From the NCBI GenBank assembly GCA_963517565.1, contig CAUQGN010000005.1, positions 30,436 to 94,435 on the forward strand: DNA of 64,000 nt, read 5' to 3'. This document shows, piece by piece, positions 1 through 64,000 of this stretch (positions within the stretch are counted from its first letter, which is position 1; each line of letters opens with the position of its first letter). The notes beneath the pieces were generated by a model, which saw nothing but the letters and a program-made list of their open reading frames with translations, searched no databases and was not told the origin of the DNA. Source of the stretch: an uncultured Leptotrichia sp. (GTDB lineage: Bacteria; Fusobacteriota; Fusobacteriia; Fusobacteriales; Leptotrichiaceae). The position numbers and the translations under genes were made by a program.

Positions 1-9583: not shown

Positions 9584-9741
9584 TATCAAACAACCTTATT
9601 ATAAAAAATTATTTCTATTTTTTAAATGGCGTTTAATATAAAAATCCTTATAAAATAAAAAAGAGAGCGTCTAAATGCACCCTCTTCCATTATTTTCTGA
9701 CAATAATCAGTTTATATTAAAACTTAATTTCACAAAAAATT

Positions 9742-9894
9742 TTATTTTTTTACTTTTTCCACATCATCTTTTTTCTTTAAATCTTTATCTGTTTCTTTAT
9801 CTTCCTCCTGTTTTACTCCCCACGCTTCAGGCTTAGGCACACAAATTGGACGTCCTTCTGGCAGCATATCCCATATTTTTTTTAATATTCCCAT
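9742..9894 (-). CDS. Possible 50-aa small protein (untracked)
   Basis: MGILKKIWDMLPEGRPICVPKPEAWGVKQEEDKETDKDLKKKDDVEKVKK, with GAGGTG 8 nt upstream of the ATG, downstream of holA. No family recognised. Confidence 0.25.
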   Translation of the reverse strand: MGILKKIWDMLPEGRPICVPKPEAWGVKQEEDKETDKDLKKKDDVEKVKK

Positions 9895-10068
9895 TAGAAA
9901 TACACCTCTTTTATGTTTGCTTTCAAATTTTGTTCGTATTCTTTAATTTTTTTGTTAAAATTCTATCAAGTTCAGTTAACGTAGCTTTTAAACAATCTAA
10001 TTATAAATCAATTATTTAAACATCTTAGTTCAATATTTATATTTATTCATATCTTAGAATTTCTAAAA

Positions 10069-11052
10069 TTATTTTTTTCTAAATAATGAGCAAATTTCCA
10101 TAATTAACATTTCCACTCCTGTTTCCATTTCTATTTTACCAGTCTTTATGTCTTTTTCGATTTCCCAGCATCTAAAAACTAATTTTTTTAAACTGGCATT
10201 TGTGTAGTTTTGTTCCAATTCTATTTTTTTGAAAATTACATAGGAATTTGGGATTCTATTATTGGATTTAAAAATTTCCTTTATTTCTTCAAATTCAATT
10301 TTAAAAGTGTTGTAATTTTTACTGAATTTTTGTCCTTTCATTTTTAACGAGCTTATTTTGTACATTATTTCGAGTTCATTGTAAAGAGAATACAAGATTC
10401 CCATATATTCTTTTTTTTGCTCCAAGTATCTCATTACATCCGCTGGGTTGTTTAACAATATGTTTCGGGTCATTTCATAAATTTGATAATCTTTTTCAAT
10501 AGATACAATATTTTTAATTTTTTCAATATCAAACTTTTCTCCATCTAGAAAAATCTTAATTTTTGCAACTTCATTTCTGACCTTAAACGGATTGCTCCCT
10601 ATCATTTCAAGAAGCATTGCCACATCCCTTGCATTTATATCCAGTTCATTTACAACATAAGCCCGTATTTCCTCTTCTGTTTCCTTTTGAAATAAAAAAA
10701 CTTCCATTTGTTTATTTTTACTAAATTCATCCAGCAGCTTTTTTAATTTTACTCCAAATTTCCCCTCTTCCTTGTCATAATCAATAATAATTTCCTTATT
10801 TACTATCTCAAGATTTGCTATGTATTTCAAAATTTCCTCAATATTTTTAAGCTTTTCTGCTCTTTTCAATACTACCAGTTCCTGACTTGAAAATATGGAA
10901 TTAATATTTATTTTTTCCAAAAATTTTTCATTTTCCTTCAAATCCACATCAAAAAAACTTTCACTAATTCCAACATTTTCTTTCCGAATTTTCTCCAAAA
11001 GTTCAAAATACTTAAATTCTCTTTGCTTTTTTCCTCCAATAAAATAAATCAT
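10069..11052 (-). CDS. holA: DNA polymerase III delta subunit
   Basis: 327 aa. The overall HolA-like pattern is present (N-terminal IYFIGG, lysine-rich helical C-terminal domains). The assignment is from pattern and length only. Confidence 0.6.
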   Translation of the reverse strand: MIYFIGGKKQREFKYFELLEKIRKENVGISESFFDVDLKENEKFLEKININSIFSSQELVVLKRAEKLKNIEEILKYIANLEIVNKEIIIDYDKEEGKFGVKLKKLLDEFSKNKQMEVFLFQKETEEEIRAYVVNELDINARDVAMLLEMIGSNPFKVRNEVAKIKIFLDGEKFDIEKIKNIVSIEKDYQIYEMTRNILLNNPADVMRYLEQKKEYMGILYSLYNELEIMYKISSLKMKGQKFSKNYNTFKIEFEEIKEIFKSNNRIPNSYVIFKKIELEQNYTNASLKKLVFRCWEIEKDIKTGKIEMETGVEMLIMEICSLFRKK

Positions 11053-11157
11053 TTATTTCCTCACGTCTATAATTATTTTTTATTTCTTGAGAAAATTATA
11101 TCAAATTTTTGGTATAATTTGAACTTTAAAACAAAAAACAAATAAAATTTGTAAAAA

Positions 11158-12789
11158 TTATATTCTATATTTTTCTCTTATTTGATTTTTATATGTTTCA
11201 GCCTGAGTTCCATACACTACTTGAATTCCTTTTCCAGAACGAATTACACCTTTTGCCTCCAATTCTCTCCATCTCGCATCATCAGCAACTATAGAAGCAT
11301 CTTTTACAGTAACTCTAAGTCTTGTAATGCAGGCATCTATATTTTCTATATTTTCTGCTCCTCCCAATGAAACTACTATATTATCTATAAGTTCTGTATT
11401 TTCTTTGGCTTCGTTATAGTCTTTTCTTGTGTAAAGTTTATTTTCAGAATCTCCTCTACCTGGTGTAAGAATATTAAATTTCAAAATTAATGTTTTGAAC
11501 ACAAAATAATATACAAATGCATATACAGGCCCTAATATTAGTATCCAGTAATATGAAGTCTTTGCATTTCCTTGTAAAAGTCCAAAGAAAGTGAAATCTA
11601 TAATTCCTCTTGAGAATGTAATTCCTACTGCTACATTAAGCACATACATTAGCATATAGGCAAGTCCTTCAAGCACTGCGTGAATTACATATAGTACAGG
11701 TGCTACAAATAAGAAAGTAAATTCTATCGGCTCAGTTATTCCTGTAAGGAATGATGTCAATGCGGCTGATAGCAATATTCCTTTTATAGCCGCTTTATTC
11801 TTATCATCTGCAGTTCTGTACATTGCAAGAGCTGCTGCAGGTAACCCAAACATCATAGGTAAAAATCCACCTGTCATTGTTTTTGTCGCCGCTGCACTAA
11901 AATGTTTTACTGAAGGATCTGCAAGTTGTGCAAAGAATATATTTTGTCCTCCTGCTACCATCTGTCCTCCCACTTCCTGATAACCTCCAAGCTGAGTATA
12001 CCAGAACAGAGGATATATAGCATGGTGCAATCCAAATACATTTAACAATCTCATTGTAAATCCATAGAAGAATGTTCCTATAGCCCCTGTAGCTGCAAAC
12101 ATTTCTCCAGCTTTTACAATTCCCATAAAGATTGTAGGCCAAACAAACGGAAATATTGCTGCCAAAGGAATAAATAAAATAATTGTCATAACAGGCACAA
12201 ATCTATTTCCGCTGAAAAATGCCAAATAATCAGGTAATTTTTTATCTGAAAACTTGTTTGTAATTGCCGAAGCCACAATACCACACACGATACCACCAAA
12301 CACACCTGTCTGTAATGTAAATATTCCAAGTTCCTTCGCATATAATGCCGCCGTTCCTCTTGCCGCAGCTTCACTCAAACCTTTTCCAATAAGAGCATCA
12401 TAAGTTACTGAATCAGGAGTTATCCCTTTAAAACTCAAAATTGTCCCTATTATAGTGTGAAAAAGCAAAAATCCCAAAACTGCTGATAACGCTGCTGTTT
12501 CTTTATTTTTATTTGCAAGCCCTATAGCTACACCAACTGCAAACAGTAAAGGTAAATTTGCAAAAACAAACAATCCTACATTAGAAAACAGCTGCATAAG
12601 ATAATTTAACGGTGTTCCTGCTTCAAGAAAAGTTAAATTATACGTTTTTATAAGGACAGGATTCGTAAAAGAACCTCCCACTCCTAAAAGTATTCCCGCC
12701 ATCGGCAACACTGCGATAGGTAACATAAAAGCCCTACCTATTTTCTGTAATACTGCAAAAATTCCATTATTTTTCATAGCATATACCAT
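11158..12789 (-). CDS. PTS glucose/GlcNAc-family EIICB component (no EIIA domain)
   Basis: Polytopic EIIC domain followed by a C-terminal EIIB with the phosphocysteine motif NIDACITRLRVTV. Its position next to nanE suggests an amino-sugar (ManNAc/GlcNAc-type) substrate. Start could be 12789 or 12777. Confidence 0.85.
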   Translation of the reverse strand: MVYAMKNNGIFAVLQKIGRAFMLPIAVLPMAGILLGVGGSFTNPVLIKTYNLTFLEAGTPLNYLMQLFSNVGLFVFANLPLLFAVGVAIGLANKNKETAALSAVLGFLLFHTIIGTILSFKGITPDSVTYDALIGKGLSEAAARGTAALYAKELGIFTLQTGVFGGIVCGIVASAITNKFSDKKLPDYLAFFSGNRFVPVMTIILFIPLAAIFPFVWPTIFMGIVKAGEMFAATGAIGTFFYGFTMRLLNVFGLHHAIYPLFWYTQLGGYQEVGGQMVAGGQNIFFAQLADPSVKHFSAAATKTMTGGFLPMMFGLPAAALAMYRTADDKNKAAIKGILLSAALTSFLTGITEPIEFTFLFVAPVLYVIHAVLEGLAYMLMYVLNVAVGITFSRGIIDFTFFGLLQGNAKTSYYWILILGPVYAFVYYFVFKTLILKFNILTPGRGDSENKLYTRKDYNEAKENTELIDNIVVSLGGAENIENIDACITRLRVTVKDASIVADDARWRELEAKGVIRSGKGIQVVYGTQAETYKNQIREKYRI

Positions 12790-12894
12790 ATATTGAAACC
12801 ATTTAAAATATTATATTTCCTCCTCTCTTTGTTATTTTCTAAAACAGTTTCAATAATTTCCTTTCTATAATATTTATTTTTAATTACTAATTTT

Positions 12895-13590
12895 TTATTT
12901 CTCCATTTCCCTGACAAATCTTTGAGCAATCTCAAGAGGTCTTGTTATAGCACCTCCGACAACTACTGCAAATGCACCCAATTCCAGCATTTTTTTTGCC
13001 TGCTTCGGCTCGTGTATTTTTCCTTCTGCTATTACTGGAATATGAAGTGTTTTAGCAAGATTTTCTACTAATTCAAAATCAGGCCCTTCTGATTTTTTGC
13101 TATAGGGAGTATAGCCACTAAGTGTTGTTCCTACAAAATCTACACCAGCTTTCTCAGCATTCACACCTTCTTCAAATGTTGAAATATCTGCCATTAATAG
13201 CAAATCAGGATATTTTTCCCTAATTTTTTTTATAAATTCATTTATTGTTTTTGCTTCAGGACGTTCTCCCATTGTACAGTCTAATGCAATTATATCGGCT
13301 TTAGCTTTCACTAAATCATCTATTTCCTTCATCGTTACAGTTATATACTGAGGAAATCCTTCATATTGCTTTTTGATTAATCCTATAACAGGTAAATCTA
13401 AGTTTTTTTTGATTTCTTCAATATCTCTTATTCCATTTGTTCTTATTCCCGCAGCTCCAGCCTGTTCTGCCGCAATAGCCATAAGATGCATTATAGTCCC
13501 ATTTTCTATATAAAGAGGCTCCCCAGGCAATGCCTGGCACGAAACAATCAATTTCCCTTTTAATTTTTCCAATAATTTTTCTTTACTCAT
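12895..13590 (-). CDS. nanE: N-acetylmannosamine-6-phosphate 2-epimerase
   Basis: [13 protein letters not shown]... and [16 protein letters not shown] are typical of NanE. Length is 231 aa. Confidence 0.9.
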
Positions 13591-13865
13591 AATTACACCT
13601 TCTTTTATCCTTTAATTAATATTTCTTATATTCCTATGTTACCCCATTTTTTTAATTTGTCAATAGAAAATCTTTTTAATTTTTTATTATAAAAAAATTT
13701 TTTTTTAATCTTTTTCAAATTATATTTGAACTCTTTTATCTATCAAAATAATACTATTTCCTGTCTAAATAACGAAATTATTACAAACTTTTCTAATAAA
13801 GGGTATATTTAAAATAATTAAAATATAATTTTCATTTTTCAATCAGATTCTAGTATAAATAACCC

Positions 13866-14087
13866 GTCGGAGCATTTTTCTGTGCTGACAAAACTGTCTG
13901 AGCATAGCGAGTTTTTTGTCAGTGCAGAAAAATGTCGTAGACTAGCCATAGGTTATTGCGTAGCAATCTTGCCAAATATTTTGATTATCAGGATAAACCT
14001 TTACTGCAAGTTTTGCGGCAATGAGCAATCCTACGAGAATAAAAAGAAAAAACATAATAATATGAAAAAATATTTATTAATCAAAAT
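13866..14087. repeat. Composite intergenic repeat, most complete copy R3
   Basis: Hairpin GCATTTTTCTGTGCTGACAAAAC / GTTTTTTGTCAGTGCAGAAAAATG (13872-13894 / 13911-13934). Then GCCATAGGTTATTGCGTAGCAATCTTGCC, then ...AGGATAAACCTTTACTGCAAG..GGCAATGAGCAATCCTACGAGAATAAAAAGAAAA..., then the tail TATTTATTAATCAAAAT. These modules recur at 5455-5666, 9515-9583, 29146-29222 (inverted) and 34499-34660. Confidence 0.75.
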
Positions 14088-14224
14088 ATATAAAAAATAA
14101 TTTACTTGAATAACTATAAATTAGATATTAAACAAACCTATTATAAAAATTTTAAATCAAATTTAGTATAAAGCTATTTTTTTCAAGATTATATTATTAC
14201 AATCTATGTAATTTAAAAATTTCC

Positions 14225-14255
14225 AAAAAAAAAAGACTGAACATTTTGTCCAGTC
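14225..14255 (-). terminator. Intrinsic terminator of the nfeD-SPFH operon
   Basis: The minus strand reads GACTGGACA-AAAT-GTTCAGTC followed by T10 (A-run 14225-14234 on the + strand). Confidence 0.85.
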
Positions 14256-14264
14256 CCATATATC

Positions 14265-15179
14265 CTATTTTTGTTCTACGTCTTTATCTTTTTTAGCAAG
14301 TTCCGAAAATGCTGTAACCATTCCAGCCAGATTTTGTAACTCGCTTGGAATAATGATTTTTGTTGATTTTCCGTCTGCCACTTTTTCAAATGTTTCCATT
14401 CCTTTTAGTGACAATACCTCTTTTGTTGGTGCAGCTTCGTTTAACAGTTTCAATGCTTCTGCTTGTGCTTTTTGAATTGATAAGATTGCTTCTGCACGCC
14501 CTTCTGCTTCTTTTATCTGCTGTTCCTTTTTAGCTTCTGCTCTTAAAATTGCAGCCTGTTTTTCTCCTTCTGCAACCAATATTGCCGCTTCTCTTTTTGC
14601 TTGTGCTTCCAAAATGTTTGCTCTTTTTTCACGCTCTGCCTTCATTTCCTTTTCCATTGCTACACGAATGTCAGATGGTGGCAAAATGCTTTTCAATTCC
14701 ACACGGTTTACTTTTATTCCCCAAGGATCTGTGGCATCATCCAGTTCCTGACGCATTTTTGTATTGATAATATCTCTTGAAGTCAATGTCTGGTCAACTG
14801 TCATATCTCCAATAATATTTCTCAAAGTTGTTGCTGTCAAATTTTCAATTGCTGAAAGTGGACGCTCTACTCCATAAGTGTACAGCTTTGGATCAGTTAT
14901 CTGAAAATAAACAACTGTATCAATTTGCATTGTGGCGTTATCCTTTGTAATAACAGGCTGAGGCGGAAAATCCACAACTTGTTCCTTTAAAGACACGTTT
15001 CTTGCAACCCTGTCAAAAAATGGATTCAGAAAACTAAGTCCTGAATTTAAAGACCTATCATATTTCCCCAATTTTTCAATAATAAGTACACGTGATTCCG
15101 GTACAATCTTTATTGATTTAAAAATGTAAATTAATGCTATTACAATAAGAATAACTATTAATGGTAAACTCCAATACAT
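14265..15179 (-). CDS. SPFH/band-7 (stomatin/HflKC-like) membrane protein
   Basis: N-terminal TM, then IVPESRVLIIEKLGKYDRSL... and a C-terminal coiled coil rich in A/E/K. Classic stomatin-like sequence. Confidence 0.9.
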   Translation of the reverse strand: MYWSLPLIVILIVIALIYIFKSIKIVPESRVLIIEKLGKYDRSLNSGLSFLNPFFDRVARNVSLKEQVVDFPPQPVITKDNATMQIDTVVYFQITDPKLYTYGVERPLSAIENLTATTLRNIIGDMTVDQTLTSRDIINTKMRQELDDATDPWGIKVNRVELKSILPPSDIRVAMEKEMKAEREKRANILEAQAKREAAILVAEGEKQAAILRAEAKKEQQIKEAEGRAEAILSIQKAQAEALKLLNEAAPTKEVLSLKGMETFEKVADGKSTKIIIPSELQNLAGMVTAFSELAKKDKDVEQK

Positions 15180-15214
15180 AATAATATTACCTCCTATTTT
15201 TATTTAAAAAATTA

Positions 15215-15640
15215 TCATTTTCTTTCAAGAATTATCTTGTTGCCTTTAAAACCTTTAATTTTAACAATTTCTCCACTTGACAATATTTCCTCACTTACTC
15301 CTGTCCAAATGGATCCTTTAAATTTTACTTCATATTCCTTTTCAGCTTGTTTAGTATCGACTACTTTTTCAATTTTTACATCAGTCCCTTTCATGCTCGC
15401 ATCAAAATTTGTCTTTCTTTGCGATTCAATATATTTTCTCAAGACTGGACGTGTAAATATTAGGAAAATTACCGAAAGTACAGCAAATATTAAAAACTGT
15501 ATTAGCGAATCTTCTATAAAATTTGCAAGAAACATTACAATTAAAGCTGAAAGTGCAAACCAAATTGTTACAAGTCCTGGAATAATTATTTCCAGAATTG
15601 CTGTTATTCCTGACAAAATTGCCCAAAATAATGCTCCCAT
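15215..15640 (-). CDS. NfeD-family membrane protein
   Basis: Three N-terminal TM segments plus a C-terminal OB-like domain (YEVKFKGSIWTG..GEIVKIKGFKGNKIILE). It sits immediately upstream of the SPFH gene, which is the canonical pairing. Confidence 0.85.
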   Translation of the reverse strand: MGALFWAILSGITAILEIIIPGLVTIWFALSALIVMFLANFIEDSLIQFLIFAVLSVIFLIFTRPVLRKYIESQRKTNFDASMKGTDVKIEKVVDTKQAEKEYEVKFKGSIWTGVSEEILSSGEIVKIKGFKGNKIILERK

Positions 15641-15686
15641 TTTTCTCTCTCCTTTTTTATCTGATAAATACTTTAGCTACAAAATC

Positions 15687-15797
15687 TTAAAGTCCTGAAA
15701 AACCTACACCAACATGAATCGAATTTGTCCCTTTTCCAGTACTGCTGCAAGCCACAAGCGTGAACAAAATCATAATCAAAATAATTAGTTTTTTCAT
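15687..15797 (-). CDS. 36-aa Gly-rich lipoprotein (untracked small ORF)
   Basis: MKKLIILIMILFTLVACSSTGKGTNSIHVGVGFSGL, with lipobox LVAC and SD GGAGGA 7 nt upstream. Paralogous to 16481-16594. Confidence 0.6.
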   Translation of the reverse strand: MKKLIILIMILFTLVACSSTGKGTNSIHVGVGFSGL

Positions 15798-15856
15798 TTT
15801 ATCCTCCTAACTTTTTCAGTTATAAATTTTTAAATTTTAGTAACAAATTTATCGTT

Positions 15857-16456
15857 CTATTTTATAACAAATCTCCAGTTGCCATCAACTTTTTCCATTA
15901 ATTCTCTGCTTTCTCCATAACTATAAACAGCATTTTTTAAATTTAATTTCACAACTTTTCTTGCAGTATCCTTTATTATGCTGTCTATTTTTTGTCTGTC
16001 TGTATTTGATAAAATTTTTCCATCAATTTTTTCAAAAGAATAACCCATTTGTCTTTTAAATTCATTTTTAAACATTGCATCATATTTAGGCAGAGAATTC
16101 GTTCCTATTGTCGGAGTTTTGTATTTAGCTGTTATTTCTGCTTTCTTTTCACTTAAAAATTCAATTTTAGTGATTGTTATTTGAGCATTTGTAGACAGTA
16201 TAATAAGCGTTTCATCAACAAACTTACTGTATATCTCGTCTGATAAATTTTTATTTTTTTTATCTTCTATACGCGAAAAATGATTTTTCAATCCAGATTC
16301 TGTGAATGTATTTATTACACTTTTTTCTATAAGCACAGAATTTTTTTCCATTTCGTTCTGCGTCATTTTTACCGAAGTTCTTTTAGAAATTTTATATTGC
16401 GCTGTAAAACTTATAGAAAATACCATTAAATACAATAATATTAAGAATTTTTTCAT
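15857..16456 (-). CDS. Secreted protein of unknown function
   Basis: Signal peptide MKKFLILLYLMVFSISFTAQ. No motif recognised. Flanked by the two tiny lipoprotein genes. Confidence 0.7.
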   Translation of the reverse strand: MKKFLILLYLMVFSISFTAQYKISKRTSVKMTQNEMEKNSVLIEKSVINTFTESGLKNHFSRIEDKKNKNLSDEIYSKFVDETLIILSTNAQITITKIEFLSEKKAEITAKYKTPTIGTNSLPKYDAMFKNEFKRQMGYSFEKIDGKILSNTDRQKIDSIIKDTARKVVKLNLKNAVYSYGESRELMEKVDGNWRFVIK

Positions 16457-16480
16457 AGCTTTAACAACCTTTCCTTAAAT

Positions 16481-16594
16481 TTAAAAATAAACTCCAACTC
16501 CACCGTGCAATCCACCTGGTCCAACACCTACATTGGCTGATAAGCACGAACTTAAAGCCAAAGCCAATAAGACCAATATCAAAAGTTTTCTCAT
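16481..16594 (-). CDS. 37-aa Gly-rich lipoprotein (untracked small ORF)
   Basis: MRKLLILVLLALALSSCLSANVGVGPGGLHGGVGVYF, with lipobox LSSC and SD GGAGGA 6 nt upstream of the ATG. Confidence 0.6.
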   Translation of the reverse strand: MRKLLILVLLALALSSCLSANVGVGPGGLHGGVGVYF

Positions 16595-16697
16595 ATTTCC
16601 TCCATTTTAAATTTATTTTACTTAATATATTTTACAATATAATCTTAATTTTTCAATTTTTTATTTCTTAAAGTTGTCTAATAAATTAAATTTTATA

Positions 16698-19343
16698 TTA
16701 TTTATACAAATTCATTGATTCCTTAAACTTGGCAATTTTGTTTTCAAGCTCTTCTTTTATTCTTCTTTCTTTTTCCACAGCTTCAGGTTTTGCTTTCGCA
16801 ACAAAATTTTCATTAGATAATTTTTTCAATACTTTATCTAGTTCAACTTGAGTTTTTTCAATGTTTTTCTCCAATTTTTCAATTTCCTTGTCTAAGTCAA
16901 TTAACTCTGCCAGCGGAACAAAAATCTCAGTTGTGTCAACCAATCTAAATCCTACAAGTTTTGGAATTTCCACATTAAATTCATATTTTTCAACATTTGC
17001 CAGTTTATCCAGTATTTTGGCATTATTTTGTAAAATATTTCTTGCATTTTCATCAGCTGTCTTAAAAATAACTTCAATTTTCTTAGATGGCGAAACATTT
17101 GCTTCTCCACGGATATTTCTAATTGCCGAAATAATTTCCTTCAGATAGTCAAATTCCTTTTCAGCATCAATATTTATAAACTCTTTTTCTTCTTTTGGAA
17201 AATCTGATAACATAATTGTTTCTTCGCCAGTTTGTAATTTTTGCCAAATTTCCTCAGTAATAAACGGCATAAATGGATGCAGCATTTTCAGCCCTTTATC
17301 AAGAACATGTCTTAATACACACTGAGCTACAGTCTTGTCGCTGCCTTCCTGTCCATAAACACGTGTTTTGGCAATTTCAACATACCAGTCACAGAAATCT
17401 CCACGGAAAAATTCGTATGCCAATTTTGCAGCAGCGTCCAGTTCATATTTTTCCATATTTTCATTAATCAATTTTGAAGCAGTCTGCAATTTAGATAAAA
17501 TCCATTTATCTTCAAGTTTAAATTCTGAATTATCCACAGTTGTTGAAACATCAAAATCTTCCAGATTTGACAATACAAATCTTGACGCATTCCACACTTT
17601 ATTTGCAAAAGCTGAACCCATTTCAAGAAGTTTTTCTGAAAAATGAATGTCCTGCCCTTGTGAAGTATTGTATAAAAAGCTGAATCTTATTGCATCTGCA
17701 CCGTATTTTGCTATCAAGTCAAGGGGATCAGGAGAGTTTCCTAGAGATTTACTCATTTTTCTACCTTTTTCATCCCGTATAATTCCATGCAGGTAAACAT
17801 AATTAAATGGTATTTCATCTTTTATATAAAGGCTCATCATTACCATTCTTGCTACCCAGAAAAATAAAATATCTGCTCCTGTAACAAGTGCATTTGTCGG
17901 AAAAAATTTTTTCAGATCTTCAGTTTCGTTTGGCCAGCCCAATGTTGAAAATGGCCATAATGCTGATGAAAACCAAGTATCAAGCACATCTGTTTCTTCC
18001 GTCAAGTTCACATCTTTTCCAAATTTTTCACATGCCTGCACTTTTGCCTCTTCCAGACTTTTTGCTACAAAAACTGTTCCGTCTTCTGAATAATAGGCAG
18101 GTATTCTGTGTCCCCACCAGATTTGACGTGAAATTGTCCAGTCCCTTATATTTTCCAGCCAGTTGTAATAAACTTTTTCCCATCTTTTTGGCGTAATTTG
18201 AATTTTTCCATTTTTTACAACTTCCAATGCTCTTTTTGCAAGCGGCTCCATTTTTACAAACCATTGCGTAGAAACTCTTGGCTCAATAATCGAATTACAT
18301 CTGTAGCAATGCCCCACAGCATTTTTATGATCTTTTACTCCAACTAGCAGTCCCTGCTCTTCCAAATCAGCAAGTATAGCCTTTCTAGCTGCAAATCTTT
18401 CTAGCCCCTGATATTTCCCACCATTTTCATTTACATGCGCATCTTCTGTAAAAATATTTAAAAATGCAAGTCCAGTTCTTTTTGCCACTTCAAAGTCGTT
18501 AGGATCGTGTGACGGAGTCATCTTAACTACCCCAGTCCCAAACTCCATATCTACATATTCATCTGCCACAATTGGAATTTCTCTGTTCATAAGAGGCAAA
18601 ATTACAGTTTTTCCAATCAGATGCTTGTATCTTTCATCATTTGGATTTACTGCAACCCCTGTATCTCCAAGCATTGTTTCAGGACGAGTTGTAGCAATTA
18701 CAAATTCCTCATCGCTATCTTTAATCGGATATCTAATTTCCCAGATTTTTCCATTTTTATCCTCATGATTTACCTCATCATCAGCAAGTGCTGTCTTATC
18801 GTGCGGACACCAGTTTACAATATATTCTCCACGATAAATAAGCCCATCACTGTAAAGTTTGATAAACACTTCCTTTACAGCTTCCGAAAGCCCTTCATCC
18901 ATAGTAAATCTCTCTCTTGTCCAGTCCAGCGAAACTCCCAGTTTTCTAAGCTGTTTCGTAATTAGCCCTCCATGTTTTTCCTTCCATTCCCAAGTTCTTC
19001 TCAAAAACTCATCATACCCAATTTCTTCTTTAGAAGTCCCTTCATCAGCCAGCATTCTCTCAACTTTATTTTGCGTAGCAATCCCAGCATGATCCATCCC
19101 TGGAATCCAAAGCGTATCAAATCCGCTCATTCTCTTATATCTAATAATCGAATCCTGTATTGAGTTATTAAGCATATGCCCCATATGCAAAATCCCTGTA
19201 ACATTTGGCGGCGGAATAGCAATTGAATATCCTGGCTTTTCTGCATTGTGCTGTGCATTAAAATACCCTTTTTCTTCCCATATTTTATACCATTTATCTT
19301 CTATTTCATTTGGTGAATAAACTTTATTCAGTTCGTTTGGCAT
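16698..19343 (-). CDS. valS: Valine--tRNA ligase
   Basis: 881 aa with the class I HIGH (PPPNVTGILHMGH) and KMSKS motifs and a C-terminal coiled coil. Confidence 0.97.
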   Translation of the reverse strand: MPNELNKVYSPNEIEDKWYKIWEEKGYFNAQHNAEKPGYSIAIPPPNVTGILHMGHMLNNSIQDSIIRYKRMSGFDTLWIPGMDHAGIATQNKVERMLADEGTSKEEIGYDEFLRRTWEWKEKHGGLITKQLRKLGVSLDWTRERFTMDEGLSEAVKEVFIKLYSDGLIYRGEYIVNWCPHDKTALADDEVNHEDKNGKIWEIRYPIKDSDEEFVIATTRPETMLGDTGVAVNPNDERYKHLIGKTVILPLMNREIPIVADEYVDMEFGTGVVKMTPSHDPNDFEVAKRTGLAFLNIFTEDAHVNENGGKYQGLERFAARKAILADLEEQGLLVGVKDHKNAVGHCYRCNSIIEPRVSTQWFVKMEPLAKRALEVVKNGKIQITPKRWEKVYYNWLENIRDWTISRQIWWGHRIPAYYSEDGTVFVAKSLEEAKVQACEKFGKDVNLTEETDVLDTWFSSALWPFSTLGWPNETEDLKKFFPTNALVTGADILFFWVARMVMMSLYIKDEIPFNYVYLHGIIRDEKGRKMSKSLGNSPDPLDLIAKYGADAIRFSFLYNTSQGQDIHFSEKLLEMGSAFANKVWNASRFVLSNLEDFDVSTTVDNSEFKLEDKWILSKLQTASKLINENMEKYELDAAAKLAYEFFRGDFCDWYVEIAKTRVYGQEGSDKTVAQCVLRHVLDKGLKMLHPFMPFITEEIWQKLQTGEETIMLSDFPKEEKEFINIDAEKEFDYLKEIISAIRNIRGEANVSPSKKIEVIFKTADENARNILQNNAKILDKLANVEKYEFNVEIPKLVGFRLVDTTEIFVPLAELIDLDKEIEKLEKNIEKTQVELDKVLKKLSNENFVAKAKPEAVEKERRIKEELENKIAKFKESMNLYK

Positions 19344-19633
19344 TATTTTTCCTCCTGTTTTAATTTTATATTATAGTCAATCCACTTAAAAATTCGAGTA
19401 ACAATTATAACATTAACTATATCCTGACTTTCTACTCTCGTTTTAAACTAAAATTGCTATATATTTTTTTATTTAAATTTTTTTATTTCATGAATCCTAT
19501 TGTATATTCTATCACAAAGCTGAGTTTTTTTCTACTTTTATAGAAAAATTAACAAAAAAAGCTCACTAAAATGACTAATCATCATTCAAATGAACTTTTG
19601 AACTTTTCATATTAAATCTTTAAAATTAAATTT

Positions 19634-19891
19634 CTAAAATGCTGTAATTGTTGCAAGTAGCCCAAAGACTACCCCTGGAAAGTTTGCTGCTGATAAAGGA
19701 TAATCTTTTTTTTCCTTTAAAAGTCCATAACTTGTCCATATCGTACAGTTAACTGCTGCTGCTAAAGGCTGTAAGAAAAATGTTTTGTTCCCATGTAGGT
19801 TTCCTACTATTTGTGGAACATAAGATACATACATTATTACAGAAAGTAATGTTCCAATCCATCCTAAAATTTTTAAGTTTTTTTCGCTCAC
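19634..19891 (-). CDS. SemiSWEET / PQ-loop family transporter (3 TM)
   Basis: About 85 aa with three TM segments and the PQ motif (YVSYVPQIVGNL). The likely start is GTG at 19891 (GGAGA 5 nt upstream), not the track start at 19930. Confidence 0.6.
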   Translation of the reverse strand: MSEKNLKILGWIGTLLSVIMYVSYVPQIVGNLHGNKTFFLQPLAAAVNCTIWTSYGLLKEKKDYPLSAANFPGVVFGLLATITAF

Positions 19892-19997
19892 TTTGTTCTC
19901 CAATCTTTTAAATTTCAATAAAATTAACAAGTTTTAATAATAAAAGTATATCACAAAGCCTTTTGAAAAAACAATAAAAAATCAAATTAAATTTCCC

Positions 19998-20026
19998 TTG
20001 ACATTACAATAAAAATCCGATATAAT
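19998..20026 (+). promoter_or_regulatory. Perfect-consensus sigma70 promoter of tRNA-Thr
   Basis: TTGACA (19998-20003), 17 nt, TATAAT (20021-20026), 15 nt upstream of the mature tRNA 5' end. Confidence 0.8.
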
Positions 20027-20041
20027 ATCTTTGTAAATTTT

Positions 20042-20117
<76 letters not shown>

Positions 20118-20150
20118 CTTTATAAAAATCACTCATATTATAATTTTAGG

Positions 20151-20182
20151 ACTATTTTATTTTGATAAAATAGTTTTTTTTT
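20151..20182 (+). terminator. Intrinsic terminator after tRNA-Thr
   Basis: ACTATTTTAT-tttg-ATAAAATAGT followed by T8. Confidence 0.85.
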
Positions 20183-20274
20183 ATAAATTTTTGAAAATAT
20201 CAACTTTAATTTTTGGTATTAAATTATAAAATATTTTATAACTCAAAAAGAATAATAATCATAAAAATTTATAA

Positions 20275-20378
20275 TATACTCGAACCTATTTAAAATTGAA
20301 CTGATAGAAATTATATAATTTAAGGTTTGAGTAAAATAGTCATAATTTTTGAGTTCTATTTTAAACTAGTTTTACTAT
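20275..20378 (-). repeat. 104-bp dispersed repeat, copy B1 (inverted relative to B2)
   Basis: The reverse complement matches 41307-41410 at 100 of 104 positions (aligned by hand). Confidence 0.9.
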
Positions 20379-20404
20379 AATATTTCTTTAAATACATTTG
20401 ATAT

Positions 20405-20947
20405 TTATTCATTTATAAATCTTGATTCTTTATATTCCAAATCATTTAAAATGATTTCAATTCTTCTATTATTATATCTTCCTTCTACAGTTTCATTTGT
20501 ATCCATAGGTTCTTTCCCACCTTTTCCTATAATTTTCACAATGGAAAATCTTTTATCTAATACATATTCCCGCAATAATTTAGCTGCATTTATTGCCCTT
20601 TCCAAAGATAATTTTAGATTATGTTTTTTTGAACCAGTTGAATCTGTATGTCCTATAATTTCAAGAGAACCTTTTTCTATATGGACATTAAGCATATTTG
20701 CAATGTATTTCAAATCATAACTTTCAGATTCATTCACTTTTTCTCCACCTACCTTAAATCCATGAACTACACATTTTCTATCTGTTATAATACAAGGCGA
20801 AAATCCAAAATTTATCTGAGTTGACATTGGGGTTTCTGGAATATAATTAGTATTTCCCATATTAATTTTTTCTTCTTTTTTTAAAATTTCCTCTGCCTGC
20901 ACACTCATACCTGTTACTATCATCAAAAGTATAATTAATTTTTTCAT
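20405..20947 (-). CDS. OmpA/MotB C-terminal-domain protein (secreted)
   Basis: Signal peptide. IIGHTDSTGSKKHNLKLSLERAINAAKLL ... RYNNRRIEI is the peptidoglycan-binding OmpA-like domain. Confidence 0.85.
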   Translation of the reverse strand: MKKLIILLMIVTGMSVQAEEILKKEEKINMGNTNYIPETPMSTQINFGFSPCIITDRKCVVHGFKVGGEKVNESESYDLKYIANMLNVHIEKGSLEIIGHTDSTGSKKHNLKLSLERAINAAKLLREYVLDKRFSIVKIIGKGGKEPMDTNETVEGRYNNRRIEIILNDLEYKESRFINE

Positions 20948-21021
20948 AACCTTTTTTCCCTAGATAAATTCTATAATAAAATGCAATAAATTTTAAACTT
21001 CCCCCTTTTTTTAATTCGATT

Positions 21022-21471
21022 TTATTTTCCTGAAGTTTCAAATTCTACATTATTCAAAAGAATCTCAACCCTTCGGTTATTGTATCTGCCATCAACTCTA
21101 TCGTCTGTATCTACAGGCGAATTTGCTCCTTCACCTTTTATTTTTCCAAAGGAAAATCTTTTATCCAGCCCAAATTCCCTCATTAATCTTGCAAAGTTTT
21201 TTGCCCTTGTTTCTGATAATTTTAAATTATGTTTTTGTGAACCTGTAGAATCTGTATGCCCTATAACATCAATTGTTCCAGATTTGCCATATTTATTTAA
21301 ATCATTGACAATTTCTCTAATAGTTGATACTTCAGACTCATTTAGTACATTTCCATCTATGTTAAAACCTCTTATAATACATTTTTTTTCTTCTAACGAA
21401 CAAGATTCCCCTAAATGTGCCATTGCATTTATTCCAACCGCCATTACCAAAAATATAACTGCTTTTTTCAT
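21022..21471 (-). CDS. OmpA/MotB C-terminal-domain protein (secreted), tandem paralog
   Basis: VIGHTDSTGSQKHNLKLSETRAKNFARLM ... RYNNRRVEI. The ATG at 21471 has AAGGAG 8 nt upstream. It shares a Cys pair with its neighbour (C..KKCIIRGF versus C..RKCVVHGF). Confidence 0.85.
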   Translation of the reverse strand: MKKAVIFLVMAVGINAMAHLGESCSLEEKKCIIRGFNIDGNVLNESEVSTIREIVNDLNKYGKSGTIDVIGHTDSTGSQKHNLKLSETRAKNFARLMREFGLDKRFSFGKIKGEGANSPVDTDDRVDGRYNNRRVEILLNNVEFETSGK

Positions 21472-21579
21472 TACTATCACTCCTTAACACTTTTTTCACT
21501 AGAATTATACCATATTTTTTTTAAAAAAAAGAAAAATCTGATAAAATCAAATCTTTCTTTCATGAATTAATTTTAATTA

Positions 21580-22590
21580 TTATTTTTTAGTTTTTTTCGC
21601 TAATAATTTGTTGTGTTCCTTTATTACTTCGTTGAAGTTTGCAAGTACATTTTCTGGTGTCCCTTCCTCAGTCTGTGCAAAGAAACTATCACTTACAGAC
21701 GAATGCGAGGCTTTTTCCTTTTTCTCTATTCTTTGGATAAATACATTTACAGATTGCTTAAATTTATTTGCTTTCTGAATAAATTCACTATGATCTCCAG
21801 GATTATATCCTTCTTTTTCAAGCTGCTTTGTATTTTTTATAGATTTTTCAAATTTTATGAAGGCTTTATCCATTTTTTCTTCCAATTTTTTGAATTTTTT
21901 TGCATTTCCTTTTGCAGTAAAATCACTTGCATCAAGCCCTTGCTTATGTATTTCCTTTATAATCTGGTCGCCTTCCTCAATGAACATAAATTGATTATAC
22001 GTAATATATTGCTTTCTCTTGTCATAATCTTTTATCATCAGCTTTTTAATTTCATCTGATTTTTTTTCAAATACTTCTTTATAACTTTTTGTAACTTGAT
22101 TATATTTATCTAAAGTTGCAAGTAATTGTGTATGTAAATCTTGTGCTTTTCCATAATTATCCTGTAAATACTGTTTATTTTTATAATATGCTCTCATTTC
22201 ATCCGCAATTGGTAACATTTTTTCAAGTACTGGAAGCATAGTTATCGCTTTCTTATCTAATTCGTCTTTTTTTTCTTTACTTTCAGATAATTCTTTTAAT
22301 TTATCAATAAAATTTTTGTCAATTGCAATATCAGCTGCAATCTCTTCGTTTTGGATATTTTTAAACTTTTTATCCATTCCAGCGTCTTCAAAATAATACA
22401 GTAATCCTTTGTCAATATTAAGAATTCTATTATAAAAACGTATGTGCTTGTTATATTTATCTTTATTTTTATCTAATACAGCTTGCTCTTTAGAAACTCC
22501 ACTTAATGATTTTTTTTCTATTTTTCCTGCTCTTGTTGATAAAAACACTATAACTAACATTATTAATAGTATTATTCCAATTTTTTTCAT
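21580..22590 (-). CDS. Membrane-anchored, Lys/Glu-rich helical protein; resembles DUF3829/YiiG-type proteins (recalled, low certainty)
   Basis: N-terminal TM followed by about 310 aa of helical low-complexity sequence. The family name is from memory only. Confidence 0.6.
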   Translation of the reverse strand: MKKIGIILLIMLVIVFLSTRAGKIEKKSLSGVSKEQAVLDKNKDKYNKHIRFYNRILNIDKGLLYYFEDAGMDKKFKNIQNEEIAADIAIDKNFIDKLKELSESKEKKDELDKKAITMLPVLEKMLPIADEMRAYYKNKQYLQDNYGKAQDLHTQLLATLDKYNQVTKSYKEVFEKKSDEIKKLMIKDYDKRKQYITYNQFMFIEEGDQIIKEIHKQGLDASDFTAKGNAKKFKKLEEKMDKAFIKFEKSIKNTKQLEKEGYNPGDHSEFIQKANKFKQSVNVFIQRIEKKEKASHSSVSDSFFAQTEEGTPENVLANFNEVIKEHNKLLAKKTKK

Positions 22591-22819
22591 ATAATATTTT
22601 CAATCCTCCTCTATTTTACTGTTAAAATAATTTTTAAACTTCTTTGAATTTTATTTAAAATTTATTTTATCTCTTTAGTATAATTATAATAATTTTTATA
22701 CATAATGTCAAATAAAAATAATATATTTTTTACAAAAAAATCAAATAAAATTTTTTTTACATATTCTAAAAAATATTATATAATATATTAAAATCTATTA
22801 ATAGAAAGAAGGTAATGAA

Positions 22820-23320
22820 ATGAAAAAATTATTAGTTATTATTTCAATGTTTATGGTATTTCTGGCTGGATATGGAAAAACAAGAACTCTTGATGTGAAT
22901 ATGGAAATCGGAGCAAAAATTCCTAGTTTCGAGTTAAGAGAATTTAGCGGAAAATATACAAAAAGTAGAAAAATATTGAATAATGGAAAGCCTACATTAT
23001 TAGTATTTGCTGCCGAATGGTGTCCACACTGCCACACTGAATTACCAGAAGTTCAAAAATTTTATGATGAAAACAAGGATAGTATAAATGTAGCAGTTAT
23101 ATTTACAAGCAGAAAAACAAATTTAACATCAACAAAGCAATTTGTAGAAGAAAATAAATTTACTTTCCCCGTTTACTACGATGCTAATCAATCCATCATG
23201 AAAGGATTTAAAATTAAATCTGTCCCAACTAATTTGATAATACAAAAATCAATTATAGAAAATATTAATGAAGGAATAATGGATTATGATAGTTTAAAAA
23301 AGGCATTTTATCTTAATTAA
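22820..23320 (+). CDS. TlpA/ResA-like thiol-disulfide oxidoreductase (thioredoxin fold), exported
   Basis: Signal/anchor sequence plus the AEWCPHCHTELPE CxxC motif. Confidence 0.85.
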   Translation: MKKLLVIISMFMVFLAGYGKTRTLDVNMEIGAKIPSFELREFSGKYTKSRKILNNGKPTLLVFAAEWCPHCHTELPEVQKFYDENKDSINVAVIFTSRKTNLTSTKQFVEENKFTFPVYYDANQSIMKGFKIKSVPTNLIIQKSIIENINEGIMDYDSLKKAFYLN

Positions 23321-23348
23321 TTTTTTTATCATAATAAATAAATTTAAG

Positions 23349-23383
23349 GAATTTAGAATTTTTGTATTCTAAATTCTTTTTTT
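23349..23383 (+). terminator. Intrinsic terminator of the thioredoxin-like gene
   Basis: GAATTTAGAAT-ttttgt-ATTCTAAATTC followed by T7. Confidence 0.85.
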
Positions 23384-23504
23384 GTAGTTACTGAAAACTA
23401 TTATCAAATAAAACTTAAAAAAAATAGGACTGCTAATGGTAAAAATAAAATTACTTTAAGTTAAAATATTTTTTAATTTTTACTCTTTAGTAATCCTTAT
23501 TTTC

Positions 23505-24527
23505 TTAATAAATAAACATTGAATCCCCAAAACTATAAAATCTATACTTTTCTTCAATAGCTTTCTTATAAGCCTCAAAAACAAACTTCTTACCACCAAA
23601 CGCTGAAATTAACATAATTAAAGTAGATTTTGGCAAATGGAAATTTGTAATTATTGCATCAACAATTTTAAAATTATAATCTCCATAAATAAAAATATTT
23701 GTATCCCCTTCTGAAGCTATTAATTTCTTATTTTCATCAACAGAAGATTCCAATGTTCTTACTGATGTTGTTCCTACTGCAATTACACGATTCCCATTTT
23801 TTTTAGCCTCATTGATAATTTTGGCAGTTTCTTCGGGTATTCGATATTTTTCACTGTGCATTTTATGATCTAGCACATTTTCCACCTGTACTGGACGAAA
23901 TGTTCCAAGCCCCACATCCAAAAATACTTCTGTTATAATAATTCCTTTTTTACGAATTTTGTCTAGAAGCTCATTTGTAAAATGAAGTCCCGCTGTTGGA
24001 GCAGCTACTGATTCGCCTTCTTTAGCATAAACAGTCTGATATCTGTTTTTATCCTCCAGTTTTTCCATAATATATGGTGGAAGTGGCATTTCTCCCAGTT
24101 TATCCAAAATTTCCTCAAATCTTCCTTCAAAACTGAATTTTATAATTCTATTCCCATCTTCCTTGATTTCCAAAAGTTCTGCCTCTAAAACTCCCTCTAG
24201 AAATATAAGTTTCTGTCCAATTTTTAATTTTTTGGCAGGTTTTAGCAAAACTTCCCACGTATATAAATCATATCTTTTTAAAAGGAAACATTCCAATATA
24301 ACTCCATTTTCCTTATGTCCAAATAATCTTGCAGGAATAACTTTTGTACGATTAATTACTAGGACATCATCTTTTTTTAAATAATCTATAATATTATAAA
24401 ATTTTTTATGTTCCAATGTTTTTTCTTTTTTATTCAATACTAATAATTTTGAATGATCTCTAGGATTTACAGCATGCTGCGCTATCAGTTCCTCAGGCAG
24501 TTCAAAATCAAAATCTGAAATTTTCAT
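23505..24527 (-). CDS. queA: S-adenosylmethionine:tRNA ribosyltransferase-isomerase
   Basis: MKISDFDFELPEELIAQHAV.PRD.SKLLV... and the C-terminal RFYSFGDSMFI are classic QueA. Confidence 0.95.
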   Translation of the reverse strand: MKISDFDFELPEELIAQHAVNPRDHSKLLVLNKKEKTLEHKKFYNIIDYLKKDDVLVINRTKVIPARLFGHKENGVILECFLLKRYDLYTWEVLLKPAKKLKIGQKLIFLEGVLEAELLEIKEDGNRIIKFSFEGRFEEILDKLGEMPLPPYIMEKLEDKNRYQTVYAKEGESVAAPTAGLHFTNELLDKIRKKGIIITEVFLDVGLGTFRPVQVENVLDHKMHSEKYRIPEETAKIINEAKKNGNRVIAVGTTSVRTLESSVDENKKLIASEGDTNIFIYGDYNFKIVDAIITNFHLPKSTLIMLISAFGGKKFVFEAYKKAIEEKYRFYSFGDSMFIY

Positions 24528-24626
24528 TTAATTTATTTCTCCTATTTCTATATTTTCTTTTTTTATTTTTGTTTATTTGAAAGGAAACAGGGAATTTAAT
24601 AATTCCCTGCCATAATTATTATTCAA

Positions 24627-25703
24627 TTAATACGCTCTTCCAATTTCAAAAGTTTTGTATGTATCTACTCTGTTGTACCATCCTTGCAGCCATCTTCTCT
24701 CATTTCTTGGAGCATTTCTTACACGTCTTGCCAGTACATCTTTGGCAGAGTTGCTAAATTCTACTAATGCACTTTGTCCTACTGCTGTTCCTTTCATATT
24801 TTCAAGCACTTGTCTTAATCCCCAAGCTATATTATTGTATGAAGAAACACCTTTCAATCCTTCACCTTTAAAGTTTACGTAGTCAATCAACGCATAAAGT
24901 CCATTAGGAGTATTTACCATTCTTTCAAACTGATTTCTTAAATTTTCCTTGTTTGAAGACGCTTCAATCATTTTGTCAAGTGAACCTTTTAATCTTTCAT
25001 AAATAAACATTACCTGAATATCTCTTGTGTTATCAAAAAATGCTATCAATTCTTGAATATCCTTATCACCATTAGCTTTTTTAGCCATTAATTCTGACTT
25101 ACTGCTCCAAGGCGAATATCTAAATTCAGAAAGTAATTTTGGCAATTCAATTCCTTGCTGTTTATAATAAGCAACCATGTCAGGCAAACTATCCCCAAAA
25201 CCTTTTCTACCACCACTTGCTTTAAACCAAGTGAAATGTCCTATTCCAAGCGAAGGGAAATTTTCTCCATCATTCCAGTCAACAAGATTATTTCTAATTC
25301 CTCCTGTTTCATTTTGAAAAATTCTTTCTGCCACTGCCAGCAATTGTTCCTTTGATAATTTCATATCAGGTGTTCCTTGCTGTGTTTTTCTATTTGCTGT
25401 GTAAGTATTTACATTTGGTCGCTCATAACTTCCGCTATCACGCATATTTCTCAAACTTGTATTTACATTTAAATCAATACTTTTGTTATTATACTGATTT
25501 TTAATTAATTTTTCCAATTGAGAATTATTTGATGTTCTTGAGGATGCGACTAGCTTTGGCTCAGATTTTGGTGTATTTACAGTTTCGATGTTTTCTGACG
25601 AAACCGCTTCCCTAATATTCTCACTTCCAAATGATATTATTGAATATGTTAATCCTAATAATAATGCTCCTGTCTTTTTAAAAATTCTCCTATCACTAAC
25701 CAT
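24627..25703 (-). CDS. Exported protein of unknown function
   Basis: N-terminal signal/anchor sequence. The conserved-looking core NETGG...DWNDGENFPSLGIGHFTW loosely recalls lysozyme-like superfamily catalytic regions. That resemblance is speculation only. Confidence 0.7.
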   Translation of the reverse strand: MVSDRRIFKKTGALLLGLTYSIISFGSENIREAVSSENIETVNTPKSEPKLVASSRTSNNSQLEKLIKNQYNNKSIDLNVNTSLRNMRDSGSYERPNVNTYTANRKTQQGTPDMKLSKEQLLAVAERIFQNETGGIRNNLVDWNDGENFPSLGIGHFTWFKASGGRKGFGDSLPDMVAYYKQQGIELPKLLSEFRYSPWSSKSELMAKKANGDKDIQELIAFFDNTRDIQVMFIYERLKGSLDKMIEASSNKENLRNQFERMVNTPNGLYALIDYVNFKGEGLKGVSSYNNIAWGLRQVLENMKGTAVGQSALVEFSNSAKDVLARRVRNAPRNERRWLQGWYNRVDTYKTFEIGRAY

Positions 25704-25788
25704 TATTCATCTCCATTCTTTCTTATTAGATGATTCTTAATTTTTAAAGTAAAGTGTCTAAAAATCTAGAATCATTTAATATTTTTTG

Positions 25789-26931
25789 TTAATTTTCAAT
25801 TTTATTTATAATTTTCTGTCCTACAACAACTCTATCCAATCCAGCTAAATCTTTTATAACTTCAACATTCTTAAAACCTGAACTTGTCATAATTTCTGTG
25901 ACATATTTTCCTTGCTTGTAGCCTATTTCAAATATTAAATAGCCAAAATCAGTCAAATAATCAGATGCCCTCTGACAAATTTCATAGTAGAAGTATAATC
26001 CGTCATTTTCTGCAAAAAGTGCTTCACTTGGCTCATGTAATAAAGTGTCATCTGACATAATACCTGCTTCATTAAGGGAAATATACGGTGGATTTGACAC
26101 TATCATATCAAACTGATTAAATTCAATATTTTCAAATAAATTTGATTTTAAAAATTTTATATTTGGAACTTTTAAAAGTTCCTTATTTTTTTCAGCAGTT
26201 TCAAGTGCCTTTTCAGAAATATCCACGCCTAATACATATGAATCCTTTATTTCCAATGCGGCTGTTATTCCTATTATACCACTTCCAACGCCAATATCAA
26301 GTATTTTGGGATGAACTTTTGAATTTTGATTTTTTATAATATTATTTTTCAAAATATCAATCATTTTTTCAACCAAAACTTCAGTATCCTGACGCGGAAT
26401 TAAAACTCCCTTGTCAACGTAAAATTTTCTTCCATAAAATTCCTGTTCATTTAACAAATACTGAACTGGAAATTTTTCACGTCCAATTTTCTGAATAAAA
26501 TATCTGATTTTTTCGATTTTTTCATTTTCAATTTCATCTCTGTATTTTGTAAAAAGCATCATTCTATCAATATTTAAAACATGCGAAAATACAATTTCTG
26601 TAATTAACTTACTTTCATCAATATTATTTTTTTCAAGATATGAAATACTTTTATCAAGCAGTGATTTTAACTGTTTTTCAGATTTTTCGATATTTTCAAA
26701 ATCATTATTGTCAGATATTTTTTTATCATTATTTGTTATATCGTTTAGTTTTTCTCTAATTTTTTTTAAGTCATCTTCTGATAACATACGCTCAAATTCA
26801 GCATAGAGCATAATTCTTTCCATTCCCATTACTTCTGAAATGATACTTTCTGCTGTCAATCTGGCATTTTTTATACCTTTTTTTTCTAAATAATTAACCG
26901 ATTTATTCAAGATATCCAGTAAATTATTCAT
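25789..26931 (-). CDS. prmC: Release-factor glutamine N5-methyltransferase with a duplicated N-terminal domain
   Basis: SAM motif [12 protein letters not shown] and the NPPY motif (VSNPPYI). ATG 26931 overlaps the prfA stop codon (ATGAATAA). The track start at 26943 is a TTG. Confidence 0.9.
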
Positions 26932-28006
26932 TTCCACTTCCAACTTCTTTTAACAGTTCAGCCTGTTCATAAGCAATTAAAGCATCTATCATTTCGTCTA
27001 AATCCCCATCTAGAATACCATCTAATCTATGAAGAGTCAACTTAATTCTATGATCGGTAACTCTTCCTTGAGGAAAATTATATGTTCTTATTTTTTCAGA
27101 TCTATCTCCACTTCCAACTTGTGAACGTCTTTCATTTTCAACTGCACTTCTTTGTTTCTCATATTCCATTTCATACAACTTAGAAGCCAGTACTTTCATT
27201 GCAGCCTCTCTATTTTTTATTTGTGAACGTCCATCCTGGGAAGTTACTACAAGTCCAGTTGGCAAGTGTGTAATTCTTACAGCAGAATCAGTAGTATTTA
27301 CGTGCTGCCCACCCGCTCCACTTGATCTGTATGTGTCAATCTTTAAATCACTTGGATTAATTTCAACTTCACTTACATCATCTATTTCAGGTAATACTGC
27401 AACCGTAATTGTAGATGTGTGAACTCTTCCAGAAGATTCAGTAGCTGGAACCCTTTGTACACGGTGAACTCCGCTTTCAAATTTTAATCTTGAATAAGCT
27501 CCGTTACCTTTAATCAAGAATGTTACTTCCTTCAATCCGCCAACACCAATTTCACTTTTATCAATAATTTCAGTTTTCCAACGGTTTCTTTCTGCATATC
27601 TTGTAAACATTCTGAAAATATCAGCTGCAAATAATGCTGCCTCATCTCCACCCGCTCCTGCACGGATTTCCATAATAACATTTTTATCATCGTTAGGGTC
27701 TTTTGGAAGTAAAAGTATCTTTAATTCTTCTTCAAGATTGGGAATTTCTTCTTCAATTGAATGAATTTCCTCAAGCATCATTTCTTTCATTTCCGCATCT
27801 TTTTCAGCTTTCAAATCTTCTTTCAAACTTTCCATTTCCTCTTTACGATTTTTATAATATGTATATTTCTGAACAACTTCATCAATGCTGTTTAAAGCCT
27901 TATTATACTCCATAATTTTCTTTGGATCTGAAACAACTTCAGGATCCATAAGCATTTCTGTAAGTTCCTTATGCTTTAAGACAACATCGTCTAATTTTTG
28001 AAACAT
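26924..28006 (-). CDS. prfA: Peptide chain release factor 1
   Basis: PAT tripeptide region ([10 protein letters not shown]) and the GGQ motif ([11 protein letters not shown]). Confidence 0.97.
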
Positions 28007-28281
28007 AATTTATTTTTCAACTCCTAAATTTTTCCATTTTTTTGTGGTATATTTACATTTTTTAGTAAATTTATTTAAAGTTAAATAACTTTCACTAACA
28101 AATATTATAACATATTTTTTATCTTTTTTCAATTTTTTATTACACAAATTCTCGTTAATCATCGATTCTTTTTACAAAATTTAATTTTAATATTTATTTC
28201 CTCTGTAATTGAAGATAGAAAAATTATCTATAAAAATAATTATTTAAAAGAACTGATGAATCTTAATAACCACTTTTAAAA

Positions 28282-29172
28282 TTAATTATACAAAATTCCA
28301 AATTTCATCATCACAAATAATATAATAAATGCAACAGAAAAGCCAAGCAGCCCTCCGGCTAGTACCTCTCTAATACTATGAATCCCAGACTTGACCCTGC
28401 TTTGAGCTACTAATGCAGCCATAAAGAAGCCTAATATAAGTATTCTAATATCTGAAGTCATAAATAGCAGTATTCCAAAAGCTGAAAAAGCTATAGCGCT
28501 ATGTCCGCTAGGCATTCCACCTTCAAGCGGCGTTCCTTTTTGAAAAAATGACTTTAGGACAATAACAAGAATTGCAACAAGAATCAGTATTAAGATTGAA
28601 ATATTACCTTTTCTTCCTGCAATAATATGCAATTTATTTGTGCCATCAAAAATATCCAGCAATTTATCATAAAACAGCAGATATCCCACACATAACGCAT
28701 TAATTGCAGCAATCAAAACTGCCCCCGCTGCCACATCCTTAGCTAATTTTGCAAGTGGATGCCGTTCAGGGGAAATCAAATCCACAAGTGCCTCAACCGC
28801 TGTATTTATAAGCTCTGTAATTATTACAAATGATACTGACAATGAAATTATAAGAATTTCTACCTTGCTTGCATTTATAAGAATTGCTAAAATTACAATA
28901 ACAATTGCAGCAAGTATATGTACTTTCATGTGTTTTTCATTCTGTAATGCCGAAATCATCCCTTCAATCGCAAAATTAAAACTGTCTACAAGCCTTTTAT
29001 CTCTTGCTCTTTCCTTTTTTATATCCCAATTATATCTATCTTTCCTATGAAATAACCAGAAAATCGATTTTTTCCCTTTTTTGTTTTTTTCTTTCAAAAT
29101 TTTTACTCCTTTCTGCATTTCAATCAATTTTAATTTATGTATTAATTTCTTTATTTTCGCAGGATTGCTCAT
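28282..29172 (-). CDS. dgkA: Fusion protein: DgkA-type diacylglycerol/undecaprenol kinase + PAP2 phosphatase module
   Basis: Residues about 60-175 are DgkA-like (FNFAIEGM..., ELINTAVEALVD). The C-terminus carries PAP2 motifs PSGH and SRVKSGIHSIRE (SRx5Hx3D/E). The first about 9 codons lie inside repeat copy R4, so the true start is uncertain. Confidence 0.8.
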   Translation of the reverse strand: MSNPAKIKKLIHKLKLIEMQKGVKILKEKNKKGKKSIFWLFHRKDRYNWDIKKERARDKRLVDSFNFAIEGMISALQNEKHMKVHILAAIVIVILAILINASKVEILIISLSVSFVIITELINTAVEALVDLISPERHPLAKLAKDVAAGAVLIAAINALCVGYLLFYDKLLDIFDGTNKLHIIAGRKGNISILILILVAILVIVLKSFFQKGTPLEGGMPSGHSAIAFSAFGILLFMTSDIRILILGFFMAALVAQSRVKSGIHSIREVLAGGLLGFSVAFIILFVMMKFGILYN

Positions 29173-29222
29173 TGTCGCAAATCCTTATTGCAGTAAAGAT
29201 TTATCCTAATAATTAAAATTGC
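29146..29222 (-). repeat. Composite intergenic repeat, copy R4 (inverted), overlapping the dgkA-PAP2 start codon
   Basis: The reverse complement reads CAATTTTAATTATTAGGATAAATCTTTACTGCAATAAGGATTTGCGACAATGAGCAATCCTGCGAAAATAAAGAAA. This aligns almost base for base with 34538-34614. Confidence 0.8.
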
Positions 29223-29327
29223 GCCAAAATTGTTATGTCGACTTATTAAAATTAAAAAATAATATTTTAATTATTTAGAAATACCAGGTTTTTATTCTTT
29301 ATTTAAAGTAGATTTAATATAAAATTA

Positions 29328-29789
29328 TCATCTGTTATAATTAAATTTACTCAAAATTTCTTCTTCTCGTCTTCTCATAACAACTTTATCTTCCTCTTCA
29401 ATATGGTCGTATCCTAGTAAATGCAGCATTCCATGACATAATACATAATAAAATTCCCGCTCGTCAGAATGTCCATATTCGCTAGACTGCTCTTTCACTC
29501 GCTCGATTGAGATTACAATGTCTCCTAGCATATTTACTGCTCCAAAGTTTTCTGTTTCATTATACGCAAAGGAAATCACATCAGTTGGAGCATCTTTTTG
29601 GCGATATTCACAATTTATTTTTTGAATTTCGTCATTAGTTGTTATTAATAACGAGAGATAATATTCATTTTTATCAAATTCTTTTTTGTATTCATTTTTT
29701 AGAATATACTCTACAAATTCTTTTATTTTGGACTCATCGAAAAAATTGTCGATTTTTTCAATATCATAAGTTATATCTATTTCTACCAT
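29328..29789 (-). CDS. ybeY: rRNA maturation endoribonuclease YbeY
   Basis: HGMLHLLGYDH zinc-binding motif. Length 153 aa. PgpH-YbeY-DgkA order as in Bacillus yqfF-yqfG-dgkA. Confidence 0.95.
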   Translation of the reverse strand: MVEIDITYDIEKIDNFFDESKIKEFVEYILKNEYKKEFDKNEYYLSLLITTNDEIQKINCEYRQKDAPTDVISFAYNETENFGAVNMLGDIVISIERVKEQSSEYGHSDEREFYYVLCHGMLHLLGYDHIEEEDKVVMRRREEEILSKFNYNR

Positions 29790-29818
29790 AATTTTTCTCC
29801 ATTTTTATATTTCTAATT

Positions 29819-31873
29819 TTAATTTTTTTTAGTTTTTTCATCCATTTTTGGATATTTTATTCTCTCATGATAAACACCTTGCAGTGTATTTATAAATGAC
29901 TGTACTACAGTTTCTATTTCTCCAAGAGTTAAATCAGAGTCACTTAACTGTTTGTCTTCAATTTTAGATTTTACCAGATATCTGATAAAGTTTTCTATTC
30001 CTTCCTTGCTTTTATTTTCAAGCGTTCTTGTAGCCGCTTCTACTGTATCTGCCAGAAGGATTATTCCTGATTCTTTTGTTTTGGGTTTAGGCCCGCTGTA
30101 TCTGAAATTGCTTTCTACAACTTCTTCTCCGTTTTCCAGAGCCTTATAGTAAAAATACTGGGTTAATGTTGTTCCGTGATGCTGTAATATTACATCCAGT
30201 ATCTCCTTTGGCAATTTACTTTCTTTCCCCATAATATATCCATCTTTTGTATGTGAAGTCAATATTAGTGCACTTAATGACGGTTTTATCTTATTATGCG
30301 GATTAACTCCATCCCGCTGATTTTCCACAAAAAATTCTGGACGCTTCATTTTTCCAATATCATGATAATATGATGCAATTCTTGCAAAAGTAGCGTTTGC
30401 TCCTATACTTTCAGCAGCTCCTTCTGCTAACGCTCCAACCATTATGCTATGATGAAAAGTTCCAGGAGCCTTCATAAGCATCTGTTTAAGCAATGTATGT
30501 GAAAAATCGCTAAGTTCCAGCAGTTTCATTGTTGTTAAAATTTCAAAATAATCTTCAAAATATGGCAATACCGCAAGCGACACCATTCCAGTTAAAATTC
30601 CTGAAAATACTGAAAAAATTATCATCAGCATAATCAATCCAAAGCTTGACTGATTAACTAGCCCATAACTAAACGCCATCATAGCCTGAAATATGCCTAA
30701 AAAGAAACTTAATTTTACAATATCGCTTCTGCTGACAAGATTTGCAGCCTTATAAACTGCAACTAGTGAAACTGCTATTGTAACCAGAAACCACGATTCT
30801 TCTCTTGAAAGGACAATCATATTTGAAAATGTCAAAATAATCGCATAAGTTTTATTTCCCAAAATTGTAGTAATAATCGGAAGCATAGCAAACGGCAGTA
30901 AATAAATGAAAAATTCATTATTTAAAAATAAAATATAAAAAACATTTACAAATACTATTGTAATGAGCGTTGGATAAAATGCGTTTGATTCTACAATTTT
31001 TCTTACATTCTTTTTAAGTAAATAATAAATTAAAATCATAAGAAGTGAGAATGTAGATGCAAGCCCTACTATTTTCCTGAATTTATCCCCATTTTTGACT
31101 AAATTCAGTTTTTGCAGCTTTAAAAATGTATCCGAATCAATAATTTCCCCTTTTTTTACAATAATATCACCTTTATAAATCTTAATTTCTTTATCCCTCA
31201 ATGACATCATATTTTCTTCAATTTTCTTTCTTGTAGCCTCTTCATTGATAACCAGATTTGGTTTCATAAAATTTTGTAGCACTTTCATATCAAGATTATC
31301 AGCTTTTATATCTTTTTTTCGGATTATTTTTGAAAGATTTTCCATTTTATAAATTCCTGCGCTGTAAATTTCAGACATAATTTCAGTAAGATTAACCGAA
31401 TATTCGACATTTTCTGTTCTTGCTGCTATTTCTCGAATATCCTTAACGCTAAATGTATATTTATTTTCTTTTATATATTTTTCAAGAGCAACGTCATCAG
31501 AAAGACTCATATTTCGTACATCTCGTAAAAATTTATTAAGCGAAATTACTGTTTCCCTATTAACATCTTTCAGTTTATCAAATTCAGGCTGTGTTGTCTT
31601 CATTATTTTTTCTTCAATGCTATCATCTAAAATATCAATAAAGTATGAAACATTTTTATATGCCACAATATCAGATTTTGCAATACTTCCAACAACATAG
31701 TTTACAGTCAGCCTTGACATTTCTATAATGATTCCAAATATCATAAATGTGGCTGCTAATATAATAAATCTGAACATAAATTTATTTCTGACATTAAATT
31801 GGGATTCGTTATCTTTTTTATTTTTTTCTTTTATTTCAAAAACAAATTCACGCCCTAATATGTTTATTCTCAT
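29819..31873 (-). CDS. pgpH: 7TM-receptor HD-domain phosphodiesterase (PgpH/YqfF type, c-di-AMP phosphodiesterase family)
   Basis: Extracellular domain, 7 TM segments, and a C-terminal HD domain (HHSIMVGALAE...YYHDIGK). Confidence 0.85.
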   Translation of the reverse strand: MRINILGREFVFEIKEKNKKDNESQFNVRNKFMFRFIILAATFMIFGIIIEMSRLTVNYVVGSIAKSDIVAYKNVSYFIDILDDSIEEKIMKTTQPEFDKLKDVNRETVISLNKFLRDVRNMSLSDDVALEKYIKENKYTFSVKDIREIAARTENVEYSVNLTEIMSEIYSAGIYKMENLSKIIRKKDIKADNLDMKVLQNFMKPNLVINEEATRKKIEENMMSLRDKEIKIYKGDIIVKKGEIIDSDTFLKLQKLNLVKNGDKFRKIVGLASTFSLLMILIYYLLKKNVRKIVESNAFYPTLITIVFVNVFYILFLNNEFFIYLLPFAMLPIITTILGNKTYAIILTFSNMIVLSREESWFLVTIAVSLVAVYKAANLVSRSDIVKLSFFLGIFQAMMAFSYGLVNQSSFGLIMLMIIFSVFSGILTGMVSLAVLPYFEDYFEILTTMKLLELSDFSHTLLKQMLMKAPGTFHHSIMVGALAEGAAESIGANATFARIASYYHDIGKMKRPEFFVENQRDGVNPHNKIKPSLSALILTSHTKDGYIMGKESKLPKEILDVILQHHGTTLTQYFYYKALENGEEVVESNFRYSGPKPKTKESGIILLADTVEAATRTLENKSKEGIENFIRYLVKSKIEDKQLSDSDLTLGEIETVVQSFINTLQGVYHERIKYPKMDEKTKKN

Positions 31874-31935
31874 TTTTCCTGTCCTTTCTAAAACTTTTTA
31901 AACTCCTTCTATTTTTTATTATATTCTGAATTTTT

Positions 31936-34404
31936 TTATTTCATTCTTTTTAAAATATCATTTTTACTCTCAACCACTTTATTTTGTGGTAAAGCTGTCA
32001 AAAATTTCTTTCCATACATTTTTTTTATTATTCTATTATCAAGGATTATAATGTTTCCGCTGTCAGTTTTACTTCTTATAAGCCTTCCAACTCCCTGCTT
32101 AAACTTAATTACAGCTTGCGGAACCTGATAGTCGTTAAACGGATTTTGTCCATTTTTTCTAATATTTTCAATAATCGCCTCAGTTACAGGATCATTTGGC
32201 ACTTTAAAAGGCAATTTTGTGATAATTACTGATTTTAGCTGTTCTCCCTGTACATCGACACCTTCCCAAAAACTGTCTGTCCCAAATAATATCGGATTTT
32301 TAGAATTTTTAAATATTTCTATCATTTCATGCCGTGGAAAATCATTTTGCTTTATAAGCGTATATTCCTTTTCTGAAAAACGTGATTTTAACTGGTTGTA
32401 CAAAAAGTTCAAAGTACTGTATGAAGTAAATAATAAAAAACAATGTCCTTTTGTACTTTTTATTACCCCTTCAATAAACTCTTCTAAATCTCTTATAAAT
32501 TCAATATTTGTTGGATCAAGTGCATCTTCTGGAATATAAACTTTCATTTGCTTTTCATAATCAAATGGAGATTTTACAATTCTTTCATCTATTTTTCTAC
32601 GATTTTCCTTCATAAGCCCAATACTTTTTTTATAATAGTCAAACTTATTGTCAACAGCAAGTGTCGCTGAAGTAAAAACCATCCTATCCATTTTTGTAAA
32701 CAAATTATCGTTCAGTTCATCCGAAATATCGAAAGGAGTAGCATATAATTTTACATTTGGACGGACAGTAGTAACATTAGCCCAGTAAACATAACCTTCT
32801 TCTTTCCCTTCCAAAATAAATTCAAATTTCTTATAATATTGCTTCAATCTTTCATAGTATCTTGAAAATTCAAATAAAAAACCCTCTTTGTCTTCTAAAT
32901 TATAATTGCTCACAGTATTTAAAAACTTGTTAATTCTTATAACTAAATTTCCATAACTTTCCTTAAATTGGCTATTAATTTCCATAACTTCACGAAAAGC
33001 CTTGTTACTTCGCATTTTCTGCTTATCAATCTTTATCTTGATTTCCCTGTTGTTATTATTTTCCGAAAAAAGATAAATTAATTTATCAAAAATATCTATT
33101 CCTTTATCATAAAATACGTTCAATTCTGCGATAACATCTTCCTTTAATTCATCAACTTTTTCATATTCTTGACTTGAAAGACTTTCGTTCAAATAAGTCA
33201 TTAACCTTACAATAGCCCCACCATTGCTGGAATTTACAACACGTCTATTGTAAATATTCCCCATAAGCCGTCCAAATGATATTTTTGACGTTTCAAAAGT
33301 AAAATAATTTCGAGCCGTATCTTCTATATTGTGAGCCTCATCAAAAACAACGATATCATAATTTGGCAAAATTGAATAATTTGTATAAAACCCTGTCTGA
33401 TTTCTAATTGCCAAATCAGCAAAAAACATATGATGATTGACAATAAGAAGTGTAGCATCTGCAACATTTTTTCTAGCTTTAAAAAAATGACATTTTGAAT
33501 AATACGGACATTTTACTCCTTTACACATATCCACTTCACTATTCACTTTTTCCCATATACTATTTGAAATCTCATATTTCAGTTCATTCCTGTCACCTGT
33601 TCTCGTAACATTTTTATCCCAGTCAATAAGATTTCTTATAATATTTTTTTCAGTTTTTTCCTCTTCTGTATCTGTTTCCTTCTCTGTAACATCTATATTG
33701 TAAAGTTTTCTCTTGCAAAGATAATTCCCTCGTCCCTTTACAATCTGATAATTAAAGTCCTCATCAATAATTTTCTTTAAAAGCGGAATATCTTTATTAA
33801 CAAGCTGTTCCTGCAAATTGATGGTATTTGTGGAAACAATTACCTTTAGATTATTTTCAATAGCGTAAAGCAATGTTGGCAATAAATAGGCAATCGTCTT
33901 TCCAGTACCAGTACCCGCCTCTACTATAAGTTTCTTATTCTCATTCATACTATTTTCAATAAACTTAGCCATTTCATACTGCTCACGCCGTACCTCAAAT
34001 TTTCCAAAATTCTTATGAATAGCCCCATTTTCTCCAAAATATTCATCCACATCTATTTTTATAAATTCTTTTAAAGGTACAATCACATAAATATCATCCA
34101 CAGCATTATTCACAATGTATGAAGCTCCCCCAACTTCCCCATACATGCTGGAAATGCTCACATCTTCATCAGAAGGAATTAGCACTCCAGACGGATGATT
34201 ATGTATTATAACTTCATTTTTTCTCATCATATTTAATAATGCAGCAACAGAACTGGAATTTCCTCTCGCAATAACTTCGACTTCAGAAACTATTCCCTCT
34301 CCATCAGGAATCCCACGAAAAAATACTTCATTTCCACCAGATTCACTGATTTCCAGACGCATTTTTTCTATCGTTTTCGCATTAATAAATTCAGCAACTT
34401 TCAT
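31936..34404 (-). CDS. DinG/XPD-family Fe-S DNA helicase with an N-terminal RadC-type JAB/MPN domain
   Basis: The ATG at 34404 (MKVAEF) has AGGAGGA upstream. The track start at 34452 is less likely. JAMM motif H68-N-H70-PSGVLIP-S78-DE-D81 (34203-34162). Walker A AGTGTGKT, DEAH box FDEAHN, and a Cys cluster CKRK...CKGVKCPYYSKC between them. Confidence 0.85.
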   Translation of the reverse strand: MKVAEFINAKTIEKMRLEISESGGNEVFFRGIPDGEGIVSEVEVIARGNSSSVAALLNMMRKNEVIIHNHPSGVLIPSDEDVSISSMYGEVGGASYIVNNAVDDIYVIVPLKEFIKIDVDEYFGENGAIHKNFGKFEVRREQYEMAKFIENSMNENKKLIVEAGTGTGKTIAYLLPTLLYAIENNLKVIVSTNTINLQEQLVNKDIPLLKKIIDEDFNYQIVKGRGNYLCKRKLYNIDVTEKETDTEEEKTEKNIIRNLIDWDKNVTRTGDRNELKYEISNSIWEKVNSEVDMCKGVKCPYYSKCHFFKARKNVADATLLIVNHHMFFADLAIRNQTGFYTNYSILPNYDIVVFDEAHNIEDTARNYFTFETSKISFGRLMGNIYNRRVVNSSNGGAIVRLMTYLNESLSSQEYEKVDELKEDVIAELNVFYDKGIDIFDKLIYLFSENNNNREIKIKIDKQKMRSNKAFREVMEINSQFKESYGNLVIRINKFLNTVSNYNLEDKEGFLFEFSRYYERLKQYYKKFEFILEGKEEGYVYWANVTTVRPNVKLYATPFDISDELNDNLFTKMDRMVFTSATLAVDNKFDYYKKSIGLMKENRRKIDERIVKSPFDYEKQMKVYIPEDALDPTNIEFIRDLEEFIEGVIKSTKGHCFLLFTSYSTLNFLYNQLKSRFSEKEYTLIKQNDFPRHEMIEIFKNSKNPILFGTDSFWEGVDVQGEQLKSVIITKLPFKVPNDPVTEAIIENIRKNGQNPFNDYQVPQAVIKFKQGVGRLIRSKTDSGNIIILDNRIIKKMYGKKFLTALPQNKVVESKNDILKRMK

Positions 34405-34498
34405 CTTTCCTCCTATAGTAAAGATTTTACTATATAACAAGTTTTTTTTCAACTTTTCTTTTCAAAATTCTCTCTATATTCATTTATCTAATAAAAAA

Positions 34499-34660
34499 GT
34501 CGCAGTTTAGTCATAGGTTATTGCGTAGCAATCTTTCCACAATTTTAATTATTAGGATAAATTTTTACTGCAAGATAAGGATTTGAGCCAATGAGCAATC
34601 CTGTGAAAATAAAGAAAGAACATAATAAAAATAATAAATACTATTATTAAACAAAATAAC
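34499..34660. repeat. Composite intergenic repeat, copy R5
   Basis: GTCGCAGTTTAGTCATAGGTTATTGCGTAGCAATCTTTCC...AATTTTAATTATTAGGATAAATTTTTACTGCAAGATAAGGATTTGAGCCAATGAGCAATCCTGTGAAAATAAAGAAAG... matches R3 and R4. Confidence 0.75.
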
Positions 34661-34777
34661 CTGAGTATTAAACTCTATAAAAATAATATAGAAAAAAAGC
34701 CATTTGATATAATTCATAAAATTATATAAACAGCTTTTTAAATTAGTTTTTAATTGTTAATTTTAATTTTTTAGGCT

Positions 34778-35398
34778 TTATTCGTCAATTGAACCATGCC
34801 CAGAATTTTGAAGGCTGCAGCTTTTATCTCTTCCGTTTTCTGTGTAAACAGCTTCATTTCCTTTCATATGGATAGAAATACTTCCATTTGAATATCTTTC
34901 TCCACTACCAGATGCCGCTGAACTTAAAGTATGAATTCCTCCATAACCATCAGCCACTTTTACTTTGTCTGTTGAAACATTTTCAACTGTTATATCTTGA
35001 TACCCGTCACAGCTGTATTTTCTTAGTAAATTATTACTAGAACTTTGGTTGCTGCTTGAATTACCATTTCCTGTCATATAGCAACTTTCATCGCTTCCAT
35101 TTCTTGTGAAGACTGCATCATTTCCTTTTATGTGAATAGAAACTCCTCCACCTGTGTACTCTTCTCCACTACCAGATCTTGTTAATTTTAGATTGTAAAC
35201 TTTCCCATTTCCATCTGTCAATCTTACTCTATCTGTTGAAAGGTTTTGTACTGTTACATCTCTGCTGCTGCAACTAAACTTTCTTGATAAATTTGATGCT
35301 TTTCTTGAAGATCTTGCTCCTGCTGCTGAAAAACCAATAGAACTAAGAGCCAAAACTCCAACTAAAGTTGTTAAAATCATTTTTTTTGTCGATTTCAT
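34778..35398 (-). CDS. Exported protein with two tandem MliC/PliC-like (lysozyme-inhibitor) domains
   Basis: Signal peptide. Two repeats each bounded by Cys and carrying the MliC-type SGSGxxY...KGxxA motif: RSGSGEEY..IHIKGNDAVF..C and ASGSGERY..IHMKGNEAVY..C. Start could be 35398 or 35407. Confidence 0.65.
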   Translation of the reverse strand: MKSTKKMILTTLVGVLALSSIGFSAAGARSSRKASNLSRKFSCSSRDVTVQNLSTDRVRLTDGNGKVYNLKLTRSGSGEEYTGGGVSIHIKGNDAVFTRNGSDESCYMTGNGNSSSNQSSSNNLLRKYSCDGYQDITVENVSTDKVKVADGYGGIHTLSSAASGSGERYSNGSISIHMKGNEAVYTENGRDKSCSLQNSGHGSIDE

Positions 35399-35659
35399 AA
35401 CACTCACTCTCTTTTCTTCAATTTATTTTTTTATTATATGCTCAAACTCCTAAAAATGAAACATATAAACTCTGTTTGAGAATAGCCCAAACTGTATCCA
35501 TTTTAAAGTAATCTGGCTATAACAATTACATTTTTGAAATTTTTGAATTCCTTCTCAAATTTCAATATGAGTATACCCCACTTTACTTTGATTTCAATAT
35601 TTAATCGGTTATATTTTTAATAGTTTTCTAATATAATAATCATATAAAAAACAACTCCA

Positions 35660-36343
35660 TTACCTGTGCAATCTTCGTTTAAATTCTTCCTTATAAGACT
35701 TGTATGCATATCTTAGCATTATGCTTAAAATAAATAATGGAATAGATGAAAATATGCTCCAAGTCATCTTTTTACTAATAATCAGTTCCAAAATCAAAAG
35801 AAATATTCCAACAAAAAAAATGAAAAAATTTAGTATCTTTAATCTGTCACTCTTATGCTTATCCCAGACATACGAAAAAATAAGGCTGATAAGATAAAGG
35901 GCAAGAACAATGGGAATCCCAAGTCTAAGGCTCCAAGTGAATTTTTCATCTCCAAAATCAAGCAAAAGAAAGTAGGCAATAAAACCACTTAGCAATAAAA
36001 ATAGATTTGTTCTCATTCTATATGAATCCAAAAAAACAAACAATCCTAAATCAAATATTAAAATAGACGGAATTGCATAATAACCCCATTCCAATTTTCC
36101 ATACATTATCAAATTTTGAAAAAGAACTTCCAGAATCGAAATTATTGATATTGTAAAAAATGATAAAAATACAGCCTTTTTAACTTTCTTCATTTTCATT
36201 TCGTACAAATTTATATTAATCATCGGATATTCCTTTACAAATTCCTTCTCTTCCAGCCCCTTTATCTCAGGAACAAGCGTTTCACACAGCGGACATCTTT
36301 GTGCTCCGTCTTCCAGTTCCACTCCACATTTTATACAATACAT
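35660..36343 (-). CDS. Zinc-ribbon membrane protein (N-terminal CxxC...CxxC + about 5 TM)
   Basis: MYCIKCGVELEDGAQRCPLCE followed by hydrophobic segments. Confidence 0.7.
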   Translation of the reverse strand: MYCIKCGVELEDGAQRCPLCETLVPEIKGLEEKEFVKEYPMININLYEMKMKKVKKAVFLSFFTISIISILEVLFQNLIMYGKLEWGYYAIPSILIFDLGLFVFLDSYRMRTNLFLLLSGFIAYFLLLDFGDEKFTWSLRLGIPIVLALYLISLIFSYVWDKHKSDRLKILNFFIFFVGIFLLILELIISKKMTWSIFSSIPLFILSIMLRYAYKSYKEEFKRRLHR

Positions 36344-36459
36344 ACTTATCCTCTTTTTTCTATAATAATTCTACTTTAAAACTGAACTCAAAAATTGTGC
36401 TATTTTTTTCAAAATGTAATTTTCATCCATATTAATTTTGAAAAAATTCAATTAAATAT

Positions 36460-37869
36460 TTAAAAATAATTCGTAATAATCTTGGATTTTATTCCTCTCT
36501 TTCTTAAATAAACAAAAAAATCCCTCTCAATATCATAATTTGCAGTCAAATTTCCAAAATTTACATAAACCTTATTAAAGTCACTTACAACTCCCATCTT
36601 GATTTTGCACCTTTTGCTTGGTGGCGGTAAAAATCGGAATCCCTTTAGATACTTTTCATACTTTTTATTAACTTTAAAAATTCCTAAATTTGAAAATCCT
36701 GTTGTATAGCCCCGTTCTCCGTAATAATCAAATATAAATGGGAAAAACATACGTTTTATCAAATATGGAACAGACTTTATTATTATATTTTGTATTGGAT
36801 TCATTGCCTTGTATATACTTTTGTAAAATTCTTTTTTTGTAATTTTTAAGGCAAAATAGTTATCCAGATAAGTTATGATTTCAGAGAGGGTATATGCACC
36901 AAGACTTGCATCCATGCTAGGAGTTATGTTTATAAAAAAATTTCTGTATGTAGTTTCTTCAAAAATTTTTCGAAGATCAACCGGCACTCCTATCACAATT
37001 GGATTTTTTGCTTGTGAATACCTATCCAGCAAAATTTTGAAATATACTGAAAGAAGATATTTCCCAATAGTAGTCCCATATTTTTTACTTTCTTCCTTCA
37101 AGCTTTCCACATCAATTTCTCCAGTTGTAATATGGTACTGCCCCTTTTCCAGTATTTTCATTGGCAAGTGAAATGCTGACTTTATAGTAGTTTCCTTACT
37201 CACTTTCCTCATATACTTTTCATAAAGATCGACATACTCATTTTTTTGAGAATTTTTCAATCCACTGTCATTTCCCAGCAATTCTCTTGTTTTTTCAAAA
37301 AAATTTTTCTCAGATTTTTTATTTTCAAAATCTTTTTCATTTTTATTTATCTTTTTCCCAAAATTAATTATTTTATTTATTTTTTCAATTTCTACTTTCT
37401 TCTTTTTTTCAGTCTTGTCAATTAAATTATTCTCTTTATCTTTTTCAAAATTTTCCCAAAAATACCTTTTCTCCAAATATTCTTCAATCAAATCCTGAAA
37501 AAATAACGCCGCACCTTTTCCATCGGTCAAAAAATGTGCTATTTCTATCGATAATTTATTACTAAAATAAATGATTCTCAGTGGATTATCCTTCTGTATA
37601 TCCGTACAAGGATAAGTTTTTTCCTCCTCAATCATAAAATGAGCCTTTTTCTGCTGCAAATAATTCCAGAAAATTCCCTTTTTCAGCTCCGAATTATAAA
37701 ACGGATATTTCTTTTCAAGCGAAATCGCAACTTTTTGCAATATTTCCAAGTCAATATTTTCAGAAAACAGTGCTGAAAGCCGAAAGCAGGTCGTTCTTCC
37801 TTCGCTAATTATTGAAGAATATGTTTTTGCAAAAGCGTCCAGCTCATACCATATTTTTTCATTTTTCAC
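36460..37869 (-). CDS. HxxxD-motif acyltransferase (condensation / WS-DGAT / alcohol acetyltransferase-like superfamily)
   Basis: EIAHFLTDGKGA matches the HHxxxDG catalytic motif at the expected position (about residue 113 of 469). The remainder is of the right length. Confidence 0.55.
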   Translation of the reverse strand: MKNEKIWYELDAFAKTYSSIISEGRTTCFRLSALFSENIDLEILQKVAISLEKKYPFYNSELKKGIFWNYLQQKKAHFMIEEEKTYPCTDIQKDNPLRIIYFSNKLSIEIAHFLTDGKGAALFFQDLIEEYLEKRYFWENFEKDKENNLIDKTEKKKKVEIEKINKIINFGKKINKNEKDFENKKSEKNFFEKTRELLGNDSGLKNSQKNEYVDLYEKYMRKVSKETTIKSAFHLPMKILEKGQYHITTGEIDVESLKEESKKYGTTIGKYLLSVYFKILLDRYSQAKNPIVIGVPVDLRKIFEETTYRNFFINITPSMDASLGAYTLSEIITYLDNYFALKITKKEFYKSIYKAMNPIQNIIIKSVPYLIKRMFFPFIFDYYGERGYTTGFSNLGIFKVNKKYEKYLKGFRFLPPPSKRCKIKMGVVSDFNKVYVNFGNLTANYDIERDFFVYLRKRGIKSKIITNYF

Positions 37870-37993
37870 TTTTATCCTCTTCTATTTTATTTATTTTTAA
37901 CAAAGTATTATTTAAACAAACTTTCTCAATATTTTCCTTCTACAAATTCAATTCTTATTTATAAATGCTCAAGTTCAGATAATCAAAAAATTA

Positions 37994-38845
37994 TTACCCT
38001 TCCAAATATTTTTTCAAATTTTCATAAATTTTTTTCGCTGTTTCATAACCAATACTATACACTTCCAAAAGTTTCTTCTTATTTTTTTCAATTCTCCCAA
38101 GTGTCAGTTCCACTTCTGGACGAATCACAAAAATCTCTCCTTTTGCCTCCAGCTCATCAATATAGTCAAGCACTTCATTATATCGGCTATATCTTGTATT
38201 CATAAGTTCTACAAATTTAGGAAACTTTTTATATCTTATCCCAGTAATTTTACCCAATGCACTTTGTTTTTTTCTATAATTTTTATCACGTGTCAAGACA
38301 ACTACATTTTTTGTATTTCCATTTTCTATAGACTTTTTAATTGGTATTGAATCAGAAACTCCGCCATCCAGATAAACATTTCCATTAATATTAACCATTC
38401 TGGCAAGTAACGGCAAAGAGCTTGAAGCCCTTACATAAACGGTATCCTTATCAAAATCCTTAACTTCAGGATATTCCGCTTCTCCAGTCTCACAATTTGT
38501 AATTACTACCTGAAATTTTGTCTTATTTTTCATAAACGCCTCATTGTCAATTGGATTCAATTTATTCGGAATCTCGTCATAAACAAAGTCTACTCCAAAC
38601 AAATCACCAGTCGTAATCAAGCTATACAAACTGCAATATCTTTTATCATCCAAATAATCTACCGACACATTAAACGCTCTCTTATGCTGTTTGGCTAAAT
38701 AACTGCAGGCATGGCAAGCTCCTGCAGATACTCCTATACAACTATCAAATTCAATATTTTTTTCCAAAAAGAAATCCAGTACTCCTGCAGTAAATATCCC
38801 CCGAAGTCCTCCACCTTCCAATACTAACCCAGTTTTTTCTTTCAT
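37994..38845 (-). CDS. Patatin-like phospholipase
   Basis: Oxyanion GGGLRG, nucleophile GVSAGA (GxSxG), and catalytic DGG (YLDGGVSD). Start is ambiguous (38845, 38854 or 38863). Confidence 0.85.
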   Translation of the reverse strand: MKEKTGLVLEGGGLRGIFTAGVLDFFLEKNIEFDSCIGVSAGACHACSYLAKQHKRAFNVSVDYLDDKRYCSLYSLITTGDLFGVDFVYDEIPNKLNPIDNEAFMKNKTKFQVVITNCETGEAEYPEVKDFDKDTVYVRASSSLPLLARMVNINGNVYLDGGVSDSIPIKKSIENGNTKNVVVLTRDKNYRKKQSALGKITGIRYKKFPKFVELMNTRYSRYNEVLDYIDELEAKGEIFVIRPEVELTLGRIEKNKKKLLEVYSIGYETAKKIYENLKKYLEG

Positions 38846-39047
38846 TAATTTCATCCCTTTCAATATTAATTTTTTGTTTTCTCCTATTATACACCCTTTG
38901 ATTGTATTTTTCTACTTTTTTAATAATTTAATTTTCACTATTCAAATTTTTTGAAATAAATTATTAGAAAAAATTGATTTTTATTAATTATCAGATATAA
39001 TTAAAATATAGGTTTATAAGTATTATACTAAAATTGAGAAAAATGTG

Positions 39048-39097
39048 TTGACAACCTAATTATATTTTGGTATAATAAATTTGTAATTATTACAAAT
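39048..39097 (+). promoter_or_regulatory. Perfect-consensus promoter of dps followed by a 19-bp PerR/Fur-type palindrome
   Basis: TTGACA (39048-39053), 17 nt, TATAAT (39071-39076), then ATTTGTAATtATTACAAAT (39079-39097; core TTGTAATtATTACAA at 39081-39095). Confidence 0.7.
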
Positions 39098-39129
39098 ATA
39101 TAAATATTATAAATTAAGGAGTGATAAAA

Positions 39130-39567
39130 ATGTCAAAAACAGTTGAAAAATTAAATCTTTACTTAGCTAACTTGAACGTACTTTATAGAAAGGTTCAAAA
39201 TTACCACTGGAACATTGTTGGTGCTGGATTCTTTGCTGTTCATGAAAAATTAGAGGAATATTATGATGCAATAAATGAACAAATTGACGATGTTGCAGAA
39301 AGAATTTTGTCAATAGGAGGTCGTCCTTTAGGAACATTAAAAGACTACTTGGAAATTACAACTATTAAGGAAGCTGAAAATAAGGAAATTTCTATTCCAG
39401 AAGCAGTAGCTGATGTGAAAAAAGAATTTGAAGCAATGTTAAAATTAGTGAAGGAAGTAAAAGAAACTGCTGATGAAGAAAATGACTACGGAACATCTGC
39501 ATTAGTTGACGAATATATTAGTACATACGAAAAAAATTTATGGATGTTAAACGCATATTTAAAATAA
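39130..39567 (+). CDS. dps: Dps (DNA-binding ferritin-like protein from starved cells)
   Basis: LNLYLANLNVLYRKVQNYHWNIVG..FF.VHEKLEEYYD is the typical Dps ferroxidase region. ATG 39130 has AAGGAG 8 nt upstream. Confidence 0.9.
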   Translation: MSKTVEKLNLYLANLNVLYRKVQNYHWNIVGAGFFAVHEKLEEYYDAINEQIDDVAERILSIGGRPLGTLKDYLEITTIKEAENKEISIPEAVADVKKEFEAMLKLVKEVKETADEENDYGTSALVDEYISTYEKNLWMLNAYLK

Positions 39568-39718
39568 GATTTTTATGAGAAAATTACCAAACAAAGTCAT
39601 TAAAATTACCTATTATATATTTAGAGAAAGTCTGCAAAAAGATTTTCTCTTTTTTATTTACAAATTATATAAAAAATGTTATAATTAATTATTAATAAAA
39701 AATTAAAAAGGTGGGGTT

Positions 39719-41239
39719 ATGGCAATAAGTTTATTTAGTTGCAGCTATATGGGTGTAGATACTTATGTTGTGGAAGTAGAGGTTGATTTATCCAGAGGGC
39801 TGCCTGTATTTAATATAGTTGGAATGGGGGATCAGGCGATTTCCGAGAGCAAGGAACGGATTAGGAGTTGTTTTAAGAATGTGGGCTTTGAGTTTCCTGT
39901 CAGACGTGTGCTGGTGAATTTGTCGCCTGCAAATATCAGGAAAAAAGGCAGTCATTTTGACTTGAGCATATTTTTAGGCATACTTGCGAATACAGGACAT
40001 ATTTCAAATATAGACATATTAAAAAAATATCTAATTTTAGGAGAAATTTCCTTAAATGGAAAGATAAAATCAATAAATGGAGCAATAAACGCCACAATTT
40101 TAGCAAAAGAAACAGATTTTAAAGGCGTTGTTGTCCCAATGGAAAATTACAATGAAGCAAAACTGATTTCAGGTGTAGAAATTATTCCTGTTGATGAAAT
40201 TACGGAACTGCTGGACTTTTTGGAAGGAAAAACTAACGTGGAAGCATTATGTAAAAAAGCTGTTGAAATGAACACTCCAAAATTGGAAAAAAATGAAAAT
40301 TTAGATGAAACTGTTGATTTTTCAGATGTAAAGGGACAACTGCTCGCAAAAAGGGCTTTAGAAATTGCAGCCGCTGGCGGACACAATGTATTTCTAATAG
40401 GCGATCCTGGTTCAGGCAAGTCAATGCTTGCAAAAAGATTTAATACAATTTTACCTGATATGCCTGAAGAAGAAATAATAGAAACGACAAAAATTTACAG
40501 TATTTCAGGAATGCTGAGCCAAAATGAGCCAATAATACGTAAACGTCCTTTCAGAGCTCCACATTATTCCGCTACACAAGTGGCTCTAGTAGGCGGCGCA
40601 AATAGAGTTGGGGAAATCACGCTGGCATTAAACGGAATATTATTTTTAGATGAAATTGGAGAATTTGAAGGAAAAACATTGGAAACTTTAAGACAGCCTC
40701 TGGAAGATGGAAAAATCGTTATTTCAAGAGCAAACCTAAGTGTAACCTATCCAGTAAAAAATATTACAATAACTGCTTCAAATCCAACTCCAAGCGGATA
40801 TTTCCCTGATAATCCACTATGTAACGACAGTTTGCATGAAATAAAGCGTTATCAGAAAAAGTTTTCAGGACCGCTTCTCGACAGAATGGACTTGTATGTA
40901 GAAATGCACCAGTTGAAAAAAGACGAAATTTTTGACGAAACTTTATCAGAAAAATCAAAAGATATTCAGGCAAGAGTAATAAAAGCCCGTGAAATTCAAA
41001 GAGAACGTTTTAAATCAAATACTTTGAATAAAGATATGAATAAGAAACAACTAAACAAATATTGTAAAATAGACGAAGAAAGCCAAGAAATTATGAAATC
41101 TGCCATTGATAATTTAAAATTGTCAGTCAGAATGTTTGATAAAATCTTGAAAGTATCCAGAACAATAGCAGATTTAGACGGTGAAGAAAACATAAAAAAG
41201 GAACATTTATTGGAGGCACTAAATTATCGCCGAAAATAA
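39719..41239 (+). CDS. comM: YifB/ComM family Mg-chelatase-like AAA+ ATPase
   Basis: N-terminal Lon-protease-like ChlI domain and Walker A GDPGSGKSMLAKR. Length 506 aa. Confidence 0.9.
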   Translation: MAISLFSCSYMGVDTYVVEVEVDLSRGLPVFNIVGMGDQAISESKERIRSCFKNVGFEFPVRRVLVNLSPANIRKKGSHFDLSIFLGILANTGHISNIDILKKYLILGEISLNGKIKSINGAINATILAKETDFKGVVVPMENYNEAKLISGVEIIPVDEITELLDFLEGKTNVEALCKKAVEMNTPKLEKNENLDETVDFSDVKGQLLAKRALEIAAAGGHNVFLIGDPGSGKSMLAKRFNTILPDMPEEEIIETTKIYSISGMLSQNEPIIRKRPFRAPHYSATQVALVGGANRVGEITLALNGILFLDEIGEFEGKTLETLRQPLEDGKIVISRANLSVTYPVKNITITASNPTPSGYFPDNPLCNDSLHEIKRYQKKFSGPLLDRMDLYVEMHQLKKDEIFDETLSEKSKDIQARVIKAREIQRERFKSNTLNKDMNKKQLNKYCKIDEESQEIMKSAIDNLKLSVRMFDKILKVSRTIADLDGEENIKKEHLLEALNYRRK

Positions 41240-41306
41240 ATAGCACTAAACTTATTAAAAAAATTCTTTTTTTAATAACAAGCAGTTTTAATACTTGTAA
41301 AATAGC

Positions 41307-41410
41307 ATAGTAAAACTAGTTTAAAACAGAACTCAAAAATTATGACTATTTTACTCAAACCCTAAATTATATAATTTCTAGCAGTTCAATTTTAAATGGG
41401 TTCGAGTATA
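41307..41410 (+). repeat. 104-bp dispersed repeat, copy B2
   Basis: See 20275-20378. There are 4 mismatches in 104 nt, and the repeat contains the internal 10-bp palindrome AAACTAGTTT. Confidence 0.9.
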
Positions 41411-41580
41411 AAATCAGAAAATTTATGAAATTAAATTTATTTTGTATAAAATTACAAAAGTTTTTTAAGATAGATACTTAAAAATTAAATTTGATTTTTT
41501 TACAATTTAGGAAAATAAAAAATGTGTAGCTATTCAAATAAAACTGAGTAATTACACATTTTTATATATTCTTTAATTTA

Positions 41581-42171
41581 TTATTTTTTTTCGTTAATCC
41601 GCTCTTCTATAAAATCAAGCAATTCTTTTCTTCCAGTATTTTTTAATGAAGAATAAAAAAATACATCTTCATTTTTAAATACAAGTTTTTTCTTAATCTC
41701 CTTTAACTGCTTAAATTTTTCGTTATTTGACAATTTATCAGCCTTTGTAAAGATTATATAATATTCAATTTGAAAATGTTCCAACCATTTTAACATTTCC
41801 ATATCCTCATTTGACGGAACTCTACGCAAATCAAGCAATAAAAATACTACTTTTTCACGTTTTGACACAAGATAGCTTTCTATCGTTTTTCCCCAATTCC
41901 TTTTCACAGCCTCAGGCACTTTAGCAAACCCATATCCTGGCAAATCTACAAAATGAATCTTATTATTTATCAAAAAATAATTGATTAACTGAGTTCTTCC
42001 TGGTGTTTTACTTGTTCTTGCCAGATTTTTTCTTTTTGTGAGTGAATTTATAAGTGAAGATTTCCCGACATTTGATCTTCCGATAAAAGAAAATTCCACA
42101 GTATTATTAAATTCTGGATAATCTTTTTCCACAACTGCTGATTTCACAAACTCTGACTTGTTTATTTCCAT
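41581..42171 (-). CDS. engB: Ribosome biogenesis GTPase EngB/YsxC
   Basis: G1 GRSNVGKSSLIN, G3 DLPGYG, G4 TKADK. Confidence 0.93.
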   Translation of the reverse strand: MEINKSEFVKSAVVEKDYPEFNNTVEFSFIGRSNVGKSSLINSLTKRKNLARTSKTPGRTQLINYFLINNKIHFVDLPGYGFAKVPEAVKRNWGKTIESYLVSKREKVVFLLLDLRRVPSNEDMEMLKWLEHFQIEYYIIFTKADKLSNNEKFKQLKEIKKKLVFKNEDVFFYSSLKNTGRKELLDFIEERINEKK

Positions 42172-42197
42172 ATTTCACCTATTCTTTCTTAAATTTT

Positions 42198-42995
42198 CTA
42201 ATTTTTAAACTCATCCTTCGCATTTTCCAATGAAGTTTCTTCTGGAATAAAATACCAAACTCCATTAATCATTCTTCCATCTCCATTAATTTCATACTGC
42301 TCAATTTTTTTATTTAGCAGAAATGCTGGAAATACTGACAATCCTCTAATTGGATTTACTGCAATATCCATCTTTTCTTTTGCGTATCCGTAAACTTCTG
42401 GAATATATTTCCAGCCAGATGGTGCAGCTATTTTTTTGGCAATTCCTTGAATAACTTGTCTTTGACGCTCTTCTCGCTTGGTAGTTGTGTCACTTTTTCT
42501 ATGTCTTGTATAGGCAAGTGCCATTCTCCCTCTCAAATTATAGACTTCTCCTTGATTAAAGTGAAATACTTCCTGACCAAAATAGTCCTGATTAAAGGTA
42601 TGATTTGAAACAACATCCACTCCATCAATTAAATTTGTCAAGTTCATAACATCTTCAAATCTAAACCTTACATGATAATTAATTTTTGTATCAAGAAAGT
42701 TTTCTACAGCGTCAATAGTACATTGCACGCCTCCAAAATGATGCGAATGCGTAATTTTATCCTGCTTATAATTTTCACAAGGAATTTCAGCGTACGTATC
42801 ACGTGGAATCGAAATCATTTTTATCTGTGCCAAATAAGGAACAACCCTTATAACAACCAGACCATCGCTTCGAGAACCTTCTGTTGGCTGATTAGCATAC
42901 GCATCTACTCCTATTATAAGAATGTTAAATGGCACAGAAAGCCACCCTATAAGTACTACTAAAAATATTCCCAGTATTATAAATATTTTTTTCAT
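42198..42995 (-). CDS. LytR-CpsA-Psr (LCP) family protein
   Basis: N-terminal TM, then ILIIGVD....RSDGLVVIRV...ISIPRDTY. This is a typical LCP core. Confidence 0.85.
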   Translation of the reverse strand: MKKIFIILGIFLVVLIGWLSVPFNILIIGVDAYANQPTEGSRSDGLVVIRVVPYLAQIKMISIPRDTYAEIPCENYKQDKITHSHHFGGVQCTIDAVENFLDTKINYHVRFRFEDVMNLTNLIDGVDVVSNHTFNQDYFGQEVFHFNQGEVYNLRGRMALAYTRHRKSDTTTKREERQRQVIQGIAKKIAAPSGWKYIPEVYGYAKEKMDIAVNPIRGLSVFPAFLLNKKIEQYEINGDGRMINGVWYFIPEETSLENAKDEFKN

Positions 42996-43141
42996 TTTTT
43001 CACCTCTTAATTTTTACATTATTTATACTTTTACAACTTTTTGAATAATATATTTAAAATAAATTTATTTAATACTAAACCCCATTTAAAAATGAGAACA
43101 AATTTTTATAATAGGGTTTTTCAACAATTAATTCATAATCA

Positions 43142-43759
43142 TTAAATTTTTTCTACTTTATTTTCAAATTCTATTTTTTTCAAAAACTCATCAACTTTTT
43201 TTTCTAAATCCTGAATATTTCCGTCATTTTCAATAACATAATCACTTCGTTTCTTCTTTTCATCCAAAGACATCTGTGAATTTATAATATTTAAAGCCTC
43301 TTCTTCACTACGTCTGTCCCTGTCTAAAATACGTTGCACCTGTGTACTTTTTTCTGCACTTACTAGCAAAATATAATCAAATTCCTTTTCCCATTCGACT
43401 TCAAAGAGAAGCTGAATTTCCACAAAAACTATCTTACTTTCTTTTTTATATTCTAAAATTTTTTCCCGCATAGCACGTAAAATTTCTGGATGCATAATGG
43501 AGTTTAAAATAAGCCTTTTTTGCTTATTTCCAAAAATAATTTTCCCTAACTTTTCACGTGAAATATTGTATTTTCCAAAATCATCACTTTCTAAAATTTC
43601 TTTTCCAAAGTTTTCCACAATTTTTTCTACAACTTTTGGGAATTTAATAACTTCATGAGAAATTGTATCCAAATCAATTACTGGAAAATTTTTTTCTCTT
43701 AAAATTTGGCTGACTGTACTTTTCCCTGTTCCAATTCCACCTGTAAGCCCAATAACCAC
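43142..43759 (-). CDS. coaE: Dephospho-CoA kinase
   Basis: VIGLTGGIGTGKST P-loop at the N-terminus. About 200 aa. GTG start. Confidence 0.9.
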   Translation of the reverse strand: MVIGLTGGIGTGKSTVSQILREKNFPVIDLDTISHEVIKFPKVVEKIVENFGKEILESDDFGKYNISREKLGKIIFGNKQKRLILNSIMHPEILRAMREKILEYKKESKIVFVEIQLLFEVEWEKEFDYILLVSAEKSTQVQRILDRDRRSEEEALNIINSQMSLDEKKKRSDYVIENDGNIQDLEKKVDEFLKKIEFENKVEKI

Positions 43760-44113
43760 TTTACTTAATTTTTCCTTTCCATAAAATACACTTCAAAATC
43801 CCTAACTTTATTTCAATTTGCAGAAGTGTGGATATATTTTATAACTTTTTTCATTTATTTGCAACAATTTTTATTTTTCAAATTTAGATACATCTATTGT
43901 TAAATCAAGTTTTTAGACAATTTTATAAATAAACAAAATAACTTTTTTACATAATATAATAAAATTTTAAACAAAAATATGATATAATAAAAACAAGACT
44001 AAAAAAGAAAAAATTGAAAAAATACTTATAATATGGTAAAATTATATGTATGATTTTATAATAAATTTAGCGATTAAAAATTTGATTTATAAAATAAAAG
44101 ACAAGGAGGGAAT

Positions 44114-44518
44114 ATGGAACTTAAAGATATTCAGGAATTGATGAAAGTTCTAAAGAAAGAAGGTATAGCAGAACTAAAAGTAAGATATGGAAAAGTAAAA
44201 CTTACATTAACAAATTCTGAAAACACAAATAATGCGAACAATGTAGCATCTGTAACTGAAAAAATAGAAAAAGAAACTCCTAAAGCTGCATTACCAGCAG
44301 AAGAAATTGTCAAGTCAAGCAATGTAGGAAGAATAAAGCTGGTAAGTTCAAAACCTGGAACTCTGGTAAAAAAAGGACAAGTCCTTGCAAAAATAAATAC
44401 AATAGGAATTGATAATGATGTAAAATCCACTGTAAATGGTATTTTGAAAGAAGTGCTAGTAGCAGATGGTTCACCAGTTGACTTTGCAAAAGAACTATTT
44501 AAAATTGAAATTAATTAA
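44114..44518 (+). CDS. accB: Biotin carboxyl carrier protein (AccB) homolog lacking the biotinyl-lysine motif
   Basis: N-terminal AccB-type helix (MELKDIQELMKVLKKEGIAELKV), a linker, and a C-terminal biotinyl-domain fold that aligns without gaps to E. coli BCCP. The EAMKM hairpin is replaced by NTIGI (44396-44410). It lies directly upstream of accC. Confidence 0.75.
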   Translation: MELKDIQELMKVLKKEGIAELKVRYGKVKLTLTNSENTNNANNVASVTEKIEKETPKAALPAEEIVKSSNVGRIKLVSSKPGTLVKKGQVLAKINTIGIDNDVKSTVNGILKEVLVADGSPVDFAKELFKIEIN

Positions 44519-44564
44519 AAATTATTTTTATGGAACAGAAATCTTTTAGGAGGATAGAATATTA

Positions 44565-45920
44565 ATGTTTAAAAAAATATTAATAGCAAACAGAGGAGAA
44601 ATTGCTGTCAGAATAATTAGGGCAGCAAGAGAATTAGGAGTGGCAACTGTTGCAGTTTATTCAGAAGCTGATAAGGATTCGCTTCATGTGAAACTTGCTG
44701 ATGAAGCTGTCTGTATTGGAACTGCCAGTAGTGCAGACTCATATCTAAAAATACCAAACATTATTTCAGCGGCGCAAATTACAGGAAGTGAGGCAATTCA
44801 TCCAGGATATGGATTTTTAGCAGAAAATCAAAGATTTGCTGAAATATGCGATAAAAATGATATCGTATTCATTGGTCCAAAACCTGAATTAATTAGTATG
44901 ATGGGAGATAAAGCAACAGCAAGGGAAACTGCCATCAAGCATAAAGTCCCAATAACAAAAGGATCAGACGGGATTGTTCCAACTGTAGAAGAAGCAAAAA
45001 AAGTTGCAGAATGGATAACTTATCCTGTTATGATTAAAGCAACGGCAGGTGGTGGCGGAAAAGGAATGAGAATCGCCCACAACCAAAAAGAACTTGTAGA
45101 AAATTTTACTGCTGCTCAAAACGAGGCAAAAGCATCTTTTGGAAATCCAGATGTTTATATTGAAAAATATGTTGAAGAGCCAAGACACGTAGAGATACAG
45201 GTTGTAGGAGACAAATTTGGAAATGTTGTCCATCTTGGAGAAAGAGACTGCTCTATCCAAAGAAGACATCAAAAATTAATAGAAGAATCTCCATCAGCAG
45301 GAATTGATTCAAAAACACGTGAAAAAATGGGAAAATTTGCTGCAAAACTTACAAAAGGAATTGGTTACGACAGCGTTGGAACACTAGAATTTCTTGTTGA
45401 TAAAAATATGAATTTCTATTTTATGGAAATGAATACAAGAATTCAGGTAGAACATACAGTAAGTGAAGAAATTACTGGTGTTGACTTAATAAAAGAGCAA
45501 ATAAGAGTGGCAGCAGGAGAAAAACTAAGTATTTCTCAAAAAGATATAAATATTGACGGGCACGTAATAGAATGCCGAATAAATGCTGAAGATTCTGAAA
45601 ATGGCTTTCTGCCGTCTTCGGGAGTTTTGGAAACATACATTCCATCAGGTGGAATTGGAGTAAGAGTCGATTCCCACTCTTATCAAAACTATGAAATTCC
45701 ACCTTACTACGATTCAATGATAGCAAAACTTATTGTAAAAGGAAAAAATAGAGAAGAAGCTATTGCAAGAATGAAACGTGCCTTAAAGGAATTTATTATA
45801 GAAGGTATTGACACAACTATACCATTTCATTTAAAAGTTCTTGATAATCAGGAATTTAAGAATGGAACTATTTATACAAACTTTATTGAAACACACTTTA
45901 AGGATGCACTTGGCAAATAA
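44565..45920 (+). CDS. accC: Biotin carboxylase
   Basis: MFKKILIANRGEIAVRIIRA..., ATP-grasp GGGGKGMR, and EMNTRIQVEH. Confidence 0.97.
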   Translation: MFKKILIANRGEIAVRIIRAARELGVATVAVYSEADKDSLHVKLADEAVCIGTASSADSYLKIPNIISAAQITGSEAIHPGYGFLAENQRFAEICDKNDIVFIGPKPELISMMGDKATARETAIKHKVPITKGSDGIVPTVEEAKKVAEWITYPVMIKATAGGGGKGMRIAHNQKELVENFTAAQNEAKASFGNPDVYIEKYVEEPRHVEIQVVGDKFGNVVHLGERDCSIQRRHQKLIEESPSAGIDSKTREKMGKFAAKLTKGIGYDSVGTLEFLVDKNMNFYFMEMNTRIQVEHTVSEEITGVDLIKEQIRVAAGEKLSISQKDINIDGHVIECRINAEDSENGFLPSSGVLETYIPSGGIGVRVDSHSYQNYEIPPYYDSMIAKLIVKGKNREEAIARMKRALKEFIIEGIDTTIPFHLKVLDNQEFKNGTIYTNFIETHFKDALGK

Positions 45921-46027
45921 TTAATAAAAAACTAAAAAATCATTTTAAAAATCAATAAAGAATCAGATTATTAATCAAATAATTTGATTGCTATTTGATA
46001 AAAAATAAAAAATAGGAGGAACTAAAA

Positions 46028-46423
46028 ATGAATGAATTAGGAAATGTAAATATATCTCAGGAAGTGGTAGCAACAATCGCAGAGTCAGTAGTATCGGAAA
46101 TTGAAGGAGTACACAGCCTTGTTGGTGGAACTTCTAAAAATGAAATTGTTAAATTTTTCCAAAATGTGTCTTCTGGCGGAAAGGGTATTGAAGTAGAAGT
46201 TGGAGAAACTGAATGCACATTGGATTTGTATATTGTTGCAAAAATGGGATTTAAATTACCTGCGTTAGCTGGAGAAATCCAAACAAAGGTAGTAAAAGCA
46301 ATTACTGAAATGACAGGATTAAAAGTTCAGGAAGTAAATGTATATATTCAAAAAATTATAAAAGAAGACAAAAAAGAAGTTGTGCAAGCTCCTGTAACAG
46401 AAACAGCAGAAATTGAAGAATAA
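46028..46423 (+). CDS. Asp23/Gls24 family envelope stress protein
   Basis: ISQEVVATIAESVVSEIEGVHSL... is typical of Asp23 (the B. subtilis yqhY position downstream of accC). Confidence 0.85.
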   Translation: MNELGNVNISQEVVATIAESVVSEIEGVHSLVGGTSKNEIVKFFQNVSSGGKGIEVEVGETECTLDLYIVAKMGFKLPALAGEIQTKVVKAITEMTGLKVQEVNVYIQKIIKEDKKEVVQAPVTETAEIEE

Positions 46424-46558
46424 AAATCATAATAAATTCAGATAATTTTATTTACAAGCAATATTTGAGTAAATTCACTCAATTAGGAAAGGAGAAACTG
46501 ACAAATACGTACCTTAATCTTAAAATGAAAATACGGTATATTTTGTCAGTATATATTA

Positions 46559-47209
46559 ATGATTGCAATATTAGGATTTTTAGCGAGATTGTCTGTAATA
46601 CTTGGATTGGTTGGTATTGTATTTTCAAGTATATCAGATATTCTGTTTAGGACTGATTATTTAGGACAACTAGATAGTTTTATTGATTTAGGCAGTTTAA
46701 ACTTTAAAATTTTAGTTGGTCTTTTATCAATAATTTATTTAGTTATATTTTTGCTTTCTTATATTAATAAACTTACAAAATATTCTCAAAATAGAAAAGT
46801 AAAAAATAAAAATGGAGAAATTGAAGTTTCCATAAAAACAATCAACGAGACATCAAAAGATTTTCTAAGTGGACAAGAAATTATAAAAAATTCAAAAGTA
46901 AAGTCATATCCAAAAGGGAAAGCAGTTGTTATTGAAGCTACTGTAGATACTTATAATGTTGACAACTTAAATGAAAAATTGTCAGAAATTCAAGTTAAAC
47001 TATCTGATTATGTTTTCCAGTCAACTGGGATTACTGTAAAAAAAAGTAAGGTAAAATTGAAAAAAGTTTTAGGAGAAACAATTGTTGAAAAAAAGATTAT
47101 TGATTCTCCATCTCTTGAAAAAGAAAATAGCAATAGTAACGTAAAACCAAAACTGGAAAACCAAGTTAATGCAGAAATAAAATCTTCCCAATCTGGAAAG
47201 GAAAATTAA
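46559..47209 (+). CDS. Asp23-associated membrane anchor protein (AmaP-like)
   Basis: Two N-terminal TM segments plus a C-terminal Asp23-like region. It follows asp23 and overlaps nusB by 1 nt (TAATG). Confidence 0.6.
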   Translation: MIAILGFLARLSVILGLVGIVFSSISDILFRTDYLGQLDSFIDLGSLNFKILVGLLSIIYLVIFLLSYINKLTKYSQNRKVKNKNGEIEVSIKTINETSKDFLSGQEIIKNSKVKSYPKGKAVVIEATVDTYNVDNLNEKLSEIQVKLSDYVFQSTGITVKKSKVKLKKVLGETIVEKKIIDSPSLEKENSNSNVKPKLENQVNAEIKSSQSGKEN

Positions 47210-47625
47210 TGACACGAAGAGAAATTAGAGAAGAGATATTTAAGCTGCTTTTTGAATATGAACTAATTAATAATAATATTGAAAAAAGAATAAATGATAT
47301 AATTAATGAAGAGAACTTAAAAAAAGATGAGGAAATTGATTTTTTAAAAAGTTATGTTACTGAAATAATTGAAAATGAGAGTATTTTGATTGAAAAAATA
47401 AAGGATGTGTTAGAAGGCTGGACGTATGAGCGTTTAGGAACAATTGAAAAAGTTTTATTGAAAATATCATTTTATGAAATTACGATAAAAAATATTGGAT
47501 ATGAAATTGCAATTAATGAAGTTCTAGAGATTTCTAAAAAATATTCCTATAGCGATACAAAGGACTTTTTAAACGGAATTCTTGCAAAATTAATAAAAAA
47601 TATTAAAGAAGAAAAGTATAAATAA
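47209..47625 (+). CDS. nusB: Transcription antitermination factor NusB
   Basis: MTRREIREEIFKLLFEYE... with size and synteny as in Firmicutes (accBC-yqhY-nusB). Confidence 0.9.
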   Translation: MTRREIREEIFKLLFEYELINNNIEKRINDIINEENLKKDEEIDFLKSYVTEIIENESILIEKIKDVLEGWTYERLGTIEKVLLKISFYEITIKNIGYEIAINEVLEISKKYSYSDTKDFLNGILAKLIKNIKEEKYK

Positions 47626-47777
47626 ATGGAAGAATAAATTAAAAGAAACAAATAATGAACTAACTATAAAAGACTTCTGTATTCTAAATATGGAAGTTTT
47701 TTAAATATACTTTTCTCCTCTAATGTTAATCTAGTTAGATTAGATGAATTTGAAATATAGATTAATAATTATAATTT

Positions 47778-47814
47778 TTGAGTTTTTCCAAGGCAGTTTA
47801 TTATAATGAAACTG
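47778..47814 (+). promoter_or_regulatory. Probable nadR-like gene promoter bracketed by an inverted repeat
   Basis: TTGAGT (47778-47783), 18 nt, TATAAT (47802-47807). CAGTTT (47794-47799) and AAACTG (47809-47814) flank the -10. Confidence 0.4.
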
Positions 47815-47868
47815 TATCATAAATTTTTTATTTAAAAAATATATATTTAGAAAAGGAAATATAAAATA

Positions 47869-48981
47869 ATGAAAAGAATAGGAATAATAACTGGAAAATT
47901 TTTTCCACTTCACATTGGACACGTAAATTTTATTCAAAGAGCTAGCGGTATTGTAGACAGATTATATGTGGTCATTTCGTATTCTGATAATACAGATGAT
48001 CTTTTAACTTCTAATTCACGTTTTGTGAAGGAAATCACACCAAAAGACAGGTTACGTTTTGTAAAACAGACATTTAAAAATCAGCCTAATATTTCATCAT
48101 TTCTCCTAGATGAAAATCACTTTTCTCAGCAAGGTGATAACTGGGAAGAATGGGCACAGACCTTAAAAAGTGAAATTGAAAAAAGAGAAAAACTGGAAAA
48201 TGAAAAAGCAATAGATTGGAAAAGTGACGTAATATTTATTAGCAACCGTAATGAAGACAAGGAGTATAATTTAAAACATTTTGGCTCAGAAACTAGATCT
48301 ATTGATAAAAATTATATTGAGTACAATGTAAATTCGAAGCAAATACGTGAAAATCCTAGTAAATACTGGGACTACTTGCCACGTGAAGTGAGAGAGCATC
48401 TAATACCTATTATTACAATCTGTGGTGGAGAAAGTAGTGGAAAAAGTGTTATGATAGACAAACTTGCAAATGTTTTCAATACAACTTCTGCTTGGGAATA
48501 TGGACGTGAATACGTTTTTGAAAAATTAGGTGGAGATGAAGAATCATTGCAATATTCTGACTACGAAAAAATAGTTTTTGGACATCAGTCGAATGTCTTA
48601 TATGCTGCTAGAAATGCTAATAAATTTGCATTAATTGATACAGATTACATCGCTACCCTTGCTTTTTGTTTAACTTATGAAAAGCGTGATAATCCGATAG
48701 TTCGTGAATTTGTTCAAAATTATCGTTTTGATTTAACAATTTTGCTTGAAAATAATGTAAAATGGGTAAATGATGGACTTCGTTCAATTGGAGACAACGA
48801 CAGACGTGAAAAATTTCAGAATTTATTAAAGCAATTATACAAAGAATATGATATTCCATATATTACAGTAAAATCTGATAGTTATGAAAAAAGATACCTC
48901 ACATGTAAACATATTATAAAAGCTTATCTGGATGGTGCTGACAATTTAAAACTTCAGGAGATAGCAGATACTTTCATATAA
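47869..48981 (+). CDS. nadR: NadR-type bifunctional NMN adenylyltransferase / ribosylnicotinamide kinase (no N-terminal HTH)
   Basis: GKFFPLHIGHVNFI (the HxGH nucleotidyltransferase motif) right at the N-terminus. A second-half P-loop CGGESSGKS marks the kinase domain. Confidence 0.8.
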   Translation: MKRIGIITGKFFPLHIGHVNFIQRASGIVDRLYVVISYSDNTDDLLTSNSRFVKEITPKDRLRFVKQTFKNQPNISSFLLDENHFSQQGDNWEEWAQTLKSEIEKREKLENEKAIDWKSDVIFISNRNEDKEYNLKHFGSETRSIDKNYIEYNVNSKQIRENPSKYWDYLPREVREHLIPIITICGGESSGKSVMIDKLANVFNTTSAWEYGREYVFEKLGGDEESLQYSDYEKIVFGHQSNVLYAARNANKFALIDTDYIATLAFCLTYEKRDNPIVREFVQNYRFDLTILLENNVKWVNDGLRSIGDNDRREKFQNLLKQLYKEYDIPYITVKSDSYEKRYLTCKHIIKAYLDGADNLKLQEIADTFI

Positions 48982-48990
48982 AATAAAAAA

Positions 48991-49038
48991 ACCTATTTAC
49001 TAAACATAAAAACCTTTAGTAAGATAGGTTATTTTTTA
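48991..49038 (+). terminator. Intrinsic terminator after nadR (probably bidirectional with ferritin)
   Basis: ACCTATTTACTA ... TAGTAAGATAGGT (one bulge) followed by a T-run. Confidence 0.7.
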
Positions 49039-49168
49039 TATTAAATTTTTTGTCTTTTTTTTGAAAAAACAGCTAAATACTTTTATTGTGCCCTCCTTAA
49101 ATCGTGCATACTTAGCCATTTTTGAAAAACCACTTTATTCTATATAATTACAAAATTATATATTTAAT

Positions 49169-49666
49169 CTATTCTCTTGTTCCCATTTCCTTGTCTAATA
49201 AATATAGTGTAGCACTATTATTATCGACATCAAGTGAAACAATTTTATCAATTAATTTTTGAGCTTGTTCTTCTTCTTCTTCCTGCTCTTCAGCAAATTC
49301 ATTCAAGAATACTTCTGCTCCATAATCTCCTAATTCTCTTGCAAGTTTGTGTATATTTTCAATAGAAGCTGTTACAGCTTCTTCATGTGCAAGAGCAGCT
49401 TCAAATACTTCCTTTACTGACGTAAAGTCCATTTTAGGCTTGTCTAGACCAAGAAATTCTATTTTTCCATTTCTTTTTAATACATATTCATAAAATTTTC
49501 TTGAATGCTCCATTTCCTCTTTAGCTTGATTTCCCATCCAGTTTGCAAAACCTTCTAATGCTCTTTCATCAAAGTATGCAGCCATAGCCTGATATTGATA
49601 AGCCGCTGCTAATTCCATATTTATTTGGTTATTTAGTAATACTTCTAATTCCTTATTTAATTTCAT
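49169..49666 (-). CDS. ftnA: Non-heme ferritin
   Basis: LNNQINMELAAAYQYQAMAAYF ... EEMEHSRKF shows the ferroxidase-centre residues. The C-terminal tail is acidic. Confidence 0.9.
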   Translation of the reverse strand: MKLNKELEVLLNNQINMELAAAYQYQAMAAYFDERALEGFANWMGNQAKEEMEHSRKFYEYVLKRNGKIEFLGLDKPKMDFTSVKEVFEAALAHEEAVTASIENIHKLARELGDYGAEVFLNEFAEEQEEEEEQAQKLIDKIVSLDVDNNSATLYLLDKEMGTRE

Positions 49667-49701
49667 TTTCTCTCCAATCTGAATTTTTATATTTTAAATT
49701 T

Positions 49702-50118
49702 TTAGTTATGTTTCTTCAAACATTTTTCACAAGTGCCTTTTATATAAAAATGTATTTCATCAATTTCTACATCACCTAATTTTGATAAATCAAATTCTGA
49801 TAAATTTACATCAAAGTCAATTATTTCTCCACAAGATTTACACTTGAAATGTCCATGATTATCCGTGACTACATCATATCTTACTTCATTTTCTTCAATT
49901 ATAATTTCTTGAATAATATTATTACTTACAAATATGTTTAATGTATTATAAACTGTAGTCTTTGACAAAGTAGGCATTTCAGGAGATAAACTTTGGAAAA
50001 TATCATCAACTGTTGGATGTGTATGGTGATCCAATAGATACTGAAAAATCTTCATTCTTTGGACTGAAGGCTTTATTCCATTCTTCTTTAAATATTCACC
50101 AACGTTTTCTATATGCAT
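49702..50118 (-). CDS. perR: Fur-family metalloregulator, PerR-like
   Basis: HPTVDDIF, TVYNTLNIF, TDNHGHFKCKSCGEIIDF and CEKC parallel B. subtilis PerR (HPTADDIY, TVYNNLRVF, SDHYHAICENCGKIVDF, CQEC). Confidence 0.8.
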   Translation of the reverse strand: MHIENVGEYLKKNGIKPSVQRMKIFQYLLDHHTHPTVDDIFQSLSPEMPTLSKTTVYNTLNIFVSNNIIQEIIIEENEVRYDVVTDNHGHFKCKSCGEIIDFDVNLSEFDLSKLGDVEIDEIHFYIKGTCEKCLKKHN

Positions 50119-50231
50119 TTTTCCTCCTAATCATTGTTTATTATTTATATTTTAATTTCAATTGAACAGTAAAAATAAATATATTACTTGAGTAAAATAA
50201 TTAACTTTTATTTTTATATTTACTTTCCCCT

Positions 50232-50274
50232 TTGTATCCATTACAATTTTATATCTTTTTCTAAATTTTGTCAA
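50232..50274 (-). promoter_or_regulatory. perR-ferritin promoter with an overlapping PerR/Fur-type box
   Basis: The minus strand reads TTGACA (50274-50269), 17 nt, TAAAAT (50251-50246), then TTGTAATgGATACAA (50246-50232), which begins at the last base of the -10. Confidence 0.55.
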
Positions 50275-50339
50275 TATATTTATTTATTTTTACTATCAAA
50301 GTTTATTTCTCCAACCTATTTATGCTACTTTAAAGATTT

Positions 50340-52055
50340 TTAAACAGACGGAATTAAAAATGTAAAAATAGTTTGTATATTCGGCTCACTATTTACTAAG
50401 ATATCAATATTATGTCTTATTGCTATTTCCTTTGCAATTGCAAGCCCCAGCCCCATTCCATTTTTATTTTCTTCAGTATTTGACTTATGATAGCGGTTAA
50501 ATATTTCTCCAACATTTTCAGGATTTATCCCTTTTCCGTTATCGCAAATTTTAAGTTCACATTTATTATTTAATTTCTTTAAGAAAATATCAATTTTCTG
50601 ATTTTCATTAGAAAATTTTATTGCGTTATCCAGCACAATTATTATCATTTGCCGAATTCTCTGATAATCCCCCACAAAAAGATAATTTTCAGTTTCATTA
50701 TTTTTCTTAAAATTAATTTTTATATTTTTTTTACTTGAAATTTGCTTCATGCTTCTCACAGCATCATTTATAATTTCGAGTAAATTTATCGTATTTTTAT
50801 CAATGGAAAAATCAGTATTTTGAAGTTTTGTCAAATCTATTAAATCATTTACAAGCCTTTGTAAATGAATGCTATCAGATAAAATCTGCTTATTATATTC
50901 TTTTAACTGTTCAGGTTCACTGATAACTCCATCACAAATTGCTTCCATTGAACCTCGAATTACAGTTATTGGAGTTCTCAGTTCATGAGAAATATTTGCA
51001 ATAAAGTTTTGCCGCATCTTTTCAAAGCGTTCACTTTCTTTGGAACTTTTATTTAGTTGAAGTGCTAATTTATCAATGCTTTTTGCAAGTTCTCCAATTT
51101 CATCGTTTTGCTTCACATCTGTCATAACCTCATAATTTCCTTGCGCCAATTTAATTGTCGCATCACGAATTTTACTAAGAGGCTTAATAAAACTTACAGA
51201 AAGCCCTATTGCACTAACGCTTGCTATTGTGAGCGCTGCAAGAATACTAAAAAGAAGAGTATAAATACCACTTTTTAATGCAGACGACATATATTTTACT
51301 GGAGAATGAAGCAGTACCACTCCTTCAATTGTTTCTCCATTTTTTATTGGAACTGCTACTGTAATTGAATTTTCATTCAGATAATCATTAAAATTTTCTG
51401 TTGTAGTTGTTTCTCCTGAAATAGCCTTTTTTATAGTTTCTTCGGCATTTGGCGGTAATTTAAGATACGAAAGCGGTTTTCCTTTTTCATTTCTTCCCTG
51501 TACAATATTCCCTGTTTTTGCATCCACTATCCAGACTTCCCCCATCGCAATGTCCTCAATCATTCGCATACTTCTAAAAATTTTAACATTATTATCTTTC
51601 TCATCCACAATTCTATGTCTATGAAAATGTTTTTCATCTAATAGTTTTTTAGAATTTTTTTCTTCTAGACTTTTTTTAGTTTCGTTTTTCCGAATATTTT
51701 CAATAACATTGTTTTCAAATACTTTTCCATTTATATTTCCTACAATTTTAGGTTTTTCTCTCCTAACTGTCTTTTCAGAAGAAGTTTCCTTTGATGGGGG
51801 TTTCCTGTCTTTATTCTCAAGATTCTCATTTCCGTCTTCAAACCACATTTTTGAAAGAGTCGTTGAAATCTTATAAGCTCTTTCAACCAAATCTTTCTTA
51901 TGTAAACTAACAGTATTTTGAATATAAATATATCCAAAAATGCTCCCAATTACAATAGAAAATAACAAAAGTGATAATCCAAAATATGAAAGTAATTTTA
52001 TGAATATTTTATTTTTAAATTTTACCCCTTTAAATTTTTTATTTCTTATTTTCAC
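50340..52055 (-). CDS. Sensor histidine kinase (2 TM, extracytoplasmic domain, HAMP, HisKA, HATPase_c) with no adjacent response regulator
   Basis: H-box SHELRTPIT, N-box and G-boxes (DNGKGI, GMGLGLAIAKE). The GTG start lies 1 nt after the tannase stop codon, with GAAGGAAG just upstream. Confidence 0.9.
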   Translation of the reverse strand: MKIRNKKFKGVKFKNKIFIKLLSYFGLSLLLFSIVIGSIFGYIYIQNTVSLHKKDLVERAYKISTTLSKMWFEDGNENLENKDRKPPSKETSSEKTVRREKPKIVGNINGKVFENNVIENIRKNETKKSLEEKNSKKLLDEKHFHRHRIVDEKDNNVKIFRSMRMIEDIAMGEVWIVDAKTGNIVQGRNEKGKPLSYLKLPPNAEETIKKAISGETTTTENFNDYLNENSITVAVPIKNGETIEGVVLLHSPVKYMSSALKSGIYTLLFSILAALTIASVSAIGLSVSFIKPLSKIRDATIKLAQGNYEVMTDVKQNDEIGELAKSIDKLALQLNKSSKESERFEKMRQNFIANISHELRTPITVIRGSMEAICDGVISEPEQLKEYNKQILSDSIHLQRLVNDLIDLTKLQNTDFSIDKNTINLLEIINDAVRSMKQISSKKNIKINFKKNNETENYLFVGDYQRIRQMIIIVLDNAIKFSNENQKIDIFLKKLNNKCELKICDNGKGINPENVGEIFNRYHKSNTEENKNGMGLGLAIAKEIAIRHNIDILVNSEPNIQTIFTFLIPSV

Positions 52056-52056
52056 A

Positions 52057-53655
52057 CTATCTTCCTTCTGCTACAACCTTATCTATCCAGCTAAATAACT
52101 CATCCAAATCATAATCTCCAGAATGTGGAGTTGCCCAAGGCGATGCAAAATCAACCTTTTTCCCAAGATTTTCGAGTTTTATAGCAAGTATCGCAGGTAT
52201 TGCAAGTGAAGTATCCTTGTCAACCGCACCATGCCTTATTCTCCAGTATTTTACTTTTGAATTTATAATGTAGTTCATTGGATTCATCATTTTTATGATT
52301 TTTTTATCAGCCATAGTTCCATTTACTGTCGAGTGTTCCAACATGTATTCCGTAAAATGCTTATTGTTCGTAGTTTCGTCTCCAAACTCATTGTTTTCTC
52401 CAGTTGATAAATCCACATTGTCAAACGCTCCAGGTGTTTTTTGTCTGCCCATATAAGCCACATATTTATCATAATCTAAATCTACAACTTTCCCATTTTC
52501 TATTGTCAAAAATTCAAATTCCGATAAATCAGTCCCTTTCTTCAAAGCGACATTTGCAGAATCAATGTAATATTGCTTAATCTGCTCCTTAAAACTTCCA
52601 TTTCCATTTTCATCCAATATTAAAAGTTTCCCATTTTTACCTCTTAATTTTAGACTGTTTAAATAGGTAGGAAACATTTTCTTCAAATCATTTGAACGTA
52701 AAATTTCATCATCAGTCAACATACCCTCAGTATATTTTCTTTCCACATTGTAATCTAACATTGAAATCTCTATCTTTTTATACGTTTTTACATCGTTAAA
52801 CATCCATTCGTAAGCTGTATTCGCATTATCCAAGTTAGTTATTGGGCAATAAGCTGACACAGCGTAAATATCATCTCTTGCATTCAATGCGCCAATTTCC
52901 TTTAGATACGGTTCATAATCCCTATTATTGCCAGTTACACCAAGCAAAGCTGAAACTGCTCCTCCAGCACTTGTCCCATTGGAAATAATTCTATCCGCTC
53001 TTCCTGGCATTTTAGCATCATTATATCGCAAATATCTCACAGCCGCTTTCAAATCTACAATTACAGCAGGTGCCTTTCCAGTATACTTCCCATCTTTTTC
53101 CAAAGTTCTGCCTCTAGCTCCAGGACTTGCCACGACATATCCATTTGATAATGCGACTAATGAAGCATCAGGCTGTCCGTCTCTTCCATTTCCAGGCACT
53201 CCAGCCGCTCCAGGCATATATCCTCCAACTGTATTTGGGAAAAATATTGGCGCACTTTTTGCATTGTATTTTCCAACTGACTTATTTTTAAAATATTCTT
53301 CTGGAATATAGATATTTATAGTCTGATAAGCGATATCAACTGGTTTTGCAACATAAACTATGTTCTCATAAGCTCGATAAGTCATAGTTTTTCCCTTAAC
53401 AGTCGCTGTTTTTATCGTATAATTTTTATTTACATCAAAATTTAAATTATAACCATTTTCTGTTTTATTTGTTATCATATCTTCGGTTATTACTTTTTTA
53501 TTCATAGGTGCTCCCATTTGTGGCTTTTTATCTTCATTCTTATTTACTTCAACATTTTTATGATTTTTACTAGAATCTGCTAATCCTTTTTTATTATCAG
53601 CAGCCATTGAAAAAGATGAAACCAATAAACTTAATATAATTAGTTTTTTTCTCAT
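52057..53655 (-). CDS. Secreted subtype-B tannase / feruloyl-esterase-like alpha/beta hydrolase
   Basis: Signal peptide, nucleophile elbow GTSAGG, and the C-terminal PHSGDYDL (His/Asp). The overall layout resembles the Lactobacillus/Staphylococcus/Fusobacterium TanB type (recalled). Confidence 0.7.
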   Translation of the reverse strand: MRKKLIILSLLVSSFSMAADNKKGLADSSKNHKNVEVNKNEDKKPQMGAPMNKKVITEDMITNKTENGYNLNFDVNKNYTIKTATVKGKTMTYRAYENIVYVAKPVDIAYQTINIYIPEEYFKNKSVGKYNAKSAPIFFPNTVGGYMPGAAGVPGNGRDGQPDASLVALSNGYVVASPGARGRTLEKDGKYTGKAPAVIVDLKAAVRYLRYNDAKMPGRADRIISNGTSAGGAVSALLGVTGNNRDYEPYLKEIGALNARDDIYAVSAYCPITNLDNANTAYEWMFNDVKTYKKIEISMLDYNVERKYTEGMLTDDEILRSNDLKKMFPTYLNSLKLRGKNGKLLILDENGNGSFKEQIKQYYIDSANVALKKGTDLSEFEFLTIENGKVVDLDYDKYVAYMGRQKTPGAFDNVDLSTGENNEFGDETTNNKHFTEYMLEHSTVNGTMADKKIIKMMNPMNYIINSKVKYWRIRHGAVDKDTSLAIPAILAIKLENLGKKVDFASPWATPHSGDYDLDELFSWIDKVVAEGR

Positions 53656-53867
53656 AAATTATCCTTCTATTTTACTATATTTTATTTTTTAAAAAAATCT
53701 TATAATATTTCACATTACAGTAATAAATTTATTGTAAATCCTATTTAACAAAGGACTTGACCTCTTTTCTAGAAAATAAATAAAATATCTTTTTGATTTT
53801 TTTAATTAAAATTACTATAAAAAAAGGACATAAGTATAAAACCTATGCCTTTTAACTATTATAATTA

Positions 53868-54242
53868 TTATACTAATTCAATAATTGCCAATTCAGCTGA
53901 ATCTCCACGTCTAACAGCAGTTTTGATGATTCTTGTATAACCACCATTTCTTTCAGCATATTTAGGTGCAATTTCATTAAAGATTTTTGCGACTGCTCCT
54001 TCATTTCTTAAAAATGCAAAAGCCTGTCTTCTCAAATGCACTCTTCTTGCCGCATCAGTCGAATTATTATATTTTTTCCCTAAAGTAATTGCTTTTTCAG
54101 CAAATTTTCTTAATTCTTTAGCACGAGTTACTGTTGTTTCAAGTTGCTCATGTTCTACTAAAGAAATTGTCATATTTTTAAGCATGGCTAATCTATGGTC
54201 AGTTCTTCTACCTAGTTTTCTATATGATTTATTATGATTCAT
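53868..54242 (-). CDS. rplQ: 50S ribosomal protein L17
   Basis: [24 protein letters not shown]... is typical of L17. Confidence 0.97.
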
Positions 54243-54295
54243 TTTCCCTCCTCGTTTAAGATTTTATTCTAAATTCTAGTTTAATTTTTATATGA

Positions 54296-55270
54296 TTATT
54301 CATCATTACTTGCGTTATCATCTAAATCATAACCAAGTTCTTTCATTTTATCGATAATTTCATTTAGCGATTTTTTTCCTAAATTTTTAATTTTCAATAA
54401 TTCATTATATGTCATTGAAGTTAAGTCTGAAATCGTATTTACTCCTGCTTTTTTCAAGCAATTATAAGAACGTACTGTAAAGTCAAGCTCTTCAATTTTC
54501 ATATCTTCAATGTTATTTTCATTTTCAGCATCAGTTTCTGTTAATTCATCTTCACTATCTCTGTATTTACTCATACTGTTTCCAATATTTGTAAATGGTT
54601 CCAAATGCCAAGTTAATAATTCTACTGCATATGACAAAGCGTCTTTAATTTCAATACTTCCATCTGTCGCAATTTCCAAAATTAACTTGTCATAGTTTGT
54701 AACACGTCCAACCATAGTATCTTCAACACTATAATTTACTCTCTTGATAGGTGTATAAATTGCATCAACTGCCAAATATCCTATTGGCCATCCATCAGTA
54801 TTAATTTCATCAGAAACTACAAAGCCTTCTCCAGAATCAACAAGAAATTCTATGTCAATCTGTCTATCAGTTGTAACAGTCATAATAACTTGTTCAGGAT
54901 TTATAATTCTTAGCCCAGGTTCTACATGAATATCTGCTGCTGTAATTACAGCCGGCCCTTTTACTGAAAGTGTCATTTTCTTTTCACCAGGCTCATCAGC
55001 TTCAACTACTATTTCCTTCACATTTAAAATAATATCTGTAACTGCTTCTTTTACACCTTCTATTGTAGAAAATTCGTTTAATACACCCTCAATTTTAATT
55101 CCTTTTATTGCAGTTCCTGGAATTGATGACAACAATATTCTTCTAAGTGCATTTCCAATAGTATTTCCATATCCTCTATATAGAGGCTCTAGTGTATACT
55201 TTGCTGTATAATTATCTTCTTTTTCTTCAGTTAATCTTACATTTTTAGCTATTTTTTCAATATTTAACAA
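54296..55270 (-). CDS. rpoA: DNA-directed RNA polymerase subunit alpha
   Basis: EPLYRGYGNTIGNALRRILLSSIPG... plus the C-terminal domain (LDFTVRSYNCLKKAGVNTISDL). Confidence 0.97.
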   Translation of the reverse strand: MLNIEKIAKNVRLTEEKEDNYTAKYTLEPLYRGYGNTIGNALRRILLSSIPGTAIKGIKIEGVLNEFSTIEGVKEAVTDIILNVKEIVVEADEPGEKKMTLSVKGPAVITAADIHVEPGLRIINPEQVIMTVTTDRQIDIEFLVDSGEGFVVSDEINTDGWPIGYLAVDAIYTPIKRVNYSVEDTMVGRVTNYDKLILEIATDGSIEIKDALSYAVELLTWHLEPFTNIGNSMSKYRDSEDELTETDAENENNIEDMKIEELDFTVRSYNCLKKAGVNTISDLTSMTYNELLKIKNLGKKSLNEIIDKMKELGYDLDDNASNDE

Positions 55271-55300
55271 TCTAATTCATCTCCTCCGATTAAAATATTA

Positions 55301-55888
55301 TTATCTAGAGTAGAACTCGATAATCATCGCTTCGTCAACTTCAAAGTCAACTGCATCTCTTCCTGGATTTTCTAACACTTTAGCTGTCAAAGCTCCTTCT
55401 TCAAGTGATAACCATCCTGGAACTGTTTTTTGTCCAACAGACTCTTTAATTAAAGCTAATTCTTTAGAATCTTCTTTAACGGTAATTACATCACCTTGTT
55501 TTACTCTATATGATGCAATATTTACTCTTTTTCCATTAATTAAAATATGTCCGTGGCTTACGATTTGTCTTGCTTGTCTTCTTGTAGCACCAAATCCTAA
55601 TCTATAAATTACATTATCTAATCTTCTTTCAAGATATTGAAGTAAAAGTTCCCCTGTTACTCCTTCTTTTCTTGTTGCTTCTTCATATAATTTATAAAAT
55701 TGTTTTTCCATTACTCCATAAACAAATTTTACTTTTTGTTTTTCTCTTTGTTGTGTTCCGTATTCAGTTAATTTTCTATTTGCATTTGGTCTAATATTTC
55801 TATTTGATTTTTTGTTTACCCCTAAAACAATAGGATCTAAACCAAGATTTCTACATCTTTTTAACACAGGCTGTCTATCTCTTGCCAT
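55301..55888 (-). CDS. rpsD: 30S ribosomal protein S4
   Basis: MARDRQPVLKRCRNLG... and an S4 RNA-binding domain (RLDNVIYRLGFGATRRQARQIVSHGHI). Confidence 0.97.
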   Translation of the reverse strand: MARDRQPVLKRCRNLGLDPIVLGVNKKSNRNIRPNANRKLTEYGTQQREKQKVKFVYGVMEKQFYKLYEEATRKEGVTGELLLQYLERRLDNVIYRLGFGATRRQARQIVSHGHILINGKRVNIASYRVKQGDVITVKEDSKELALIKESVGQKTVPGWLSLEEGALTAKVLENPGRDAVDFEVDEAMIIEFYSR

Positions 55889-55916
55889 TTATCTTTTTCC
55901 TCCTTAGTTTATAAAA

Positions 55917-56306
55917 TTACGGTCTTCTCTTTTTAGGTGGTCTTGCACCATTATGAGGTACTGGAGTTATGTCAACTATTCTTGTTACTTCTAATCCAGT
56001 AGCCTGTATTGATCTTATAGAAGCTTCTCTTCCAGATCCAGGTCCTTTTATTTTAATTTCGATTTGTTTCATTCCATTTTCAATTGCAACTTGAGCTGCT
56101 TGTTCAGCTGCTATTTGAGCTGCGAACGGAGTTCCCTTTTTAGTTCCCTTGAACCCTGAAGTTCCTCCTGATTTCCAAATTACTACTTTACCTTCTGAAT
56201 CTGTTATAGTAACAACAGTATTATTAAAAGTAGAATGTATATATGCGATTCCATTAGGAATATTTTTTAATTTTTTCTTTTTTGAAGTTGCTGGTCTTTT
56301 TGCCAC
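55917..56306 (-). CDS. rpsK: 30S ribosomal protein S11
   Basis: [19 protein letters not shown]......SGG..GFKG.KK.TPFAAQ. Confidence 0.97.
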
Positions 56307-56337
56307 TTATGGTTTCCTCCTTTAACTTAATAGTTTA

Positions 56338-56703
56338 TTATTTTTTCTTAGCAATTGCCATTCTAACTGGCCCTTTTCTAGTTCTTGCATTTGTTTTAGT
56401 TTTTTGTCCTCTTACAGGTAATCCATTTCTATGTCTTAATCCTCTGTAACTCTTAATATCAAGCAGACGTTTGATGTTAAGTCTAATTTCTTTTCTTAAC
56501 TCACCTTCAATTTTGTACTCTTCTACAGCATTTCTCAATTGTGCTACTTGTTCTTCTGTCAAATCTTTTACTTTTGTATCTCTGTTGATACCAGTTGCTC
56601 CTAAAATTTTGTTTGAAGTGCTTCTACCAATTCCAAAAATGTAAGTTAAAGAAACTTCTACTCTTTTATTTCTTGGAATATCTACTCCTGCTATTCTAGC
56701 CAA
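56338..56703 (-). CDS. rpsM: 30S ribosomal protein S13
   Basis: [26 protein letters not shown]... with a TTG start. Confidence 0.97.
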
Positions 56704-56894
56704 ATTTTTTCCTCCTCGTTTTGATATTTTTAATCTTCTTCAATATGCCCTCACATACACAATATAAGGAATAAGCTCTACAGCTAAACATACCTTTACA
56801 ATCTTTATTTCAATATCCATAGTATCTTGTATCTTAAATTTCATCTATATATATTTTCAATAAAAATGTTTTTAGGTTTATTAATCTGTTCTTT

Positions 56895-57009
56895 ATTATC
56901 CTTGTATTTGTTTATGTTTAGGGTTTTCGCATATTACTCTTACTTTTCCGTGACGTTTAACAATTTTACATTTGTCACAAATAGGTTTTACTGAAGCTTT
57001 TACTTTCAC
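56895..57009 (-). pseudogene. rpmJ: 50S ribosomal protein L36 gene interrupted by a 1-nt insertion
   Basis: GTG 57009 (AGGAGGG upstream) opens [23 protein letters not shown]. The frame then gives KSNMRKP*. Skipping one base of the T-run at 56939-56941 restores [14 protein letters not shown], a canonical L36 C-terminus that includes the third Cys and the His zinc ligand. The span is 115 nt rather than 114. Confidence 0.75.
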
Positions 57010-57030
57010 TAAAAACCCTCCTTCCAACTG

Positions 57031-57249
57031 TTATTTTTTTCTATATACAATTCTGCCTCTTGACAAGTCGTACGGAGAAACTTCAACCGTAACCTTATCT
57101 CCTGGCAAAATTTTTATATAGTTCATTCTCATTTTTCCTGAGATATGTCCTAAAACTTCGTGTCCATTTTCAAGCCTTACTTGAAACATCGCATTTGGTA
57201 ATGCTTCGATTATTTCACCTTCCAGCTCAAGAACATCCTGTTTTGCCAT
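57031..57249 (-). CDS. infA: Translation initiation factor IF-1
   Basis: [70 protein letters not shown]. Confidence 0.97.
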
Positions 57250-57424
57250 AAATAATCACCTCGGATCCTTTCTATTATAACAAAAAAATAACTAAATGTC
57301 CAGTTTTTTTAACATTTAATTTTTATAAAAATTAAAAAAACAATATACATTTGATTATTTACCCTATCATAATACAGTATTTATCGTATTTTGTCAATTA
57401 TTTTTTATTATTAAAGCTTTTTTT

Positions 57425-58051
57425 CTATTTTTTTACACTCATAAAAATCCTATATCCTGCATTAATTTCGAGCGTTTCACAATTTCCAAAAACTTCCTCC
57501 AGTTTTTTCTGCGTACTTTTTGCCCCATGCTTGGTCTGAATCACGCAATAAAACTGACCATCTTGATTTAAATGCTCAAAACTTTGTTCATAAATTTGAA
57601 AAATTATCTGCTTTCCAGCTCGAATTGGTGGATTAGACAAAATCACATCAAACTTTTCAGAAACATGATCGAATGCAAACGATTTTTTTACTTCAAAATT
57701 ATCATTTTCATCTTTTATAACTCCATTTTTCAAAAGATTTTCCCTTGTAAGCTCCAAAGCCCGCTCATTCACATCTGATGAAATAGTTTTAGCATTTTCA
57801 AAAAAAGACTTTATAACAACTGATACAACTCCGTATCCACAGCCAATATCCAGTATATCAAACTTTTGATTTTTTTTGTTCTTATTTTCTCTTAAAAATA
57901 CTTTCAGCATGACATCAGTCCCAAAATCTACCTTTGCCTTTGAAAATACTCCATTATCAGTCACAAACTCAAAATTTTTATTTTCTATCTCGTATTTTAT
58001 TATTTTTCTGTCTGACTTTACTTCCTGTTTTTCCGAAAAGTAATGACTCAT
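57425..58051 (-). CDS. Class I SAM-dependent methyltransferase, RsmC/RlmG-like small (MTS) type
   Basis: SAM motif ILDIGCGYGV and NPPIRAG (NPPxxxG). ATG 58051 has AGGAGG 9 nt upstream. Confidence 0.75.
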   Translation of the reverse strand: MSHYFSEKQEVKSDRKIIKYEIENKNFEFVTDNGVFSKAKVDFGTDVMLKVFLRENKNKKNQKFDILDIGCGYGVVSVVIKSFFENAKTISSDVNERALELTRENLLKNGVIKDENDNFEVKKSFAFDHVSEKFDVILSNPPIRAGKQIIFQIYEQSFEHLNQDGQFYCVIQTKHGAKSTQKKLEEVFGNCETLEINAGYRIFMSVKK

Positions 58052-58113
58052 TACCAATTTCCTCCTAATTTTCTATTTTTTATTCTAATGTTTATTTTAT
58101 AATAAAATTTCAA

Positions 58114-59022
58114 TTATTCATAATACTCTCCTGCTGTATTATCAAAGTCACTTTTACCTTTTAATACTTTTACTATATCCAAAAATAAATCTGTAAATGA
58201 TGAATCAGTATACTGTACATTTTCTCTTATATATCTTATTTTTGTAACGCCATTTTTAATTTCATATACTCTTATTGGCTTATAATAAGCATATCTATCA
58301 GTTATATAAATTCTTGTTGTCTTTTTTTCATCTCCAACCAACTTCAAATAATTTTTAACTTGTTTAACCAGACTGTTTAATCCTTCGCCGTTAACTGAAT
58401 ATTTTACTGAAATATCAATCACTTGATCAATTTCACCAGAAAATTCCTTTACATCAAAATCATCATCATCATCATACTGTTTTGGTTCTTTAAATTCTGT
58501 AATACTTACCGAATCTATCATAGGTAACTTTTTTATTATTTTTTTCATTTCTTCCTTATCTTTTATCTTGGAAAAATATGAACTATATACAATATTACGT
58601 GGTTCCCAGTAATAAATTGTCATAAAATTGACAAACTTTACAGATTGAAAAAATATTAATATCATAAAAAAGATAGATTTCCACTTTTTTCTTTTTATTT
58701 CCTGAAAAATTAGTATTGCCATCTGCACTGCTAACAATAAAATCAAATAAGTGATAACAGCGATATTAAATCTTTTATTTAAATCCCTATAACTCGAATA
58801 TTTTATAAAAAACATTATAAAACCAGCAATAAAACTTGTTATGTACTTATTGCCTTCCATTTTTATACCATCTACGCAAATTAGAAAAAATATCCCTGTA
58901 ATAATTACCAGCAGATATATTCCTGTAAGTTTTCCCGATTCCCCATTATTCAGCAACATAAAGAGTTTTCCCATTAATAGCAAATATCCCAAGTACCAGT
59001 ATGAAATACTTATTTTATTCAT
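58114..59022 (-). CDS. Polytopic membrane protein with a C-terminal soluble domain, unknown function
   Basis: About 5 TM segments, then about 150 aa of soluble sequence with a DDDDD run. No motif recognised. Confidence 0.65.
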   Translation of the reverse strand: MNKISISYWYLGYLLLMGKLFMLLNNGESGKLTGIYLLVIITGIFFLICVDGIKMEGNKYITSFIAGFIMFFIKYSSYRDLNKRFNIAVITYLILLLAVQMAILIFQEIKRKKWKSIFFMILIFFQSVKFVNFMTIYYWEPRNIVYSSYFSKIKDKEEMKKIIKKLPMIDSVSITEFKEPKQYDDDDDFDVKEFSGEIDQVIDISVKYSVNGEGLNSLVKQVKNYLKLVGDEKKTTRIYITDRYAYYKPIRVYEIKNGVTKIRYIRENVQYTDSSFTDLFLDIVKVLKGKSDFDNTAGEYYE

Positions 59023-59136
59023 TATGAAATTCTCCCATTTTCTTCATTTTTACTATTATAACATATTTTTCACAGTTATATATCCATTTTTTGTCTTACA
59101 AATATTTTTTCAAAATTATTGCATATACAAAATTTC

Positions 59137-59202
59137 TTGCATTCTTATAAATTTTTTTATATAATGAACTTAACACAAAACTATTAATTTAAAATTTTGT
59201 GT
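59137..59202 (+). promoter_or_regulatory. copZ promoter and downstream 8-bp/14-nt/8-bp inverted repeat
   Basis: TTGCAT (59137-59142), 17 nt, TATAAT (59160-59165). ACACAAAA (59173-59180) and TTTTGTGT (59195-59202) lie in the leader. Confidence 0.5.
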
Positions 59203-59236
59203 ATAAATAAAAATAAAATTTTATGGAGGTTTTGAA

Positions 59237-64000: not shown

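Follow-up and report, generated by a model that had tools for sequence, protein, structure and literature searches.

Results

Organisation of the locus

The window, that is, the whole 64,000-nucleotide stretch of DNA from an uncultured Leptotrichia sp. that was analysed, carries on its forward strand an open reading frame for a full-length BCCP/AccB-like protein of 134 amino acids and 14.7 kDa (44114-44518, stop codon within these coordinates). The product, designated AccB* here, has no lysine at the position where biotin would be attached and is, as predicted from its sequence, a non-biotinylatable BCCP paralogue. An earlier, sequence-only reading had placed the gene where accB is expected, ahead of accC, asp23 and nusB, and this assignment is borne out by matches to TIGR00514, Asp23 and NusB in that order. 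The features of the locus are:

44014-44042, forward strand: candidate promoter some 70 nt ahead of the accB* start codon, TTGAAA-17-TAAAAT with TG (consensus scan)
44103-44110, forward strand: Shine-Dalgarno sequence AAGGAGGG, 3 nt ahead of the ATG at 44114 (read from the sequence)
44114-44215, forward strand: N-terminal alpha/beta/beta module of AccB*, residues 1-34 (AF2 model, alignment)
44216-44299, forward strand: linker of AccB*, variable and predicted to be disordered, residues 35-62 (pLDDT, omega, orthologs)
44300-44515, forward strand: C-terminal biotinyl-domain fold of AccB* without the thumb, residues 63-134 (AF2, Foldseek)
44405-44407, forward strand: GGA, the codon of Gly98, a residue at the beta-hairpin tip in the position expected for the biotinyl-lysine
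44565-45920, forward strand: accC, biotin carboxylase (TIGR00514, 741 bits against a cut-off of 626.5)
46028-46423, forward strand: Asp23-family gene, the counterpart of yqhY in the Bacillus accBC-yqhY operon (Pfam Asp23, E = 1e-25)
46559-47209, forward strand: AmaP, the membrane anchor of Asp23 (NF033218, 73.8 bits against a cut-off of 55)
47209-47625, forward strand: nusB (Pfam NusB, E = 5.6e-21)

The promoter-like candidate sits in a 354-nt AT-rich gap that follows the divergent coaE. In the consensus scan of this AT-rich region the number of promoter-like sites near accB* was not above that in shuffled sequence, and the count is uninformative. The accC gene starts 46 nt past accB* with its own AGGAGG, and a scan of the intergenic gap found no terminator-like site between the two genes.

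AccB* lacks the biotinylated hairpin and the thumb

Residues 95-99 of AccB* (44396-44410) read N-T-I-G-I, and the (A/V)MK(M/L) hairpin that bears the biotinyl-lysine is absent from the protein. Among PDB sequences, E. coli BCCP (4HR7_B) matches best, and a profile-to-PDB alignment running end to end with this chain sets Gly98 opposite the Lys of EAMKM. The reading frame, its translation and the replacement of the biotinyl-lysine by Gly98 are therefore as previously claimed. AccB* also has no thumb insertion of the kind found in ACC-type BCCPs, the seven residues concerned appearing as a gap both against E. coli BCCP and against the genome's own AccB. Its sole M-K pair lies within LMKV (residues 9-12), inside the N-terminal helix, which agrees with the claim that the protein contains no Met-Lys-Met hairpin. 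The remaining two forward frames are stop-rich over 44340-44470, and since stops occur throughout both, a frameshift that would restore the MKM motif is excluded, again as the sequence-only reading had it. With no lysine in the hairpin, BirA would be left without a target at this site.

In profile searches, Pfam Biotin_lipoyl (PF00364) matches with E = 1.4e-08 and residues 1-132 align with positions 1-155 of the 156 in TIGR00531. The latter score of 44 bits lies under the equivalog cut-off of that model, which is curated at 115.2 bits for the whole-protein score. Public records label the lysine-less protein "AccB". The identical protein is present on five public contigs, independent of one another, and a near relative on at least 1000 contigs.

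Fold and selection

AccB* has the three-part architecture of AccB, in which an N-terminal module and a biotinyl-domain fold are joined by a flexible linker. It was modelled with AF2 from a 107-sequence alignment, 20 close orthologs having given a pLDDT of only 56. In the model the N-terminal module consists of a helix (residues 3-15) and two strands (20-25 and 28-33) at a pLDDT of 76-81, and it aligns with residues 1-34 of E. coli BCCP. The linker, in which inspection of the translation shows many Lys, Glu, Thr and Asn residues, falls below a pLDDT of 50 over residues 37-50 and differs in length and sequence between AccB* orthologs. The C-terminal domain forms a beta-barrel over residues 63-133 at a pLDDT of 88-94. 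Using Foldseek, its nearest structural matches were found to be thumb-less biotinyl domains, with P. horikoshii BCCP (5GUA) at a TM-score of 0.92 and an rmsd of 1.1 A; E. coli BCCP (1BDO) gave a TM-score of 0.83. Together with the end-to-end TIGR00531 and 4HR7_B matches, these results uphold the AccB N-terminal helix and biotinyl fold that had been read from the sequence.

Omega for AccB* is about 0.20 overall, with values of 0.115 for the N-terminal module, 0.12 for the C-terminal domain and 0.40 for residues 37-62. Both folded modules are kept under purifying selection, and the non-synonymous rate of AccB* is some 4-5 times that of AccC.

Distribution across Fusobacteriota and beyond

Glycine occupies the biotinyl-lysine column in all 76 of the Fusobacteriota orthologs sampled, 36 of them from Leptotrichiaceae; the other 40 come from elsewhere in the phylum, from families distinguished here by kinship labels only. 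The glycine codons at the hairpin position are GGA (22), GGT (7), GGG (6) and GGC (1). Absence of the lysine is fixed in every Fusobacteriota family that has accC. The idea that its loss could be dated within Leptotrichiaceae fails on this alignment, where the glycine is phylum-wide. A sequencing error, which would have been betrayed by EAMKM in orthologs or in another assembly, is likewise rejected, given that none of the 76 has the motif and that the exact protein recurs on the five public contigs.

Of 52 Leptotrichiaceae genomes, 37 encode AccB*, and precisely these 37 also encode AccC. A canonical AccB accompanies them in 35 of these 37, the two exceptions being genomes that are 76% and 82% complete, and is absent from all 15 genomes that have no AccB*. 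AccB* was found only alongside AccC and a lysine-bearing AccB module. Co-occurrence of AccB* with AccC and AccB would be expected equally of a brake or a regulator. The accB* gene lies directly upstream of accC in 36/36 Leptotrichiaceae loci and in 19/20 loci from other families (55 of the 56 loci with flanks, the lone exception ending at a contig edge), and an Asp23-family gene follows accC in 18 of the 20 sampled loci from families other than Leptotrichiaceae.

Three other families of the order carry the lysine-bearing AccB module as a C-terminal fusion to a PycB/OadA-type 5S carboxyltransferase. The fused protein has 609 amino acids and matches NF006761 at 824 bits and TIGR00531 at 129 bits; accD and accA are retained in these families.

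The lysine-less gene arrangement recurs in Armatimonadota, where related loci were searched for with a six-sequence alignment, and lysine-less proteins are numerous in metagenomes. In a tree of BCCP-like proteins, the Fusobacteriota lysine-less clade is bacterial and separate from the Armatimonadota-type clade. This tree is based on few columns, has many open forks and was used only for separating three well-supported groups. The separation of the two lysine-less clades argues for repeated origins. Within Fusobacteriota, the alignments mark AccB* as an ancient, phylum-wide paralogue that is predicted to be non-biotinylatable.

The biotin carrier is encoded elsewhere in the genome

A search of the same genome for a BCCP with the biotinylation motif, for birA and for accA and accD, as the sequence-only reading had suggested, recovered all of them. 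A canonical AccB is encoded after folD on a separate contig from accB* (G000:C21:32024-32521); it is a protein of about 17 kDa, has an EAMKL hairpin and the thumb, and scores 144 bits against TIGR00531. Two biotin ligases are likewise encoded in the genome, as are accD and accA. The AccB on contig C21 is the true biotin carrier of this genome, and the cell is therefore not without a CO2 carrier. Consequently, the description of the window's protein as "the AccB ortholog" does not hold: AccB* is a paralogue and not a functional AccB. The notion that AccB* is the only BCCP of the genome was rejected on the same grounds.

A second BCCP and a biotin carboxylase are encoded on contig C1, within a PxpA/B/C-type cluster that occurs in five of 16 Leptotrichia genomes; because of this setting and restricted occurrence they were rejected as partners of AccB*. 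The genome also has a split oxaloacetate decarboxylase cluster.

Discussion

A proposed role for AccB*

As the real carrier is encoded elsewhere, AccB* is probably, by analogy, a bacterial counterpart of the "dummy carrier" BADC subunits of plants. The sequence-only reading had drawn this comparison, and it is still the best available; the negative regulation that came with it has one live competitor, a role in assembly. We tentatively favour the latter, though we would put it at slightly short of even, and propose that AccB* is a stoichiometric, non-catalytic, architectural subunit of ACC that is made together with AccC.

The E. coli enzyme offers a framework for how such a subunit might act. 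There, the AccB N-terminus contains an alpha/beta/beta motif that oligomerises and so tethers BCCP, the AccB C-terminal domain parks on BC and on AccD, and about two BCCP are made per BC (PMC11160672). The N-terminal alpha/beta/beta module of AccB* would co-oligomerise with the N-termini of holo-AccB to give a BCCP-tethering hub as in E. coli ACC, while its C-terminal domain would fill a non-catalytic BCCP docking site of AccC. Biotinylated AccB would thereby be left to act as the mobile carrier, and the carrier content of each complex could be governed by the AccB*:AccB ratio. A comparable part in the assembly of the BC/BCCP sub-complex is at present proposed for plant BADCs. As a protein that would share one mRNA with its target in every lineage, AccB* seems to fit a subunit better than a conditional inhibitor. 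The manner of docking on AccC may differ, however, given the faster non-synonymous evolution of AccB* and its missing thumb, which in E. coli plays a part in how BCCP behaves.

A broader proposal, possible but somewhat doubtful, is that Fusobacteriota have a five-protein ACC in which the ancestral BCCP is divided between two specialised proteins, the architectural AccB* and a separately encoded, biotinylated AccB module. In such an enzyme AccB*, as a biotin-free pseudo-carrier co-made with AccC, would form the N-terminal hub and fill the parking site on BC, and the biotinylated module would be the only mobile carrier. Where that module is fused to a pyruvate-carboxylase-type transferase, as in some families, it might be shared between enzymes.

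Alternative explanations

The structural facts behind the architectural role, a BC-compatible architecture without the lysine, fit just as well with a competitive brake, the original BADC model, in which AccB* would compete with holo-AccB for AccC or pair with AccB in dead heterodimers. A rising AccB*:AccB ratio would then lower ACC flux, and fatty-acid synthesis could be coupled to biotin supply or growth state. The plant literature describes BADCs as having been characterised initially as negative regulators that lower ACCase activity in vitro (PMC12706156, PMC10440990). The position of accB after folD, in a different transcription unit, means that the AccB*:AccB ratio could be regulated. 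The operon also contains an Asp23/YqhY homologue, and loss of YqhY in B. subtilis selects suppressors that lower ACCase (PMC5437119). We nevertheless consider a brake rather unlikely, since an inhibitor constitutively co-transcribed with its target through the whole history of a phylum would be an unusual design, no sensing element is apparent, and the plant field has shifted towards an assembly role, which is now also argued for BADCs (PMC10440990). Regulation could instead act on the operon itself, AccB* being chiefly an autoregulator, a copy of AccB specialised for repression and freed from carrier duty. The N-terminal region of E. coli AccB (residues 1-68) represses accBC expression (PMC11160672), and it is the N-terminal module of AccB*, aligning with that of E. 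coli, that is the most conserved part of the protein. A pure N-terminal regulator would have no use for a C-terminal domain that is confidently folded and equally constrained, which makes this explanation improbable.

AccB* might partner AccC in a different job, for example by stabilising a biotin carboxylase that serves both ACC and a transferase of the two-subunit pyruvate carboxylase or oxaloacetate decarboxylase type, or it might function outside carboxylation. The fusion of the AccB module to a 5S carboxyltransferase in three other families, with accD/accA retained, is a hint that AccC works with more than one transferase, and the split oxaloacetate decarboxylase cluster of this genome would be in keeping with this. 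Such a job is nonetheless quite improbable, as AccC is an equivalog-level ACC biotin carboxylase, AccB* tracks accC and accB and not the oad genes, and AccB proteins are its closest homologues at every level. That AccB* is still a carrier, through another residue or through a non-covalent or different cofactor, could be argued from conserved lysines elsewhere in the protein, such as K104, six residues past the hairpin tip. The same downstream lysine is, however, common in canonical BCCPs that have the hairpin lysine (EAMKLMNEVKS in the genome's own AccB), in the one BCCP for which this was tried, biotinylation was lost on mutation of the motif lysine (PMC11077971), and a normal AccB is present, so that we give this idea very little credence. 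Finally, the sub-threshold TIGR00531 score and an evolution faster than that of AccC might suggest a decaying accB relic, or an assembly or sequencing artefact. This is effectively refuted by the low omega of the protein and of both its domains, by the intact frame, by a glycine that is invariant yet written with four codons, and by the recurrence of the protein and its near relative on public contigs.

Implications

Acetyl-CoA carboxylase, a target for antibiotics, catalyses the step that is committed to fatty-acid synthesis and at which this pathway is regulated, and the bacterial enzyme is taught as having four subunits. A phylum of cultured, human-associated bacteria retains a carrier look-alike at the position called "accB" in databases and in a published comparison of operons. 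For annotation, this means that lysine-less "AccB" records are not carriers; for metabolic reconstruction, the identity of the biotinylated protein needs to be revised, as do models of ACC assembly and regulation. If the five-protein ACC is correct, then, with Armatimonadota and the metagenomes taken into account, dummy carrier subunits would be a bacterial invention, old and widespread, and not a plant peculiarity. Leptotrichia and its relatives can be cultivated and the parts of ACC are small, soluble proteins, so that the question of scaffold versus brake, which plant BADCs also raise, could be settled in a simple bacterial system.

Comparison with known systems

Compared with bacterial AccB/BCCP as known from E. 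coli (4HR7, 1BDO; TIGR00531), AccB* has the same three parts and the same slot upstream of accC; it differs in having glycine for the biotinyl-lysine, in lacking the seven-residue thumb and in that a true AccB is encoded elsewhere in the genome. The thumb-less hairpin barrel of its C-terminal domain is that of P. horikoshii BCCP (5GUA, 2EVB) and B. subtilis BLAP (1Z6H), but these proteins are real carriers with a biotinyl-lysine, and their crystallised constructs are without an AccB N-terminal module.

With the accB-accC-yqhY(asp23) operon of B. subtilis, which nusB follows, the locus shares the order of a BCCP-type gene, accC, an Asp23-family gene and then nusB, although amaP lies between asp23 and nusB here. 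The accB-accC-yqhY operon has been stated to be conserved in Fusobacteria (PMC5437119), yet the first gene in Fusobacteriota is the lysine-less paralogue and the real accB lies beside folD.

In the open-access literature we found no description of a lysine-less BCCP in bacteria, and non-biotinylated BCCP look-alikes are discussed there only for plant and algal plastids. The BADCs of plants and green algae (Arabidopsis BADC1-3, of plastid ACCase) are, like AccB*, BCCP-like proteins with a biotinyl fold but no biotinylation motif, and both coexist with a true BCCP and BC. The plant proteins associate with BC and with BCCP and promote the formation of a BC/BCCP/BADC sub-complex (PMC10440990). AccB*, by contrast, is bacterial, occupies the accB slot of an accC operon and is found throughout Fusobacteriota, and its origin is likely to have been independent of the plant BADCs.

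The gene at 44114-44518 on the forward strand, directly 5' of accC (44565-45920), is a 134-codon open reading frame with AAGGAGGG ahead of its start, and encodes AccB*, a lysine-less paralogue of the biotin carboxyl carrier protein (BCCP). Residues 95-99 (44396-44410) read N-T-I-G-I, with codon 98 being GGA (44405-44407). Using a profile built from 20 orthologs, the best solved sequence for AccB* was E. coli BCCP (4HR7 chain B), which aligned end-to-end and matched the N-terminal 34 residues. The profile places Gly98 opposite the lysine of E. coli EAMKM and leaves a gap of 7 residues at the position of the E. coli BCCP thumb, so the gapless C-terminal alignment and the missing biotinyl-lysine proposed by the sequence-only reading both hold. 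Its claim that no nearby frameshift would rescue the motif is likewise supported: stop codons are abundant in both alternative forward frames over 44340-44470, and the MKM hairpin is therefore not restorable in this way. AccB* is unable to offer a hairpin lysine to a biotin ligase.

A Biotin_lipoyl domain is recognized at residues 71-131 (Pfam, E = 1.4e-08), and the NCBIfam BCCP equivalog TIGR00531 aligns residues 1-132 with model positions 1-155 of 156 but reaches only 44 bits, short of the 115.2-bit cut-off. AccB* thus lacks two defining marks of AccB membership, the hairpin lysine and the TIGR00531 score. The earlier label of "AccB ortholog" is apt for the accB slot and the AccB modules, but not for the genome's carrier, as a canonical (lysine- and thumb-bearing) AccB is encoded on another contig, C21.

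Predicted fold

An AlphaFold2 model of AccB* was built from a 107-sequence alignment (mean pLDDT 79.9). It predicts an alpha/beta/beta module (helix 3-15, strands 20-25 and 28-33), a disordered linker at residues 37-50 and a beta-barrel at residues 63-133 (pLDDT 88-94), with Gly98 at the turn joining strands 90-96 and 99-104. The top Foldseek matches to the model were biotinyl domains:

P. horikoshii BCCP, 5GUA: TM 0.92, rmsd 1.1 A
E. coli, 1BDO: TM 0.83
Arabidopsis BCCP1, 9A87: among the best matches

Conservation in Leptotrichiaceae

AccB* is present in 37 of 52 Leptotrichiaceae genomes (8 of 14 genera), and its gene lies directly 5' of accC in all 36 retrieved loci. AccB* orthologs are 45-92% identical to the protein of this locus, and AccC is 79-97% identical. 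The sequence-only reading had looked to an alignment of the family to date the lysine loss; no loss within Leptotrichiaceae was seen, as every ortholog has Gly in this column (motif T/A-I/M-G-I/V/L; codons GGA 22, GGT 7, GGG 6, GGC 1), as do those inspected across the phylum. The thumb is absent from all the Leptotrichiaceae orthologs. The possibility of a sequence error had also been raised, but no inspected ortholog carries EAMKM, and the exact protein occurs on 5 public contigs, with a relative on at least 1000.

Both AccB modules of AccB* are retained under selection. For 106 pairs drawn from 16 Leptotrichia genomes, the Nei-Gojobori method gave a median omega of 0.20 for accB* versus 0.044 for accC, with regional values of 0.115 (N-module), 0.40 (linker) and 0.12 (C-domain). 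AccC (TIGR00514) is found in the identical 37 genomes. With a threshold of E < 1e-35, canonical AccB turns up in 35 of these; the two without it are 76% and 82% complete. It is missing from all 15 AccB*-free genomes, which are small (1.0-1.8 Mb). AccB* is confined to genomes with AccC and a biotinylatable AccB module.

Other biotin-related genes in the genome

The Leptotrichia genome comprises 54 contigs (2.1 Mb), and the window lies on one of them, C5. A whole-genome Biotin_lipoyl scan gave four strong domains besides AccB*:

C21:32024-32521: AccB, 165 aa, EAMKL hairpin, thumb PSPTASPF, TIGR00531 144 bits, directly 3' of folD
C1:19396-19812: second BCCP, 138 aa, EAMKL, beside PxpB/PxpC-like genes
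C2:34851-35225: carrier, 124 aa, EAMKM, within an oxaloacetate decarboxylase cluster
C8: lipoyl domain of a dihydrolipoyl dehydrogenase

Neighbouring accD and accA (C4:63403-64954) and two BirA-type ligases on C2 complete the genes that the sequence-only reading had suggested seeking, a second biotin-domain BCCP included. By gene content the acetyl-CoA carboxylase (ACC) is complete for its four classical subunits, and AccB* is a fifth, extra BCCP-type protein.

The second BCCP (C1:19396-21676 region) has an NRAMP-type transporter gene and PxpB/PxpC (KipI/KipA)-like genes for neighbours. Another biotin carboxylase, 53% identical to AccC (TIGR00514 668 bits) and found in only 5 of the 16 Leptotrichia genomes, is encoded 75 kb away beside a LamB/PxpA-like gene (C1:96543-98692). 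Together these look like an accessory biotin-dependent enzyme of Pxp/Kip type. The oxaloacetate decarboxylase-type cluster (C2:32522-37399) has a split alpha subunit, comprising a 467-aa carboxyltransferase and the separate EAMKM carrier, with beta and gamma subunits. One BirA-type gene adjoins this cluster and the other lies ~5.5 kb beyond (region C2:42924-43520).

Downstream of accC in the window, asp23 and the gene for the membrane anchor AmaP (NF033218, 73.8 bits) occupy 46028-47209, with nusB next in line, so the ACC operon carries a complete Asp23/AmaP pair. YqhY, the Bacillus homologue of Asp23, has a genetic tie to ACCase activity, and an accBC-yqhY operon is stated to be conserved in Fusobacteria (PMC5437119). 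A NadR-type NMN adenylyltransferase/ribosylnicotinamide kinase gene (47869-48981; NF005988, 498 bits) lies 3' of nusB, followed on the opposite strand (49169-50118 region) by ferritin-like and Fur-family regulator genes, identified by eye only; these three are ordinary neighbours.

Distribution across and beyond Fusobacteriota

An AccB* profile matched 146 of 190 Fusobacteriota genomes (27 of 36 genera), at 170-205 bits in Leptotrichiaceae and 40-88 bits in other families. Among 20 other-family loci, the BCCP-like gene is directly 5' of accC in 19 (the remaining one is at a contig end), asp23 is 3' of accC in 18, and the lysine column is Gly in all 20 (for example ESVGLK, STIGVN, EAIGVK, LTMGVK). 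Gly was also found in 20 of 20 further matches retrieved without flanks, giving 76 of 76 orthologs inspected from ~146 phylum matches; by these sequences, lysine loss spans the phylum. Other-family genomes with the AccB* gene have a lysine-bearing AccB elsewhere, 3' of folD or of an ACT-domain gene.

In a 22-genome genus of the sister family, AccB* gave one weak match only (G097) and strong canonical AccB was not found. The sole BCCP-type match in one inspected genome (L150, G089:C31:216500-224500) is a glutaconyl-CoA-decarboxylase-type carrier in a glutaconyl-CoA decarboxylase/glutaconate CoA-transferase cluster, and with this gene content malonyl-CoA may be made in some other way in those bacteria, or not at all. 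Three further families of the order carry the AccB module at the C-terminus of a PycB/OadA-type 5S carboxyltransferase, as one fused protein (609 aa; NF006761 824 bits; TIGR00531 129 bits at residues 458-608):

L153 (G185:C1:444000-451000), 1442-3271: AccB-module fusion; also in G187 and G188

The fusion sits at the ACT-domain-gene locus that holds free-standing accB in Fusobacteriaceae, and accD/accA are retained in all three genomes. Such a layout hints that, in these families, ACC and a two-subunit pyruvate carboxylase may draw on one biotinylated module, and on AccC, in common.

Beyond the phylum, we aligned the 124 full-length representatives (50% identity) closest in sequence to AccB* together with 21 comparison sequences of our own; over all rows, the lysine column held G 65, R 7, N 5, D 2 and S 2 versus K 63. 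A scan of named genomes with one such lysine-less group as the query found loci in Fimbriimonadales (Armatimonadota) with an ALG(L/I)A(N/H)DV BCCP-like gene upstream of accC and, in 3 of 4 genomes, a lysine-bearing AccB-like protein (EAMKVFNE) elsewhere. Among 121 Armatimonadota genomes, the best 30 matches all lie beside accC (Gly 24, Arg 1, Lys 5). In the Fimbriimonadales loci (L071-L073, L157-L162), the lysine-less BCCP gene is separated from accC by a gene for a 125-aa protein whose hydrophobic N-terminus resembles that of a prepilin and whose C-terminal motif is ...HPGHEK(F/Y).

A quick maximum-likelihood BCCP tree, weakly resolved on few columns, gave three clades: lysine-less proteins of Fusobacteriota (SH-aLRT 91), lysine-less proteins of Armatimonadota type (95) and thumb-bearing canonical AccBs (96). 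Because it sets these groups apart, with the canonical AccBs of both phyla together, the lysine-less proteins appear to be old paralogues and not recent offshoots of the resident accB.

Possible function

Public records name AccB* "acetyl-CoA carboxylase biotin carboxyl carrier protein" or "biotin/lipoyl-containing protein", and searches of the open-access full-text literature turned up no account of a bacterial BCCP without the lysine. Such a protein would be unexpected to specialists in bacterial lipid synthesis, and its function, which we infer, can be tested in cultured organisms.

In E. coli, AccB N-termini apparently oligomerise into a central hub to which the carriers are tethered, a non-catalytic site on biotin carboxylase (BC) and AccD serves as a parking place for the C-domain, and AccB is made at ~2x the level of the catalytic subunits (PMC11160672). 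By analogy, the architectural share of BCCP work (hub and parking site) would pass to AccB*, with the unlinked biotinylated AccB remaining as the mobile arm. We tentatively prefer this reading, at somewhat short of even chances, to a pure brake on ACC, which seems unlikely though worth keeping in view, because accB* is tied to accC in every lineage.

Autoregulation of the operon is improbable as the role of AccB*, even though the N-terminal region of E. coli AccB represses accBC expression (PMC11160672), and partnership with a different AccC-dependent enzyme ranks just after it. That AccB* is an unconventional carrier is very improbable, and a relic or artefact, set beside its selected modules and repeated recovery, is the least credible reading of all.

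The architectural role draws on two known systems. The first 30 residues of E. coli AccB form alpha/beta/beta in a cryo-EM study of ACC (PMC11160672), and the same N-terminus is predicted in AccB*. PMC10440990 and PMC12706156 describe plant BADCs, non-biotinylated BCCP-like ACC proteins, as being without the biotinylation motif and binding BC and BCCP; they were inhibitors in the first description, and later promoted BC/BCCP/BADC sub-complex formation. AccB* may work in a like manner.
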